Below the pieces are notes generated by a model, which was not told the origin of the DNA, ran no database searches, and saw only the letters and a program-made list of their open reading frames with translations. Of a stretch of 64,000 nt of DNA, positions 1-64,000 are shown piece by piece. This DNA is from an uncultured Candidatus Poseidoniales archaeon. GTDB lineage: Archaea; Thermoplasmatota; Poseidoniia; Poseidoniales; Thalassarchaeaceae. A program made the position numbers and the translations under genes. The DNA is taken from contig CAYLUC010000002.1 in NCBI GenBank assembly GCA_964386765.1, positions 2,202 through 66,201 on the forward strand, given 5' to 3'. Each line of letters opens with the position of its first letter. The first letter of the stretch is position 1.

Positions 1-49
1 ATGGATGAGGACGGCAGGCTAACTGGGGTCTTCGGTTAGGAGTGATGAA

Positions 50-1102
50 ATGCGCCGAATAAAGCGCCTAGAAGAGGGAGTTCGACTAAGGGTCGAGGAC
101 GAGGACGACCTCTGGGTAATTGCTCAGATGTGCAGGCCTTCTTCACTCGTTGGCATGCTCTCCCACCGCAGGGACTCAACCACCGGAACAAAGGAAGATG
201 GAAGGGCCAAGAGCGCAGAGAGAAAGCCGATGTGGATTGTACTGGAAGTTCAGGAGAACTCGTTCCAGTCTTTCACCGACAACCTGAGGGTGCACGGGGT
301 GATCACCGAGGCCAAGATCGACATAGGCAGTCATCACACTCATGTCATATCCCCCGGTGATGAGGTAGAGATTTCCCGAGAGGGCGGCCTACCAAGGGCC
401 GATATGAACCTGCTAAAGGAAGCACTGGCGGCAGGATCTAGGGCCAAGGCCGGGCTCATTGTGGTCGAATCCGATGAGGTCCTCATCTTCGAGGTAACAG
501 CTAGGGGAATTAGAGACGTATCGCAATTCTCGATGAGGGGGGGCGGGAAAAGGGCGGATGACTCCACGGGGGTCCGTCGCGGATTCTCCGAGGGAGTCGC
601 CAAGGAGGTCAAAATGGTCTTCCCCGAAAACATGCCCCTGGTAATATGCGGACCCGGAATGGCAAGGGAGGGATTCGAGAAGAACCTGAGGAGTCTCGGT
701 GCCAAGAACACCATCACCAACGCTCCAACTTCGATAGGCGGCAGAGCTGCAGCCAATGAGGTCCTGGCCGAGGGCGCTGCCGACTCGGTCCTCGGGGAAC
801 ACGCCCTCGTGAAGGAAGTCAGGGCGATAGAGGAGGCAATGACTAGGATGTCGACCGATGGGGCCGTCGCATTCGGGGAAGTTCCAATCTCAGAGGCAGC
901 CTCACAAGGCGCGATTGAGACGCTTGTCATCGTTGCTTCGATGCTGAGAGAGGGAGAAAGCAAATCTGACTGGGAGTCAATAGTGAGGGAAGTTGAGTCA
1001 TCCCGTGGCTCAGTCATACAGGCCTCAATTGACCACGATGCAGGTCAGCAACTCGTTGGAATGGGAGGGGCTATCGCCCTCCTTAGGTGGAAGTTGGACT
1101 AG
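50..1102 (+). CDS. pelA: Pelota (Dom34-like) translation/mRNA surveillance factor
   Basis: 350 aa. The N-terminal motif (VEDEDDLWVIAQM) and eRF1-like central and C-terminal domains match archaeal Pelota, and there is no GGQ motif. Consistent codon usage, with no competing frame. Confidence 0.85.
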   Translation: MRRIKRLEEGVRLRVEDEDDLWVIAQMCRPSSLVGMLSHRRDSTTGTKEDGRAKSAERKPMWIVLEVQENSFQSFTDNLRVHGVITEAKIDIGSHHTHVISPGDEVEISREGGLPRADMNLLKEALAAGSRAKAGLIVVESDEVLIFEVTARGIRDVSQFSMRGGGKRADDSTGVRRGFSEGVAKEVKMVFPENMPLVICGPGMAREGFEKNLRSLGAKNTITNAPTSIGGRAAANEVLAEGAADSVLGEHALVKEVRAIEEAMTRMSTDGAVAFGEVPISEAASQGAIETLVIVASMLREGESKSDWESIVREVESSRGSVIQASIDHDAGQQLVGMGGAIALLRWKLD

Positions 1103-1136
1103 GAACACTCATCACCGCGCTCCTCGGGCATCCGCC

Positions 1137-1787
1137 ATGGCACAAGGGGTCGGAATGGTTGCATTCGGCAGGCCAGACGGGGCCGACCCGGCATCAAGGG
1201 TGCTTGTACATGCAGTCCGTGCCGGTGCCGAGGGAAGGCACGTCTCATCATCTGGGGAGGAGGAATTCCACTCAATGGACCACGGTGCAATTGACTGGAG
1301 GGATGTACTTGACTCGACCCATTGGCTGGTAAACTCATCCGACATTGCCCTAGAGGGCGAGCCTCCGAGGTTGGCTTGGGCCGCTGCAATGACATTCGCC
1401 GAACTCGAGGGAAGCAAAACGGTGATGGTGGTATCAAATCCGCCCAACCCGGACTTGATTGACCAATCATGGGGCGCAGTGGTTGGAAAGATCAGGCAGA
1501 TTCACGTTATGTTCCTCGACTCGGAAGTCCTTGGGCCGATATCGGGGATTGAGGGCGTTGACAAGGATGGACTGCTAAGGGAAATTAGATTGAAGGGAAT
1601 GGTCCCCATCGTGTGCACATATGACCCCGTTACGGGTCTGGCAAGAGTGGAGCACTCCACGGGCTCCGTGAAAGAAAGCGTGGCTAGGGGGCTCAGTCCC
1701 GCAGAGTGGTTGTCGGGATTCCTGTGCAGACTTCCAGAAACTGGCCCCGGGGAAGAGGGCATCAGAAGAGCAACGGCGCCGGAGTAA
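1137..1787 (+). CDS. hypothetical protein, about 216 aa, with the start trimmed to the first ATG downstream of the pelota stop
   Basis: Long open frame 993..1787. Its 5' part overlaps the pelota 3' end, so the start is placed at ATG 1137 (MAQGVGMVAFGRPDG...). Coding-like composition but no recognisable family. Confidence 0.4.
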   Translation: MAQGVGMVAFGRPDGADPASRVLVHAVRAGAEGRHVSSSGEEEFHSMDHGAIDWRDVLDSTHWLVNSSDIALEGEPPRLAWAAAMTFAELEGSKTVMVVSNPPNPDLIDQSWGAVVGKIRQIHVMFLDSEVLGPISGIEGVDKDGLLREIRLKGMVPIVCTYDPVTGLARVEHSTGSVKESVARGLSPAEWLSGFLCRLPETGPGEEGIRRATAPE

Positions 1788-1802
1788 TTCCAGTTCGGGG
1801 GC

Positions 1803-1815
1803 GTTTTTTGCCTTA
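1803..1815 (+). terminator. oligo-T tract (GGGGGCGTTTTTTGCC) just after the stop of the 1137..1787 ORF; possible archaeal-type terminator
   Basis: A six-T run directly follows a G-rich stretch 15 bp after the stop codon. Archaeal intrinsic termination uses oligo-T tracts. Confidence 0.25.
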
Positions 1816-1874
1816 ATGGCAGAGACCCCTTTTGAAGGGGCACCCATTCGGCGCGACCCGCGGGGGACTAAGGG

Positions 1875-2981
1875 ATGCCACTCAGACTAGGTCCAGCGGG
1901 CGTTCCGCTGTCATGTAAGGGGAGAACTATCGTAGAGGGTATGGACGACATCACATCCCTCGGACTAGAGGCGATGGAGATTCAGACAGTGAGGCCTGTT
2001 CAGCCAAAGCACTTCGACCAATACTGGCAGGCAGGCATACTTTCGTGGGATTCCGGAATCGAGATGAACCTACACGGCCCTTACTATGCAGAGCTCCTAG
2101 GCAAGCGTAGGGAGAGAAATCGTTCTCTCGCTAAGATGGAAGCCTCCATGCAGGCAGGGAAGGTCATCAATGCCAGGCACCTTGTGTACCACGTCGGCCC
2201 ATACGGCGAGTACGATCCCGGGAAAGAGGCGAATGAGCAAGTCGCGAACGTCTTTGCGGGGATAGTCGACAGGGTCCAGAGCATTTGGGGCGATCAGGAT
2301 GAGGAGGCATATTCGGCATTCCCTTGGATTGAGAAGATGGAGCCATCACTGGTCGGGATAGAGACTTCTGGCCGTCAGGAGCTATGGGGCACCGTCGATG
2401 AGGTCCTCGAGGTGTGCAACCACGTAGAGGGGACCGTCCCTGTATTGAACATGGCCCACATTCACGCGAGGGGACATGGGAGCATGAGGACCAGCGAGGA
2501 CTATGCAGAGCTCTTCGACAAGGTAAGGGAGACATACGGGGGTAGCAAGTTCTACTGTCACTTTGCAGGGATAGAGCACAGAATGGGCAACGCACTCCAC
2601 TATACGCAGATCAAGAAGTCGGACCTGAAGTTCGAGCCATTTGCGGAATACCTTGCAGAGGAAGGGGACTGGATGGATATCACAATAATCTCTGACTCCC
2701 CACTTCTGGAACATGACGCCATGTACATGATGCAGCACTATGACAAGGCTAGGCAGCGACTCCTGGAGATCAGGGCCCGTGATGAGCGTAGAGTCAAACT
2801 AGCCCATGAACGAGGACTAACGCCAGAAGAGCTAGAGCTGTTGGAGGCAGAGGTCGCCGAGGCACGCAAGAATCTCGATGATTCGCCAGAGGCGGAAAAG
2901 AAGCAGGCGAAGACACCTACGAAGGCCACTGGCGGCATGATGTCATTCGACGACAAAGCGGACGAAGATGACGTATTTTGA
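1875..2981 (+). CDS. AP endonuclease family 2 / endonuclease IV-like TIM-barrel protein with a long charged C-terminal extension
   Basis: Several motifs align to Nfo/EndoIV from memory. These are GPAGVPLS (EndoIV: GAHVS), LVYHVGPY (EndoIV: LNFHPGSH), GIETSGRQ (EndoIV: IENTAGQG), and the His-rich MAHIHARGHG and CHFAGIEH. The last 90 aa or so are Lys/Glu/Asp-rich and end in ...DEDDVF. Confidence 0.55.
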   Translation: MPLRLGPAGVPLSCKGRTIVEGMDDITSLGLEAMEIQTVRPVQPKHFDQYWQAGILSWDSGIEMNLHGPYYAELLGKRRERNRSLAKMEASMQAGKVINARHLVYHVGPYGEYDPGKEANEQVANVFAGIVDRVQSIWGDQDEEAYSAFPWIEKMEPSLVGIETSGRQELWGTVDEVLEVCNHVEGTVPVLNMAHIHARGHGSMRTSEDYAELFDKVRETYGGSKFYCHFAGIEHRMGNALHYTQIKKSDLKFEPFAEYLAEEGDWMDITIISDSPLLEHDAMYMMQHYDKARQRLLEIRARDERRVKLAHERGLTPEELELLEAEVAEARKNLDDSPEAEKKQAKTPTKATGGMMSFDDKADEDDVF

Positions 2982-3037
2982 TTGCCATCTTCGCCTCAGA
3001 AGCCTTGAAGCCACAATCACACTCGCGAGAGTGCTAC

Positions 3038-3113
3038 GGGACTGTAGCTCAGCTGGGAGAGCGCCGCACTGAAGATGCGGAGGCCGCTGGTTCAAGTCCG
3101 GCCAGTCCCACCA
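3038..3113 (+). tRNA. tRNA-Phe (anticodon GAA) with genomically encoded 3' CCA
   Basis: Cloverleaf GGGACTG / TA / GCTC-AGCTGGGA-GAGC / G / CCGCA-CTGAAGA-TGCGG / AGGCC / GCTGG-TTCAAGT-CCGGC / CAGTCCC / A-CCA. Anticodon loop CTGAAGA. The 7-bp acceptor stem is perfectly paired. Confidence 0.9.
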
Positions 3114-3133
3114 TTTATCGATTGCCAGAGGTC

Positions 3134-3994
3134 TCAGTTTACCCCGTCAAGAGTCTCGGTTTGAATGCGGTGCAGCTTACCTATTCCAACCGTGGCTGCA
3201 TCGATAAGGGAGTCAAGCTCCGCTCTCGTGTAGGTTGCCTCCTCACCAGTCCCTTGGACCTCGACGAATCCCCCATCACTAGTCATGACTACGTTCATAT
3301 CGACGTCGGCATTGCTGTCGAGGATGTAGTCGAGATCAGTCATCACATTGCCACCAACCATCCCGACAGAGAGGGCGGCTACATCATTCGTCATCACTGA
3401 GCTCTCGTGACTTGCACGCTCATCGGGGGACAATTCTGGGGCAGTCCACCCGTTGGATATCTCCTCCTTAGTAGGGCGCATTTCTACGGGCAGGCACTCG
3501 CCCGAATCGATGAGCCTGCGTACTGCCAGCCGTAGGCCAATGTTAGCAGCCGTAATTGATGCGCACCTGGTTCCCCCGTCAGCGTTCAGTATGTCGCAAT
3601 CTACTGTCAGTGCTATGGGCCCGAGAGCCTCCAGGTCAACAGCCCCCCTTAGGGACCTAGCAACCAAGCGCTCGATTTCCATGGTCCTTCCCTTGGCGCC
3701 GCTTCTTTCTCTCCGGAATCTGGAATCGGTAGATCCTGGAAGCAGCGAGTACTCAGCGTGAACCCATCCTCTGTTGGAGTTCCGAGGAAACCACCGGGGG
3801 AGGGAGGGGGCCTTTGTTACACAAACGAGAACGATCGTATCTCCCTGGCGGTAGAGTAGCGATGCCAGAGCGTTGGGAGTGAAGTCCAATGTTACGTGTA
3901 TTTCTCTAAGCTCATCGTTCTCTCTCCCAGTGGAGACGTCCCCTGACTTCATCTTCGCCATGTACTCGCGACCATAGGCCCCTTGTTGAATCAT
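3134..3994 (-). CDS. rph: Ribonuclease PH (bacterial-type Rph)
   Basis: GWVHAEYSLLPGST, GRTMEIERLVARSLRGAVDL, TVDCDILNADGGTRCASITAA and VDMNVVMTSDGGFVEVQGTGE match E. coli Rph nearly motif for motif. The start at 3994 makes an ATGA overlap with the upstream mogA stop. Internal ATGs at 3961 and 3952 (MAKMKSG...) would give an N-terminus closer to Rph. Confidence 0.85.
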   Translation of the reverse strand: MIQQGAYGREYMAKMKSGDVSTGRENDELREIHVTLDFTPNALASLLYRQGDTIVLVCVTKAPSLPRWFPRNSNRGWVHAEYSLLPGSTDSRFRRERSGAKGRTMEIERLVARSLRGAVDLEALGPIALTVDCDILNADGGTRCASITAANIGLRLAVRRLIDSGECLPVEMRPTKEEISNGWTAPELSPDERASHESSVMTNDVAALSVGMVGGNVMTDLDYILDSNADVDMNVVMTSDGGFVEVQGTGEEATYTRAELDSLIDAATVGIGKLHRIQTETLDGVN

Positions 3995-4542
3995 TCGCGC
4001 CTAGCATGAGGGGGGCGGAAGGAGTCCACGACGTCTGTATTGGTCACAATGTATGGTCCTCCGATCAGGTCGACGCAGTATGGTACCGCAGCAAATACCT
4101 CATCCAGTATCTCCCTTATTGACCGAGGTGAGCCAGGGAGATTGATGACCAGTGAGGACCCCCTAACTCCTGCAATTTGCCTGGATAGGATGGCAGTTGG
4201 AACGTACCTCATTGAAATCGACCTCATGTGCTCCCCAAACCCCGGCAGAATCTTGTCACACACCGATTCAGTGGCATCAGGGGTGATGTCCCTAGGGGCC
4301 GGACCGGTCCCGCCAGTGGTAATTACGACTGAGCACCCCTCATTATCGACAAGATCCTTGATCGCTCCCTCCACCAGCATTTTCTCATCAGGCACTACTC
4401 TCCTGATGGACTCCCATGGTGAGGCGATTGCATCCTCCAGGAATCCCACTATCGCAGGCCCGCTCTTGTCTTCGTATTCCCCCGAACTAGCCCTATCTGA
4501 TGACGTGAGTATCCCGAACTTACACGGAACGCCTGTGGACAT
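3991..4542 (-). CDS. mogA: Molybdenum cofactor biosynthesis protein MogA/MoaB family (molybdopterin adenylyltransferase)
   Basis: 183 aa. GILTSSDRAS..GEYEDKSGP, VITTGGTGPAPRDITPDA, ILPGFGE and SLVINLPGSP are hallmark MogA/MoaB motifs. Confidence 0.85.
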   Translation of the reverse strand: MSTGVPCKFGILTSSDRASSGEYEDKSGPAIVGFLEDAIASPWESIRRVVPDEKMLVEGAIKDLVDNEGCSVVITTGGTGPAPRDITPDATESVCDKILPGFGEHMRSISMRYVPTAILSRQIAGVRGSSLVINLPGSPRSIREILDEVFAAVPYCVDLIGGPYIVTNTDVVDSFRPPHARRE

Positions 4543-4778
4543 GCCCTAGGACGGGGGGCCTCCACGATTAACGCCGCCGGTTGAAATTGTCATTATCGGG
4601 GACACCTTCAAGAACCGCCGAGATAAACCTACCCTGCTTGAGGTGATGAAGTGCTGAGTCTTCCCCAAACCGCACACAGGAAAAATCCCCGTGCATCGCC
4701 TAGCCCAGCCCCCTCAGGGGCTGACGCTACGTCGACTCGAGTTTACTCAGCATATCGTCAGTAGGCGGAGTTGAGAAA

Positions 4779-6503
4779 ATGAGTGATGATGGAAAATATG
4801 CTGCACAGGTAGCTATGGTGAAGGAAGAATGCAAGGATGCCGATGAAGGTGAAATAGCCAAGGAATTCAAGAGGTATGAGGAGGAGTTCCTGATACCTCC
4901 TGGGGACGCATTAAGGTCCGTTATGAGGAAATTCCAGACAGAGGCGGGAATTGAAGTTACAAGCTCATCCTCGCCATCCACGCAACAGGCGGTGGAGAAG
5001 AAGGTAGAACGTTTCTCGGATCTGAACTCCGACGACAGGAACGTCACCATCGAGGTCGCGGTAATTTCCTACACCCCAAGGATGCAGAAAATGAAATCCG
5101 GGGAGGAGAGAAGGATAGCCTTCGGATGGATTGAGGATAATCCTTGGGAATCTAGCGACAAGAGGGAGCGTTGGGACTACAAGGACTGGGGCGACAAGAG
5201 CAAGGATCTGACGCCAGGCTCAATAGTCAGGCTCGAGGGCGTCTCCGTGAATGAATGGAATGAAAAGCGCTCAATCAACGTAAATAGCACGTCTCGCGTT
5301 ACCACACTCAAAGAGGGTGGTTCAGCAGTCCATCAGCCATCAGACGAACCCCTGACCATAGAGAAAGCATCAGCGACTGAGGGTTTTGTCAACCTCGTGG
5401 CAAGGGTCGTTTCCACAAAGCCCGATGTGATTGTGAAGAGGGACGGATCTGGCCAACTAAATGTCGTCAGAGGGAGGCTTGCAGACTCCACGGGGAGCAT
5501 CAGTATGCTTTCATGGGCTGATTTTGATTATGAGCCCGGCTCTTTGGTTAGAATAGAGGGTGCAACGATAAGGAGGTTCAGGGAAACTCCAGAGGTAAAC
5601 ATCAGTGATTCAACCACCGTCGAGGTCTATCACGACAATTCCTTTGCGAGCCTAGATCAGCTTTCTTCGTCCGTGAAGAGTAACATTTCCGATCTTAGGA
5701 ACGGGATGAGGGACGTTGAGATAACCCTGCAGGTTGAGACATGGAATCAGAGGTCGTTCACATCCAAGGATGGTACTGAGAGGGTCGTCCGAAGCGGCGA
5801 TGTGATGGATCCAACTGGACGTTGCAGGCTTACTGCTTGGTGTGATTTCGACCCGAAGCCCGGCGATTTCATCCACCTGAAGGAGGCCCGTGTTCAATCG
5901 TGGCAAGGCTCCCCTGATCTAGTAATAGACGACATCACCCAAGCTACGAATCTGGAAAACCCTGCTTGGGAGCAGATTGATCCGGAGGATCACTGGGTCG
6001 ACGTCGAACTTACCGATTTAGTGAGTGGTGGAACTAGAAGGGGGATAAGGACCAGTGGGACGATAGTCTTCGTTACCAACGACTCCGGCATAATAGAAAG
6101 GTGCCCTGAAACACTGCCTGACGGAAATAGAAAATGCCGGAAGAGGCTCAGGGACGGAAGTTGCATCGATCATGGAGCACAGAGAGGAGAGGAGGACTTG
6201 AGGATTCGGCTCGTTCTCGACAATGGTGTTTCGAACGTTTCTCTGCTGCTGTCGAAAGAGCCAGCGGAAGCCTTCCTCAAGATGTCACAGGCCGACGTTA
6301 CAGAGAAGATTTCCAAGGACGGCCAGGAGTTGTTCTTGGCGTCCATCAGGGAAGAGTCCCTCGGGAGGAAGGTTAGAGTAAACGGCCTGGCCCTTATCGA
6401 TGACCAAGGCGCAATGATACTAGCCGACAGCGCCACCTTGGATCAGGCCTCTGCTTCAGAAGCAGCTAATCACGTAATGCAGAAGTGGGAGGTGGCACTA
6501 TGA
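4779..6503 (+). CDS. rpa1: Replication protein A large subunit (RPA1-like ssDNA-binding protein, multiple OB folds plus zinc ribbon)
   Basis: 574 aa. Three to four OB-fold repeats, for example VNLVARVVSTKPDVIVKRDGSGQLNVVRGRLADSTGSISMLSWADF. A C-terminal Cys cluster (CPETLPDGNRKCRKRLRDGSCIDHG) is typical of RPA70-like zinc OB domains. There is an extra N-terminal domain of about 90 aa. Confidence 0.85.
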   Translation: MSDDGKYAAQVAMVKEECKDADEGEIAKEFKRYEEEFLIPPGDALRSVMRKFQTEAGIEVTSSSSPSTQQAVEKKVERFSDLNSDDRNVTIEVAVISYTPRMQKMKSGEERRIAFGWIEDNPWESSDKRERWDYKDWGDKSKDLTPGSIVRLEGVSVNEWNEKRSINVNSTSRVTTLKEGGSAVHQPSDEPLTIEKASATEGFVNLVARVVSTKPDVIVKRDGSGQLNVVRGRLADSTGSISMLSWADFDYEPGSLVRIEGATIRRFRETPEVNISDSTTVEVYHDNSFASLDQLSSSVKSNISDLRNGMRDVEITLQVETWNQRSFTSKDGTERVVRSGDVMDPTGRCRLTAWCDFDPKPGDFIHLKEARVQSWQGSPDLVIDDITQATNLENPAWEQIDPEDHWVDVELTDLVSGGTRRGIRTSGTIVFVTNDSGIIERCPETLPDGNRKCRKRLRDGSCIDHGAQRGEEDLRIRLVLDNGVSNVSLLLSKEPAEAFLKMSQADVTEKISKDGQELFLASIREESLGRKVRVNGLALIDDQGAMILADSATLDQASASEAANHVMQKWEVAL

Positions 6504-7444
6504 TGGGGGGTCAGAGAAGAGTCAGGCAAAGCGCAATCAGGATGCTAGCAAGGGAATACTCAGACTCCTCCTTGACCGAGGTAGGGGCAGGGGAATTCGA
6601 CCCGTCCTTCGTAGTCACCAAGCTAGGGGCAAGAATCAACAGAGCGCTAGTCGGAGGGGTGATTGACAGGATGGAAAGGAGGGATGGAGACAACGGTCCA
6701 AGCTACTCCGGCACACTCAGAGACCCAACCGGAAGTCACGTATTCAACATCGCTCCTTTCCAGCCGGAGCTCCATTCAGATGCCGAGGAACTCCTTGCAA
6801 GGTTCGAGTCCGGTGATAGATTCTTGATGATACTAGTCGGGCGCTCTAGGTGGTTCGAACAAGAGGATGGGGGGGTCTTCATGTCCCTGAGGGCAGAGCA
6901 GTTCACTGTTTGTGACAAGGAGACCTACTCATTGTGGCTAGTCGATGCAGCAGACTCAACTCTCCGTAGACTGGATGCGTACGAGAAGTCCATTGGCATT
7001 GATCCAGATCACAATTCCATGGAGGCAGCAGGCGTCCCCTCTGACCTAATCAGGGGGCTAATCTCGGCTCGAGAACACTACCCAGAGTTCGATAGCGAAA
7101 ATTACCAGGTTGGAGTTCTTCAAGCACTATCCGCAGCTTCGGGGAGATCCAACCTAATTCAAGAAGCACCCGAACCACCCGGAGAATCCGGTAACGACAA
7201 GGATGATGCGGGAATCGGTGCAGTTCCTCCAATAGAGCCAACTGGAGACCTCCATGGAACCATAATCGCGACAATCAAAGCTAGAGACTCTGGAGAGGGC
7301 GTGGAGTACGACTCAATCATACTCTCATGCGTCGAATCCGGATTCTCGAGAGAAGATGCGGAAGACGCATTGGAGAGCCTTAGGGAGGTCGAGGGATCGA
7401 TAATTGAGCCGAGATTCGGCTTCTTCAGGATACTCCCATCCTAA
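6500..7444 (+). CDS. RPA-associated OB-fold protein (putative RPA second subunit)
   Basis: Translationally coupled to rpa1 by an ATGA overlap at 6500-6503. The N-terminal OB-like region is FVVTKLGARINRALVGGVIDRMERRDG...TLRDPTGSHVFNIAPF. This matches the rpa1 plus RPA-associated protein pair conserved in euryarchaea. Confidence 0.55.
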   Translation: MMGGQRRVRQSAIRMLAREYSDSSLTEVGAGEFDPSFVVTKLGARINRALVGGVIDRMERRDGDNGPSYSGTLRDPTGSHVFNIAPFQPELHSDAEELLARFESGDRFLMILVGRSRWFEQEDGGVFMSLRAEQFTVCDKETYSLWLVDAADSTLRRLDAYEKSIGIDPDHNSMEAAGVPSDLIRGLISAREHYPEFDSENYQVGVLQALSAASGRSNLIQEAPEPPGESGNDKDDAGIGAVPPIEPTGDLHGTIIATIKARDSGEGVEYDSIILSCVESGFSREDAEDALESLREVEGSIIEPRFGFFRILPS

Positions 7445-8424
7445 TTGGCATCGGGTTTCTCAAGGACTCTCTGGGCCCCTCGCATGGTTTCCTTTATCCT
7501 GGTCCTGGATACGCTGCTGCTCACCTCTTCACGAAGGATATTCCGGGACTGCTCTATTCCAAACTCCCCCAGTCTGGCCCCCTTTATTTCTGCCATGTCT
7601 GTGGCAACTCTTGACACTCTAGTTCTGACTGCTTCATCTTCTATTGGCCAACCTCTCCTAATCGCTAGCCTCAGGATCAATTCCTTCTGAGCTTCCCCCC
7701 ATCTTCCACCATGTCCCCTGAGGATTGTTCCGACCATTCTTTCTAGGTCGCCAATCTTAGATACCACGAATTTTAGGTCGGTTTGAACATCCTGCTCGAG
7801 CCTCTCAGAGCCCATGATGATCGCGTCAGCGGCATCCTCGAGAACTGCTTGAGGGGCCACCTCGTGAAAGTCGGAGTCGACCTCCAATGGAGCGTCTTCA
7901 ATTGAAACAGGGGCAACATCCAGACTCCCTTCCTCTCTCTTCTCCGCGGCATCTGGAATTCCGTTTCTCCTGAGGCTCCTCTTTATCCTGCCCCATCCAT
8001 TCAGCTGATTGGTCAGCACTCCAGCGACCCTCCCCATCAGAACAGTGCGGTTCCCGGTGAGTGGGCTCTCGAGCCTCACGCACATCTCATGCAGGTCGTC
8101 CCTGTCCATCTCAGCGAGTTTTTCTATCGTCATTCTCCTTGAGTCGAAGTTCAAGTGGAGCCATAGGCGCTGCCTCCTTTCCCTCTGTGATCCAGAAGAT
8201 TTGACTCCGAAAATCTTCAGCACTTCCCCCAGGTCTCTATGGGACATTGACTGGATTCCGTCCCACGAAAGATCAAGATCGGGGAGTACTAGGTGGTGAA
8301 TCAGCCTGGCCCTTAGGACTTCTACGGACCCACCCTTCGAGATGCCCAGCCCTTCGGCCCTCTCCCTGAGTTCAACCAGCCTGCCCCTGTAGAGGGCGTC
8401 CAGTACATACATGTCGTAATCCAT
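7441..8424 (-). CDS. hypothetical protein with N-terminal tandem SAP-like helix-extended-helix motifs
   Basis: 327 aa. LVELRERAEGLGISKGGSVEVLRARLIHHL resembles the SAP DNA-binding motif, and a second similar segment follows. The rest has no recognisable family. It is convergent with the RPA-associated gene, with a 4-bp overlap. Confidence 0.5.
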   Translation of the reverse strand: MDYDMYVLDALYRGRLVELRERAEGLGISKGGSVEVLRARLIHHLVLPDLDLSWDGIQSMSHRDLGEVLKIFGVKSSGSQRERRQRLWLHLNFDSRRMTIEKLAEMDRDDLHEMCVRLESPLTGNRTVLMGRVAGVLTNQLNGWGRIKRSLRRNGIPDAAEKREEGSLDVAPVSIEDAPLEVDSDFHEVAPQAVLEDAADAIIMGSERLEQDVQTDLKFVVSKIGDLERMVGTILRGHGGRWGEAQKELILRLAIRRGWPIEDEAVRTRVSRVATDMAEIKGARLGEFGIEQSRNILREEVSSSVSRTRIKETMRGAQRVLEKPDAN

Positions 8425-8509
8425 AGTGCCCTCAAACCTCCTCCGACATCACTACATGATATCGCTTCCGTGTCGCTAGGAGTCGGAATGCGTATTTTAC
8501 GGGCCACAT

Positions 8510-9634
8510 TCAATCTTCCAATGTGATGAATGAGGGAGTGTCGGGATCTGTGTGGAAGTCCTTGGGGACGTCCCTGGAAGTTTCTTTGAGCAGTATCTCC
8601 CAATCACGCAATGAGGCTATAGTGGCTCTCTCAAAGTCAGAGTACCTGATCACTCTGTGCAACCCCACCGTCTTCTTCCCATTCTTGGAAACGAACTCTA
8701 TCCTGAACTCGACGTGAACCTCATCCTCGATGACCTCGCCATCCGGATTCTGGCAGACCTGTTCAAGAACTAGATCACGAGTATTTTCTGCCTGTTTTAT
8801 CAAGGACCTCACTTGGCGATGCCTGACCAATATCCCGGTCTTATCCAGCATGTCCTCATCAAGAGATCCAATCAGATTGTCATGTACCCACCATGATGTC
8901 TCACCCTCCTTCTCAGAGATTTGTTCAGAGATGCTCACAGGGAACATCCTCCTTGCAATCAGGACTATCAGATCTGAGTAAGGGAGAGGTAGGAAACGGG
9001 GCTCCCCCGCATTCTGGGGGTCCGGAAGGAGGGAATGCCTCCTGCTGACCAAACCCGCCTCTTCGTAGATGCCTCTTAGCGTGACAAACCCATCGATCTC
9101 CCCCGAATCCCTGAGCCCCTCCATCCACCTAACCGAGGCAATCGGATCATCAGGCGGGGACTCCTTCCCGGATATCGCCGAGTACGCCTCCGGGTCAAGT
9201 ATCCTGATGCCCTTCCTCGCCCTCCTTAGTTGCCTCCTGACCAACTTCTGCCCACAGAGTATGATTGCAGATTTGGGCTGATACTGCAACTTGTTGTCCG
9301 AGACTAGAATGGAATAGGGCCTCTGGGGAGTCCTGGCTCCAACGATTTCCAGTCCCGCTTGCAGAATCGCCATCCTCTTTCCGTGAACGACAGAAGCTGG
9401 AACGGCCAAGACGTCAGCCTCACCAGTGTCCAACATCAAAAGTCCACTTTCAAGATCGCCAACCTCTAGGCACTGCACATCCATCTCAGGAGCACTGCCA
9501 GAATCTAGGAACTTTGCGAAATTATCGGATACGGAGCACCCAACTGTGTCCAACATAGCAAGGAGTAGTTGTTCCGTCATCGCATCCACCTCTAGGGAGG
9601 GAGCACACCCTGTGCCCGTACGGGCCGCGCGCAC
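8510..9634 (-). CDS. hypothetical protein (possible periplasmic-binding-protein type II-like fold)
   Basis: 374-aa ORF. Position 9634 would be a GTG start (plus-strand CAC); the first ATG is at 9572 (MTEQ...). Weak, motif-level resemblance to prephenate-dehydratase or HemC-type PBP-II folds (SGEADVLAVP, LEIVGA, PRFLPL). No confident family. Confidence 0.5.
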   Translation of the reverse strand: MRAARTGTGCAPSLEVDAMTEQLLLAMLDTVGCSVSDNFAKFLDSGSAPEMDVQCLEVGDLESGLLMLDTGEADVLAVPASVVHGKRMAILQAGLEIVGARTPQRPYSILVSDNKLQYQPKSAIILCGQKLVRRQLRRARKGIRILDPEAYSAISGKESPPDDPIASVRWMEGLRDSGEIDGFVTLRGIYEEAGLVSRRHSLLPDPQNAGEPRFLPLPYSDLIVLIARRMFPVSISEQISEKEGETSWWVHDNLIGSLDEDMLDKTGILVRHRQVRSLIKQAENTRDLVLEQVCQNPDGEVIEDEVHVEFRIEFVSKNGKKTVGLHRVIRYSDFERATIASLRDWEILLKETSRDVPKDFHTDPDTPSFITLED

Positions 9635-9640
9635 ACTTGT

Positions 9641-9649
9641 TGATATATG
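9641..9649 (+). promoter_or_regulatory. TATA-box-like element (TGATATATG) about 30 bp upstream of the idsA ATG at 9677
   Basis: This is the only AT-rich hexamer in a GC-rich spacer, and its distance fits an archaeal TATA at -26/-30 from a leaderless start. The ORF-track ATG at 9647 lies inside this element. Confidence 0.4.
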
Positions 9650-9676
9650 CGACCCTATTCGAGACGCCTGAGAGAC

Positions 9677-10657
9677 ATGGCATCGAAACTATCGATCAAG
9701 CGGGGCTTGGACAGTAGATTGAACCTCTTCGAAGAAGAATTGGAGGCACTGGTCCAAGAAGCATCACTGTCTACTGAGTCCCCAGCAATGTCCTTGGCTA
9801 GAGGGATTCTTCTCTCCGGAGGAAAGAGGATAAGGCCCCTTCTCGCCATTCTTTGTTACGAGGCCGCAGGGGGGAAGGACGTCAAAGAAGTGATGAACCT
9901 AGCTTTGTCGTCCGAATTGATTCACACTGCTACCCTCATCCACGATGACATCTATGACCAGTCTCGATTCAGGAGGGGGAGGCCGACCATCCATTCGTCT
10001 CACGGACTCCCTCACGCGATTATTGCTGGCGATTACCTATTCGCTCTGGGATTCGCGAAAGGGGGCACGTATGACATAGATGTAGTGGATCTAATCGCCA
10101 AGTCTTGCACCAATGTCGCCAGAGGGGAGTTGCAGCAGTTTGACCACATAGGCGACCTTTCCACCACCCCTGAGGACTACTACTCCATAATCGATGGAAA
10201 GACAGTGGCCCCTTTTGCTACAGGCGCGAAGTGCGCCGCCCTAGTCGCTGGGGCTTCCGCCGAAATAGCGGACTCGGTGTATGACTTTGGAATCGAGTTC
10301 GGTAGGGCCTTCCAGTTAGTTGATGACCTTCTCGATCTAACAGGGGATTCCAAGATGGGCAAGCCAAGGGGGACAGATGTTCACGAGGGAAAGATGACAC
10401 TGCCCTTGATCCACGCGCTGACTACCCTTAATGGCACTGAGAGGGAGCAGCTAGCCGATGTCCTGAACAACTTCAGTGACGATAGGTGGAATGAGTTGCA
10501 CTCTTTGCTGGAAATTTCCAACTCTATTGGATATGTAGAACAGCTTATTCAGAATCACGTAGACAGATCTCAGGAAATACTGACTTCCCTGCCCCAATCT
10601 GAGGCCAGAGACCTCGTTTCGGAAGTGGCTTCCTTATCCAAGAAAAGGAGAATCTAA
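9677..10657 (+). CDS. idsA: Short-chain (E)-prenyl diphosphate synthase (geranylgeranyl diphosphate synthase, IdsA-like)
   Basis: FARM LIHDDIYDQSRFRRGRPT and SARM FQLVDDLLDLTGD are present. The GKRIRP and KT..P motifs place it in the polyprenyl synthetase family. The start is set at ATG 9677 (MASKLS) downstream of the TATA-like element. Confidence 0.9.
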   Translation: MASKLSIKRGLDSRLNLFEEELEALVQEASLSTESPAMSLARGILLSGGKRIRPLLAILCYEAAGGKDVKEVMNLALSSELIHTATLIHDDIYDQSRFRRGRPTIHSSHGLPHAIIAGDYLFALGFAKGGTYDIDVVDLIAKSCTNVARGELQQFDHIGDLSTTPEDYYSIIDGKTVAPFATGAKCAALVAGASAEIADSVYDFGIEFGRAFQLVDDLLDLTGDSKMGKPRGTDVHEGKMTLPLIHALTTLNGTEREQLADVLNNFSDDRWNELHSLLEISNSIGYVEQLIQNHVDRSQEILTSLPQSEARDLVSEVASLSKKRRI

Positions 10658-10670
10658 TTTTGGAGATAAC

Positions 10671-11768
10671 ATGTCAGAAAACTCCTCTGATTGGGATGTA
10701 ATTGTTATCGGTGGTGGGCCTGCTGGGTCGACTGTAGCAAGATACGTGGCAGAAGGCGGCCAAAGGGTGTTAGTCATAGACAGCAGAGACCCGATCGGCT
10801 CCCCTCTGCAGTGCGGGGAACTCGTGCCCTCCAATGACGAGATGCGCAGGCTCTGTCCCGACGTACCAGATATAGACGACTTACTTCAGACACCGGAAGA
10901 TGCGATTTCGATTAGAACTAGGGAGATGCACATTGTCCCCCCTTCCGGGCGCCCCCTGAAGTATCCGTTTGAGGGGCTGATGCTCAATAGGGTGGCTCAC
11001 GACGAATGGTTAGTTGAACTGGCATCTTCCAAGGGGGCCAATTATCTGACCGGGGCACACGTCGAGTCTATTTCAGGAGAGTCAGTAACCCTGAGAGATG
11101 GCCGGAAATTCACAGGTAGAGTCATCGTTGGTGCAGGTGGTCACAATGACCCGCTAAGGAGAGACCATTGGAACGAGTCTGGCCTAAAGATACCAATCAA
11201 GTTCGTACTCATGGATGGCGATTTTGGGGAGGCAGTGGAGCTTCACTTCGGCTCGATGGCCCCTGGTGGCTATGCATGGGTATTTCCCAAGGAGGGAGGC
11301 GCTAACATAGGAGTCGGAATTCAGAATAAATTCTCCAAGGGCAAGTCCCTCAATATCTTCACCGAGGATTTCGTTAGAAGGTATGACGGGCAGGTCACGT
11401 TCCGTGGTGCTGGCTCTCTCCCAATGTCAGGCACAATAGACACTTTCGTGAAGGGCAACCACCTGCTAGTGGGAGATGCCGCCGGAATGGTCCTCCCGAG
11501 CAATGGGGCAGGCATCACAATCGCGATGATAGGCGGCAGGATCGCGGGTCAGGCGATTGCCAGGCACTTGGCCCACGGAACTCCACTAACAGAATATGAG
11601 CGTGAGTGGAAGCGTCAGATGGGCAAGGTGATGGGAAATTCGAAATTCTCTTTTCGGTTGGGAAGCCTAATTCTGAGACTTCCCGATTGGCTGATCAACT
11701 TAGTATTCAATCGCCTGACTAAGCCCCTAGTGTGGCGTTCTGTTACCTGCAGGAAACTACTGCTATAA
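10671..11768 (+). CDS. Geranylgeranyl reductase family (digeranylgeranylglycerophospholipid reductase), FAD-dependent
   Basis: N-terminal DVIVIGGGPAGSTVARYVAEGG dinucleotide-binding motif, about 365 aa, and geranylgeranyl reductase signatures (CGE, GDAAG). It sits immediately downstream of idsA. Confidence 0.9.
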   Translation: MSENSSDWDVIVIGGGPAGSTVARYVAEGGQRVLVIDSRDPIGSPLQCGELVPSNDEMRRLCPDVPDIDDLLQTPEDAISIRTREMHIVPPSGRPLKYPFEGLMLNRVAHDEWLVELASSKGANYLTGAHVESISGESVTLRDGRKFTGRVIVGAGGHNDPLRRDHWNESGLKIPIKFVLMDGDFGEAVELHFGSMAPGGYAWVFPKEGGANIGVGIQNKFSKGKSLNIFTEDFVRRYDGQVTFRGAGSLPMSGTIDTFVKGNHLLVGDAAGMVLPSNGAGITIAMIGGRIAGQAIARHLAHGTPLTEYEREWKRQMGKVMGNSKFSFRLGSLILRLPDWLINLVFNRLTKPLVWRSVTCRKLLL

Positions 11769-11775
11769 TGACCCA

Positions 11776-12552
11776 TTAGTCATGGTTTGGCTTAGTGCCT
11801 TCCCAGATCGTCGCCATCCCTGGGAATATCACCTTTGACTTGACATCCGAGAATCCCTCATCCTCGATCATCTTGACGTAATCCATAGTGGTGCCGAAGC
11901 TCGAGTATGTCTTGGTAAGCCACCTCCAGGGGTGGTCTGCAGATCTGTAAATCATCATGGCATAGGCACTGACGTATGTCCTCATCCAAAGCCAACCGAG
12001 AAATCCATGGAACCGATTCATCTTGGCTGGGTCAATAATCACCAACTTGCCACCCGGTCTGAGGACCCTGAGGGACTCAGAGAGCCCCTTTCTCTTGTCA
12101 TACCAGTCTCTGAATGAGAACAACGAGCAAACTGCATCGAAAGAGCCGTCTTCGAAGGGGAGGTCCTCCGCGGTCCCTTCGACGAAGGTCGCAGGGGAGT
12201 CACCCCTGGATGAGCGTGAGGAGTTTACTCTCGGCTCCGCGACCTTGATCATCTCTGGAATCGGGTCAAGGCAGAAGAGCTCACCCCCTTCGACATCTTC
12301 GGCGAAACTCCCCGGGCCACACCCTATCTCCAGTAGTCGGCAATTCTCTGGAAGACGGCTCCTGACCATACGGCGCCATCTAGAGACCTGCCCGAGAGTA
12401 GCAATTCGATTCACCCGGTCGTATACTGGGATGGTGGCCTCTAGGTTTCTCTGGAGCTCGGCCCAGTCCTCATCCCCTATCCTCTCGCTGTCCACGTACC
12501 GCCCGTCATGTGGCCTGTATTTGGAGGGTTCCCGGAGCGTCCCTCTTTGCAC
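11776..12552 (-). CDS. UbiE/MenG-family class I SAM-dependent C-methyltransferase (demethylmenaquinone methyltransferase-like)
   Basis: YDRVNRIATLGQVSRWRR (the UbiE YD.MN...S.G.HR.WK motif), the SAM-binding motif LEIGCGPG, and DAVCSLFSFRDW. Confidence 0.8.
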   Translation of the reverse strand: MQRGTLREPSKYRPHDGRYVDSERIGDEDWAELQRNLEATIPVYDRVNRIATLGQVSRWRRMVRSRLPENCRLLEIGCGPGSFAEDVEGGELFCLDPIPEMIKVAEPRVNSSRSSRGDSPATFVEGTAEDLPFEDGSFDAVCSLFSFRDWYDKRKGLSESLRVLRPGGKLVIIDPAKMNRFHGFLGWLWMRTYVSAYAMMIYRSADHPWRWLTKTYSSFGTTMDYVKMIEDEGFSDVKSKVIFPGMATIWEGTKPNHD

Positions 12553-12623
12553 CCCTATGTTGCTTCGGTGATAGTCACAAGGTTACCATCATAAACTCCA
12601 CAATGTTCGCCAATGCACCGTAG

Positions 12624-12947
12624 GTGCTGTTAATGGGCAGAGAAGACGTACTCCATGCCATAAGAAAGGCTGAGAATGATGCAAGGAACACTGTCTCAAA
12701 GGCAGAGTCAGAAGCCTCCGAGATTATCTCCAAGGCGAGGCTCGCCGCCACCGAGATCGTCCAGGAGGGACGCTCAGAATCAGAAGCAAGCAGCCAGGGC
12801 CTGATATCTGATGCCAGAGCCTCCGCAGAAGCAGAGGCAAAGAAGGTATCAGATCAGGGCGACACGTCGATCAAGTCGATACACAAGGGCAGTGATGGGA
12901 ACAGAGCAGCAGCAGTAAAGACGGTTCTGGATGCATTCAGGTCCTAG
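12624..12947 (+). CDS. atpH: A-type ATP synthase subunit H
   Basis: Small (107 aa) Ala/Glu/Lys-rich coiled-coil protein at the head of the A1Ao operon. An AGGAGG Shine-Dalgarno sequence follows its stop, ahead of atpI. Confidence 0.8.
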   Translation: MLLMGREDVLHAIRKAENDARNTVSKAESEASEIISKARLAATEIVQEGRSESEASSQGLISDARASAEAEAKKVSDQGDTSIKSIHKGSDGNRAAAVKTVLDAFRS

Positions 12948-12967
12948 AGTAGCAAGGAGGTCCCCAA

Positions 12968-15055
12968 ATGTCACAGGTCAATACCCAGCAGATGGGGAGG
13001 CTTGTTGCAGCCGGAAGCATCGACAATCTGGACGAGGCAGTCAACACTCTAGCAAGGCTTGAGGCACTCCACATCATTGACTACGACGGTTCTGAGGAGG
13101 GCTTCTCGTTGGGTTCCCCCAACCCTTCCTCTGAGGAGGTAGGTAAGGTATTGGTGAGGGCTCGTTCGGCCGCATCGATAATTTCCACAGATGGCCCCGA
13201 CAATCCAGTTCCACAAGCCCCAGTTAGGAAAAGCCTGTCAGATGAGCTGCCTTCCAAGATAGACGAACTCCTACAGGCCAGTTCGAGAATGGACGACTTG
13301 GAAAATGAGATATCTACTCTCGAAGAGGAGATGGAGGGGCTTTCAATGGTGGCTCCCCTCGGCATAGACATCGAACTACTCGGGGGATACGAATCCATTT
13401 CCTCGTTTGTTGGAACTGTTACAGATGCAGTTGCTGCAGCCTCAGCAGTGGGCCAGGGGGGTATACTATTCCAGGCAAAGAAGGGGAATCAGAATATTGT
13501 CGCTGCCTTCGTTCGTTCAGAAGACGCCCAGTCAACCGCTTCATCACTCGAATCCGCTGGATTCGAGTCATTGGCACTGCCAGAAGGAAGCGGCTCGGCT
13601 TCTGAGAGATTAGAGAGGATGGGGGAGTCTAGGGACTCCTTGATGAGTGAGAAAAATGCCCTGATGGAGAAAATCGCCGATTGGGAAGAATCCAACGGAG
13701 AGATGTTGGCTTGCGGCCTCGAGGTTTTGGAGAGGGATCACGATGTTCTCACAGCGCCCGTAAGAATCGCCGTTTCGGAACACGCCTTCGTGTTGGATGG
13801 ATGGCTAGTCATGGGCCGTGCCGAAGAGGTCCAGAAGGAACTCAGGGATTCCTGCCTCTTTACAGAAGTAACTCCATTTGAGATGGAAGCGGGCGGAGGG
13901 GGGCACGGACATTCAGATCATGCCCACCACCAAGAAATGCCACCAATAGCATTCCAGGACAGGAGTACTAGCAAGCCAATGGAACTGCTAACCGATGCAG
14001 TTGGAAGGCCTGCCTATGGGAGGATAGACCCCACAGTTTTCATGTTGGTAACCTATCCAATATTCTTCGGAATCATGCTGGGCGACATGGCGTATGGGAT
14101 GATTACAATGGGATTGGGCGTCATGCTCATCCAAAGGTCGGGGACCAATGAGATGCTCAACCTGGGGGGCAAGTTCCTGATGTACATAGGGATCGGAACC
14201 GTTGTCTTTGGCTACTTGTATGCCGAATTCGCGGGTTGGGAGATTTTCCCTCACCATGGCAGCAACCCGGCTGAAGCCTTGCAGTTCCTCTATCCAGCTA
14301 TCGACCAAGGGGCCTATCATGTCTGGAGCGGCTCATTCCCACTGGGAATAGAGTTGGCCTTCCCATTCCACAGAGTGGTCATGGTCAGCGATCATGGAAA
14401 TCTAGAGCACCTCATCCTCCTCACGATATACCTCGGCGTAATACACGTCTTCCTCGGGCTAATTATTGGATTCCGAGACATCATGCTATACGGCAATGGG
14501 CATGGTGGAATAGGATTCGTCTGCGCATTCTTCGAGAAGGGAGTGTGGATGGTCCTCCTCGTAGGGGGCTTCCTCTTCGCATACGGTTTCCTAGGTCCCT
14601 CTGACGCGGAGTGGATGCTAACCCCAGGAGCGGTGATTTGCGCCTCAGCAACTGCTATGCTAATGTGGACACTGTACAACTACCATGGGGTCCCCTTCCC
14701 GATAAACATAGGATTGGCACCCATAGAGGCTGTCGGCATGATGCCAACAGTAATCTCCTACGTCCGACTATTCGCTGTGGGAGTCGTAGGCGTCAAGATA
14801 GCCGAGACTGGCAACGAGAAACTATTCTCGCCCATGATGGATATCATTTCCGATGGGGGCCAGGCATGGCTAGTTCCAGTCCTATTCCTAGGTTGGCTTG
14901 CAGTGCAGTTCTTTGCATGGGGCCTAGGAGTTTTCAGTCCCAACATCCACGCAGCAAGGCTACACTTCGTAGAGTGGATGAGGCAATATTACGATTCAAG
15001 CGGAGAGGAGTTCAGACCGTTCGGCCTGCGCTCTAGATTCGTGGAGGTAGATTAG
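12968..15055 (+). CDS. atpI: A-type ATP synthase subunit I (membrane a-subunit)
   Basis: 695 aa, with a hydrophilic N-terminal half and a polytopic C-terminal half containing a conserved Arg in a TM helix. AGGAGG lies 9 nt upstream. Confidence 0.9.
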   Translation: MSQVNTQQMGRLVAAGSIDNLDEAVNTLARLEALHIIDYDGSEEGFSLGSPNPSSEEVGKVLVRARSAASIISTDGPDNPVPQAPVRKSLSDELPSKIDELLQASSRMDDLENEISTLEEEMEGLSMVAPLGIDIELLGGYESISSFVGTVTDAVAAASAVGQGGILFQAKKGNQNIVAAFVRSEDAQSTASSLESAGFESLALPEGSGSASERLERMGESRDSLMSEKNALMEKIADWEESNGEMLACGLEVLERDHDVLTAPVRIAVSEHAFVLDGWLVMGRAEEVQKELRDSCLFTEVTPFEMEAGGGGHGHSDHAHHQEMPPIAFQDRSTSKPMELLTDAVGRPAYGRIDPTVFMLVTYPIFFGIMLGDMAYGMITMGLGVMLIQRSGTNEMLNLGGKFLMYIGIGTVVFGYLYAEFAGWEIFPHHGSNPAEALQFLYPAIDQGAYHVWSGSFPLGIELAFPFHRVVMVSDHGNLEHLILLTIYLGVIHVFLGLIIGFRDIMLYGNGHGGIGFVCAFFEKGVWMVLLVGGFLFAYGFLGPSDAEWMLTPGAVICASATAMLMWTLYNYHGVPFPINIGLAPIEAVGMMPTVISYVRLFAVGVVGVKIAETGNEKLFSPMMDIISDGGQAWLVPVLFLGWLAVQFFAWGLGVFSPNIHAARLHFVEWMRQYYDSSGEEFRPFGLRSRFVEVD

Positions 15056-15101
15056 ATCAGATTCCAAGCCTAGGCTTGAAAGAAAAATGGAGGAAAAAAG
15101 A

Positions 15102-15410
15102 ATGAACAACAGAAACACAATGAAAGGAATGAGCGCTCTGATGGCCCTATTCTCGTTTGCAATGATTGCATCCGTGGTATCGGCAGCAGAGGGGGACACG
15201 ACCACCGCACACTGGGACGCAGCGAAGCTCGGAGCTGGAATAGCTCTCGGCCTGGCGGGCGTCGGTACTGGATTGAGCCAGGGACCTATCGGAGCAGCAG
15301 CTGTGGGAATGATTGCTGAGGACTCCAGTAAGTTCGTTACTGGTCTGATCTTCACAGCTCTACCTGAGACTATCGTTCTGTTCGGATTCCTTGCACTATT
15401 CCTGCTCTAA
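15102..15410 (+). CDS. atpK: A-type ATP synthase subunit K (proteolipid c-subunit)
   Basis: Hydrophobic hairpin protein with a Gly-rich helix (GAGIALGLAGVGTGLSQGPIGAA) and the conserved carboxylate in LPETIVLFGF. The start is set at ATG 15102 because the upstream ATG at 15087 is part of the ATGGAGG Shine-Dalgarno sequence. Confidence 0.9.
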   Translation: MNNRNTMKGMSALMALFSFAMIASVVSAAEGDTTTAHWDAAKLGAGIALGLAGVGTGLSQGPIGAAAVGMIAEDSSKFVTGLIFTALPETIVLFGFLALFLL

Positions 15411-15457
15411 GCAGGTTTGCAAGGCCGAGAGACGAATTATTGACGTGAGGTTAGAAG

Positions 15458-16015
15458 ATGACATTGGACGCTTTAGCGGCTGAAATCGCCAGTCAGGCGA
15501 AGGCCGAAGCAAAGTCAATCATCGAGGCTGCCAAGGCAGAGGCCAAGCGCATCGAAGGCGATGCCAAGGCAGAGGCCGCCACAGCTGCTTCTGAGGCGGA
15601 AATGCGAGCATCACGAGACAGTGAGCAGCTTTCCGTCGAGGTAGTGGCATCGGCAAGGCAGGCAAATCAGAAGAAGGCGCTAATCGCAAGAAGGGAAGAA
15701 CTAGACTTGACATGGGGGTCAGTAAGGGAACAAGTGGCATCACCGGACTTCAAGGGACGTTCTGAGATTATTGCAAGTTTACTGAAGGAGGCTGAGGGAG
15801 CCGACTCGGACATGGTTCTCAGGCCCGTTTCCACAGACCGCAAAGCCCTTTCATCATCCAATTTCCAAATGGGCGACGACATTGACGGGCTTGGCGGATT
15901 CGTCCTAGAGTCGAAGGATGGATCAATGGTCCTAGATTACCGCTTTGACAGTCGTTTGGAGGATGCCTGGAGGGCAAGCCTCGGAGCGGTTAATGCAGCA
16001 CTTTTCGGAGAGTAA
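15458..16015 (+). CDS. atpE: A-type ATP synthase subunit E
   Basis: 185 aa with an Ala/Lys/Glu-rich N-terminal helix (AKAEAKSIIEAAKAEAKRIEGDAKAEA) and a globular C-terminus. Its position in the operon also fits. Confidence 0.85.
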   Translation: MTLDALAAEIASQAKAEAKSIIEAAKAEAKRIEGDAKAEAATAASEAEMRASRDSEQLSVEVVASARQANQKKALIARREELDLTWGSVREQVASPDFKGRSEIIASLLKEAEGADSDMVLRPVSTDRKALSSSNFQMGDDIDGLGGFVLESKDGSMVLDYRFDSRLEDAWRASLGAVNAALFGE

Positions 16016-16028
16016 TTGAGGCGATATA

Positions 16029-17081
16029 ATGGCAAGCATGGCGAATGGTCGTTCGAATCTGTACAATGCCGCAGCCCGGGCTAAGGCCCGAAAGGCAGCA
16101 TTGATCGATACGACCAGAATGCGCCAGCTTCTCCAACAGGGGCCAGAATCAATAGGGGTCAGCATAGGGGAGTTGGGATACAGGACAGAAATGGATCTGT
16201 ACGCCTCCAGGATGAGTGGGGCGGATGCCGTCGAGGCAGCCCTGTTCCACAACATGGACAATGACCTTTCACAGGTATTGCGATTCTGCCAGGGCCATCT
16301 CCGTTCACTCGTTGCCATCTACGTCGAGAGATTCGACTATGAGAAGGCGAAGACCGTGCTACGTGCGGTTAACGGGGGTGCTTCAGACGAGTTGATAGAG
16401 ACCCAGATTCTCCCTTCAGAGAACCCAAGAAACGCCCCGTGGCTGCAAATCGTCAGAACCACGGAGGGACTCAATGAGGCCGTGGAAGCAATGTCTGGCA
16501 CCTCATGGGGAAGAGTACTCTCCAAATTGGACGGCGAACCAAAATTGGAGGATTACGAGAATGCACTCGATATGCAATATTTCTCAGATGCTCTGAAGGC
16601 AGTGAAAGGAAGGGATGGCAGCCCCAGGTTACTCAGATACCTGAGAATGGAAATTGACCACAGGAATGTGATAAACCAATTCCGAGGGATCCGTCAAGCA
16701 ATGTCCCAGGAAAAACGATCCTCCATCGTTATCCCGGGCGGCAAGATTGATCCAGCAACTATGAGGCAAGCATCACAAGCAGAGACGGATGAGGAGCTAA
16801 TAGAGTCACTCCGAAGAAATGGGTCATTCGATGACACTGGCTTCGAAGAGGCCATGGCTGAATCCAAGAAAATCGGTTCACTGGATCCCTATGCGGAACT
16901 TATGTCGCATCAAAGGCACGCCATGCTGAAGAGATTCTCTCACCTCAGCCCGGTCTCCCCTTTCCCCGTGATACATTACATCGAGTGCAAGGCACTTGAA
17001 GTTAGAAACCTAAGACTGCTCGTGCGCGGCAAGTCAGTGGGCCTCCCAGATGAGGTAATAGAGGCGCATTTGGATTACTGA
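16029..17081 (+). CDS. atpC: A-type ATP synthase subunit C
   Basis: 350 aa helical protein between subunits E and F in the operon. Confidence 0.85.
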   Translation: MASMANGRSNLYNAAARAKARKAALIDTTRMRQLLQQGPESIGVSIGELGYRTEMDLYASRMSGADAVEAALFHNMDNDLSQVLRFCQGHLRSLVAIYVERFDYEKAKTVLRAVNGGASDELIETQILPSENPRNAPWLQIVRTTEGLNEAVEAMSGTSWGRVLSKLDGEPKLEDYENALDMQYFSDALKAVKGRDGSPRLLRYLRMEIDHRNVINQFRGIRQAMSQEKRSSIVIPGGKIDPATMRQASQAETDEELIESLRRNGSFDDTGFEEAMAESKKIGSLDPYAELMSHQRHAMLKRFSHLSPVSPFPVIHYIECKALEVRNLRLLVRGKSVGLPDEVIEAHLDY

Positions 17082-17090
17082 GGTGAGTAT

Positions 17091-17390
17091 ATGGAAATAG
17101 CAGTTGTAGGACCGCTTGAATTCACACTCGGGTTCCAGCTAGCAGGGGTGAAGAATCTTCACAACCCAGCTGATCACGAGGAGATGGCTGAGATTATTCG
17201 GTCTCTGCTCGGCCAGACAGAGATAGGCGTAGTCGTAGTAGACAACTCCGATCTAATCATTCTCCCGGAAAGATTGAGGATACAGATCGCCGAGAGTGTA
17301 ACTCCCACAGTTCTGGGAATAGGGACAGAGGAGGATAATACCCTCCGTGAATCAATCAAGTCGGCTCTAGGAGTGGACCTTTGGAAGTAG
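17091..17390 (+). CDS. atpF: A-type ATP synthase subunit F
   Basis: 99 aa. [20 protein letters not shown] is typical of V/A-ATPase subunit F. Confidence 0.85.
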
Positions 17391-17418
17391 AAAACAAGAA
17401 AATAATGGAAGTGAAAAA

Positions 17419-19161
17419 ATGAGTGAAGAGAATGGAGTAATTTACCGGATATCCGGACCAGTGGTAACAGCAATTGGAATATCGCCTAGAATGTACGAGG
17501 TCGTGCGAGTGGGTCATGAGGGACTGATGGGCGAGGTAATCGAGCTACACGGGGAGCAGTCAGTCATACAGGTCTACGAGGAGACGTCTGGCATCAAGCC
17601 AGGCGAACCCGTCGTTAGAACCGGTCAGACCCTGTCCGTGCAACTGGGACCGGGGCTCTTGACTCAGATATACGACGGAATCCAACGCCCTCTTCCAAAG
17701 TTGGAGGAGACCATGGGCGTCTTCATCACCAGAGGTGTTGATGCGGATGGTCTTGATCTAGAGAAGAAATGGGACTTCAAAGCCACCGTAAAGAAAGGCG
17801 ACGAGGTCCACTCTGGACAGGTAATCGGAACAGTCCAGGAAACTGAGACCATTGAACACCGAGTGATGGTCCCACCTAACGTCTCTGGCAATGTGAAGAG
17901 CATCAAATCAGGCACATTCAACATCACCCAGCCCGTCTGCACTCTTGACGACGGAACTGAGATAGCAATGATGCAGGAGTGGCCGGTTCGCTCTCCAAGA
18001 CCATTCGTTCAGAAGTACGCTCCCGACGTGCCCCTAATTACGGGTCAGAGAATACTCGACTTCCTTTTCCCACTAGCCAAGGGCGGTACCGCGGGAATCC
18101 CCGGTCCGTTCGGATCAGGAAAAACCGTCACCCAGCAGCAATTGGCGAAGTGGTCAGACGCACAGATCGTGGTTTACATCGGATGTGGCGAGAGGGGCAA
18201 TGAGATGACCGAGGTTCTCGACGAGTTCCCTCATCTAATTGATCCAAATACAAACAAGCCCCTGATGAACAGGACTGTGATGATAGCCAACACCTCCAAC
18301 ATGCCAGTGGCTGCTAGAGAGGCATCAGTTTACACTGGAATAACGATAGCAGAGTACTTCAGAGATATGGGGTATAACGTGGCTCTCATGGCAGACTCCA
18401 CCAGCAGGTGGGCCGAAGCCATGAGGGAGATTTCTTCCAGGCTCGAGGAGATGCCAGGCGAGGAAGGATACCCGGCTTACCTATCAAGCAGGCTCGCTGA
18501 GTTCTACGAGCGTGCTGGAAGGGTCAGAACACTTGCAGGGGACGATGGATCGGTCTCCGTTATCGGAGCAGTTTCCCCTCCTGGAGGGGACATTTCTGAA
18601 CCCGTAAGCCAAGGAACCCTGAGGATTGTCAAGGTTTTCTGGGGCCTAGACGCTGGATTGGCCAGACAGAGGCACTTCCCTGCCATAAACTGGCTGAGTT
18701 CGTACAGCCTGTATCCTCAGGCACTCGATCAGTGGTATAGGGACAACATCGCATCGGACTTCCCCGAAGTCAGAACTGACATCAGTACCCTTCTCCAGGT
18801 CGAAGCGGAGCTTCAGGAGATCGTTCAACTGGTAGGTTCCGACGCACTGCCCGTCGATCAGCAACTCACTTTGGAAGTCGCGAGGATGATCAGAGAGTTC
18901 TTCCTCCAGCAGAACGCTTTCCACGATGTCGACACGTTCAGCGACTTAGATCTCCAGTATCACATGGCAAGAGCAATCCTCTCCTTCCAGGAGGAGGCGA
19001 AGAAGGCCATAGCAGGAGGTGCACAATTGGAAGATGTCGTCAACGTTCCAGCTAGGACCGACCTGATGAGGGGGCGTTTCGAGAAGGGTTACGACAAGAG
19101 GATAGGAGAACTCGTTACTGAAATGGGGCAGCAGATTGCTGCTAGTATGGAGGCCAACTGA
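17419..19161 (+). CDS. atpA: A-type ATP synthase catalytic subunit A
   Basis: 580 aa. Walker [10 protein letters not shown], an N-terminal beta-barrel and the non-homologous insert region. Strong overall match to V/A-type A subunits. Confidence 0.95.
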
Positions 19162-19172
19162 GGGGTGATATC

Positions 19173-20570
19173 ATGAGCGGAAAAGAATACAGAACAATAA
19201 CTGACGTAAAGGGTCCACTAGTGTTCCTAAACAAGACAGAACCAGTTTCATTCGGTGAGATAGTCCAACTTCGACTTAGTGATGGGTCAATGAAGAATGG
19301 ACAGGTTCTAGACACCTCAGATGACCAAGTAATCGTGCAGGTATTCGAAGGAACATCCTCGGTCGACAGACAGACAGGCGTAAAGTTCCTCGGAGACGTC
19401 TTCAAGCTCCCTGTTAGCAAGGGTTTGATTGGTAGAATCCTGGATGGTGCAGGGAGGCCGAGGGACGGCGGCCCGGAAATTGTCGCCGATGAGATGGCCG
19501 ACATTATCGGTGCAGCAATTAACCCATACTCCAGACAGAGCCCAGAGTCTTTCATACAGACAGGAATCTCGGCCATAGACGCATGTACTTCCCTTGTTAG
19601 GGGGCAGAAACTGCCTATCTTCAGTGCGAGTGGGTTGCCTCACAATGACATAGCCCTACAGATCGCAAGACAAGCAAAGTTGGTTGGCAGCGATGACGAT
19701 TTCGTGGTGGTGTTCTGCGCGATGGGAATCACAGCAGAAGAGTACAACTTCTTCGTCCACGATTTGGAGAGGACTGGCGCATTGGAGAATGCGGCCCTCT
19801 TCGTAAATCTGGCTGACGACCCAGCGGTTGAGAGGCTTATCACCCCAAGGCTCGCACTAACTGCAGCCGAGTACCTAGCTTTCGAGCATGACTACCACGT
19901 GCTGGTCATTTACACTGACATGACGAACTACTGTGAGTCATTAAGGCAGATTGGTGCAGCAAGAGAAGAGGTCCCAGGACGTAGGGGATATCCGGGTTAC
20001 ATGTACACAGACCTAGCAATGCTTTACGAAAGGGCCGGACTTGTCAAGGGTAAGAAGGGGTCGATCACCCAGTTCCCGATCTTAACAATGCCGGGTGACG
20101 ACATTACTCACCCGATTCCAGACCTTTCCGGGTATATCACAGAGGGACAGATAGTTATCTCTCGTGAGCTTCATCAGAAGGGAATCTACCCCCCAATCAA
20201 CGTACTTCCTTCCCTATCCAGGCTAATGAACGCGGGCATAGGACCAGGAAAAACGAGAGAGGACCACAAGTCGGTTTCCGACCAACTATACGCCGCATAC
20301 GCGCAAGGCCGGGAGTTGAGGGGTCTCGTTGCGATTGTGGGAGAGGACGCCCTCAATGAGAGAGATTTGCAACTGCTAAAGTTCTCCGACATCTTCGAGG
20401 ACCAGTTCCTGAGACAAAGCAGAGACGAGGATCGTTCGATAAACGAGGGAACCCTAGATTTGGCTTGGGATCTACTTTCAAACATCGACACCAAGTATCT
20501 GGTGAGACTCGATCAGAAGTGGATCGACAAGTACCACCCAACGGACCGAAAGGACTCGGAAGAGGAATAA
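19173..20570 (+). CDS. atpB: A-type ATP synthase subunit B
   Basis: 465 aa regulatory subunit with the characteristic GERTREG-like region ([15 protein letters not shown]). Confidence 0.95.
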
Positions 20571-20592
20571 TTACTCAGGAGGTGATTGAAAC

Positions 20593-21210
20593 ATGGCTCT
20601 AGACATCAAGCCCACCCGGTCAGAGCTGATCAATCTGAAGAGGAGAATCAAGCAGACATCCAGTGGGTACAACCTGCTCAAGATGAAGAGGGACGGCCTT
20701 TTTCACGAATTCAGAACACTTCTTTCTGAGATGATAGCTGCTAGAGAGGAATTGGTCGGGACTTACAGAGAGGCCCTTCAGGCAATCAGTCTGGCTTCCT
20801 CCATAGAGGGCGGGCTATCGGTGAAGAGTGCTGCCATCGCGGCATCCAAAAGACCCGAGGTAACCGTTTCCAGGAGGAACATAATGGGAGTAGTAGTCCC
20901 GAAAGTGGATGGGGAGAACCTGAAACTTTCAATGGAAGACAGGGGACTCGGACTAGTCGGGGGCTCTCCGTACATAGACGAGGCGGCGGACTCATACTCG
21001 CTACTGATTGAGAAAGTGGTCAAGGCAGCTGAGATGGAGGCGACTTTGAAGAGGCTACTCGAGGAAATAGAGGCCACTAAGAGGAGGGTCAACGCTCTGG
21101 AATTCAAGGTCATCCCGGAGATGAAAGAGGCACAGGCCTTCATCCAACTGCGCCTCGAAGAGATGGAAAGGGAAGAAACCTTCAGACTCAAGAGATTCAA
21201 GAATAAGTGA
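20593..21210 (+). CDS. atpD: A-type ATP synthase subunit D
   Basis: 205 aa coiled-coil central-stalk subunit, last gene of the operon. Confidence 0.9.
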   Translation: MALDIKPTRSELINLKRRIKQTSSGYNLLKMKRDGLFHEFRTLLSEMIAAREELVGTYREALQAISLASSIEGGLSVKSAAIAASKRPEVTVSRRNIMGVVVPKVDGENLKLSMEDRGLGLVGGSPYIDEAADSYSLLIEKVVKAAEMEATLKRLLEEIEATKRRVNALEFKVIPEMKEAQAFIQLRLEEMEREETFRLKRFKNK

Positions 21211-21219
21211 GGGCTAATT

Positions 21220-21236
21220 CGCTCTCGTAGAGAGCG
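21220..21236 (+). terminator. perfect stem-loop CGCTCTC-GTA-GAGAGCG, 10 bp after the atpD stop (possible operon-end hairpin)
   Basis: 7-bp GC-rich perfect inverted repeat with a 3-nt loop immediately downstream of the last ATP synthase gene. No T-tract follows, so its function is uncertain. Confidence 0.3.
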
Positions 21237-21269
21237 AGGGGTCAAAACACAGCACTTCTGGCACTAACT

Positions 21270-23774
21270 GTGACCGAGGCGCAGCCGACCCCCGAAAGAC
21301 TCGTCTTGGACAACGAGACCTGGAGTCACAGGGACCTTGCCGAAGTTATCTCATCGAGGTATTTCGTTCTCGGCGATGATGAGATGGGCGCCGCTTCATG
21401 GAGGGTAAGGGGCCACGATGGAAAGGACGAGGGCGACTGCCTCGTGGAGCTGAACCGGCATCTGTCCCCACTTGGGATGATAGGGGTACTGGATTTGGGA
21501 AACCCCCCCGTCCTCTCAATATCCGAGCTTCCCAGTGGGATCCCGGTGCTGCCGAAATGGCAACAGTTCGCCGTTTGGATGGCCATGTTCTCGTTCATGA
21601 CAATCGCCGGTATCGGCCTGATTTCGAGAAATGATCCAGACGCCCAATTTGGAATGGAAGCCATCTCCCAGGCAACATTGTCATTCTCCATCCCCCTCAT
21701 TTTGGCAGTAGCGCTGTCTAGCGAGATTAGGAGGGCAGTCGCAAAGAGGCATGGTGTCGCATTGAGGGGTTTGGTCCCCCTGGGATTCCCCCTTGCAGAT
21801 GCCATTTGGCCATTCGGCGTGGCTGGGTTGCTGCCTCAGAACCGCCCGGATCAAGTCCCATATCCCAACAGGAGGGCATTGGCTCAAGTCGAGTTGTCCG
21901 CTCCATTGGTGACATTCTCATGCGGTGTTTTGCTGTCAATAGTCGGTCTGAGCATGACCTCAACCAGCCCACCCGGTATCAACTCCGCTCCACTGGTCGT
22001 TTCTGCTAATCCCCTGTTGGAACACCTTTCAAACCCATGGCTCGGTGATGATCTGGCTACAAGGCTACAGTGGCTACACCCGACGGGAGTTGCCGGTATC
22101 GGACTCTGCGCCGTCTCATGGATCATGATGATGCCAATTCCAGGCTTCCCCGGGGATCACCTCTTGCACGCAATTTTCGGACCCGACAGCATCCTGGCTG
22201 AAGACAAGCAGACGTACATCTTCGCACTGACTCTGATAATGATGGTCATCGCATTCTCCAGCAACACATGGCTACCATGGCTTTTCCTTGCCGCCCTTGC
22301 TACCTGGAGGAGGTTTAGCCCCAATCCCCTGCTGGACCCTTTCGTGGTGGATGAGCATTCGGGGCTCGACGACATCTCTCGAAACAGGACGATAGCAGCC
22401 GTCATGGTGATCCTGGTCGCAGGATTCCCCGGGATCAACGGGGCATACCATCTGCAAGACTGGGATGAGGGCCTCTCGACCGAGTCATGGCCTGAGTACG
22501 CCTCCTTCGAGGATGGGCACGCTGAGATCGACCTGCTCCTGGAGCCGACCGGAGTATTGCCCGTGTCCGGCTGGCTGCAGATGAGGGTAGAGGGCGCGAG
22601 TAGTGTCGACTGGCAGATCAATTCCAAGTGTCTAGACGAACGAGGAGTATGCAGATTCGACGACATCACCCAAGCGTCACAGGGCAGCATAGAAATTGAA
22701 CTTTCGATAGTCCCTCCCCATTCCCCCGAGATGACATCAGTCATCTCAGAGAATATGACTTTCAGACTAGTAGTCTTAATTGATGTCGATGGTCATGTTT
22801 CCGAGCACTCAGTACTGTTCGAATCGGCCGACTCAACCTCGTCTATAGCTCCTCTTTGGGAATTGGTCGAGGATACATCGACCCCTAGGATATGTGTAAA
22901 GATGAGGGTCTCTGAAGGGGACTATGTCAATCTGAGTCTTCATTCTCATTGGGCGGCATTCTGGTCCTTCGAGAACGAGACTTCACTCGCAGAAGGAACA
23001 CACGACTTGTGCCTGAGGGGAAAGTTCGGAGCCTTCCACTATTCGTCCCATCATCTGTTCCGAGATGAGCAACACCTCCTCCTCGGACCACCGATTATCC
23101 TAGGACGAGATGGCCAACAAGATGAGTGGCTCTCCATGCCAATCGAGGGCACTATGCCAAAACTGCATGTCTCAGGCGAGGAGTGGAAGTTACCCGAAGA
23201 CATGGTGAGTTGGATGGTTTCGAAACAGTATTCCCTTTCTTATGTCGAATCAGGCCCCGTTTTCTGCCCTTCTACCGATGTGATACCGGAGGTAAATGCT
23301 ACGGGCGATTGGGTTCGCGAACTGGCCGACCGCTCCTCTATTCTATTCGCCCCTCCATATGAGAATCCCTCGGAGACTGGCACCATCAGGATAGATAATT
23401 ATGGCTGGCTTCTGGTCTGTAATGGGACGCACATCGTAAAGCTGTGGGAAGTAACCGAAGGGCCGGAGGTGCTGATCAATGGATTTCCAAGTGGCTCCAC
23501 ATTCCCGGGCAGCTCCCAGAATCCTAACCTTGGATTTATTGGTTTCACAATAGAGAACAGGGAGAACTACTCGATGCCCCTGTCAATGGAACTTTCAGGT
23601 GATGCGGGCATCTGGTCCATGCCCTCCTCGGACATTTCTGCTGTCGGACCGATGGAGACCTTGCAAATCGAGCCTGCCACTACTAGCGGATGTTGCTCTG
23701 CATTCTGGGTGACGGCCGACGAGGACGGCATAACGATCCACTACGCAGCCCGCTCCGAAGGGGTTGTGCCATGA
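21270..23774 (+). CDS. Large polytopic membrane protein; site-2-protease (M50)-like core with degenerate metal-binding motifs plus a roughly 450-aa C-terminal extracytoplasmic domain
   Basis: 834 aa. The annotated start is GTG 21270; the first ATG is 21384. Multiple TM helices. LAVALSSEIRRAVAKRHGVALRGLVPLGF aligns to the M50 HExxH helix (consensus LLHELGHALVARRYGV...LPFGG) with both His replaced. MMPIPGFPGDHLLHA aligns to the M50 NxxPxxxLDGG motif. The hydrophilic C-terminal half is Cys-containing. Confidence 0.7.
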   Translation: MTEAQPTPERLVLDNETWSHRDLAEVISSRYFVLGDDEMGAASWRVRGHDGKDEGDCLVELNRHLSPLGMIGVLDLGNPPVLSISELPSGIPVLPKWQQFAVWMAMFSFMTIAGIGLISRNDPDAQFGMEAISQATLSFSIPLILAVALSSEIRRAVAKRHGVALRGLVPLGFPLADAIWPFGVAGLLPQNRPDQVPYPNRRALAQVELSAPLVTFSCGVLLSIVGLSMTSTSPPGINSAPLVVSANPLLEHLSNPWLGDDLATRLQWLHPTGVAGIGLCAVSWIMMMPIPGFPGDHLLHAIFGPDSILAEDKQTYIFALTLIMMVIAFSSNTWLPWLFLAALATWRRFSPNPLLDPFVVDEHSGLDDISRNRTIAAVMVILVAGFPGINGAYHLQDWDEGLSTESWPEYASFEDGHAEIDLLLEPTGVLPVSGWLQMRVEGASSVDWQINSKCLDERGVCRFDDITQASQGSIEIELSIVPPHSPEMTSVISENMTFRLVVLIDVDGHVSEHSVLFESADSTSSIAPLWELVEDTSTPRICVKMRVSEGDYVNLSLHSHWAAFWSFENETSLAEGTHDLCLRGKFGAFHYSSHHLFRDEQHLLLGPPIILGRDGQQDEWLSMPIEGTMPKLHVSGEEWKLPEDMVSWMVSKQYSLSYVESGPVFCPSTDVIPEVNATGDWVRELADRSSILFAPPYENPSETGTIRIDNYGWLLVCNGTHIVKLWEVTEGPEVLINGFPSGSTFPGSSQNPNLGFIGFTIENRENYSMPLSMELSGDAGIWSMPSSDISAVGPMETLQIEPATTSGCCSAFWVTADEDGITIHYAARSEGVVP

Positions 23775-24721
23775 GGATAGCGATTCTCGGTGTCGGATCG
23801 ATAGGCACCGTGATTCTCGGAAGCCTGTCCGACACTGACGCCGAGATTGTGGCAGTCTCAAGGGGACAGAGGTTCGACGAGCTGGCCAATGAGGGAGTCA
23901 TCCTGCACTCTCCCGAGGGGTCCATTGAAGTGATACCTCCTGAGAGGTATGAGGCCGTTGACAGCGAGTCAGGACCGATTCCTCCGAGTTTGAGGAAGTC
24001 GTGCGACGCTATCGTCATCTCGGGCAAGTCCTCATCCACCCCAATCCTGTCTCAGATCGCGGAGGAGCTCCTGAGCGAGGGCGGAGTCGTGATGAGCATC
24101 CAGAACGGCATGGGGCACGCTGAGGTGATCTCCAGCAGGGTCGGAAGGGGCTCTGTGCTGGGAGGGACGACCACACATGGTGCTTGGACGGGGGAGTCTG
24201 GCAGTCATTGGGTGGGAAGGGGCTCGATCAGAATGGGGAATCTCGGTGGTGGACCTGCGAACGGGAGTGCTGAGTTGCTGTACCAATACCTGTCAGAGGC
24301 ATCTCTCAATCCAGAGTGGGACTTGGACATCCAAAGGTCAATCTGGACCAAACTCTTGGTCAACGTGGCAATAAACCCAATCTGTTCCATAGCAGGGGTG
24401 AGGAACGGGGCGCTTCTGGAATCTACATACTTGTGGGACCAAGCCCTGTCCGCTATGTCAGAGGCATCAGCGGTTGCTCAGGCATGCGGCGTGGATCTGG
24501 GCGATACCGACTTAGAAGACCTTCTCAGAGGGGTGGCCAAGTCAACTGCCGACAATAGGTGCTCGATGCTGCAGGATCTGATGTCGGGACGTAAGACCGA
24601 GATAGAGTCAATCTGCGGGGCTATTGTGAGCAAGGGCGAGGATGTCGGAATCCCAACGCCCCGGAACTCAATGCTGCTTGCTCTTGTGAAGGGAATCGAG
24701 TCGTCATCACACTTGGACTGA
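23771..24721 (+). CDS. panE: 2-dehydropantoate 2-reductase (ketopantoate reductase, PanE/ApbA family)
   Basis: The start ATG at 23771 overlaps the upstream stop (ATGA). N-terminal Rossmann fold MRIAILGVGSIGTVILG, and the conserved KLLVNVAINP and NRCSMLQDL..GRKTEIESICG motifs. Confidence 0.8.
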   Translation: MRIAILGVGSIGTVILGSLSDTDAEIVAVSRGQRFDELANEGVILHSPEGSIEVIPPERYEAVDSESGPIPPSLRKSCDAIVISGKSSSTPILSQIAEELLSEGGVVMSIQNGMGHAEVISSRVGRGSVLGGTTTHGAWTGESGSHWVGRGSIRMGNLGGGPANGSAELLYQYLSEASLNPEWDLDIQRSIWTKLLVNVAINPICSIAGVRNGALLESTYLWDQALSAMSEASAVAQACGVDLGDTDLEDLLRGVAKSTADNRCSMLQDLMSGRKTEIESICGAIVSKGEDVGIPTPRNSMLLALVKGIESSSHLD

Positions 24722-26380
24722 TTGAACAAGGTCTAGGTTGTAGTGGAGGCCCACGTTCTCTCTCCTTTTTTTCGAAGCGTCCACCACCATCTGGGAAACC
24801 ATAACTAGATTTCTTAACTCCACAAGGTCCTGAGTGGGCTTGCAATTCTTCCATGTCAGAGAGACTTCTTTCTCGATGTGTGCCAGCCTTCTTTCAGCCC
24901 TCTCCAGCCGTGAGTCGCTCTTCACAATTCCAACATCCTGCGTCATCGTTGTTCTGAGCGCCTCTAGGTCGGTCCTCAGTGGGGCGTGCTCTACTAGGGT
25001 GTCAAGGTCATCAGCCCTCCAGTCGGGCAGACCCACGGGGGCATCTCCAAGCTCACCCTTGTGCCAGCCATCAATTATCTGTCCTGCCGCTCTTTCTGAG
25101 AAAACCACAGCCTCTAGGAGGCTATTCGATGCAAGGCGATTGGCCCCGTGTAGCCCCGTGCATGCAACCTCCCCAATCGCATATAGCCCTGGCATTGGAG
25201 AGCCATTGTGAGTCGCCCTTCCCAAACTATCAACCCCTATGCCTCCAACCATATAGTGAGCTGCAGGAGTCACGGGAATCGGATCCTCCCCTAGGGATAA
25301 CCCAATTTCTGCAAGCCTACCGGATATCGTGGGAAAAGCCTCCCTTAGATCACTCGCATCAAGGTGCTCAGTAACCAGTAGGACATGGGGGTCCCCACTC
25401 ATCTTCAACTCATGGTCAATTGCTCTGGCTACCACATCTCTTGTTCCGAGACTCCCAAGTTCTGAGTGCCTCATCATGAACGACTCTTCATTGGGGTCCG
25501 AATGCGAACCTGAGGACGCCCATCCCTCATGCTCACTAATTGTCATCAAGACTGCTCCATGCCCCCTCATCGCTTCACTAATCAGGAATGGCCTAGGGCT
25601 GTTAACAGACAGGGAAGTTGGATGGAATTGTATGAATTCCATATCCCTGATATCCGCCCCCGCTCTGTGGGCCATGGCCACACCATCACCAGTTGCTATG
25701 GAGGGATTTGTAGTCACCTTGTGCATCATGCCCGAACCTCCTGTGGCGAGAACGACCACCTTAGCTGGAAGAGTACGAACCTTGCCATCTGGATTTAGGC
25801 ACCAGACTCCGGAAACCCCCTCTTCAGGATTTCCATGACTCCTCTGGATGAGGTCGACCGCCATCCAATTCTCCATTATCCGGAAGTCTGAATCAGACTC
25901 AGCAGAGGCGACGTCGGTCAAGGCTCGCTCAATCTCTTGTCCTGTCCGATCCCTTGAATGGAGAATTCTGGCACCACTATGACCGCCCTCCTTGGCCATG
26001 TCAAAAGTCCCGTCATCCCCCCGATCGAACCTCACTCCATGTTCAATTAGATCCCTTATTCTCAGTGCAGCCTCGCCTATGACGCTTCGAACCACCTCCT
26101 CGTCACAGATCCCACCGCCAGCCGACAAGGTGTCTTTGACATGGGCCTCTATTGCATCGACATCATCTATGTCCAACACTCCGGCGATGCCACCTTGTGC
26201 CCAGTTTGTCGATGAGGTCCTGACGCCCTTCTTCGTTACCACAGCGACACTCATGCCATCTCTGGCGCATCTCACAGCTAGGAATAATCCTGCGATTCCG
26301 GATCCAACTACGGCCACATCAACCGACTCCAGAGATGCGGCGGAGCTCTCAATTTCCACAAACGTCCCAAGGCGAGCCAC
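24707..26380 (-). CDS. nadB: L-aspartate oxidase (NadB); fumarate-reductase/succinate-dehydrogenase flavoprotein family
   Basis: 557 aa. FAD motifs VAVVGSGIAGL and TNWAQGGIAGV, with no His at the SdhA covalent-FAD position, which favours NadB. Also HSRDRTGQEIERAL and FHPTSL. Confidence 0.75.
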   Translation of the reverse strand: MARLGTFVEIESSAASLESVDVAVVGSGIAGLFLAVRCARDGMSVAVVTKKGVRTSSTNWAQGGIAGVLDIDDVDAIEAHVKDTLSAGGGICDEEVVRSVIGEAALRIRDLIEHGVRFDRGDDGTFDMAKEGGHSGARILHSRDRTGQEIERALTDVASAESDSDFRIMENWMAVDLIQRSHGNPEEGVSGVWCLNPDGKVRTLPAKVVVLATGGSGMMHKVTTNPSIATGDGVAMAHRAGADIRDMEFIQFHPTSLSVNSPRPFLISEAMRGHGAVLMTISEHEGWASSGSHSDPNEESFMMRHSELGSLGTRDVVARAIDHELKMSGDPHVLLVTEHLDASDLREAFPTISGRLAEIGLSLGEDPIPVTPAAHYMVGGIGVDSLGRATHNGSPMPGLYAIGEVACTGLHGANRLASNSLLEAVVFSERAAGQIIDGWHKGELGDAPVGLPDWRADDLDTLVEHAPLRTDLEALRTTMTQDVGIVKSDSRLERAERRLAHIEKEVSLTWKNCKPTQDLVELRNLVMVSQMVVDASKKRRENVGLHYNLDLVQSVQV

Positions 26381-26492
26381 CCTAGAATCTTCGCAATGTT
26401 ACACTCTCCTTCGGCGTTTCGAAACGAGCAGGAGAAACGTTGTGCCGTGCTTTCGTATGCCTCAACATTCATAGGATAAAAGGCATGGAGCC

Positions 26493-26514
26493 GGCGATTA
26501 GCGTCGGCGAAAAT
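26493..26514 (+). promoter_or_regulatory. near-perfect 22-bp palindrome GTCGGCGAAAATTTTTGCCGAC, about 25 bp upstream of the smc start codon
   Basis: Dyad symmetry with one mismatch, centred on AAAATTTTT. It lies at a typical distance for a BRE/TATA or an operator of the smc-scpA-scpB operon. Confidence 0.35.
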
Positions 26515-26538
26515 TTTTGCCGACTCTTAGGTGATGGG

Positions 26539-29500
26539 ATGCATCTTATTCGAATTGAACTCGAGAACTTCAAGTCATTCGGAGGAGAGGTTGTCATTCC
26601 ATTTGACATGGGATTCACCGCTATCACTGGCCCGAATGGAAGCGGGAAATCAAATTGTGGGGACGCCATTCAGTTCGTTCTCGGACCCAAATCTACCAAG
26701 GCCCTCAGAGCATCAAATGTCTCAGAACTAATCTTCAATGGTGGAGGCAGGGGCAAGGCAGCCAAGCAGATGTCCGTAACTCTAGTTTTCGCAAATGTAC
26801 CAGAACACGATGGACAAAGAAGGCTAAGGGTTCAGGAGGACGAGGTCTCATTCACCAGGTCAGTAAGGCTGAATCGAAAGGGCGATCCAGTTTCATCGTT
26901 CAGGATAGGGGACAAACCGTCTACTGCCACAGAGATGCGGAGGGTCCTAGCTGAAGCAGGGCTTAGGGGAGATGGATACAATATCGTTCTGCAGGGTGAC
27001 GTCACTAATCTAGCCACCATGACCCCTCACAAGAGGAGAGGGGTGCTCGAAGAAGTCGCTGGAGTAACGGCTTATGACGATGAGATTCGAAGGGCGAACA
27101 ATCAGAGGAAGCATGTCGAGAATAGCATAGAGACAATAGATCTGCTAGAGGTCGACAAGAAGAAACAGCTCAAACAACTTGGGAAAGAAAGAGAGCAGGC
27201 TCTCAAATTCAGGGAGTTGAAGGAAGAGAGAGACAAGTCGAAGGTCACCCTTTACCAGTCTAGATACAGGAATAAAATTGACGAGGTCAAGTTGCTCGGA
27301 AATGAGAGATCGGACTACACGGATAGGGTGCGGGAACTCGACTCCTCAATAACAGAGGGAAATTCGAATCTTGTGAACTACGACGAAGAGCTCGTGAGAA
27401 TTGAGGCGGAAATTAGGGAAGTGCTAGCGGGAGACGCACAGAAGCTGATTCAAGAAATCCGTCAACATGAAATTGACATAGAGACGGGCTCCGATAGAAT
27501 CGGGGACCAGCGCAAGGTAATTTCCGAGTCAAAGGAAGAGGTCAATGTTCTGACGACTGAAGTGGAAAGGGCACACAGCGCGAGGAAGCAAGCAAGCGAC
27601 TCTCTGGATGAGGCTAACAACGCTCTTTCACTTGCTGACGAATCACTCATTCAGGCGTCCGAAGAAGAGAAGGAAGCTAGGAGGGCCATCGAGTCCGGCG
27701 ATAAGCATGCAAGAGACCTAAATCGAGCTCTAGGAAAGGCCGCCGATACAGTTTCTGCCGCTCAGGATAAGAACTCACAAGCTCAACTAGAGGCGGATAG
27801 GGCTTCTCAAGCATCCCAAATCGCCTCGGAGAATTTGGCAGATTTGGAGGAGAAATACGAGGAGGCCACAATGGTCAGAGACGATCTCGAACTTATCGGT
27901 GAAGACCTACGGGGCTCAGAAGGAGAATCTGACAGAGGGTCTCTGGCGGACGACTTCCGTAGGCTCCAGAAGCAGGAAAGCGAACTTAGGGCCGATAGAG
28001 ATAGATCTGAGACGAGACTAAGGGACGCAGAGAGAAACCTCAGCAAGGCCAAGGCGAGACAAGAGGCGAGATCCTCAGCACCCGGGTCAGCCCTAACTCT
28101 AGCAGCACTATCCAGACTAAGGGAGAGTGGACAGATCTCAGGTATTCTGGGCTCTCTAGGTGAGTTGACCTCACCGAAGGACCCCGCTCATGAGGAAGCA
28201 CTCGCAACAGCTCTCGGCAATGGACTAAGGAGCATAGTGGTGAGGGATGACGAGGTCGCCGCAAAGTGCATAGCATGGCTTCGCAAGAATAGTGGGGGAA
28301 GGGCTACTTTCTTGCCCCTCTCAAAACTAAAGTCATCAAGACCCCAAGGAAGAACGCTCCTTGTTGCTAGGAATCCAGGGATGATCGGTTTTGCCCATGA
28401 GCTACTCGACTATGACCAGGAGGTGGAGACAGCAGTTCTGTATGCCAGTCGAAACACGCTCTTGGTTGAGTCGATGGAAGTGGCAAGGAGGAATATGGGT
28501 GGAGTCAGGATGGTTACCCCTGACGGCTCTCTAATCGAGAGCTCCGGAGCAATGACAGGAGGATCTTCATCCAGGGGCAACAGGCCTTCATTTGGTGGTG
28601 GCCCAATTAGGAACTCAAGTCTGGAAAGGCTAGAAAGTGCAGTTCAGGAAGCGGATCTCCTCTATTCAACAGTGGATGCTGCACTGAGGGAGACCATGAC
28701 AAACATGCAATTACTCCGTGACAGGATTAATAATGTCGACGGAAGCGACCACTCTGTCAAGGTGAGGAATTGGAAAGCAGATATGGATAGGGCAACTAAG
28801 TCGGTAGCTGAGGCCGAGTCTAGGGTCATATCTGCAAAGTCCGAACTCGACTCCTCTGAGAAAACCAGGAAGGAGAAAGAATCCAATGCACTATCCGCTG
28901 AAGGCGAATTGAATGCAGCAATTGAGACTAGGTCACTGGCTGCAGAAGCGCTACAAGACAACACCCCTGATCACCTATCGGAGATCCTCAGGAAGGCCGA
29001 GCAGACAAGAACCAATGCTGAGAGAACCCGACTGGCGTCGGAGTCCTCCATCTCAATCAATCAAGAAAAACTCTCACTAATGGAAAGTAGGATTTCCGAG
29101 CTCGAGAGACAGCTCGACAAGCACAACACCGCCATAGAAAACGCAGAATCATCTATTACTACTCTCGAGAAATCCATCGAGAATTCCCGAAATGACCTTG
29201 AGGAACTTAAGACACAGTCCTCACAGTTCGATGAAGAGGAGAAAATACTGACAGACAAGAGGGACACTCTCTTCGAAGAGCGCGCAAGCCTCAGGGCATC
29301 ACTTGACAGCCTATCGAAGGAGAGGCAGACAATCAGGAGTAGAATCGATGAACTCAATGCACAGATTCAGCAGAAGAGGGAAGCTGTGGGCGAAACAGAA
29401 TCCGAGCTACTAGAGGCTGGTGTGGATATACCCTCTGAAGATGTACAACTACCAACAATTGCCGAGGCGGAAAGAGTGTTGCAGGGACTCGAACGCCGCC

Positions 29501-30465
29501 TCGGCAACCTAGGAGATGTCAACATGCTCGCCATTGAGCAGTACGATTCAACGGCAGAGAGAATTTCAGACCTGATGGAAGATGGCAAGACCCTAAGATC
29601 CCGCAGGGACCACTTAGTGTCCATAGCCGAGCAACTTGAGTCGGAGCGAAAGATGAGATTTATGACAGTCTTTGAGCATGTGAATAGTAACTTTAGCAGA
29701 GTCTACGAGATTCTTCAGCCATCAGGAAGTGGGAAACTCAGACTTGAGAACAAGAAGAATCCCTTCGACGGTGGATTGGACATGGCTTGCGTACCTCCCG
29801 GTAAGAGCAGAAACACAAGGAGATCCGCGCTTTCAGGAGGCGAGAAGTCAATGGCGGCATTGGCACTAATTTTCGCAATACAGGACTATGAGCCGAGTCC
29901 ATTCTACTATTTCGACGAAGTCGACCAGAATCTGGATCCATTCAACTCGGGTAGAATAGCCACCCTATGCAGAATAAGAAGTGAGAGGGCCCAATTTATC
30001 ATGGTGACATTGAGGAAGGTGAGCCTTTCTCTAGCTGACCATCACATCGGAATTACACATGCAGGGGACGGCTGCAGTAGAAGAATCACTGACTTCGATA
30101 GGGCTGCAGCAATAGAGCTCAGTGAAGAGCTAGAGGCAGAGGAGAAAGCCCAAGCCGAGTCCAAGGCAGAACTCGAAGCCATGCCTGAACTCCCGAAGCC
30201 CGAAGATATGCCGAAAGTCCCCGAACCTCTTGCCTCCCCGAAGAGCCTTGGTGGACTTGCTGACAGGGCTGGAGTCGAGGTCAATGGGGATGGGGAAGTT
30301 ACAGAATCGGAAAATAATGAGAGCAGTATAGAATCACTTAGGGAGAGGACCGAGGACTGGTCTGAGGACATCGAGGAAAGAAACCAGGTGGAGTTCCCTG
30401 ATGAGCCCCCCTCTTCAGAATCCGAGGTAGAAGAACTCCCGGAGGCCGAAGTAGAATCAGATTGA
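26539..30465 (+). CDS. smc: Chromosome segregation protein SMC
   Basis: The start is set at MHLIRIELENFKSF (ATG 26539), because the upstream part of the long ORF has no homology. Walker A GPNGSGKSN, long coiled coils, a hinge, and a C-terminal LSGGEKS signature with a Walker B DE. An acidic C-terminal tail of about 150 aa. Confidence 0.9.
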   Translation: MHLIRIELENFKSFGGEVVIPFDMGFTAITGPNGSGKSNCGDAIQFVLGPKSTKALRASNVSELIFNGGGRGKAAKQMSVTLVFANVPEHDGQRRLRVQEDEVSFTRSVRLNRKGDPVSSFRIGDKPSTATEMRRVLAEAGLRGDGYNIVLQGDVTNLATMTPHKRRGVLEEVAGVTAYDDEIRRANNQRKHVENSIETIDLLEVDKKKQLKQLGKEREQALKFRELKEERDKSKVTLYQSRYRNKIDEVKLLGNERSDYTDRVRELDSSITEGNSNLVNYDEELVRIEAEIREVLAGDAQKLIQEIRQHEIDIETGSDRIGDQRKVISESKEEVNVLTTEVERAHSARKQASDSLDEANNALSLADESLIQASEEEKEARRAIESGDKHARDLNRALGKAADTVSAAQDKNSQAQLEADRASQASQIASENLADLEEKYEEATMVRDDLELIGEDLRGSEGESDRGSLADDFRRLQKQESELRADRDRSETRLRDAERNLSKAKARQEARSSAPGSALTLAALSRLRESGQISGILGSLGELTSPKDPAHEEALATALGNGLRSIVVRDDEVAAKCIAWLRKNSGGRATFLPLSKLKSSRPQGRTLLVARNPGMIGFAHELLDYDQEVETAVLYASRNTLLVESMEVARRNMGGVRMVTPDGSLIESSGAMTGGSSSRGNRPSFGGGPIRNSSLERLESAVQEADLLYSTVDAALRETMTNMQLLRDRINNVDGSDHSVKVRNWKADMDRATKSVAEAESRVISAKSELDSSEKTRKEKESNALSAEGELNAAIETRSLAAEALQDNTPDHLSEILRKAEQTRTNAERTRLASESSISINQEKLSLMESRISELERQLDKHNTAIENAESSITTLEKSIENSRNDLEELKTQSSQFDEEEKILTDKRDTLFEERASLRASLDSLSKERQTIRSRIDELNAQIQQKREAVGETESELLEAGVDIPSEDVQLPTIAEAERVLQGLERRLGNLGDVNMLAIEQYDSTAERISDLMEDGKTLRSRRDHLVSIAEQLESERKMRFMTVFEHVNSNFSRVYEILQPSGSGKLRLENKKNPFDGGLDMACVPPGKSRNTRRSALSGGEKSMAALALIFAIQDYEPSPFYYFDEVDQNLDPFNSGRIATLCRIRSERAQFIMVTLRKVSLSLADHHIGITHAGDGCSRRITDFDRAAAIELSEELEAEEKAQAESKAELEAMPELPKPEDMPKVPEPLASPKSLGGLADRAGVEVNGDGEVTESENNESSIESLRERTEDWSEDIEERNQVEFPDEPPSSESEVEELPEAEVESD

Positions 30466-30474
30466 GGTGACAAT

Positions 30475-31476
30475 GTGGCAGTACTAGACGGTCAAGCAAT
30501 GAGGGATGACATAGTTTCCAGGCTCCTGGGGGGAGAGGCAGATTTGGCCACTAGCAAGTATCTGGATAGGATTTCAGAGTTAGCTTGCATGGAGGAGGCA
30601 GAACACCAATTCCTAATTGATCCATTTGACAGATCAGTGGCTCTGGTTTTTCAGATGTTCCAGTCAAGTGATTTGGATCCATGGGATGTCGACTTATCCT
30701 GCTTCCTCGAGATGTTTTCCAGCAGGATAGAAAATTCTGAAAACATCGATCTACCAACCTGTGGTCGTTTGATAAGGATGGCATGGTCAATACTCAAGGG
30801 ACAGGCATCGGACCTAATTGAGAGACAAGAAAGAGCACTCGACTTTGCAGATGAGGATGATAATTGGGAATTCGAGGGAGGGTGGGAGACTGACTTCGAT
30901 GATGCTGACTACAATTTCTCAGTCGGGGTCTTGTCAGGTGCCGCTGACGAGGTACTCCCATCAATGTTCGAAGGAAGAATCCACAGAGACGAGGGCCGCC
31001 CTGTAACTCTCGGCGAATTAATTCTCGGACTACAAGAAGCCGGGAGGCTTGCGGAGGAGCAGAGAATCAGAGAGAAGATTGCTGAGGAGAGGAGGGACGC
31101 ACTGTCCGTTGCAAGAAAGAGATTCAGTGGGAGTCTGCATGTCGAGGATTTAGAAGGGGACTTGGAAAGGACATGGGAGGCACTCATATCCAGGGCCAGG
31201 GGCAATGGAAGCAATATTTCCCTCGAGGATATCTCAAGTGAGTTGATGGACAGGTCGATGAATTCTGGAGTACAGGTCGAAGAGGCCCAAGCAGAAGCTC
31301 AGGTAACAGCACTGGTTTCCGCACTTTTCCTCACGAACAGGGGTTACACCGAACTGTCCCAGGAGCCTGGAAAAGATGGGACTATCACCCTAAAACCACT
31401 CTGGGAGGGCGATGAGACCTTCTCAGAATTAACAAACAGACTACACCCGAATGAAGGATCACTGGGGGGCCAATAA
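30475..31476 (+). CDS. scpA: Segregation and condensation protein A (ScpA kleisin)
   Basis: The DPWDVDL motif, an acidic central region and a C-terminal winged helix. It sits between smc and scpB. Confidence 0.85.
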   Translation: MAVLDGQAMRDDIVSRLLGGEADLATSKYLDRISELACMEEAEHQFLIDPFDRSVALVFQMFQSSDLDPWDVDLSCFLEMFSSRIENSENIDLPTCGRLIRMAWSILKGQASDLIERQERALDFADEDDNWEFEGGWETDFDDADYNFSVGVLSGAADEVLPSMFEGRIHRDEGRPVTLGELILGLQEAGRLAEEQRIREKIAEERRDALSVARKRFSGSLHVEDLEGDLERTWEALISRARGNGSNISLEDISSELMDRSMNSGVQVEEAQAEAQVTALVSALFLTNRGYTELSQEPGKDGTITLKPLWEGDETFSELTNRLHPNEGSLGGQ

Positions 31477-32102
31477 TGACTGAAGGACCACCCCTCTCTT
31501 CTCTACTGGAAGCCATACTCTTCGGGGCCGGACGTTCGATGTCAGTCGATGAATTGGCCAAACTCCTTGGAAAGAGAAACTTTCAGGTCTCTGAATCACT
31601 AGCTGAATTAAAGAAAGAGATGGAGGAGAGGGAGAAATCCGCTCTTCAACTATCGGAGGTAACTGGCAGGTGGATAATTGAGGTCAACCCGTCACTGTCA
31701 CAGTTCCTTCCCGACTCATTCAAACCCGAGATCCCACAAAGGCTCCTCCCTGCCGCCGCCCTGATTGCCTACCATCAGCCAATGCCTCAGGCACAACTAG
31801 TCGACATGCTCGGACAAAAAGCATACGACCATGTCAGGGATCTGGCTAACTTGGGGCTTATTGACAAAAGGAGGGAAGGCCTAACTCGGAGACTCACCAC
31901 AACCAGAAGGTTCGCCGAGTACTTTGGTTGCCCCGAAGTGGAATATCGAAAGGTCAAGGCATGGTTCAGGGGGGAGGCAGCCAAGTTGGGGCTAACTAGC
32001 GCCCAATTAGCCGCCTCACTAGCTCCTGAAGAGCAGATGACGATTGCCGAGTTCTCTGGCAATGAAGAAGTATCTGAGATCGAAGCTCAGGCCGAAGAGT
32101 GA
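31476..32102 (+). CDS. scpB: Segregation and condensation protein B (ScpB)
   Basis: LEAILFGAGRSMSVDELAKLL is the hallmark ScpB N-terminal winged helix. It overlaps the scpA stop. Confidence 0.85.
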   Translation: MTEGPPLSSLLEAILFGAGRSMSVDELAKLLGKRNFQVSESLAELKKEMEEREKSALQLSEVTGRWIIEVNPSLSQFLPDSFKPEIPQRLLPAAALIAYHQPMPQAQLVDMLGQKAYDHVRDLANLGLIDKRREGLTRRLTTTRRFAEYFGCPEVEYRKVKAWFRGEAAKLGLTSAQLAASLAPEEQMTIAEFSGNEEVSEIEAQAEE

Positions 32103-33440
32103 CTATTCCCCTCTTATTTCCGACAATGTCTTCTCCACTAATGCCATTGTTATCCTCTCACCGCCCTCCCTCACCTTTCTGGCCACGGCTTCTATTTCGT
32201 CGCCCTGTGCCCCGGAAGCAGCAACCATGTTCATGAGGTGCAATTTCATATGGCCTGCTTGAATTCCAACTGTGGCCAATGCTCTCAGAGCACCCAAATT
32301 TTGAGCTAATCCCGCCGCAGCCATGACCTTGGCAAGGTCATTCGCAGTTCTGAGCCCCAGGAGAGCCACGTTCGCCTGTGCACCAGGGTGAATTCTAACT
32401 GCTCCTCCCACTAATCCAACAGCCATTGGAATTTCTATAGAGCCGATAAGATTCCCATCTCCGTCCTTTTCCCAATGGGTCATTGAACCATATTCACGAC
32501 CATAGGCAGCATAGGAATGCGCTCCAGACTCTATCGCCCTCCAGTCCTGGCCGCACGCTATGGCGACTGGAGAAATGGCATTCATGATGCCTTTGTTATG
32601 GGTGGTCGCCCTGAATGGATCAGCTGCTGCGAAGTGATAAGCCTGAATCACCCCATCAATCACATCCGAGCCTCTTTTCGGGTCATCTCCTGAGTCAGAC
32701 ATCTCTTCGGGGGTGAATGTGGCACTCACCCTGGCCAGCCTGTGTACGGCTAGATTGCTGATGATTCTTAGAATAACAGTTCCTGATGACAACTCTTCAA
32801 TTCTGGGAGCTATTGTTTCAGCCATTGTATTGACAGCATTTGCCCCCATTGCGTCCCTGCAATCGACAAGGATGTGGACAATCACCATTGATCCAGAACC
32901 AGTTTCAATAATTCGAGCCTCTATGTCCCTACAGCCGCCTCCAAATTTAACTAGAATCGGGTCGACATCATTGCATGCGGCAATCAACTCCTCAGATGCA
33001 GACAATATGGAAGCTTTCGCAGCCTCAACATCTTCGCACCCTACGACTTGTATCTGGCCAATCATAACTGGCTCGTCGTTGTCCGACCTAAATCCTCCAC
33101 TAGCTTGGCATCTCTTGGCCATATTGGAAGCGGCCGCAACCACGCTCGCCTCTTCAACTACGAAAGGTATTAGGTAGTGCTCCCCATCAATGATGAAGTT
33201 CGTAGCAACACCTATCGGCAGCGAGTAAGTACCAATCACATTCTCAATCATTCTGTCCGCTGTCTCTTCATCAAGCTCTCCATTGGAAGCCCATGCGTCA
33301 ACCATGTCACTGTCCAGTCCGGCTATGCTAGCTAGCATATCCCTCCTCTCTGAAACGGATAGTTTGTAGAAACCCTTCAATCTGCTGTTGTCAACTGGCA
33401 TTGCTATCATTCCCTGTCGGCAGGAGGCGCCTTCTAACAT
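32103..33440 (-). CDS. hmgA: 3-hydroxy-3-methylglutaryl-CoA reductase, class II (bacterial type)
   Basis: DAMGANAVNTMAE, ENVIGTYSLPIGVATNF and GTVGG-like motifs, about 430 aa, like P. mevalonii MvaA. The start may instead be the internal MIAMP at 33410. Confidence 0.9.
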   Translation of the reverse strand: MLEGASCRQGMIAMPVDNSRLKGFYKLSVSERRDMLASIAGLDSDMVDAWASNGELDEETADRMIENVIGTYSLPIGVATNFIIDGEHYLIPFVVEEASVVAAASNMAKRCQASGGFRSDNDEPVMIGQIQVVGCEDVEAAKASILSASEELIAACNDVDPILVKFGGGCRDIEARIIETGSGSMVIVHILVDCRDAMGANAVNTMAETIAPRIEELSSGTVILRIISNLAVHRLARVSATFTPEEMSDSGDDPKRGSDVIDGVIQAYHFAAADPFRATTHNKGIMNAISPVAIACGQDWRAIESGAHSYAAYGREYGSMTHWEKDGDGNLIGSIEIPMAVGLVGGAVRIHPGAQANVALLGLRTANDLAKVMAAAGLAQNLGALRALATVGIQAGHMKLHLMNMVAASGAQGDEIEAVARKVREGGERITMALVEKTLSEIRGE

Positions 33441-33540
33441 TTTGCGGAAAGGCCTCTTCCAGATGCCCTTAGTTGAACCATCTCGAATTCTTCAAATGAC
33501 AGTGAATATTGGATCATTTCTCAAATTACCATGCTCTTTG

Positions 33541-33735
33541 GTTGCATTTTTCTCAAAATAAAGCGTTAATTTAGTCGTTAACGCTTTGTTAACGCATCTA
33601 TAAAGCGTTAGAAATACGTTAATGAATGATATTTGAAAACGATATACTGAATGAAAAATGTCTAATAATAATCCTTAGAAAAACGAAATAATACGTTAAT
33701 TCATTGTCTACTAAGCGTAAGTAAGCGTGAATGTT
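33541..33735. repeat. AT-rich intergenic repeat cluster (core GCGTTAA / ACGTTAAT in both orientations); candidate origin-recognition or regulatory repeats
   Basis: Copies are TAAAGCGTTAAT (33559-33570), CGTTAACGCTTT (33576-33587, reverse complement of the first), GTTAACGC (33588-33595), TAAAGCGTTAG (33601-33611), ATACGTTAATGAATGA (33614-33629), ATACGTTAATTCATTG (33691-33706), and tandem AAGCGT(A/G)A at 33713-33730. Confidence 0.45.
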
Positions 33736-33763
33736 ATGTACTCAACCACTAGACGGGTGGACG

Positions 33764-35623
33764 ATGGACCAGAGGGACATAGATCTTCTCGGCCTGCCTC
33801 CTTTGAGGGGAAACCCATTCGATTTGAGACCAATAGAAATTGAAAGAGCAGGAGACCTGGTTGGTAGAGATTATCTTCTTGCGAAATGGAGGGAGCACAT
33901 TGTCTCGAAGTCTCCGAGGATGGCGATACTCGTTGGAGACAGAGGATCAGGAAGGACTTCATTGATTCGAGCACTGGCATCCCAAACCAGCAGGAGCTTT
34001 GTTGGACAGTATTGGCCTGAGGAAGATCCCGTTGATTCAGTAATCAATGAGTTGACAATCCACTTCGGGGATTTTAACCCCCCCAAGTCAACTCAACTGA
34101 AGATAGATCGACTAGTGGGAAATCTAGGGCGTGAGTCCGAATCCCTCCCCTTGATAGTATTCGACTATCCCTCAGAAGTGGACATTTCACCGTTCCTCTC
34201 TCTTATTGCACCTGTCTTGCAGAGACTGAGGGCGTTCACGGTCGTTGTGTTGACTCCCTCCCAACTCTCATCCATCACTGAAGAAACATTGGGCATGTTT
34301 GACGATCCGGAGTTCCTCGAGGGGTTGACAACACAACAAATTCAGCAACTATCGGATAATCTGGTCTCACGCAGGGCCAAGGAGAAGTGGAAAATTAATG
34401 CAAGGTTGCTAGATGCAATTCGTGAGACTACGGGGGGAACTCCTCGTGACGTCATTAGGCTGCTAAGGGATCTCACGGATGAGAGGAGAGATGTGGGGTC
34501 ACATGGAACTCTGAAGAGGGTAATGAATTGGAGGGGCGATATTGTTGAGAATGAGGGTAGAACTAGTTTTGAGGACACTCCACAAATTGACGATACTTCA
34601 CTGCCCGAGATACTGCCAGAGGTCGCCAACCCTGATGTCACAGAATACAACGTAGATGTCGATAATCTCGCGAATAATGACGAAATAGTTGACGATTCTA
34701 CGACAGATTCCCCCGATTCCCCTGATTCATTCGAATATCTAGTGACGCCAGAAGAAGTGGCCAAAGAACCAGATCTAGAATTTTCTGAGGATATTTCTGA
34801 TGATCCAGAGGACCTCTGGGATGAAGTGGAAGATCATAGTGAACACAAACAAGAAAATATTCAGGCCCCAGAAAAACAAGGAACTCTCGAGGACTTCGTC
34901 TACGAACCCGGCACAGAGCCGCCAATGTTTGAAACTGGATTCGGTTTCAATCGCTTGGCGGCTAGATCAAGGAGCGCTCCCTCAAAGCCCACAACTTCAG
35001 ATGGAACTGAGATTATTGACGCCTCAAACTACCAATATCCCGAACCACGTAAAGCAGAACCACCGCCATTCCCCGAACCAACCGAAAATATCGTAGAGGA
35101 CGTTATTGAAGATTCATCAGCACCCATAGACACCACAGTAAGGTCAAATTCTGAATCAGGGGTCATGTCAACGGATTCGGCATATTGGTCAGTCGATGAA
35201 TCCTCGGCCTCAACTCTGCCCGATTTATCTCAAAATCCAATTCCAGAACCGCCCGGGGCAGTTTTTGGAATAGAAGAGGCCCCCCTCGAGGAATATTTGC
35301 CGGAAGAAGAAATTTCAGAACCAGTTGCCCCAAGGATAGCCCCCAGAATTTCAGTCTCTCCCAAGTGGGACTCAGATAATCCCCTTGACGAATCCAAATT
35401 AGGTTCATTGAATGAGGCAGAGATAATGATTCTAGAGGCATCAGCATCGAGGGAAATTTCTCCCTCTGACGCGGAACTTCAGGCCAGATTGGAGGTCGGA
35501 AGGCCAAGGCTGTCTCAGATATACAACGAACTATTCAGATCCGGTCTTCTTTCTGTTAGGAAACAGGGGAGAAAGAGACTTTTCAGGATTAGTGAAGCAG
35601 CGAACAGTCATTTTGGAGGGTAA
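33764..35623 (+). CDS. Divergent Orc1/Cdc6-like AAA+ protein with degenerate ATPase motifs, a long acidic disordered insertion and a C-terminal winged helix
   Basis: LVGRDYLLAKW...RMAILVGDRGSGRTSLIRAL aligns with LVGRDSELSEL...RAVIMGQVGTGKTVL of the canonical Cdc6 at 38116..39384, with the Walker A Lys replaced by Arg. PLIVFDYPSEVD is the Walker B equivalent and lacks the Glu. GGTPRDVIRLLRDL matches the Cdc6 sensor-2 motif G.AR.A..LL. Roughly 300 Asp/Glu/Pro/Ser-rich residues follow. The C-terminus (LSQIYNELFRSGLLSVRKQGRKRLFRI) is a winged-helix domain. Confidence 0.65.
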   Translation: MDQRDIDLLGLPPLRGNPFDLRPIEIERAGDLVGRDYLLAKWREHIVSKSPRMAILVGDRGSGRTSLIRALASQTSRSFVGQYWPEEDPVDSVINELTIHFGDFNPPKSTQLKIDRLVGNLGRESESLPLIVFDYPSEVDISPFLSLIAPVLQRLRAFTVVVLTPSQLSSITEETLGMFDDPEFLEGLTTQQIQQLSDNLVSRRAKEKWKINARLLDAIRETTGGTPRDVIRLLRDLTDERRDVGSHGTLKRVMNWRGDIVENEGRTSFEDTPQIDDTSLPEILPEVANPDVTEYNVDVDNLANNDEIVDDSTTDSPDSPDSFEYLVTPEEVAKEPDLEFSEDISDDPEDLWDEVEDHSEHKQENIQAPEKQGTLEDFVYEPGTEPPMFETGFGFNRLAARSRSAPSKPTTSDGTEIIDASNYQYPEPRKAEPPPFPEPTENIVEDVIEDSSAPIDTTVRSNSESGVMSTDSAYWSVDESSASTLPDLSQNPIPEPPGAVFGIEEAPLEEYLPEEEISEPVAPRIAPRISVSPKWDSDNPLDESKLGSLNEAEIMILEASASREISPSDAELQARLEVGRPRLSQIYNELFRSGLLSVRKQGRKRLFRISEAANSHFGG

Positions 35624-35628
35624 TAGGC

Positions 35629-35922
35629 GTGAATGATGGAGAATTAGTGACCAGGGAATTGGTTGAGAAATACTTGGCAATTACACGAGAGGCTAGAAAG
35701 AAGGCAACACCGTTAGTCAAAGAGGGAGATGAGCGTAAAAATCTTGATTCAATGCTGGAGATGTGCGACAACTATCACTCGGATGCCACTCATTTCATGG
35801 AGAAAGGCGACCTAGTCAGGGCCTTTGGAGCAATCAACTATGCCCATGCGTGGCTGGATGCAGCTGTGAGGATAGGACTGCTCGATGGGCATGGGGACGA
35901 TGTTCTATTCACCCTTCCCTAA
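35629..35922 (+). CDS. DUF357-family archaeal protein
   Basis: 97 aa. ...KGDLVRAFGAINYAHAWLDAAVRIGLL... matches the conserved core of the archaeal DUF357 family, from memory. Confidence 0.5.
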   Translation: MNDGELVTRELVEKYLAITREARKKATPLVKEGDERKNLDSMLEMCDNYHSDATHFMEKGDLVRAFGAINYAHAWLDAAVRIGLLDGHGDDVLFTLP

Positions 35923-36287
35923 GGCCCAATAAATCGAAGCATCCTTCCTGAGACAACTTCGATATAACCGCACCCCGACATCGCCAACCTTTCCTTGAGT
36001 CCGGTGTCAACGGTTAGTACTGGCCACCTATTTTCTTTGGATAGGTGTACTAGCATGTCGTCAGTGTGACTGTGCCCTTCTGGGTTTTCAATCATCGTTG
36101 ACCTAGCTTCAAGGAGTTTGAGCAGTAGCCCCCTTTTCTCCATTGCCAACTCATTCAACTCTTCCAGTACCTTCTCCAGTAGCATGAACTCGGGGTTTCC
36201 GACTACGTCCCTCATTGCGGTGTCTATGTTCAGGCCTGAGTCCATTAGTGCGGCCCAACCACATGAATCGACGAGCACGCCCGCCAT
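35919..36287 (-). CDS. PIN-domain protein
   Basis: 122 aa. N-terminal VLVDSCGWAALMD and C-terminal VLTVDTGLKERLAMSGCGYIEV are PIN-like acidic motifs. It lies directly upstream (same strand) of aIF2-gamma, a conserved archaeal arrangement. Confidence 0.55.
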   Translation of the reverse strand: MAGVLVDSCGWAALMDSGLNIDTAMRDVVGNPEFMLLEKVLEELNELAMEKRGLLLKLLEARSTMIENPEGHSHTDDMLVHLSKENRWPVLTVDTGLKERLAMSGCGYIEVVSGRMLRFIGP

Positions 36288-36291
36288 TGTA

Positions 36292-37542
36292 TCACCCTAT
36301 TATGGTCCCATGGCCAATCAATCGCCACCGGGAACCAACTCTTCTGGAAAGGGTAATCCTACTCCCGCTCTTTGCACATATTGGCAGCCTCAGATTAAGA
36401 GTCGCTCCCCCCTTCTTCGAAGATGACACGGTCCCCACGCTAGTTGCAGTTGCGGAGTTTACCATCAGCATCTCGTTGGTCTGAAGTGGCTTTACACTGC
36501 CCTCTTCCCCGTCTCCTCCCGAGACCATCCTCTCAAGTAGCTCCAACTTGAGCTCAAGAGCCTCCCAGATTGGGGGAAGCTCTCCCTCTCTGGCCATGAC
36601 TTGCCCGGAAAGATCGTCCGCCTTGGTTGACATTGGGTCCATGGGCGTGGCTATGCCACATAGGCCACCTGCGTGAGCAGACTCAAGGTCAAGGCCACCT
36701 GCCTGTATGTTCTCTATTTTTGTCTTTAGTGGCTCCCAGCGAGTTTTCCCGCCTGAAGAAACACGCCTTCCCGGAGCAATTAGCACTGAGTCTCCCACGT
36801 TGAATGAGCCCTCTACAATACTCCCTCCGATTATACCCCCTTTCAGCTTACCAGGTCTGGAACCAGGCCTGTTGATGTCGAAAGAACGAGCCACGTACAT
36901 CAGCCCCTCGTCCTCAGCCTTCCTTTCCGGGCTTGGTATCGTTTCCTCAATTGCCTGGATTAGGATATCCAAGTTAACATCATGGTGGGAAGAGACAGGA
37001 ACAATCGGCGCACCTTCTGCTATTGTACCCTTGACAAATGACTTAATCTCCTCAAAAGACTCAATGGCTCTTTCTCTGCTAACTATGTCTATCTTGTTCT
37101 GAACTACTACGATGTTCTCTATGCCAGCGATCTGGAGGGCTGCTAGATGCTCTCTAGTTTGTGCCTGCGGACACGTTTCGTTCGCAGCGACCATGAGGAG
37201 CGCCCCATCCATTATCGCGGCACCTGATATCATCACGGCCATCAAGGTCTCGTGTCCCGGGGCATCGACAAATGAGACGACTCGCAGAAGCTCATTATCT
37301 GGGTCCTCCTTTCCATCGGGATGTTTTCCACGTGCATAGAATTCCCCTCCCTTCGTTTGGTAGAATGCTGTATCGGCATATCCTAGCTTGATGCTTATGC
37401 CTCTCTTTCTTTCCTCTGAGTGAGTATCTGTCCAAGTTCCAGAGAGAGCTTGGGTGAGGGTAGTCTTCCCATGGTCAACGTGTCCGACCATTCCGATGTT
37501 TACTTCGGGCTGACTAGGTAGTTCTCCAGTCAGCTGAATCAT
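36292..37542 (-). CDS. eif2g: Translation initiation factor 2 subunit gamma (aIF2-gamma)
   Basis: GHVDHGKTTL, TWTDTHSEERKRGISIKLGYA, DAPGHE and NKID GTPase motifs. The start is set at MIQLTGEL (37542), which gives an 11-bp gap from rps6e. The longer ORF would overlap S6e by 65 bp. Confidence 0.9.
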   Translation of the reverse strand: MIQLTGELPSQPEVNIGMVGHVDHGKTTLTQALSGTWTDTHSEERKRGISIKLGYADTAFYQTKGGEFYARGKHPDGKEDPDNELLRVVSFVDAPGHETLMAVMISGAAIMDGALLMVAANETCPQAQTREHLAALQIAGIENIVVVQNKIDIVSRERAIESFEEIKSFVKGTIAEGAPIVPVSSHHDVNLDILIQAIEETIPSPERKAEDEGLMYVARSFDINRPGSRPGKLKGGIIGGSIVEGSFNVGDSVLIAPGRRVSSGGKTRWEPLKTKIENIQAGGLDLESAHAGGLCGIATPMDPMSTKADDLSGQVMAREGELPPIWEALELKLELLERMVSGGDGEEGSVKPLQTNEMLMVNSATATSVGTVSSSKKGGATLNLRLPICAKSGSRITLSRRVGSRWRLIGHGTIIG

Positions 37543-37552
37543 CTCCTGCCGG

Positions 37553-38050
37553 TCACTCCTCTTCACCAGAGGACTGTTCGACAGTTGCGACCTCTTCTTC
37601 GAGGCCGAAGATGACACCTATGGGCCTCTTTCCGGCCTCCACAATCTTCAGGTTAATTTGCCTTGTATCCTGGCTTATGACATTTCCACGGAGGTTTCTC
37701 CTTCTCCTAAGCCCATCGTACTTGTAACGGTAGGTCTTGCCCTTTTTCTTCACGTACTTCTTTCCCTTGTAACCAATTCCAGCGGTAATCAGCACCGATT
37801 TGACGCCACCGCCATCTAGGTCAGGACGCATGGGCCTTCCTGTGAGGTCAGACCCTCCCGTGATCTCTAGTTTGTATCCTGTAAGGGCTTGGTCGCCCTC
37901 CCCGACGAACATGCCATCGACACCATCGCCTATCTTCTTGCCCAGGAAGTGGTTGTAGTTTGAACCAGTTATGTCGACTGAGAAAGCACGGCCTCCGGCC
38001 TTTGGGTTTGTGTCATTAACAACCGCCTTGAAGGACTGCTCACCCGCCAT
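37553..38050 (-). CDS. rps6e: 30S ribosomal protein S6e
   Basis: KAVVNDTNPKAGGRAF..., GDQALTGYKLEITGGSD..GRPMRPDLDGG and GYKGKKYVKKKGK are typical S6e. The start is at ATG 38050, with AGGTG 8 nt upstream. Confidence 0.85.
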   Translation of the reverse strand: MAGEQSFKAVVNDTNPKAGGRAFSVDITGSNYNHFLGKKIGDGVDGMFVGEGDQALTGYKLEITGGSDLTGRPMRPDLDGGGVKSVLITAGIGYKGKKYVKKKGKTYRYKYDGLRRRRNLRGNVISQDTRQINLKIVEAGKRPIGVIFGLEEEVATVEQSSGEEE

Positions 38051-38115
38051 AATTACACCTCGGACGGCATCCCGACATAAGGCCCCTATAAGAGCGGTTC
38101 GGCATAGGTCCCGAT

Positions 38116-39384
38116 TCACTTCTGCCGCTTGGCAAACTCTTTCTCGATTCGACTCGCTATTCCTGCTGGTACTATGTTGGTCATAGTGATGTACTGTGTC
38201 CTGCCCCTCCCCACCGTAGAGTTGGCCGATCTCGTCTCAACCAGCCCCTGCTTCTCGAGGGTCTTCAGATGCTTCCAGAAAGTAGTATAACTTCTGGTTT
38301 TGAATTCGAACTCTTCACACACTAACTCATACAGCTTTCTAGCGTCGCCACTGGATACCTCTTCTTCCTTGCGCAGTCTCCTGCATATCCCCAGTAGGAC
38401 AAGTTTCTGATGGTCGCTTAACATGTCTATCTGACTTGGTTCGAGGGATGCCGTCCTTATCGTGCTAGGCGTCACGTCTTCAAGAAGAACCTCGCCTCTT
38501 CCAGCTTCCTCAGCCTTCCTAACCGCAGCTTCCAGGAGCTCTATGGCAAGCCTTGCGTCTCCTGTTTCCGCAGAGAATCTACCAATTTTTTCTAGAACCT
38601 CTATGCTAAACGAACCAGTCCTGCAGGATGCTTCGTAGCGCTGCCTTGCTATTCCAACAAGGGCCTCTGCGGAATATGGCTTGAGTCGAAGGACGCTGCT
38701 TTCTCCCAGCCTAGATATTATCGCCGGTTCCATTTGATCTAGCAAGTTATCGTCCTGGCTTACCAGGACTAGCGACAAAGAGCCATGTCCATCCTGACTC
38801 TCATCAATCCTCAGAAGTTTGTATATCAAATCATGACTATCTCGTCTGATCAGGACATCTACTTCGTCCAGTACTAGGAGAAGATGCCCCCCTCTGGATC
38901 TGATGTTCCTCCTTATCGATTGTATTATTTCTCCCGAACTGAAACCACGTTCTGGGTGTCTGGAGTCAAGTGAAATTGCAATCTGCTGAAGTACTTGTGA
39001 AGTTGATGGATGATTTCTGCAGTTAACATGGGAAACCACAATCCTCCTCTTGCCGTCTAGGGCCCTCATCAGGTCTTCCCCGAATCTTTTCGTGAGTACA
39101 GTTTTGCCGGTTCCCACTTGCCCCATTATTACAGCACGTCCACTCACTCCTTCGTTACCAATTCCAAGGAACATCGAAGCGAGCTCAGACAATTCCGAGT
39201 CTCTTCCCACTAATGTCGGAGGAGTCCAGTCGAATGACAACGGGACACGGTCTAGGAGGACCTTGCCCGCGCCAATCCTGTCTACTATGTAGTCCGCCAT
39301 CACACTAGTCGTACTAACGTCGTTCTTAGACATATTCTGAACGATGCCCTCGATGGTGCCAATTGCCTCATGGAACGAAGGCAA
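38116..39384 (-). CDS. cdc6: Orc1/Cdc6 replication initiation protein (canonical)
   Basis: Walker A GQVGTGKTV, Walker B LLLVLDEVD, sensor-2 ETGDARLAIELLEAA, and a C-terminal winged helix (QGLVETRSANSTVGRGRTQYI). Confidence 0.9.
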   Translation of the reverse strand: MPSFHEAIGTIEGIVQNMSKNDVSTTSVMADYIVDRIGAGKVLLDRVPLSFDWTPPTLVGRDSELSELASMFLGIGNEGVSGRAVIMGQVGTGKTVLTKRFGEDLMRALDGKRRIVVSHVNCRNHPSTSQVLQQIAISLDSRHPERGFSSGEIIQSIRRNIRSRGGHLLLVLDEVDVLIRRDSHDLIYKLLRIDESQDGHGSLSLVLVSQDDNLLDQMEPAIISRLGESSVLRLKPYSAEALVGIARQRYEASCRTGSFSIEVLEKIGRFSAETGDARLAIELLEAAVRKAEEAGRGEVLLEDVTPSTIRTASLEPSQIDMLSDHQKLVLLGICRRLRKEEEVSSGDARKLYELVCEEFEFKTRSYTTFWKHLKTLEKQGLVETRSANSTVGRGRTQYITMTNIVPAGIASRIEKEFAKRQK

Positions 39385-39387
39385 CCA

Positions 39388-40494
39388 TCATGGGATTTCA
39401 TCGAATTGGTAGCCATGTTCCCAACTCTTTTCGCCAAGGGCGACTTCTAGTTCGTAGGGAGTAACAAGTGGCTTCTCGTATCTCACAGAATCATCTATTG
39501 CTATGCGAGGGCAAGCAGTGTTTACGAAAGCGTCCACAGGGTAGAAATCAATCAAATCGGGACTAACGTGATCCAGCGCAAGCAAATACCCCTTCTTTCC
39601 ATGCATCTCCAGCATTCTCTTCATCCGTATTGCCAAGTTCCTTCTCATTTGACCAGGCTTTTCACCAATCAGTATTCCGAATGTCTTTGACTCTCCAATC
39701 TTCATAATCAATCCAAATCTCTGACGTAGAATCCTCTCAATCCTGGAGAATGACATCTCACTAGCATCTCCCGTATATGGGTCTAGTAGTGCTAGGGGTT
39801 TGCCAGTGTGTAGTACCATACCTATTGGGTGGAAATCGCCTGAACCAAGGAATAGGTAGTGCCCTATGGTCGAGTCGTCACCTGAATAGTTGCATCCTAG
39901 GACTTGCCCTGGAAATGTCAAGCGATCCCCTCCCGTTGGTATCGTGACCTCGAATCCCGATTCCTCGAGCATCTCTTTGTATCTGGGGAGTAAGTGCAGG
40001 TGCTGTATTGAACCAACAAGACCCAATCTGGTATCGCTCAGGGGGGAAATCCTCCCCACAGCATCAAGAAACCTGTCTTGCGCCTCCTCCTCACTTAGTT
40101 GGGAAGGCGCGCTACCCTCGAGTTTCTCCATGGACATGCTCCTATGTCTGCTGAGAATCTCCAATACGGGTTCAATCTCCGGCTCTCCCTCGTATGTCAC
40201 TGGGATGAACTGGGTCGGCATTCCCGAGTCTATGTTCATCTGGCTATGTCCCATGTGAGCAACTAATTCTACTCCCATGGCCATCATCTTGTCATGCACT
40301 AGGTCACACGCCCCGTAACATGGATCGGCCGCAAGAACCACTTTGGCGCCCGATCCCTCCTCTATCTGATCCATCATTTCAAGAGCCTGCATCTTCAGTC
40401 CTTCAGGAACCTGGAGGGCAACCAATCTGTGATCATTCGATTTGATTCTGCCAACTAACTCATCTAGCTGGAAATCATGCCTATCAAGATCCAT
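39388..40494 (-). CDS. dph2: 2-(3-amino-3-carboxypropyl)histidine synthase (diphthamide biosynthesis, Dph2)
   Basis: Three conserved Cys-containing segments (CYGACD, GCNYS, NTACPR) and overall collinearity with P. horikoshii Dph2. The start is at MDLDRH (40494). Confidence 0.85.
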   Translation of the reverse strand: MDLDRHDFQLDELVGRIKSNDHRLVALQVPEGLKMQALEMMDQIEEGSGAKVVLAADPCYGACDLVHDKMMAMGVELVAHMGHSQMNIDSGMPTQFIPVTYEGEPEIEPVLEILSRHRSMSMEKLEGSAPSQLSEEEAQDRFLDAVGRISPLSDTRLGLVGSIQHLHLLPRYKEMLEESGFEVTIPTGGDRLTFPGQVLGCNYSGDDSTIGHYLFLGSGDFHPIGMVLHTGKPLALLDPYTGDASEMSFSRIERILRQRFGLIMKIGESKTFGILIGEKPGQMRRNLAIRMKRMLEMHGKKGYLLALDHVSPDLIDFYPVDAFVNTACPRIAIDDSVRYEKPLVTPYELEVALGEKSWEHGYQFDEIP

Positions 40495-40498
40495 AATA

Positions 40499-41077
40499 TC
40501 ACTCGACAATCTCGACCTTTCCATCAATGATATCAATTCTGGCTAGAGTCCTAATCGGCCAGTTCGGCTTCTCCGTTGCAAGGCGCTCACGGCCTTCCCC
40601 CTTCTCAATAGCAATGATGATTTCCTGCAGGGTCGCGCCCATCCCCTCTATGGCCTCTAGAATTGGCTCTAGGGTCCCTCCCGTTGAGATTACATCGTCA
40701 ACGATGAGGACACGCTCTCCCGGTTTGATGTCGTTAATGTAGGTCGTAGAATGGGAATAACCAGTTGACACGTCAACTTGGACCTCGCCTTCCATTCCGT
40801 AGGATCTCTTTCTAATTACGACAGTCGGTTTCCCAGATGCATCACCAACCGCTGCAAGAAGGGGCAGTCCCATGGCCTCCACACTTACTATCAGATCTAT
40901 CTTGGACCAGTCAACCATCGAGACAATAAGATCCCTAGTTGCTCTGAGTACCTTCGCCTCCATTCGTGGTATCCCATCTGAAATTGGGTGAATGAAGTAG
41001 GGATATTCCCCCTTCCAGATTATTGGTGCTCCCCTGAGGGAATCGTGTAGTACAGATAGAGGGTCGTCGGGCTCCAT
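40499..41077 (-). CDS. Purine phosphoribosyltransferase-family protein (PRPP-binding, type I PRTase fold)
   Basis: PRPP-binding motif VLIVDDVISTGGTL, and IDLIVSVEAMGLPLLAAV. The start at 41077 is preceded by the Shine-Dalgarno-like GAGGTTGGGGGG. Confidence 0.7.
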   Translation of the reverse strand: MEPDDPLSVLHDSLRGAPIIWKGEYPYFIHPISDGIPRMEAKVLRATRDLIVSMVDWSKIDLIVSVEAMGLPLLAAVGDASGKPTVVIRKRSYGMEGEVQVDVSTGYSHSTTYINDIKPGERVLIVDDVISTGGTLEPILEAIEGMGATLQEIIIAIEKGEGRERLATEKPNWPIRTLARIDIIDGKVEIVE

Positions 41078-41088
41078 GCCCCCCAACC

Positions 41089-41628
41089 TCACACTTTGCC
41101 CTTCAATTGCTCGGCTCCCTTGACTACCTTCACGGTACAGGGCGTTGGGAACTTGCAACTCGCCTTTCTCAGAGATTCTCTAGCAGCGTCATAGTGTTCT
41201 GGAAGGGTGTGAATGGAAATCACCCTCTGACCTCTCAGGACTCTGGCAGCTGTGCCCACGTTCTTTCCGTAGGCCTGCCTCATTCCCTGTGAAACACGAT
41301 CGGCCCCCGCTCCAGTGGCCTGCTTGTTCTCCCTTAGGATCTGATGGGGGTACACATGAATTCTGAGGGCATATCCCTCGGTTCCAGCTGACTCCCTAAT
41401 TGTTGCATTCGAAACCTGCCTGGCTGCCTCAAGAGCCGTATCCCTGATTTGGCAGGTGTTGTCTGAAGTCAATTCCAGAGTGACCGGGAACTCCCCTGCC
41501 TCGGCAACCTTCCTATTCCCCATGAAGTACCTCAGGATTCTATTGTTGGGGACTCCTCCAGAGTACTCCCGGCGCGTGAAAGATTGACCCTTCACCTGAC
41601 GATACATCTTTGCGGGCTTGCGTGCCAT
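41089..41628 (-). CDS. rpl10e: 50S ribosomal protein L10e (uL16)
   Basis: The N-terminus MARKPAKMYRQVKGQSFTRREYSGGVP is the canonical L10e start. 179 aa. Confidence 0.9.
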   Translation of the reverse strand: MARKPAKMYRQVKGQSFTRREYSGGVPNNRILRYFMGNRKVAEAGEFPVTLELTSDNTCQIRDTALEAARQVSNATIRESAGTEGYALRIHVYPHQILRENKQATGAGADRVSQGMRQAYGKNVGTAARVLRGQRVISIHTLPEHYDAARESLRKASCKFPTPCTVKVVKGAEQLKGKV

Positions 41629-41701
41629 ATTACCTGCCTCTCTCGCGGGCGACCGACCCCCTCTATTTAATCGTGAGTACGCATCAAAAGTTGCATTTTC
41701 A

Positions 41702-42649
41702 CTAGCCCTCTAACTTCTCGCTTTCTTTCTGGACCTCACGTACTCCGAGAACGATTAGTATGAAGCCCACCCCCATAGAGGCCCCAATATTCTCTCCGAG
41801 TAATGCCCAACCACTCAACACTCCGAAAACAGGAACTAGGAAAACGTAAGAAGCCGCAGCAGTAGGGCCGATTCTATCAATTCCCCTTACAAACCAAACA
41901 TACGACAATACAGTCGAGAATATTCCCAGATATGCTATGGAGAGCAATTCAATATCGTTAGGGGCAGGGATTCCGGTCTGAGCTATTTCCACTATCATCC
42001 AGGGAGTTAACATCAACCATCCGACTATCGAGTACCAAACAACGATTTCAATAACCGTTCCTTTGTTCTCTCCGAGCAATATCTTTGTCAGATTGCTAGT
42101 GGCGGCCCACGACAAAGCCGCCCCAATAATCATCAGATCCCCAATCAACCTATGTTCGAATGGAATTCCGGAATTCGGACTCCAACCAACAACAGTCACA
42201 ACTCCAGACATCCCAATGAGTAAACCCAACGCCATTCTTCTCGAGATTCTCTGGCCAAGCATCGGTGCTGCCAGAAGGACGGTGAATACCGGATTAATTG
42301 GAATAATTAACGAGGCATCTCCAGCTGCGGTCCACCTCATACCGTGCATGAAAAGAAGCTGGTAAACCATTGTCCCAAGGAGCCCTAGCCAGATGGTATA
42401 TTTCCAGGAAAGAGAATCCGGGGGAAGCATCCTGGTCTTATTTTCCCCCTTGCTAAAGTAACACCATGCATAGAACACAATCACTACCACTGCGTACCTA
42501 AGCCATGCCGCGGTAGCCGGCTCAAGTGAGGCCCTACTGTTTTCATCCAGGCCATAACTAAGGAACCTGCCCACTGCCCAAGTCGAACCCCAGATTATCG
42601 CCACAAGTAGCAATAGTGCGTGGGTACCGATGTTTTTCGTCCAGGCCAC
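41702..42649 (-). CDS. DMT-superfamily (EamA-type) membrane transporter
   Basis: 315 aa with about 10 TM helices in two repeated halves, typical of EamA domains. Confidence 0.75.
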   Translation of the reverse strand: MAWTKNIGTHALLLLVAIIWGSTWAVGRFLSYGLDENSRASLEPATAAWLRYAVVVIVFYAWCYFSKGENKTRMLPPDSLSWKYTIWLGLLGTMVYQLLFMHGMRWTAAGDASLIIPINPVFTVLLAAPMLGQRISRRMALGLLIGMSGVVTVVGWSPNSGIPFEHRLIGDLMIIGAALSWAATSNLTKILLGENKGTVIEIVVWYSIVGWLMLTPWMIVEIAQTGIPAPNDIELLSIAYLGIFSTVLSYVWFVRGIDRIGPTAAASYVFLVPVFGVLSGWALLGENIGASMGVGFILIVLGVREVQKESEKLEG

Positions 42650-42694
42650 ACTAAACCCCTCGTTATTCCGAGTGCCTAGTGCTCTTGAATATGC

Positions 42695-43903
42695 CTAGAA
42701 GGGCCGGACCAGAGAAATAATCTTGTCAATGAAAGAAGGGTCGGTTACCGCTGAACATTCAGGCTCCAATATGGTCCCTCCAGTTTTACTCGCGAGTGCC
42801 ATCGCAGTCATTGCTAATCTATGGTCTCCATGAGTTTCCACTGGTTCCTCGGGTCTTACTGGATGTTGACTCCCGCGGATCAATAGTCCATCATCCGTTT
42901 CCTTCGAGTACAATCCGAATGACTCCAGTAGCTCGACAGTTTTCGAAATTCTGTCAGACTCCTTTCCCCTTGCATGTGCCGCACCACTAATGCGACCACC
43001 ATCGCCAATGGCCATTATCGCTGCTAGGGGGGTAATGATGTCACTTGCCTCGCCAAGAAATACCTCATTTTCGCCTTCCTCGATGGATTTAATAGTTCCA
43101 GAAATGCCAATTCCGGAGTCTTCCACACCAGTTACAAAATTGACCCCATGAAGATGTGACAGTAGAATTGCCACGGGACGAAGACTTTCCTCATGCGGAA
43201 TCTGAATACTCCCTGGAATGTCAATTTCCCATGGGGGCAGGATGGCCACGCCTCCCTCGACAGTCATCTTTGAGCCACAAGAAATGCAAACCTCTTGTGT
43301 GAGCATCCAGTATCCGCTGCTGACAGATTCCCCAGAGAGCGATATTCGGAGTTCTTCTTCGAATCCGTGGGACGCTATCATCAGTGAGCTCAGGCCCTGG
43401 CTAGTTCTGCTCCAATCGTGAAGAACATCATAATTCTCAATTCCCCCGGAAATTGTTCTTGGTACACTGTCCGAGTCAATGGCGCATCCCATTTGTCTTA
43501 GCGTTGAGCAGAGTTCCTTGGAGCTCCTAGATCTTAGTGTTTGGTCACCATCCAAGGAAACAGTACCGGCATTGCAAGCGGAAATGGCAGTTAGGAAATT
43601 CGCCGTCGTGCCAGAGTTCCCGCAATCAAGAAACAATGAGTCAAGAGCATTATTGGATGATCCCCTTACTAGCCATCCAGAGTCTCGTTCCTCTATGAAA
43701 GAACCCATTTTCTCAATACATTTCGACATAGAAACAGCATCATTTCCAGGAGCTCCCTTGAATGTAAGAAACACCTCTTGCTCTGTCTGGGAAACCAGTG
43801 CAAGCCACCTAATCAGATGGCTCTTCGAAGGGGGCAGACTCCACTCGACAGGAGAGCTCAGTGAGGCCGGCTCAATGGTGAGCATGTTGTTTGGAGTAGA
43901 CAT
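42695..43903 (-). CDS. aroA: 3-phosphoshikimate 1-carboxyvinyltransferase (EPSP synthase, AroA)
   Basis: LPPSKSH, DCGNSGTTANFL and GDHRLAMTAMALA motifs. The start is set at MSTPNNMLTIEP (43903). The ORF-track start at 43987 would overlap the upstream gene. Confidence 0.85.
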   Translation of the reverse strand: MSTPNNMLTIEPASLSSPVEWSLPPSKSHLIRWLALVSQTEQEVFLTFKGAPGNDAVSMSKCIEKMGSFIEERDSGWLVRGSSNNALDSLFLDCGNSGTTANFLTAISACNAGTVSLDGDQTLRSRSSKELCSTLRQMGCAIDSDSVPRTISGGIENYDVLHDWSRTSQGLSSLMIASHGFEEELRISLSGESVSSGYWMLTQEVCISCGSKMTVEGGVAILPPWEIDIPGSIQIPHEESLRPVAILLSHLHGVNFVTGVEDSGIGISGTIKSIEEGENEVFLGEASDIITPLAAIMAIGDGGRISGAAHARGKESDRISKTVELLESFGLYSKETDDGLLIRGSQHPVRPEEPVETHGDHRLAMTAMALASKTGGTILEPECSAVTDPSFIDKIISLVRPF

Positions 43904-43925
43904 TTCATGTTCAATCCTCGCATTA

Positions 43926-44748
43926 TCAGGACCTAATCCAATCTCCAAAATCACACTCTTCATCCCATTCCAGGGACTTCTGATCAATGAGGCTATCTTC
44001 CATGGTTCGTTCCAGAGTATCTTCGATGACTACCAAGTTGTTTCTCTCGAGTAGCTTGGGACTCAGGCCCGGCATCAATATGGCCACTGCCCGAGGGACT
44101 CTCCCAGGATAAACTTCGTTCACATGTCCAACAATGTTGGTAGTGCACGTGTTGGTAATTGTGTTGTACCATTCAGGCTCGTCAATTAATTTGTTAGTTC
44201 TCCTCAAGTATGACTCAAACATTCTTCTTTCGTTACCCGGGCCCAGAACCACTCCTTCGAATAGGTGGGTGTTGGATTTCTTCCTGCAACGCCCCCTCAC
44301 CCCGATCACATCCCTCTCTGTGCCCCAGACGTAAATTAGCTCGTAGGACCTGAATAATCCCTTTACTGGGTGATATCTAGCGCCTTCTTTCTTACGGACC
44401 TCAATTGAACAAGCCAACCTTGTACCATCTGCAAACTCGTAACTAAGGATGGTGTGAGCCATCTCCTTCCTATCCGGCTCGAAGTATTCCAGAATGAACC
44501 AAATCTTAGTGACTTCGTCGAGATCAACTTTGACGTCGATCCACCTCTCGTCAAAGTCCCTGGTTGTCCTCCAATTGAAGTCCCTAACATTCCTAATTGT
44601 GACAGTATTGCCTTCAAATTCTGCTTTAGCTAGCCTCTGATTGTCGTTAACCCATGATCTGTCATTGGAGGGGGACATGGCAAAATGCCTTCTTATTACG
44701 AGTGCCAAAAGTAGCAATATGAGCCCTAGGAAAAGACTCGCGAAGGTG
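43926..44748 (-). CDS. membrane-anchored protein, DUF4105 (Lnb N-terminal domain)-like
   Basis: N-terminal TM anchor, and a conserved YNTITNTCTTNIV segment resembling the NCTT motif of DUF4105, from memory. The first 36 codons of the ORF-track model are antisense to tRNA-Ser, so the start is moved to the in-frame GTG at 44748. ATG 44678 is also possible. Confidence 0.45.
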
Positions 44749-44801
44749 ATGGCCACAACACTCGTGAGGGCAGGTATTGGATGAATACTACCCCATTTTG
44801 A

Positions 44802-44888
44802 TGGCGCGGCAGGGGAGATTCGAACTCCCGAGGTGAAACACCACTGGATTAGCAATCCAGCGCAATGGCCAGGCTATGCGACTGCCGC
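44802..44888 (-). tRNA. tRNA-Ser (anticodon GCU), class II with long variable arm, encoded 3' CCA
   Basis: The reverse complement reads GCGGCAG-TC-...-CTGGA-TTGCTAA-TCCAG-(GGTGTTTCACC)-GGGAG-TTCGAAT-CTCCC-CTGCCGC-G-CCA. Perfect 7-bp acceptor stem, GTTCGAAT T-loop, and anticodon loop TTGCTAA. Confidence 0.85.
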
Positions 44889-44933
44889 AGTGTTCCCGCG
44901 AGCCAAGTCATTCGCTTAAGGCGAGCGGTGCCT

Positions 44934-49633
<4,700 letters not shown>

Positions 49634-49785
49634 TCACGCTTATCCCTGAAGGTCGGTGGTTATTCAACCCTACTAGTGGAAGGATGAAAAATCGCTATTT
49701 TCAACCATTATTGGTATATTTCGATATAATTGCAGAGTTGAGTCACACGACATGGTTAAACAGAATCCTAGGGTCGAGCGGTTGG

Positions 49786-50589
49786 ATGGAACTGCCGCTC
49801 GTGTGTGTTGTCCTGAGCGGCTGTACTGTAGACGAGATGCTCAAAGACGCGGCAATGGCCACGGCTTCCGGTGCGGACTTGGTAGAGGTTCGACTGGATC
49901 GCCTCTGGGTCAGGCAAGTATTTCCCGAGCCGGAGGAGACTTCTGAGGAGACGAGGGGACGAAGAAATGAGAGGCAGGAGCCAGACTATGTTCCACAGCC
50001 ACTTGACTCAGTTGACTTGAATTCTGTCCTCGACTCATTCAAGCAGGGAGTCGAATTGCCTGTAATATTGACTTGCAGGCCGATGTCCCAAGGGGGGTAC
50101 TTCCCTGGTAATGAGGAAGAGAGATTGAATGTTCTAAGCGAGGGCATCAAGAGTAGGCCAAGCTGGGTTGATCTAGAAATCGACATTGCTGAGAAGTCAC
50201 GGAAGAAACTCATGAAATTGGCATCGGGTAAGACGAAGGTGATATGCTCTCACCATTCATCCGAGAATCCGCCTCCAACTAGTGAAATTGTGGCCGATGT
50301 CGAAGAGATGTCTACATTGGGTGACATGGTGAAGATTTGTTATCCAACTGGGGGGATAGAGGGCTCATTGAGATTATTCGAAGCCGCATGGGAGTTGAAG
50401 GGCTCCAAAGTTAGCAACTCAATAATGGGACTCGGCTCAGGAGGGGACTGGACAAGGATTCACGCACCCCTTCTCGGACAATACATGGTTTACTCAACCA
50501 TGGAAGTGGGATGGCATTTGGCGTACAAAGGGAAAATCAACAGGTCCGATCTTTCCACGGCCTGGGGACTCCTTGGCTATACTAACTAA
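49786..50589 (+). CDS. aroD: 3-dehydroquinate dehydratase, type I (AroD)
   Basis: LVEVRLD, ILTCRP..QGG, DLEI, ICSHH and MGLGSGG..R align with the E. coli AroD catalytic His and Lys regions. The start is set at MELPLV (49786). There is an acidic insertion of about 45 aa after the LVEVRLD motif. Confidence 0.8.
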   Translation: MELPLVCVVLSGCTVDEMLKDAAMATASGADLVEVRLDRLWVRQVFPEPEETSEETRGRRNERQEPDYVPQPLDSVDLNSVLDSFKQGVELPVILTCRPMSQGGYFPGNEEERLNVLSEGIKSRPSWVDLEIDIAEKSRKKLMKLASGKTKVICSHHSSENPPPTSEIVADVEEMSTLGDMVKICYPTGGIEGSLRLFEAAWELKGSKVSNSIMGLGSGGDWTRIHAPLLGQYMVYSTMEVGWHLAYKGKINRSDLSTAWGLLGYTN

Positions 50590-51520
50590 CTCCCGTATCT
50601 TTCCCCTCAGAATCGAGGTATGGGAGTTCACTTTCTTCATTTGAGACTTCGTCCTTTCCTTCTTGCATGTATTTGGAATGCAAGACGAATGGTACAATCA
50701 GGCATGCCAGGGGCATTGAGGCCACTAGAATGGTCGCAGTAAATTTCGGTATGTTCACCCGTTCTTCCACATCAATGAGGACCTCCACATCAATTGCGCC
50801 CCCTGCGGCCTTGTTGTCGGTGTGCCTCCCATTGTCCCATCCGTCAATTACTAGGAAGTACTCCATGCCTGCGTCTCCAAGTGATGATGACCAAACAGAA
50901 CCCATGGAGTCAATAGCTACTGAGAACTCCTCTTCGGAAACACGCTCATATGCGTGTGAATCGCGGAAAGGCAACCAGTCCACAGTGTCCCTCCATTCGA
51001 CTGGCAAGAAGTCATCTTCCCACAGGTTCTCCATTCTTAGCTCATATTCCCATCCGTAACGGTCCCAGTCCCCTCCTGTCATCAGGTACACGTCTCCCAC
51101 TGGCTCCAGAGGGGTATCGTCCAAGTTGGGGGTCATTTTGATGCAGAATGTGTATCTGTAACCTGGGACCAGTTGCATTTTCAGGGCTGCTGAACTGTCA
51201 TTTTCTATTGTGGTCTCCCAGTATACATCCAAATCGAGTGGCCGCAGGGAATCCTCTCCGTACCCCCAGTTCCAGTAAGTCTCTACGCCGTGTTCTTCGA
51301 CATACTTATCCACGTCAGGAGGATTTGTCGCCGAAACCTCGCATGAATTCGCAGCAACTGCCGAGGGTGATGATAGTATTACAATCATCAAAAGGACGGA
51401 TGGCGAGATGAAACTCAGATTGACGATAGATGCGATGGACTTGTTTGAAATCAGTGCCAATCTAACGCCTCCTTGTTCTGATGGGCCGTACGTACCCCGA
51501 CTCCCTTGTCCTGCGCTCAT
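50582..51520 (-). CDS. secreted or surface protein with a signal peptide and a C-terminal TM anchor plus acidic tail
   Basis: 312 aa. N-terminal hydrophobic signal (SVLLMIVILSSPSAVAANS), a Trp/Asp/Glu-rich ectodomain, a C-terminal TM (FTATILVASMPLACLIVPFVL) and a charged tail. The start is uncertain: the ORF start overlaps the end of the upstream gene by 59 bp, and the internal ATG at 51391 is an alternative. Confidence 0.55.
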   Translation of the reverse strand: MSAGQGSRGTYGPSEQGGVRLALISNKSIASIVNLSFISPSVLLMIVILSSPSAVAANSCEVSATNPPDVDKYVEEHGVETYWNWGYGEDSLRPLDLDVYWETTIENDSSAALKMQLVPGYRYTFCIKMTPNLDDTPLEPVGDVYLMTGGDWDRYGWEYELRMENLWEDDFLPVEWRDTVDWLPFRDSHAYERVSEEEFSVAIDSMGSVWSSSLGDAGMEYFLVIDGWDNGRHTDNKAAGGAIDVEVLIDVEERVNIPKFTATILVASMPLACLIVPFVLHSKYMQEGKDEVSNEESELPYLDSEGKDTGVS

Positions 51521-54500
51521 CCACTGTCAGATATTTCGGTTGTGGTGGTGGCTTGTGCTGATCCATTCCGGGGAGCCCCCCATCACTTTCGACCTCATCG
51601 ACCTCGTAAGTTTCCAGCATGTCCTCTGCATCCAACTCCTCCTCGTCCTTCTGGCGCATTATGACCCATCCCAGGACCATGACCAATGCAACTAATGTGA
51701 GAAGCCCTGCACTTTCCTTGTTCGGAACCAGGTCGGACCAAGTCAGGTCAGATAGGGAAAGAGGGGCTAAATCCTCTTCCTCCGTGAGGACAATTACGAC
51801 GAATTCCATCTCTGAGCAAACTTCAACGCCGTCACAAACCTGCATGAGTATTCGAACCTCGCCCATGCTGTTCCAAGACTGCGAACTCCAGCCCCAATCG
51901 TTTCTTGGGTCTCCATCACCATCGAAGTCCAGAGCGACATTTAGGTCCCATCTGACAACTAGGTCGCCCGTTAAATCACGGTCCATGTCATTGGTAGGGT
52001 CTCCATCTTCATCACTGTCTATTGAAGAATCAGAATCCAACCATGCGGAAATCCCCTCTTCTAAATCGGAATCGAACACCGAATAGTTGAGAATCACGGC
52101 ATCGCCGATATTAACATAGTCGGATCCAATGGGATTCATCTCCTCTATCACAGGTGCCCTGGAAACATGTACTAACATAGTGGTGGAATTAGTCTCTCCA
52201 CCTTCAAATCCATCTACGACTGTCAGAGTCACAACGTATGTCCCTGGGAGGTCATAGTCATGCCAAACTACAGCTCCCTCGACAATTGGCGTGGCATCAC
52301 CGAAGTCCCAAATCCAATGCGTAATGCCATTCCACTCTGGATCTTCTTGATCCGTAGAAGTCCTCCCCACGAAGAGTGGGTCGGAGTCGTAACTCCCAGA
52401 ACCGTCGAATCTAATTGGGGTCTCGGGGGCGACGAATGCGTCCCCATCGCCCGTCTGGGGAATCTGCCAGATTACTGCCTCACCATCCACTGGTTCCCTG
52501 TCAAGAAGACTCCCATTCACACTCGGACACGAGTATGTAAGTTCTGGAACTGGTGCCGGATTCTGTATCCTTAGGGAGTAGGACTTGGTCGCTGATGACA
52601 GTCCTCGTTCGTCTGTTACTGTCAGACTTACGGTGTAGAGGCCGGGGCTTAGGAATGTGTGACTAACAGAACTCGCATTCATTATTGGCGCATCTAAATC
52701 AGAGATATTCCAAGATGTGGATAGTAGGGAAGTGTCTCCGTCTGGATCAAATGAAAGGCTAGTGAATGTGTATGTTGTCTCCACAGTCCCATCAGAAGGC
52801 CTAGAGAAAACAGCTACCGGCCTTTGATTTAGGACGTTAACCACTATTGTTGTGAATGAGGAGTTTCCATCGTCATCAGTTACCTCCAGAGTCACAGTTT
52901 TCGCACCTGGTTCTCTCCAACCGACTACTGGATTACTGAGACTCGACTCAGTGGATGAGAAGTCTGATGTCAGTGACATGCCCCCTCCCTCTAGGTTAAC
53001 GCCGCCCTCAAATTGCCAGTTGTACTCTACAATCATGCCGTCGCTGTCTGTGAATACCTCGGGCATTTCCAGTGGAGTGAGGGTGAATGTCTCCAGAGGC
53101 TCATCGAAAATAAGCTTGGGAAGTCTGTTCAGAACTCTAATGAAAATCGAGTGCTCAACCTCATGAATTCCATCATTAACTGTGAGTGTCAGTGTGTAGA
53201 CGATCCCATCCGCACTACCATCTACCCATGAATGACTCGATTCCGCCAGCCCGACTCCTGAAACCCCTTCTCCATCCCCCCAGTCCCAGCTGAATTGCAA
53301 TTCATCAATGGGGAGGTTGTCCGTAGTTCCCCTGGCTGAGAATTCAACCTGTTGGTTTGTTAGGAGTACTAATTCGTCCGTGACTACCACACCGTCAACT
53401 GAAATCTCGGGAATCGGGTCAGATGTGTCTTGAACTACCACTTCCCAGGACTGGCTCTCTGAGAAGTAACCGCCCTGATCCATCACAGTCAGGACAATAG
53501 TGTACTCCCCCGGGTTGACGTATGGGTGTACAGGATTTTTCAGTCCTGAGGAAATGTTGTCTCCAAGGTCCCAGAAGTATCCGACTGGGGTTTCATTATG
53601 GGAGAAAGTGCCATTCAACTGTCCGAACCCCCATTCGTCATAACCTGAACCAAACATATTGACAGGTAGCCATGTCTGGGTTAGATTCGTCGAAATGGAT
53701 CCAGAGGCAACCGGCTCCATATTGGCCAACTCAACTGGAAGGGCGAAGGCTTGGTCGACCATCGCTCCAGTCACGTCGCTGATGCTAACTCCAAATGTCC
53801 AGTCTCCGGTGTGAGGTGGAGTGAACCAGACGGTTTTTTCAGTTGGAATACTGTTCCCCGCAGTCGCAGAGAAAACTAGGTTGTCGACTAGGGTGTTATT
53901 CACAAACGCGTCAACCGAAACTTCCAGGACTTCGAAGAACGCATTAGAAACTATGTCCAAATTCAACTCGACACTATCATCGACGCCATTGCCATCCCTG
54001 TCGAATGAGTCAATGGTATTTATCGAAACTTCGGCGGGATCGGTTATCAATCCAGCTTGTACCACTACGGATGCGGAGGGATAACTTCCAGTGGTGATGC
54101 CACAGGTCATGTAGTTGTAGTCACAGTCGTCTACCGCCGACTCGAACCAAGTAGTGAGCCAAACTTCGTCAGTAGTGTTCCCGAATCCATGAACTAGTCC
54201 CGTTGCTGCACCCGTTGCTGGATCTATCCTGAGCCTGCTCATCGACCAACTCCCCGTTGCAGAGTCACGGGAGAGGACCGCTCCTTCGAAGCCGAATTGT
54301 GTTGGTTGAACCATCAGGTTAAGAGGGGCTCCAGAACCCTGGTTGAACTTGTATGCCCTGATTCCCCAGCCCTCCACAGATTGGCTAGGGCTAGACCACG
54401 AGTTGACCCACTGGTCGTTGAATCCACTCATCTGAACCCTGCAGATAGAAGCAGCAATACACCCAGCAGTCAAGTCTAGATTGGAGAATCCAAAGGCGCC

Positions 54501-55565
54501 TTGTGCGCTATCAATCGAAACTGCCATGGAAAAGTTGGCGAATATGTCGCTCATGGTGGTCCCTATTGACGTGGACCCCGGCTCGGGGTTGCTGGCTAAG
54601 TTCTCGATTCCCGTTCCACCAGTTGCAGTGTCTGCAATCAGGGCCCTTATTGCGGCACCACCACCTAGTTTGTCAGCCAGGTACATCATGAACATGAATC
54701 CGGCTCCATAATCAGCAATTCTCTGGTTCCACCACCTTACACTCAAGTTCGAATTCTGCGACCATTCGTTAGCATGTCCTGTCAGTGTACTGGTAACGCC
54801 AAAGCAGAGGTAGGCAGCCATATCGGCGGCCCCCTCATCTATCCAGATGAATTCATACGGGTCCCTGGCGTTATGGAGGAGGTGTTGGAACTCGTGTGCT
54901 AGGATGGTGTTCCTCCAACTGAGGTCATCAACATCTACGAAAACCGCTTCCCTCGTTGATGCAAGTCCTGGAACGAAATAGCCGCCTACTGATGCAGCAC
55001 CGTCTATGGAGAGGAGAACAATCTCTATCTGGCAATTATTGTCTACATCGGGAGGCGTTCCGAAGTAGTTCGTATCGGTGGGGAAAATAGTTGACTCCCA
55101 TGTTGAGGTAATGTCGTTCAGGGTGGTCGACGGCACAATCTCACCATCCTCGACGAAAACTACAGAGTTCGTCGAAACTTTCTGTACGGTGGCGGAAATA
55201 GTTCCACTTGCTGTGGAGATGGTGTCAGTATCCCCCTGGCTCCATGCAGCTTCGCAATTTCTGACTGAGTGCCTGGAATTCTGGTATGACTGGGAGAATG
55301 GTAGCACTACTCCGGGGTATCCCTCCTCAACCCACTGCCTCTTCAGGAATCCCGTAGCTGAGAATATCGGTTCTTCGTCACCAGCAAACATGTATTGCTT
55401 GCCCTCAATAGGGGGGACGAAATCCGACAGATCACCCGTGATTTCAATGCTTACTGGGACCTCATCTGCAGGAATCGCGCCGACGACTGGAGAAAGGCTG
55501 GCTAGAAGCATCACTGAAACAATCATGACCGCCGAAGAGGATGAGTTGCTGTGTTTCCGGCCCAT
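51462..55565 (-). CDS. Large secreted zinc metalloprotease with at least five PKD repeats and a C-terminal TM anchor
   Basis: The start is at the signal-peptide Met (MGRKHSNSSSSAVMIVSVMLLASL, 55565). The zinc motif is ILAHEFQHLLHN...EGAAD. PKD-type repeats include FWDLGDNISSGLKNPVHPYVNPGEYTIVLTVMDQGG, FSWDWGDGEG...YTLTLTVNDG, WIWDFGDATP...GTYVVTLTVVDG and two others. C-terminal TM GLLTLVALVMVLGWVIM plus an acidic-then-basic tail ending RTRRR. Confidence 0.8.
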   Translation of the reverse strand: MGRKHSNSSSSAVMIVSVMLLASLSPVVGAIPADEVPVSIEITGDLSDFVPPIEGKQYMFAGDEEPIFSATGFLKRQWVEEGYPGVVLPFSQSYQNSRHSVRNCEAAWSQGDTDTISTASGTISATVQKVSTNSVVFVEDGEIVPSTTLNDITSTWESTIFPTDTNYFGTPPDVDNNCQIEIVLLSIDGAASVGGYFVPGLASTREAVFVDVDDLSWRNTILAHEFQHLLHNARDPYEFIWIDEGAADMAAYLCFGVTSTLTGHANEWSQNSNLSVRWWNQRIADYGAGFMFMMYLADKLGGGAAIRALIADTATGGTGIENLASNPEPGSTSIGTTMSDIFANFSMAVSIDSAQGAFGFSNLDLTAGCIAASICRVQMSGFNDQWVNSWSSPSQSVEGWGIRAYKFNQGSGAPLNLMVQPTQFGFEGAVLSRDSATGSWSMSRLRIDPATGAATGLVHGFGNTTDEVWLTTWFESAVDDCDYNYMTCGITTGSYPSASVVVQAGLITDPAEVSINTIDSFDRDGNGVDDSVELNLDIVSNAFFEVLEVSVDAFVNNTLVDNLVFSATAGNSIPTEKTVWFTPPHTGDWTFGVSISDVTGAMVDQAFALPVELANMEPVASGSISTNLTQTWLPVNMFGSGYDEWGFGQLNGTFSHNETPVGYFWDLGDNISSGLKNPVHPYVNPGEYTIVLTVMDQGGYFSESQSWEVVVQDTSDPIPEISVDGVVVTDELVLLTNQQVEFSARGTTDNLPIDELQFSWDWGDGEGVSGVGLAESSHSWVDGSADGIVYTLTLTVNDGIHEVEHSIFIRVLNRLPKLIFDEPLETFTLTPLEMPEVFTDSDGMIVEYNWQFEGGVNLEGGGMSLTSDFSSTESSLSNPVVGWREPGAKTVTLEVTDDDGNSSFTTIVVNVLNQRPVAVFSRPSDGTVETTYTFTSLSFDPDGDTSLLSTSWNISDLDAPIMNASSVSHTFLSPGLYTVSLTVTDERGLSSATKSYSLRIQNPAPVPELTYSCPSVNGSLLDREPVDGEAVIWQIPQTGDGDAFVAPETPIRFDGSGSYDSDPLFVGRTSTDQEDPEWNGITHWIWDFGDATPIVEGAVVWHDYDLPGTYVVTLTVVDGFEGGETNSTTMLVHVSRAPVIEEMNPIGSDYVNIGDAVILNYSVFDSDLEEGISAWLDSDSSIDSDEDGDPTNDMDRDLTGDLVVRWDLNVALDFDGDGDPRNDWGWSSQSWNSMGEVRILMQVCDGVEVCSEMEFVVIVLTEEEDLAPLSLSDLTWSDLVPNKESAGLLTLVALVMVLGWVIMRQKDEEELDAEDMLETYEVDEVESDGGLPGMDQHKPPPQPKYLTVDERRTRESGYVRPIRTRRR

Positions 55566-55644
55566 ATCGCTCAACACTCCGTGTTGTATCCAGTATCTAT
55601 CGGTCCTAAGACGTATTTTAACATCGATGGAGCATCGTTCGTAC

Positions 55645-56664
55645 ATGAGTCACGCGGGCCGACCTCGCATCCGCCCCCTCATGCTCGTAATTGTGCTCAT
55701 CTTGTCTTTATCCAGCTCATCATTTGGATCTGCAGCAGAGGATGAAGAATTTGAGTTAGAAGTTGTTGTTATTGATGAAATACCACATGACCCGGGAGCT
55801 TTCACACAGGGGCTTGAGATGTATGAAGGAAGGATGTTCGAGAGTACGGGCTTGTTCGGAGAATCAACTCTGAGGGAAGTGGACCCATTTTCGGGAGATG
55901 TCTTGAGGTTTGCAAGTTTAGAAGCGTCTCTTTTCGGAGAAGGGATAGCTGTGGTGGGAGACAAAATTTTCATGCTCACATGGCAAAATAATACGGCCCT
56001 AGTTTTTGATAAAGAGACGTTCAGCATCATTCGTAATTTGTCATATGAGGGGGAAGGATGGGGCCTCTGTTTTGACGGGTCAAGTTTGGTCATGTCCAAT
56101 GGGTCCTCTTCACTTTCCTTCAGGGATCCCGAAACATTCGAAATTTCCCGCACAGTTACCATCACTGATAACCATGGAAATCAGGTGGAAATGATAAACG
56201 AGCTAGAGTGCGTAACAACGCCATCCGGGCAGAGTATTTTCGCGAATGTTTGGCAGGAAGACAGAATCCTGATGATAGATCCAATTTCAGGCAATGTGTT
56301 GAGGGAGTATGATGCGTCATTCCTTTCTTCAGAGAATGGGGTTGAACACAACAATGTCTTGAATGGAATCGCCCATAGGGGGTCCTCAGAATTCTGGATT
56401 ACTGGTAAGAACTGGACTTCGATGTACTTGGTGGATTTGCCCATGTCTATTGAGATGGATGAAAACTCCTGCCATTCGTCCTGCTTGATTGAAAGAGAAA
56501 TTTTGGAAAATTGGCCACTTCTACTATTTGCATTGGCGGGAATTACAATTTTCAAGTTCGCTACCTCGAAGGATGGTGAGGAGGAAGGGTCCAATAATCG
56601 GCATGATGAACAGCCTAGCACCACACCGACTATGCAACGAAGGGGGGTGGACGACAATGAGTGA
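55645..56664 (+). CDS. Glutaminyl-peptide cyclotransferase (plant/bacterial-type glutamine cyclase, beta-propeller) with signal peptide and C-terminal TM anchor
   Basis: HDPGAFTQGLEMYEGRMFESTGLFGESTLREVDPFSGDVL...LFGEGIAVVGDKIFMLTWQNNTALVFDKETF matches the Glu_cyclase_2 family. N-terminal signal MSHAGRPRIRPLMLVIVLILSL. C-terminal TM WPLLLFALAGITIFKF plus an acidic tail. The N-terminal part of the 55078 ORF-track model is antisense to the protease gene and is excluded. Confidence 0.8.
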   Translation: MSHAGRPRIRPLMLVIVLILSLSSSSFGSAAEDEEFELEVVVIDEIPHDPGAFTQGLEMYEGRMFESTGLFGESTLREVDPFSGDVLRFASLEASLFGEGIAVVGDKIFMLTWQNNTALVFDKETFSIIRNLSYEGEGWGLCFDGSSLVMSNGSSSLSFRDPETFEISRTVTITDNHGNQVEMINELECVTTPSGQSIFANVWQEDRILMIDPISGNVLREYDASFLSSENGVEHNNVLNGIAHRGSSEFWITGKNWTSMYLVDLPMSIEMDENSCHSSCLIEREILENWPLLLFALAGITIFKFATSKDGEEEGSNNRHDEQPSTTPTMQRRGVDDNE

Positions 56665-57412
56665 CGAATATGAGGAAGAAATCGATAGAAGATCCGGTAT
56701 GGAATTATGGCTTTCCGATCTTTCAACCGACTCGGCCACTCGGAATCTTGGCGCCTTTCTTATTGCATTAGGGAGCCTCCTTGGTGTAATCGTCGGAATT
56801 ATGCTAATTTCTGGTAATGTAAGCGATATTCTATCGGGTGAGATAGACGACTCTGGGGCACAAGCAGATGTGAATGGCATAGTTATTGCCGCTTTAGTGG
56901 ATAATACTACGGGTGCAGATCCAGTAGATGGTGTCAACGTGATCATTTATGACGATCTGGGAATAGAAATTGGAAGTGATTTGACCGACTCTGGTGGGAG
57001 GTTTTCTATCACCGATTTGCCTCGCAGATCTTCCATGCTGGAAGTCGCGCACCCGGGAAATGTAACAATTCACATATTGCTGATTCCAGGGGACTACTCG
57101 CAAATTTCAGTTACACTTACCCAGGGGGATGGGATTGAAACTTCTGATATTAGGGGTGATAGCCATTTGGGGGAGTCAGTCCTAATAGGGACCATAGTAG
57201 CCCTCTTGACTCTATTTTCCGGATTGGCTGGATTGGCCGGGTCCGTCGAGGCGAGAAAGGGACTCAGTTACAGGAGAACATGGTGGCTTTCCTTCATTGG
57301 ACTATGGAGCAGGGGGCTGATGTTTATCGGTCCACTATTCATATTGTCTGGAATGGGTCTCGCCAGTCTTTCCAAAAGTCAGTTCTACGACGTTTATTCG
57401 AAGGAAGAGTGA
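56657..57412 (+). CDS. membrane protein with a carboxypeptidase-regulatory-like beta-sandwich domain flanked by TM helices
   Basis: 8-bp overlap with the cyclase gene stop. TM1 LGAFLIALGSLLGVIVGIMLI, the domain segment GIVIAALVDNTTGADPVDGVNVIIYDDLGIEIGSDLTDSGGRFSITDL, and two more C-terminal TM segments. Confidence 0.55.
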   Translation: MSDEYEEEIDRRSGMELWLSDLSTDSATRNLGAFLIALGSLLGVIVGIMLISGNVSDILSGEIDDSGAQADVNGIVIAALVDNTTGADPVDGVNVIIYDDLGIEIGSDLTDSGGRFSITDLPRRSSMLEVAHPGNVTIHILLIPGDYSQISVTLTQGDGIETSDIRGDSHLGESVLIGTIVALLTLFSGLAGLAGSVEARKGLSYRRTWWLSFIGLWSRGLMFIGPLFILSGMGLASLSKSQFYDVYSKEE

Positions 57413-57418
57413 TTCCGC

Positions 57419-58759
57419 ATGTATCTGATCACTATAGAGGGTGGTGATGGCAGCGGAAAGGGTCTTGCAACCCGTGTTGTTTCCGATGTAATGGGGAAGG
57501 AATTCCCCTTTGTTTCAGTTGAGGTGACTGGGGAGCCAAGAAGGGAGCACCCACTTGGGAGACTCGCAATCGATGCGGTCAGAGAGAAGAAAATGTCCCC
57601 TGACGAGGAGGCCGGGTTATTCGCTGCAGACAGGGTGGACCATTCACATGGCTGGATACTGCCCCGTCTCGAGCAAGGCAAGGCAGTTGTTAGCGAGAGA
57701 AACATCCACTCTTCACTCGTCTACCAGGGGCTCGTTGGGGGGGCCGGGGTGGATCGAGTTGCCCACATGAACTCAGCCGCCCTTATTCCGGATCTATGCA
57801 TCTGGGTGGATTGTGATCCAGATGTGGCGTTAAAACGCATAAAGAGTGGAACTCTGAGGGCGCACTCCAACAAAGAAGAATACTTCGAGACCACCGAATT
57901 ACAAAGAAAAATCAGAGATGGATACAGAAAACTTCTCTCAGGAGAAATAGAAATGCCCGTGCCATTTGACATGGGGGGGATTATTGGCCCCATCCTTAAT
58001 GAGGGAACTGAGGACGAATTCAAGAGTCAACTCAAGGCAGCAATAAGGAGGTTCCTTCATTCTCGACCACTTCCCGTAAACGTAGATGTTGAGATAGTCG
58101 ATAGGAACCTATTGAGGGCCCTGATTAGGAGTTCCAGGGGGCAGTCCACACTCGAGGGGCTCGGAGTTGAACCAACGAGCTCGGGGAAAAATTGGTTGGC
58201 TGGGAAAGCCCCTTGGAGAATGATCAATGAGTGCCAGAAGGAGCACAAGTCAGTAATAGAGTCTGTTGCAGAGGGAGAAAGGGTATACGTTCCTAACCAC
58301 GTTCTTTCACATTCAATTTCATCAGTTCTTGGCACGCTATCGCTAATGGGATCCGCCGACGTCAGAGAGCTGCGCCGCTCCTTGGGCCCAGTTAGGACAG
58401 TTTCTGAGAGGCACACGCAGACGATTGTCAAGTATCTACATGAGGGTCTGGGCTGGATTCATCAGCACCGTTCCCTGATTGGTAGGGAGGCCCCTAGGTC
58501 CCAATTGAGGGACGAATTTAGGCCGATGGGAGTGCTTTCGATAGCGATTTGGCCACTAAGGGACGAATTAATCAGGTGGAAGAGGGAAAACCCAACAACC
58601 CATATGCGCTTTTTCATGGGTCAGATTATCAAGTCAGGGAGGTGCCCAGATGCGGTAAATTCGGTTGTAGAAAGGCTAAAGATTCTGGGGAGTGGAAGTG
58701 ATTCATGCGAGGTCCCAGATAACCCGGGAGAACTAGTAAAGTGGTGGATGAATGCCTAG
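57419..58759 (+). CDS. Thymidylate kinase-like N-terminal domain fused to an unknown C-terminal domain of about 240 aa
   Basis: N-terminal ITIEGGDGSGKG (Tmk P-loop EG.DG.GK(S/T), but Gly follows the Lys) and LFAADRVDH (the Tmk DR(Y/H) motif). Residues from about 205 to 446 (NLLRALIRSS...ERLKILGSGSD) have no recognisable family. Confidence 0.7.
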   Translation: MYLITIEGGDGSGKGLATRVVSDVMGKEFPFVSVEVTGEPRREHPLGRLAIDAVREKKMSPDEEAGLFAADRVDHSHGWILPRLEQGKAVVSERNIHSSLVYQGLVGGAGVDRVAHMNSAALIPDLCIWVDCDPDVALKRIKSGTLRAHSNKEEYFETTELQRKIRDGYRKLLSGEIEMPVPFDMGGIIGPILNEGTEDEFKSQLKAAIRRFLHSRPLPVNVDVEIVDRNLLRALIRSSRGQSTLEGLGVEPTSSGKNWLAGKAPWRMINECQKEHKSVIESVAEGERVYVPNHVLSHSISSVLGTLSLMGSADVRELRRSLGPVRTVSERHTQTIVKYLHEGLGWIHQHRSLIGREAPRSQLRDEFRPMGVLSIAIWPLRDELIRWKRENPTTHMRFFMGQIIKSGRCPDAVNSVVERLKILGSGSDSCEVPDNPGELVKWWMNA

Positions 58760-58763
58760 GGAT

Positions 58764-59543
58764 TCACTTCTGTATTAGCTTAGTTCCACCTGGAAGGACT
58801 ACAGTTGATGCCCCTCCTTCAAAACCGCTTGCTCTAGCGCAAAGTGAGGCACTAACAAACCACCCAATGACCAGGCCCGATAATATCCCGGTAACTAGCC
58901 TCACTGGATTCGTGGATTCGTAATCAGTGCCCAGCTGTGTGAAACCATCTATCGCCATTGGAATAATGCCCAATCCAAGAATTATCGCCATATTCCTCAT
59001 TCTGTAGTCGTTTGCATATGTCGATTCCAGGGCATCATCTGGAAAAACAGATAGGAAGGTGTCCCTAATAGTCCATCTGTTTAGCCCCCTCGAGCCAAAT
59101 AATGCAACACCAATTACGAAACCAAAGAATATCCCAACGTCCCTGACACAGACTGGCATCTGATTGCCATTTATCGCCCACGACCTCTCATGCTTCTGAT
59201 GGCAATTTAGATCGCCGAAGGCGTAGGTAAATGCGAATATCGGATTTAGTTCCGACCATGCAAAAATCCCTCCATGTTCAGCTTGGTCGTGCCCTACCTC
59301 GTCATTCTCTCCACCATTCGTATTGCCCCAGCTATTTTCCGTGGAATAGTCCAATGCATTGGCCCGTCCAGAGAGTTCGGGCACCGTACCCTCGGGCAAC
59401 GCCATTGGGGAGAGGAAGCAAAGTAGTAGGTAAGTACCGCCAATGCCGGCCATGATCTTAGAAATTTTGACCTCTCTGAGTCTATCGCCCCTGCCGTTTC
59501 TCTCGAGGCCCATGCTTGCCAGACATGGCAATCCAAAGTTCAA
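58764..59543 (-). CDS. DUF2085-like polytopic membrane protein
   Basis: Conserved Cys/His segment (DLNCHQKHERSWAINGNQMPVCVRDVGIFFG) between TM helices, as in DUF2085 (from memory). The start is uncertain; an internal ATG at 59453 is possible. Confidence 0.5.
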   Translation of the reverse strand: MNFGLPCLASMGLERNGRGDRLREVKISKIMAGIGGTYLLLCFLSPMALPEGTVPELSGRANALDYSTENSWGNTNGGENDEVGHDQAEHGGIFAWSELNPIFAFTYAFGDLNCHQKHERSWAINGNQMPVCVRDVGIFFGFVIGVALFGSRGLNRWTIRDTFLSVFPDDALESTYANDYRMRNMAIILGLGIIPMAIDGFTQLGTDYESTNPVRLVTGILSGLVIGWFVSASLCARASGFEGGASTVVLPGGTKLIQK

Positions 59544-59594
59544 TCTTGCCCTTGGGACCCTCTCCCTCTTGAGTGGAGTCCGTTTGGGAGTAAC

Positions 59595-60374
59595 ATGGCA
59601 GAGGCCAGTATTCGCGATGTCATCTCCATCTCCATAGTTGCGGGATTGATGGTTTCAACGATGGTAACTTTCATTGCAATTTTTGCTAGTGGATTGGATG
59701 ATCCAGACGTCATTTCATCATTAAGGGCCGGTTTTGTAATTGGTTCCTCGGCCGGCGTAATGATAGCAATTTTTGGATTCTATAGGGTGAATGAGATGGC
59801 GAGCACCGCCAAGGATAGGGAAGTTGAGAGGGCGGAGGAATTGCATAGGCTGAGGGCAATACTATCTCCGATCGAAGAAAGGGCCCCACAAGAAATGGGG
59901 GGATGGTCGGTTTCTGAAAAAATTAGAAGGGACCGTGGATTATTAGTCGTAGATCTCCATGGATTGGATGCCCCATCTGCCGCTGCCGTGGCCGAGAGGC
60001 TAATTGAAAGGCGTCAGGACTTGAAGAGAGTCAAGGTAATTACAGGAAAATCTGACCAGAACTCAAACAACTCTTCCGATCCCGGGGTCAGGCCGGCTGT
60101 GTTGCAGAGATTAAGAATAGATGCGGAAAGGGTCAATTGGCAAGTAATTCAGAAATCTAGCTCAGTAACACTGAGGCCAATGGGAGTCGCACCAACGCCG
60201 CGAATTTGGGCCACCAGATTCGCAATTTTTGTTATCCCGATGACTACAGTAATGACCCTTGCATTCAGGGATTTGGCAGGTAGTGGACTTGAGTCCCAAG
60301 GAATGGCATTCGGAGCTGCCTCAGGGATATTGGTCACGTCACTGGTTTCGTCGTACAGGGACAGATCCGGCTAG
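59595..60374 (+). CDS. Smr-domain protein with flanking transmembrane segments
   Basis: The central segment LLVVDLHGLDAPSAAAVAERLIERRQDLKRVKVITGKS matches the Smr signature (DLHG...G......V..GKG). N-terminal TMs (ISIVAGLMVSTMVTFIAIFA; VIGSSAGVMIAIFGF) and C-terminal TMs. Confidence 0.6.
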   Translation: MAEASIRDVISISIVAGLMVSTMVTFIAIFASGLDDPDVISSLRAGFVIGSSAGVMIAIFGFYRVNEMASTAKDREVERAEELHRLRAILSPIEERAPQEMGGWSVSEKIRRDRGLLVVDLHGLDAPSAAAVAERLIERRQDLKRVKVITGKSDQNSNNSSDPGVRPAVLQRLRIDAERVNWQVIQKSSSVTLRPMGVAPTPRIWATRFAIFVIPMTTVMTLAFRDLAGSGLESQGMAFGAASGILVTSLVSSYRDRSG

Positions 60375-61474
60375 ATTCCTAAGGCATCTAAGTCGTCAGA
60401 TAGTATTCCCACTAGCCAATTGTGCATTTCTATACTCCCCATCTCAGAGAGAGTGGAATTTAGGAAAGCCGCGACCAGCACGCTCTTTGCCTGTTCAGAG
60501 GACAACCCCCTAGTCCCTAGGTAGAATAACTGGTCTTCATCTACGGGCCCACTAGCCGTCCCGTGACCACAACCAACCACTTCATTCTCCGTGACCTCAA
60601 GCTCTGGGATTGAATCAGCTTGTGCATTTTCTGAAAGGAGTAAGTTTTGGAACAGCTGTGCAGCATCAGCACCCCTGGAGCCTTCCGACACTCTGAGCAT
60701 CCCAGTACCTACAGTCTTGCTCCGTCCACCACAAGCAGAGTGCCAATCAAGCCTGCTGAATGTCTCTGGAGCATCGTGATGAATCTCTATGTGGTGATCT
60801 AGTGACATCTCTTCAGCCGAAAGTATCGACCCTAGGACGTTCAGATTCCCTCCCGGTTGGCCCATTCTGTATCTGAGATCAGATTTGGTAATTTCAGAAC
60901 CCGAAGAAATAGTTCCAGCAACTACCTGTGAGTCCCTGCCGATGTGGATTGAATCCAATCGCAGGAGAGTGCCTCTTTCAAGCATGTTAACTACCACATC
61001 ATTCGTGTTTGAACCATCTCCCGTGGCTCCGGTTCTTAGTAGCCCCAACCATTCACAATCGCCCTTGATTAGAGTCACTATCTCGAAATCTGAGTGCACT
61101 CCCCCCTTCATGCAAATGTGAACCGCAGAAATTGGGGACTCCGCAATTACCTCCAATATCACAGTCTTGCCCGGATTAAATCCGGGGTCCACTTCCACTG
61201 TCCACGTGGAATCCTCTGTTATAGCATTCATGAAGCTAGAGGTGGTAGCATCAGAGTCTGGAAGCCCCTCTACGCTCTCTGAGCCTCGTATGAGCCTAAC
61301 TCCTTCTGGAGCTTCTCCGCTGATGCTGGTCAGACTCAAACGTGGTGGACTGACTTCTTCCGGAATTTCTGAGATATTTCCGGTCGGGTGAACCTTTTTC
61401 CAAGGGGTGTATCTCCAAAGATGCACAGCCCTATCGGGCTTCTCTAAGGACAAATATTCGGAAATTGGATCCAT
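60371..61474 (-). CDS. sufD: Fe-S cluster assembly protein SufD
   Basis: SufB/D-family beta-helix. 367 aa, shorter than the adjacent SufB paralog, and lacking the SufB N-terminal region. Last gene of the sufCBD unit. Confidence 0.8.
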   Translation of the reverse strand: MDPISEYLSLEKPDRAVHLWRYTPWKKVHPTGNISEIPEEVSPPRLSLTSISGEAPEGVRLIRGSESVEGLPDSDATTSSFMNAITEDSTWTVEVDPGFNPGKTVILEVIAESPISAVHICMKGGVHSDFEIVTLIKGDCEWLGLLRTGATGDGSNTNDVVVNMLERGTLLRLDSIHIGRDSQVVAGTISSGSEITKSDLRYRMGQPGGNLNVLGSILSAEEMSLDHHIEIHHDAPETFSRLDWHSACGGRSKTVGTGMLRVSEGSRGADAAQLFQNLLLSENAQADSIPELEVTENEVVGCGHGTASGPVDEDQLFYLGTRGLSSEQAKSVLVAAFLNSTLSEMGSIEMHNWLVGILSDDLDALGI

Positions 61475-61482
61475 GGAACCAC

Positions 61483-62895
61483 TCAGCCTATGCTTCCTTC
61501 CATCTCAAGTGCCATGAGTTTATTCAACTCCACAGCGTACTCCATTGGAAGCTCCTTCGTGAAAGGCTCAAAGAAACCATTCACTATCATCCCCAGGGCT
61601 TCTGCCTCTGTATGGCCCCTACTCATCAGATAGAATAGCTGTTCATCACCGACTTTAGACACACTGGCCTCATGCTCACAATGTGCACTTGCATTCCCCA
61701 CTTCCATAGTCGGATAGGTATCGGATCTACTTCCCTCATCCAGAATCAGTGCATCGCAAACAATGTTCATCCTGCAGTTCTCAGCCTTTGGCATTACTTT
61801 CGCCATTCCCCTGTAGGAGCCCCTGCCTCCGTCCTTGCTGATGCTCTTGGAAAGTATGTTGCTTGTTGTGTTGGATGCGATGTGATGGACCTTCGCCCCC
61901 GCATCTTGATGTTGCCCTTCTCCAGCATATGCAACAGAAATCACCTCTGCATGAGCTCCTTCTCCCTTCAGAATAACTGCCGGGTACTTCATGGTCAACT
62001 TACTGCCAATATTCCCGTCCACCCATTCGATTTTGGAGTTCTCGTGGGCGACGCCCCTCTTGGTAACAAGGTTGTATACATTCGTGCTCCAGTTTTGCAC
62101 TGTCGTGTAACGAATATGTGCACCAGGGAGTGCAATCAACTCAACTACGGCAGAGTGCAGGGAGTCCGTTGAGTAGGTTGGTGCCGTGCACCCCTCGACA
62201 TAGTGGATGCTGCTCCCTTCGTCGGCAATTATCAGGGTCCTCTCAAATTGCCCCATGTTCTTTGCATTAATTCTGAAGTATGCCTGAACTGGCATTTCCA
62301 CGCTAACCCCCTTTGGAACATAAATGAAAGAACCGCCCGACCAAACCGCCGTATTAAGAGCGGAGAACTTATTGTCACTATGGGGAACTACAGTTCCAAA
62401 GTACTGTTTTACTATGTCCTCATGCTCTCTTAGGCCAGAGTCCATGTCGAGGAATATAACACCTTGATTTTCCAAGTCCTCCCTAATGCTGTGATAAACT
62501 GTCTCGGATTCATATTGCGCAGTCACTCCGGAAAGCCACTTCTGCTCCGCCTCCGGGATTCCAAGACGTTCGAAGGTGTTCCTGATGTCCTCTGGAACAT
62601 CTTCCCACGACTCCCCTGTTTCATCTGAAGATCTTAGGAAGTAGCAGACGTCATCAAAGTCAATACCCTCCAGAATTTCCGTGTTGCCCCATGTGGGCAT
62701 CGGCCTCTCTGTGAAATGCCGATATGCCTTCAATCTCAGTTCGGTCATCCACTCCGGCTCATTCTTTAGCTCAGATATATCCCTTACAACCTTCTCTGAG
62801 AGGCCAAAGTCAAACCTTATTGTGGAGTTCTCAGGATCGTGCCAGCCCGCCTTGTAGTCGCCCACTGCATCTCTGGCTTCGTTTGATTGGCTCAT
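61483..62895 (-). CDS. sufB: Fe-S cluster assembly protein SufB
   Basis: 470 aa. The conserved C-terminal region [20 protein letters not shown]...[23 protein letters not shown]. Confidence 0.9.
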
Positions 62896-63722
62896 TCGAA
62901 CTCCTCTCCTTCGGCTACCCTTTGTTCTAACCAGTCATAACCGTTCTCCTCCAGTATGGTGGCTAATCTGGGACCTCCACTGGCAATTATCTTACCATCA
63001 ATCATTACGTGAACCCTGTCTGGTTGGACATGCTCTAGTATCCTAGAGTAGTGAGTGATGATTAGTGCCCCATTGTCAGTTCCCCTCACTACTTCGTTGA
63101 TACCTTCTGCTACGGTTCTAATGCCATCGATGTCTAACCCGCTATCGGTCTCGTCCAATACTGCTAGACGGGGCTTTAGAAGCATTAGTTGCAGGACCTC
63201 GAAGCGCTTTTTCTCCCCTCCGCTGAAACCATCATTCACATATCTAGATAGGAATGATGATGGTATGTTCAGTTTTTTCATGGCGCTCTTCAACTCCTCT
63301 CTGAAGGTTGAACCCTTGGCCGCATCCTCACCTCTGACACTGCTAACCGACTTTCTGAGGAAGTTTCCAACCTGCAAACCCGGTACCGCTTGAGGATATT
63401 GGAAGGATAGGAAAATACCCGACCTCGATCTTTCCCACGGCTCTAGTTCGAGGACACTTTCCCCCTCTAGTAACACGTCGCCTCCTTCAACTTCGTAGGA
63501 TGGATGTCCCATGATTACGTTTGCAGTAGTGGTTTTTCCACTCCCATTGCGACCCATAATGGCATGTATCTCGCCAGATGGTATTGTGATGTCTATTCCC
63601 TTCAATATTGGATTTCCATCAATACCCACATGTAGGTCAACTATGTTTAGAATGGGATTTTCATTACTCAAATTCACTCCCCGTTTTCCGCCCGGTGTTG
63701 GACCCTTTTGAATACTACCCAA
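62892..63722 (-). CDS. sufC: Fe-S cluster assembly ATPase SufC
   Basis: ABC ATPase with Walker [10 protein letters not shown], signature FSGGEKKR, Walker [13 protein letters not shown], and H-loop ITHY. An in-frame GTG at 63675 ([15 protein letters not shown]) would give the usual SufC N-terminus. 4-bp overlap with sufB. Confidence 0.9.
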
Positions 63723-63839
63723 CTCGTTTTTCTAATTTTATGGTCATAGTAAAAAATCAGGACCCACCTCTAAGGTCGTGGGCGACACTGACTCCGATGA
63801 CAGACTTGCGGAGGCTTACCGAACTCAGATTGAGGAGAT

Positions 63840-64000
63840 AATGAGGAAAGAAGCCGAAAGAAGGAACACTGAAGCCCATGATCCAATTGAGATTGCTAGA
63901 TTGCGTGAATTATCACTTTACGCCCTCTTGGAGGGAGGGCATCCAGACACCATCCCTGCATTGATGGCCAGATTGGGCCCCGTAAGGGCTGCATTGGATG
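63840..64000 (+). CDS. possible 5' fragment of a gene running off the window end (hypothetical)
   Basis: ATG 63840 opens MRKEAERRNTEAHDPIEIARLRELSLYALLEGG..., which continues to the window edge with no stop. An in-frame GTG at 63778 is also possible. Short and unverifiable. Confidence 0.2.

What the first reader, a model, noticed from the sequence alone, without database searches (positions are those of the whole stretch)
51462..55565. 1368-aa secreted zinc protease with an HEFQH motif and five PKD repeats
HEFQHLLHN followed by EGAAD is a zincin-like motif whose exact clan I cannot assign from sequence alone. Candidates are an M6/InhA-like family or a novel HExxH plus E family. Downstream there are at least five clear PKD repeats with the WDFGDG...YTV.LTV.D signature. 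The architecture is that of an adhesive, membrane-tethered extracellular protease.
Basis: seen in the sequence. Interest (0 to 1): 0.5.

Follow-up and report, generated by a model that had tools for sequence, protein, structure and literature searches.

The report
Membrane-anchored M30-type zinc protease of MGII archaea
This gene encodes a cell-surface zinc protease of the hyicolysin/lugdulysin (M30) family, held on a long stalk of PKD/Ig-like domains; it is conserved in every Marine Group II archaeon examined, so it is an ordinary kind of enzyme that is poorly annotated in an ecologically important, uncultured group.

Summary
Window 51462-55565 (minus strand) is a 1367-aa ORF with HEFQH (aa 224-228), EGAAD (244-248), five PKD repeats, an N-terminal signal sequence and a C-terminal transmembrane helix.

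The catalytic domain is neither M6/InhA-like nor a new family. It is a divergent member of MEROPS family M30 (hyicolysin/lugdulysin):
- An ortholog profile hits lugdulysin (PDB 7bb8) at E=4.6e-41.
- H224, E225, H228, E244 and D248 are invariant in 60/60 orthologs, and Y286 in 59/60. HEFQH, E244 and Y286 align with lugdulysin's HEYQH, NEAL Glu and Y315.

Pfam's M30 model does not detect the protein, and public records call its orthologs "hypothetical" or "PKD domain-containing". One published supplementary table already lists a single M30 gene per MGII genome.

The gene is a syntenic core gene across Poseidoniales (80 genomes, 41-94% identity). It is probably co-transcribed with an unknown anchored protein.

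One feature is unexpected: the 63-aa cytoplasmic tail is as conserved as the catalytic domain.

Verdict: new member of a known kind, of moderate interest.

The parts
51462..55565 (-). Whole gene: 1367-aa type I membrane protein (stop TAG 51464-51462).
   Evidence: ORF list and translation. Full-length orthologs of 1363-1412 aa occur in Poseidoniales genomes.
55476..55565 (-). aa 1-30: signal sequence, with a basic n-region (MGRKH), a hydrophobic core and VVGA|IP.
   Evidence: Hydropathy is above 1.6 over aa 9-34. An N-terminal hydrophobic segment is present in nearly all orthologs with an intact N-terminus. The cleavage site is inferred.
55272..55475 (-). aa 31-98: low-confidence segment with conserved motifs. 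It may be a prosegment or linker.
   Evidence: AF2 pLDDT is below 50 over most of model residues 1-68. Seven positions are invariant across orthologs. The prosegment role is inference only.
54426..55271 (-). aa 99-380: M30-type (lugdulysin-like) gluzincin catalytic domain.
54882..54896 (-). HEFQH (aa 224-228): two zinc-ligand His residues and the catalytic Glu.
   Evidence: It aligns with HEYQH of lugdulysin, whose inactive mutant is E242Q. It is invariant in 60/60 orthologs and in 54 distant homologs.
54822..54836 (-). EGAAD (aa 244-248): ExxxD motif, with E244 the presumed third zinc ligand and D248.
   Evidence: E244 aligns with the Glu of lugdulysin's WLNEAL. E244 and D248 are invariant in 60/60 orthologs, and the Glu is invariant in 54 distant homologs.
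54708..54710 (-). Y286 (in ADYGAG): presumed catalytic or transition-state Tyr.
   Evidence: It aligns with lugdulysin Y315, which is mutated in the E242Q/Y315F inactive variant 7bb9. It is conserved in 59/60 orthologs and nearly invariant in distant homologs.
54042..54425 (-). aa 381-508: β-sandwich domain resembling the PPC or collagen-binding domain.
53715..54041 (-). aa 509-617: Ig-like β-sandwich domain.
   Evidence: The second AF2 model is all-β here with pLDDT above 90. There is no Pfam hit.
52155..53714 (-). aa 618-1137: five tandem PKD domains. PKD3 is degenerate and PKD5 carries an insertion of about 50 aa.
   Evidence: Pfam PKD_4 gives E=3.3e-47 with 5 stretches. The self-built HMM finds 5 units. 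The AF2 model shows five β-sandwiches. Foldseek hits are to strings of Ig/PKD-like domains.
51756..52154 (-). aa 1138-1270: last β-domain, with long acidic D-rich loops (DSDEDGDPTND, DFDGDGDPRND) and an invariant Cys pair, C1244 and C1250.
   Evidence: AF2 model with pLDDT about 60-88. The Cys pair is invariant. A calcium-binding role for the loops is inference from their sequence.
51654..51716 (-). aa 1284-1304: transmembrane helix.
   Evidence: Hydropathy reaches 2.3. A helix is present at the same relative position in all full-length orthologs.
51465..51653 (-). aa 1305-1367: conserved cytoplasmic tail (TY-DV..VE..GG..GMDQH.PPP.P ... SGYVRP..RRR).
   Evidence: Tail length is 57-63 aa in all full-length orthologs. 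Mean conservation is 0.71, with 22 of 63 positions invariant, against 0.73 for the catalytic domain. Synonymous divergence is the same as elsewhere in the gene. No other protein type carrying this tail was found.
50582..51460 (-). Downstream gene 'p312': secreted protein with a C-terminal anchor and unknown function. It is probably co-transcribed (candidate TTG start at 51460, 1 nt after the protease stop).
   Evidence: It lies immediately downstream on the same strand in 70 of 80 loci. Ortholog starts sit at -3 to about +75 nt from the protease stop. There is no Pfam or PDB match.

Best explanation
The gene encodes a type I membrane-anchored, outward-facing zinc endopeptidase of the M30 (hyicolysin/lugdulysin) type in a Marine Group II (Poseidoniales, MGIIb-like) archaeon.

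Proposed mechanism:
- A signal sequence exports the N-terminus.
- The catalytic domain (aa ~99-380) binds zinc through H224, H228 and E244. E225 acts as the general base and Y286 helps stabilise the transition state, as in lugdulysin and other gluzincins.
- The catalytic domain sits at the far end of eight β-sandwich domains: one PPC-like, one Ig-like, five PKD and one acidic-loop domain.
- These domains act as a stalk, and possibly as a substrate-binding arm. By inference from typical domain sizes, they hold the enzyme tens of nanometres above the membrane.
- A single helix (aa 1284-1304) anchors the protein. A conserved 63-aa tail faces the cytoplasm.

The most likely role is cleavage of extracellular proteins at the cell surface, so that the products stay near the cell's peptide transporters.

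Shown here: homology, fold, conservation of the catalytic residues, predicted topology, and order-wide conservation and synteny. Inferred: zinc dependence, activity, substrates, prosegment, and the roles of the stalk and the tail.
For: Family and fold:
- Lugdulysin (M30) is the only PDB protease matched by sequence (E=1.1e-7 for the single sequence; E=4.6e-41 for the profile).
- The AF2 model is confident (pLDDT 83, pTM 0.82).

Catalytic residues:
- H224, E225, H228, E244 and D248 are invariant in 60/60 orthologs, and Y286 in 59/60.
- H, E, H and E are invariant in 54 diverse members of a superfamily of 8800 clusters.

Topology:
- The N-terminal signal and the C-terminal TM helix with tail are conserved in all full-length orthologs.
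- Four invariant Cys pairs lie in the ectodomain.

Stalk: 5 Pfam PKD stretches and an all-β 'beads on a string' model.

Host and conservation:
- The 80 best genome hits are all Poseidoniales.
- The order gyrA-gyrB-aroD-p312-protease-...-tmk-DUF2085 is conserved.

Literature:
- Poseidoniales are inferred to be proteolytic heterotrophs (PMC6336850; PMC6461757).
- Table S5 of PMC6864105 lists exactly one M30 gene per MGII MAG cluster.
Against: - No activity, zinc-binding or expression data exist for this protein or any ortholog.
- Pfam's Peptidase_M30 model (PF10460) gives no hit even at E<=10, so the protein is a distant member.
- A nutrient-scavenging role is not the only reading. Single-copy, order-wide conservation in a housekeeping neighbourhood, a strongly conserved cytoplasmic tail and a conserved operon partner would also fit a cell-envelope maintenance or processing role.
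- The localisation tool used in PMC6864105 called the MGII M30 genes 'C/M', not extracellular.
- Model coordinates could not be inspected, so ligand geometry was not measured.
Confidence: 0.75

Rival explanations
1. Same enzyme, different job. It is a cell-envelope maturation or turnover protease that processes the archaeon's own surface proteins (S-layer, adhesins, transporter-binding proteins) rather than foraging. It would work with its operon partner p312, and its cytoplasmic tail would control or position it.
For: - The gene is a syntenic core gene in all 80 Poseidoniales genomes, embedded among housekeeping genes (gyrase, aroD, tmk, SufBD). A published table lists one M30 gene per MGII genome.
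- The cytoplasmic tail is as conserved as the catalytic domain, and the constraint acts on the protein.
- The anchored partner p312 is conserved directly downstream.
- In MGIIb genomes a membrane-anchored glutaminyl cyclase, an enzyme that modifies the N-termini of secreted proteins, is divergently transcribed 79 bp away.
Against: - There is no direct evidence for any endogenous substrate.
- The glutaminyl cyclase was not detected at this position in MGIIa loci, so that link is not order-wide.
- Long PKD/PPC-bearing proteases in marine bacteria and the clostridial collagenases are typically substrate-foraging enzymes (established knowledge, not tested here).
Confidence: 0.2
2. One reading: the catalytic domain is an M6/InhA-like peptidase, or it founds a new HExxH+E family.
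For: - A few distant bacterial homologs carry an InhA-like MAM domain (P0050).
- Seven of 54 distant homologs weakly match NCBIfam's 'T9SS-dependent M6-like inactivated metalloprotease'.
- Pfam has no model that detects this domain.
Against: - There is no Pfam Peptidase_M6 hit at E<=10.
- A profile search of all PDB sequences at E<=1 finds only lugdulysin (M30) among peptidases.
- A MEROPS-based survey lists M30 and M06 as separate MGII genes, with M06 in MGIIa only.
Confidence: 0.03
3. It is a non-catalytic adhesin or pseudo-protease, in which the zincin fold serves only as a binding module on a PKD stalk.
For: - The PKD/Ig strings resemble those of surface adhesins and S-layer proteins.
- Inactive M6-like homologs are recognised by NCBIfam among distant relatives.
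Against: All catalytic residues (H224, E225, H228, E244, D248, Y286) are conserved across orthologs that are only 43-94% identical overall, and the H-E-H-E set is invariant in 54 distant homologs. Such strict retention is not expected of a pseudo-enzyme.
Confidence: 0.02

Closest known systems
Lugdulysin (Staphylococcus lugdunensis) and hyicolysin (S. hyicus), MEROPS family M30, clan MA(E); PDB 7bb8/7bb9
   Different: - Identity is only about 20%, and Pfam PF10460 does not detect this protein.
- The spacer between HExxH and the Glu is shorter (16 residues), and there is an extra invariant His (HExxHxxH).
- The staphylococcal enzymes are soluble proteins of about 400-440 aa (the crystallised lugdulysin chain is 410 aa).
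- This one is 1367 aa, archaeal, with 8 extra β-domains, a TM anchor and a conserved cytoplasmic tail.
MXAN_6640 family putative metalloprotease (NCBIfam NF045524) and the wider bacterial superfamily found here
   Same: They share the HExxH...E...Y core. Forty-nine of 54 sampled homologs, and the window protein itself, match this model weakly. Most are multidomain extracellular proteins carrying T9SS, FlgD-Ig, PKD or Big domains.
   Different: All matches are far below the model's cutoff (13.5 bits against 140 for the window protein). The family itself is only 'putative', with no characterised member that I know of.
Clostridial collagenases ColG/ColH (M9) and other PKD/PPC-bearing secreted proteases
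   Same: The architectural logic is the same: a gluzincin catalytic domain followed by PKD domains and a PPC or collagen-binding-like β-sandwich.
Immune inhibitor A (InhA), MEROPS M6
   Same: Both are secreted HExxH metallopeptidases with accessory β-domains. A few distant homologs of the query share an InhA-like MAM domain.
   Different: There is no detectable sequence or top-60 structural similarity between the catalytic domains.

Membership tests
MEROPS M30 (hyicolysin/lugdulysin) | Statistically significant sequence similarity of the peptidase unit to a family member | tested here: met
   phmmer against lugdulysin 7bb8 gives E=1.1e-7 over aa 123-361. The ortholog profile gives E=4.6e-41 and 144.6 bits.
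MEROPS M30 (hyicolysin/lugdulysin) | Same catalytic-domain fold | tested here: met
MEROPS M30 (hyicolysin/lugdulysin) | HExxH plus a downstream Glu (zinc ligands and general base) and a catalytic Tyr at the aligned positions | tested here: met
   HEFQH aligns with HEYQH (E242), E244 with the Glu of NEAL, and Y286 with Y315. These residues are invariant or nearly so in 60 orthologs and 54 distant homologs.
MEROPS M30 (hyicolysin/lugdulysin) | Match to Pfam Peptidase_M30 (PF10460) above the gathering score | tested here: not met
   There is no hit at E<=10 for the N-terminal 618 aa or for the isolated catalytic domain. As a control, lugdulysin residues 61-360 score only 32.2 bits against a cutoff of 25.8, so the model is narrow. 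None of 54 superfamily members hit it.
MEROPS M30 (hyicolysin/lugdulysin) | Zinc-dependent endopeptidase activity inhibited by chelators | not testable with these tools
   This needs expression and an assay with and without EDTA or 1,10-phenanthroline.
MEROPS M6 (immune inhibitor A) | Sequence or fold similarity of the catalytic unit to InhA (Pfam Peptidase_M6) | tested here: not met
PKD domain (Pfam PF18911/PF00801) | Match above the gathering score; repeated β-sandwich units | tested here: met
   PKD_4 scores 158.9 bits (cutoff 27) with 5 stretches; PKD scores 97.9 bits. The self-HMM finds 5 units and the AF2 model shows five β-sandwiches.
Archaeosortase-type C-terminal sorting signal (PGF-CTERM-like) | A C-terminal tripartite signal that ends shortly after the TM helix | tested here: not met
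   The TM helix (1284-1304) is followed by a conserved 63-aa tail. No such NCBIfam model appears in the scan. The protein is therefore read as a stable type I membrane protein.

The most novel reading that the evidence does not exclude
The protease, its invariant-length cytoplasmic tail and the co-transcribed anchored protein p312 form an order-specific envelope module. In this module, proteolysis outside the cell is coupled to something inside it, such as positioning, regulation or signalling through the tail. That would make it more than a simple tethered digestive enzyme. Such coupling has not been described for M30 peptidases or, to my knowledge, for archaeal surface proteases.
Probability: 0.15. 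Interest if true: 0.6.

Novelty: new member of a known kind. Interest (0 to 1): 0.35.

Why it matters
Marine Group II archaea are among the most abundant planktonic archaea in surface ocean waters. They are uncultured and are thought to live by degrading proteins and other high-molecular-weight organic matter (PMC6336850, PMC6461757).

This protease is one of very few endopeptidases conserved, in the same genomic position, across both MGII families. Standard annotation largely misses it:
- Pfam does not detect its catalytic domain.
- NCBI records call its orthologs 'hypothetical' or 'PKD domain-containing'.
- A Pfam-based inventory names only two shared extracellular peptidases and does not mention M30 in its main text.
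- The one survey that lists an M30 gene predicted it to be cytoplasmic or membrane-located.

Recognising it as a surface-exposed M30 enzyme gives a concrete target for expression. Its substrate specificity could then be measured to learn what MGII cells actually cut. The finding also extends a two-enzyme, staphylococcus-centred family to a very large, mostly unannotated superfamily (8800 clusters at 50% identity).

Tried and rejected
- Pfam and NCBIfam scans of the full protein and of isolated segments gave only PKD hits and sub-threshold HExxH families (flagellinolysin at 2e-4, MXAN_6640 at 0.04). Nothing was found for the PPC-like, Ig-like or last β-domain, or for p312.
- M6/InhA and 'novel family' were rejected.
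- The second HExxH at aa 801 was rejected as chance.
- The longer ORF start at 55646 was rejected.
- I tested whether the tail's conservation reflects DNA-level constraint from the downstream gene. Synonymous divergence is 0.64, against 0.61-0.64 in the catalytic and other ectodomain regions, so this was rejected.
- I tested whether the tail is a module shared with other proteins. The database search returned only short C-terminal fragments that look like orthologs, and the motif is unique in the window.
- Sigma-70 promoter and terminator scans were no better than shuffles, as expected for an archaeon.
- The AFDB fold library was unavailable.
- Literature searches for lugdulysin, M30 or hyicolysin papers found no structural paper in the library, and no paper links M30 with MGII in its main text.
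- p312 has no PDB or Pfam relative.
Full report
**1. Observation**

The finding's coordinates hold an ORF on the minus strand with its stop codon (TAG) at 51464-51462. That start is preferred for two reasons. It places a basic n-region and hydrophobic core at the very N-terminus, as in the orthologs. The longer start would run into the divergently transcribed neighbour, whose ATG is at 55645.

HEFQH is at aa 224-228 and EGAAD at aa 244-248. Pfam finds five PKD stretches (PKD_4, E=3.3e-47). An HMM built from the protein's own repeats finds five units. Hydrophobic segments lie at aa 10-33 and 1284-1304. A second HExxH (HEVEH, aa 801) lies within PKD2 and is not conserved, so it is a chance occurrence.

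**2. What the catalytic domain is**

Pfam gives no protease hit, even at E<=10. A plain phmmer search of all PDB sequences returns one protease, lugdulysin. This is the Staphylococcus lugdunensis M30 zinc metallopeptidase (7bb8; inactive mutant 7bb9 = E242Q/Y315F), at E=1.1e-7 over aa 123-361. Three features align:
- HEFQH with HEYQH.
- E244 (W-I-D-E-G) with the Glu of W-L-N-E-A.
- Y286 (A-D-Y-G) with Y315.

A profile built from 27 homologs (A1) raises this match to E=4.6e-41, and at E<=1 it finds no other peptidase.

The domain is therefore a gluzincin of the M30 type.

**3. Conservation**

A scan of one genome per prokaryotic species returned 80 loci, all from Poseidoniales. They include Ca. 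Poseidoniaceae (MGIIa), Ca. Thalassarchaeaceae (MGIIb) and Thalassarchaeum. The catalytic region is 50-96% identical across these loci.

The gene order gyrA-gyrB-aroD-p312-protease-(glutaminyl cyclase)-p307-tmk-DUF2085 is kept throughout. The rest of the window is archaeal housekeeping: A-type ATPase, SMC, eIF2γ, HMG-CoA reductase and SufBD.

From the loci I extracted 59 full-length orthologs of 1363-1412 aa. All have an N-terminal hydrophobic segment, a C-terminal TM helix and a tail of 57-63 residues. Over the full length they are 43-94% identical to the window protein. Across the 60 sequences:
- H224, E225, H228, H231, E244 and D248 are invariant, and Y286 is present in 59/60.
- Four Cys pairs (104/178, 369/375, 481/488, 1244/1250) are invariant.

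An exhaustive profile search of 1.84 billion representative proteins found 8800 clusters at E<=1e-3 and 2042 at E<=1e-30. In 54 sampled members the H, E, H and E positions are invariant and the Tyr nearly so. These members are multidomain bacterial proteins carrying T9SS sorting, FlgD-Ig, PKD or Big domains. None matches Pfam Peptidase_M30, and 49 match NCBIfam's MXAN_6640 'putative metalloprotease' model below its cutoff. As a control, lugdulysin residues 61-360 score only 32 bits on PF10460. The Pfam model is thus too narrow for this superfamily.

**4. The rest of the protein**

A second AF2 model (aa 500-1290; pLDDT 84; low pTM, as expected for a flexible string) shows seven further β-sandwiches:
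- one Ig-like domain;
- five PKD domains (the third degenerate, the fifth with an insertion);
- a final domain with long acidic D-rich loops.

Its Foldseek matches are generic strings of Ig/PKD-like domains.

After the TM helix comes a 63-aa tail, which is the most unexpected feature of the protein:
- Its mean column conservation is 0.71, with 22 invariant positions. This matches the catalytic domain (0.73) and exceeds the PKD domains (0.58-0.65).
- At residues identical to the window protein, the fraction encoded by a different codon is 0.64 in the tail and 0.61-0.64 in the catalytic and other ectodomain regions. The constraint is therefore on the protein, not on signals for the downstream gene.
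- The tail motif is unique in the window. A database search found only short C-terminal fragments that look like orthologs.

**5. Mechanism proposed**

The protein is exported by the signal sequence. The catalytic domain then faces outward at the tip of a stalk of eight β-domains, anchored by one helix.
- Zinc is held by H224, H228 and E244.
- E225 activates water.
- Y286 assists catalysis, by analogy with lugdulysin's inactivating E242Q/Y315F mutations and general gluzincin chemistry.

Residues 31-98 are conserved in sequence but poorly modelled, and may be a prosegment. This is inference, based on my recollection that hyicolysin is made as a prepro-enzyme.

The physiological role is most likely surface-bound digestion of exogenous protein. 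This fits the proteolytic lifestyle inferred for the order. The rival role is processing of the cell's own envelope proteins. That reading is favoured by the housekeeping-like conservation, the conserved tail, the operon partner and, in MGIIb, the adjacent anchored glutaminyl cyclase. I give it about 0.2.

**6. Comparison with the literature**
- Tully (2019) inventoried MGII extracellular peptidases with Pfam models at -T 75. The paper names two shared ones (sedolisin-like and M14D), and its main text does not mention M30. A Pfam-based screen cannot see this gene.
- Rinke et al. do not mention M30 in the main text or in the supplements held here.
- Orellana et al. (2019), Table S5, lists MEROPS M30 'hyicolysin' with exactly one copy in each of four MGIIa and four MGIIb MAG clusters. 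The best MEROPS hits are MER0294630 and MER0162347, and the predicted localisation is C/M rather than extracellular.

The pattern in Table S5 matches this gene, although I could not check sequence identity. The family assignment is thus already implicit in MEROPS and in one supplementary table. What is added here:
- the structural confirmation;
- the topology and architecture;
- the order-wide synteny;
- the operon partner;
- the conserved cytoplasmic tail.

**7. Verdict**

The protein is a divergent, archaeal, membrane-anchored member of the M30 family: a new member of a known kind. Interest is moderate, resting on its ecological context and on the unexplained tail.

Noticed in passing
window 51465-51653 (-), aa 1305-1367: The cytoplasmic tail of the protease is as conserved as the catalytic domain across the whole order (22 of 63 positions invariant; length 57-63 aa). 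Synonymous divergence is normal, so selection acts on the protein. No partner or known motif was identified.
   Followed up: partly
window 50582-51460 (-): A gene of unknown function ('p312') encodes a signal sequence, an ectodomain of about 200 aa and a C-terminal TM helix. It directly follows the protease on the same strand in 70 of 80 Poseidoniales loci. A candidate TTG start lies 1 nt after the protease stop, and in other genomes the starts overlap or abut the stop. It has no Pfam or PDB match and is probably an operon partner.
   Followed up: partly
window 55645-56664 (+): A plant-type glutaminyl cyclase (Pfam Glu_cyclase_2, E=1e-81) with an N-terminal signal and a C-terminal TM helix is divergently transcribed from the protease across a 79-bp intergenic region. 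It was detected at this position in MGIIb-type loci but not in MGIIa loci L059-L080.
   Followed up: partly
window 56489-57412 (+): A membrane protein with a weak CarboxypepD_reg-like domain (E=7e-5, below cutoff) is conserved next to the cluster in 74 of 80 loci. Its ORF overlaps the 3' end of the cyclase ORF, so its true start is probably further downstream.
   Followed up: no
window 53151-53165 (-), aa 801-805: A second HExxH (HEVEH) lies inside PKD2. It is not conserved in orthologs and is a chance match, not a second active site.
   Followed up: yes
window 57419-58759 (+): The thymidylate kinase ORF is 446 aa, but the Pfam domain covers only residues 6-174. A C-terminal extension of about 270 aa has no annotation, and the gene is conserved in 71 of 80 loci.
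   Followed up: no
window 21270-23774 (+): An 834-aa ORF has no Pfam hit at E<=1e-4.
   Followed up: no
related proteins P0001-P0048, P0203-P0244: In the 90%-clustered protein collection, almost all orthologs are truncated fragments. Some are 52-78-aa C-terminal pieces on contigs of 60 kb to 1.1 Mb. This suggests that gene calling often splits or truncates this long gene, which may contribute to its poor annotation.
   Followed up: no
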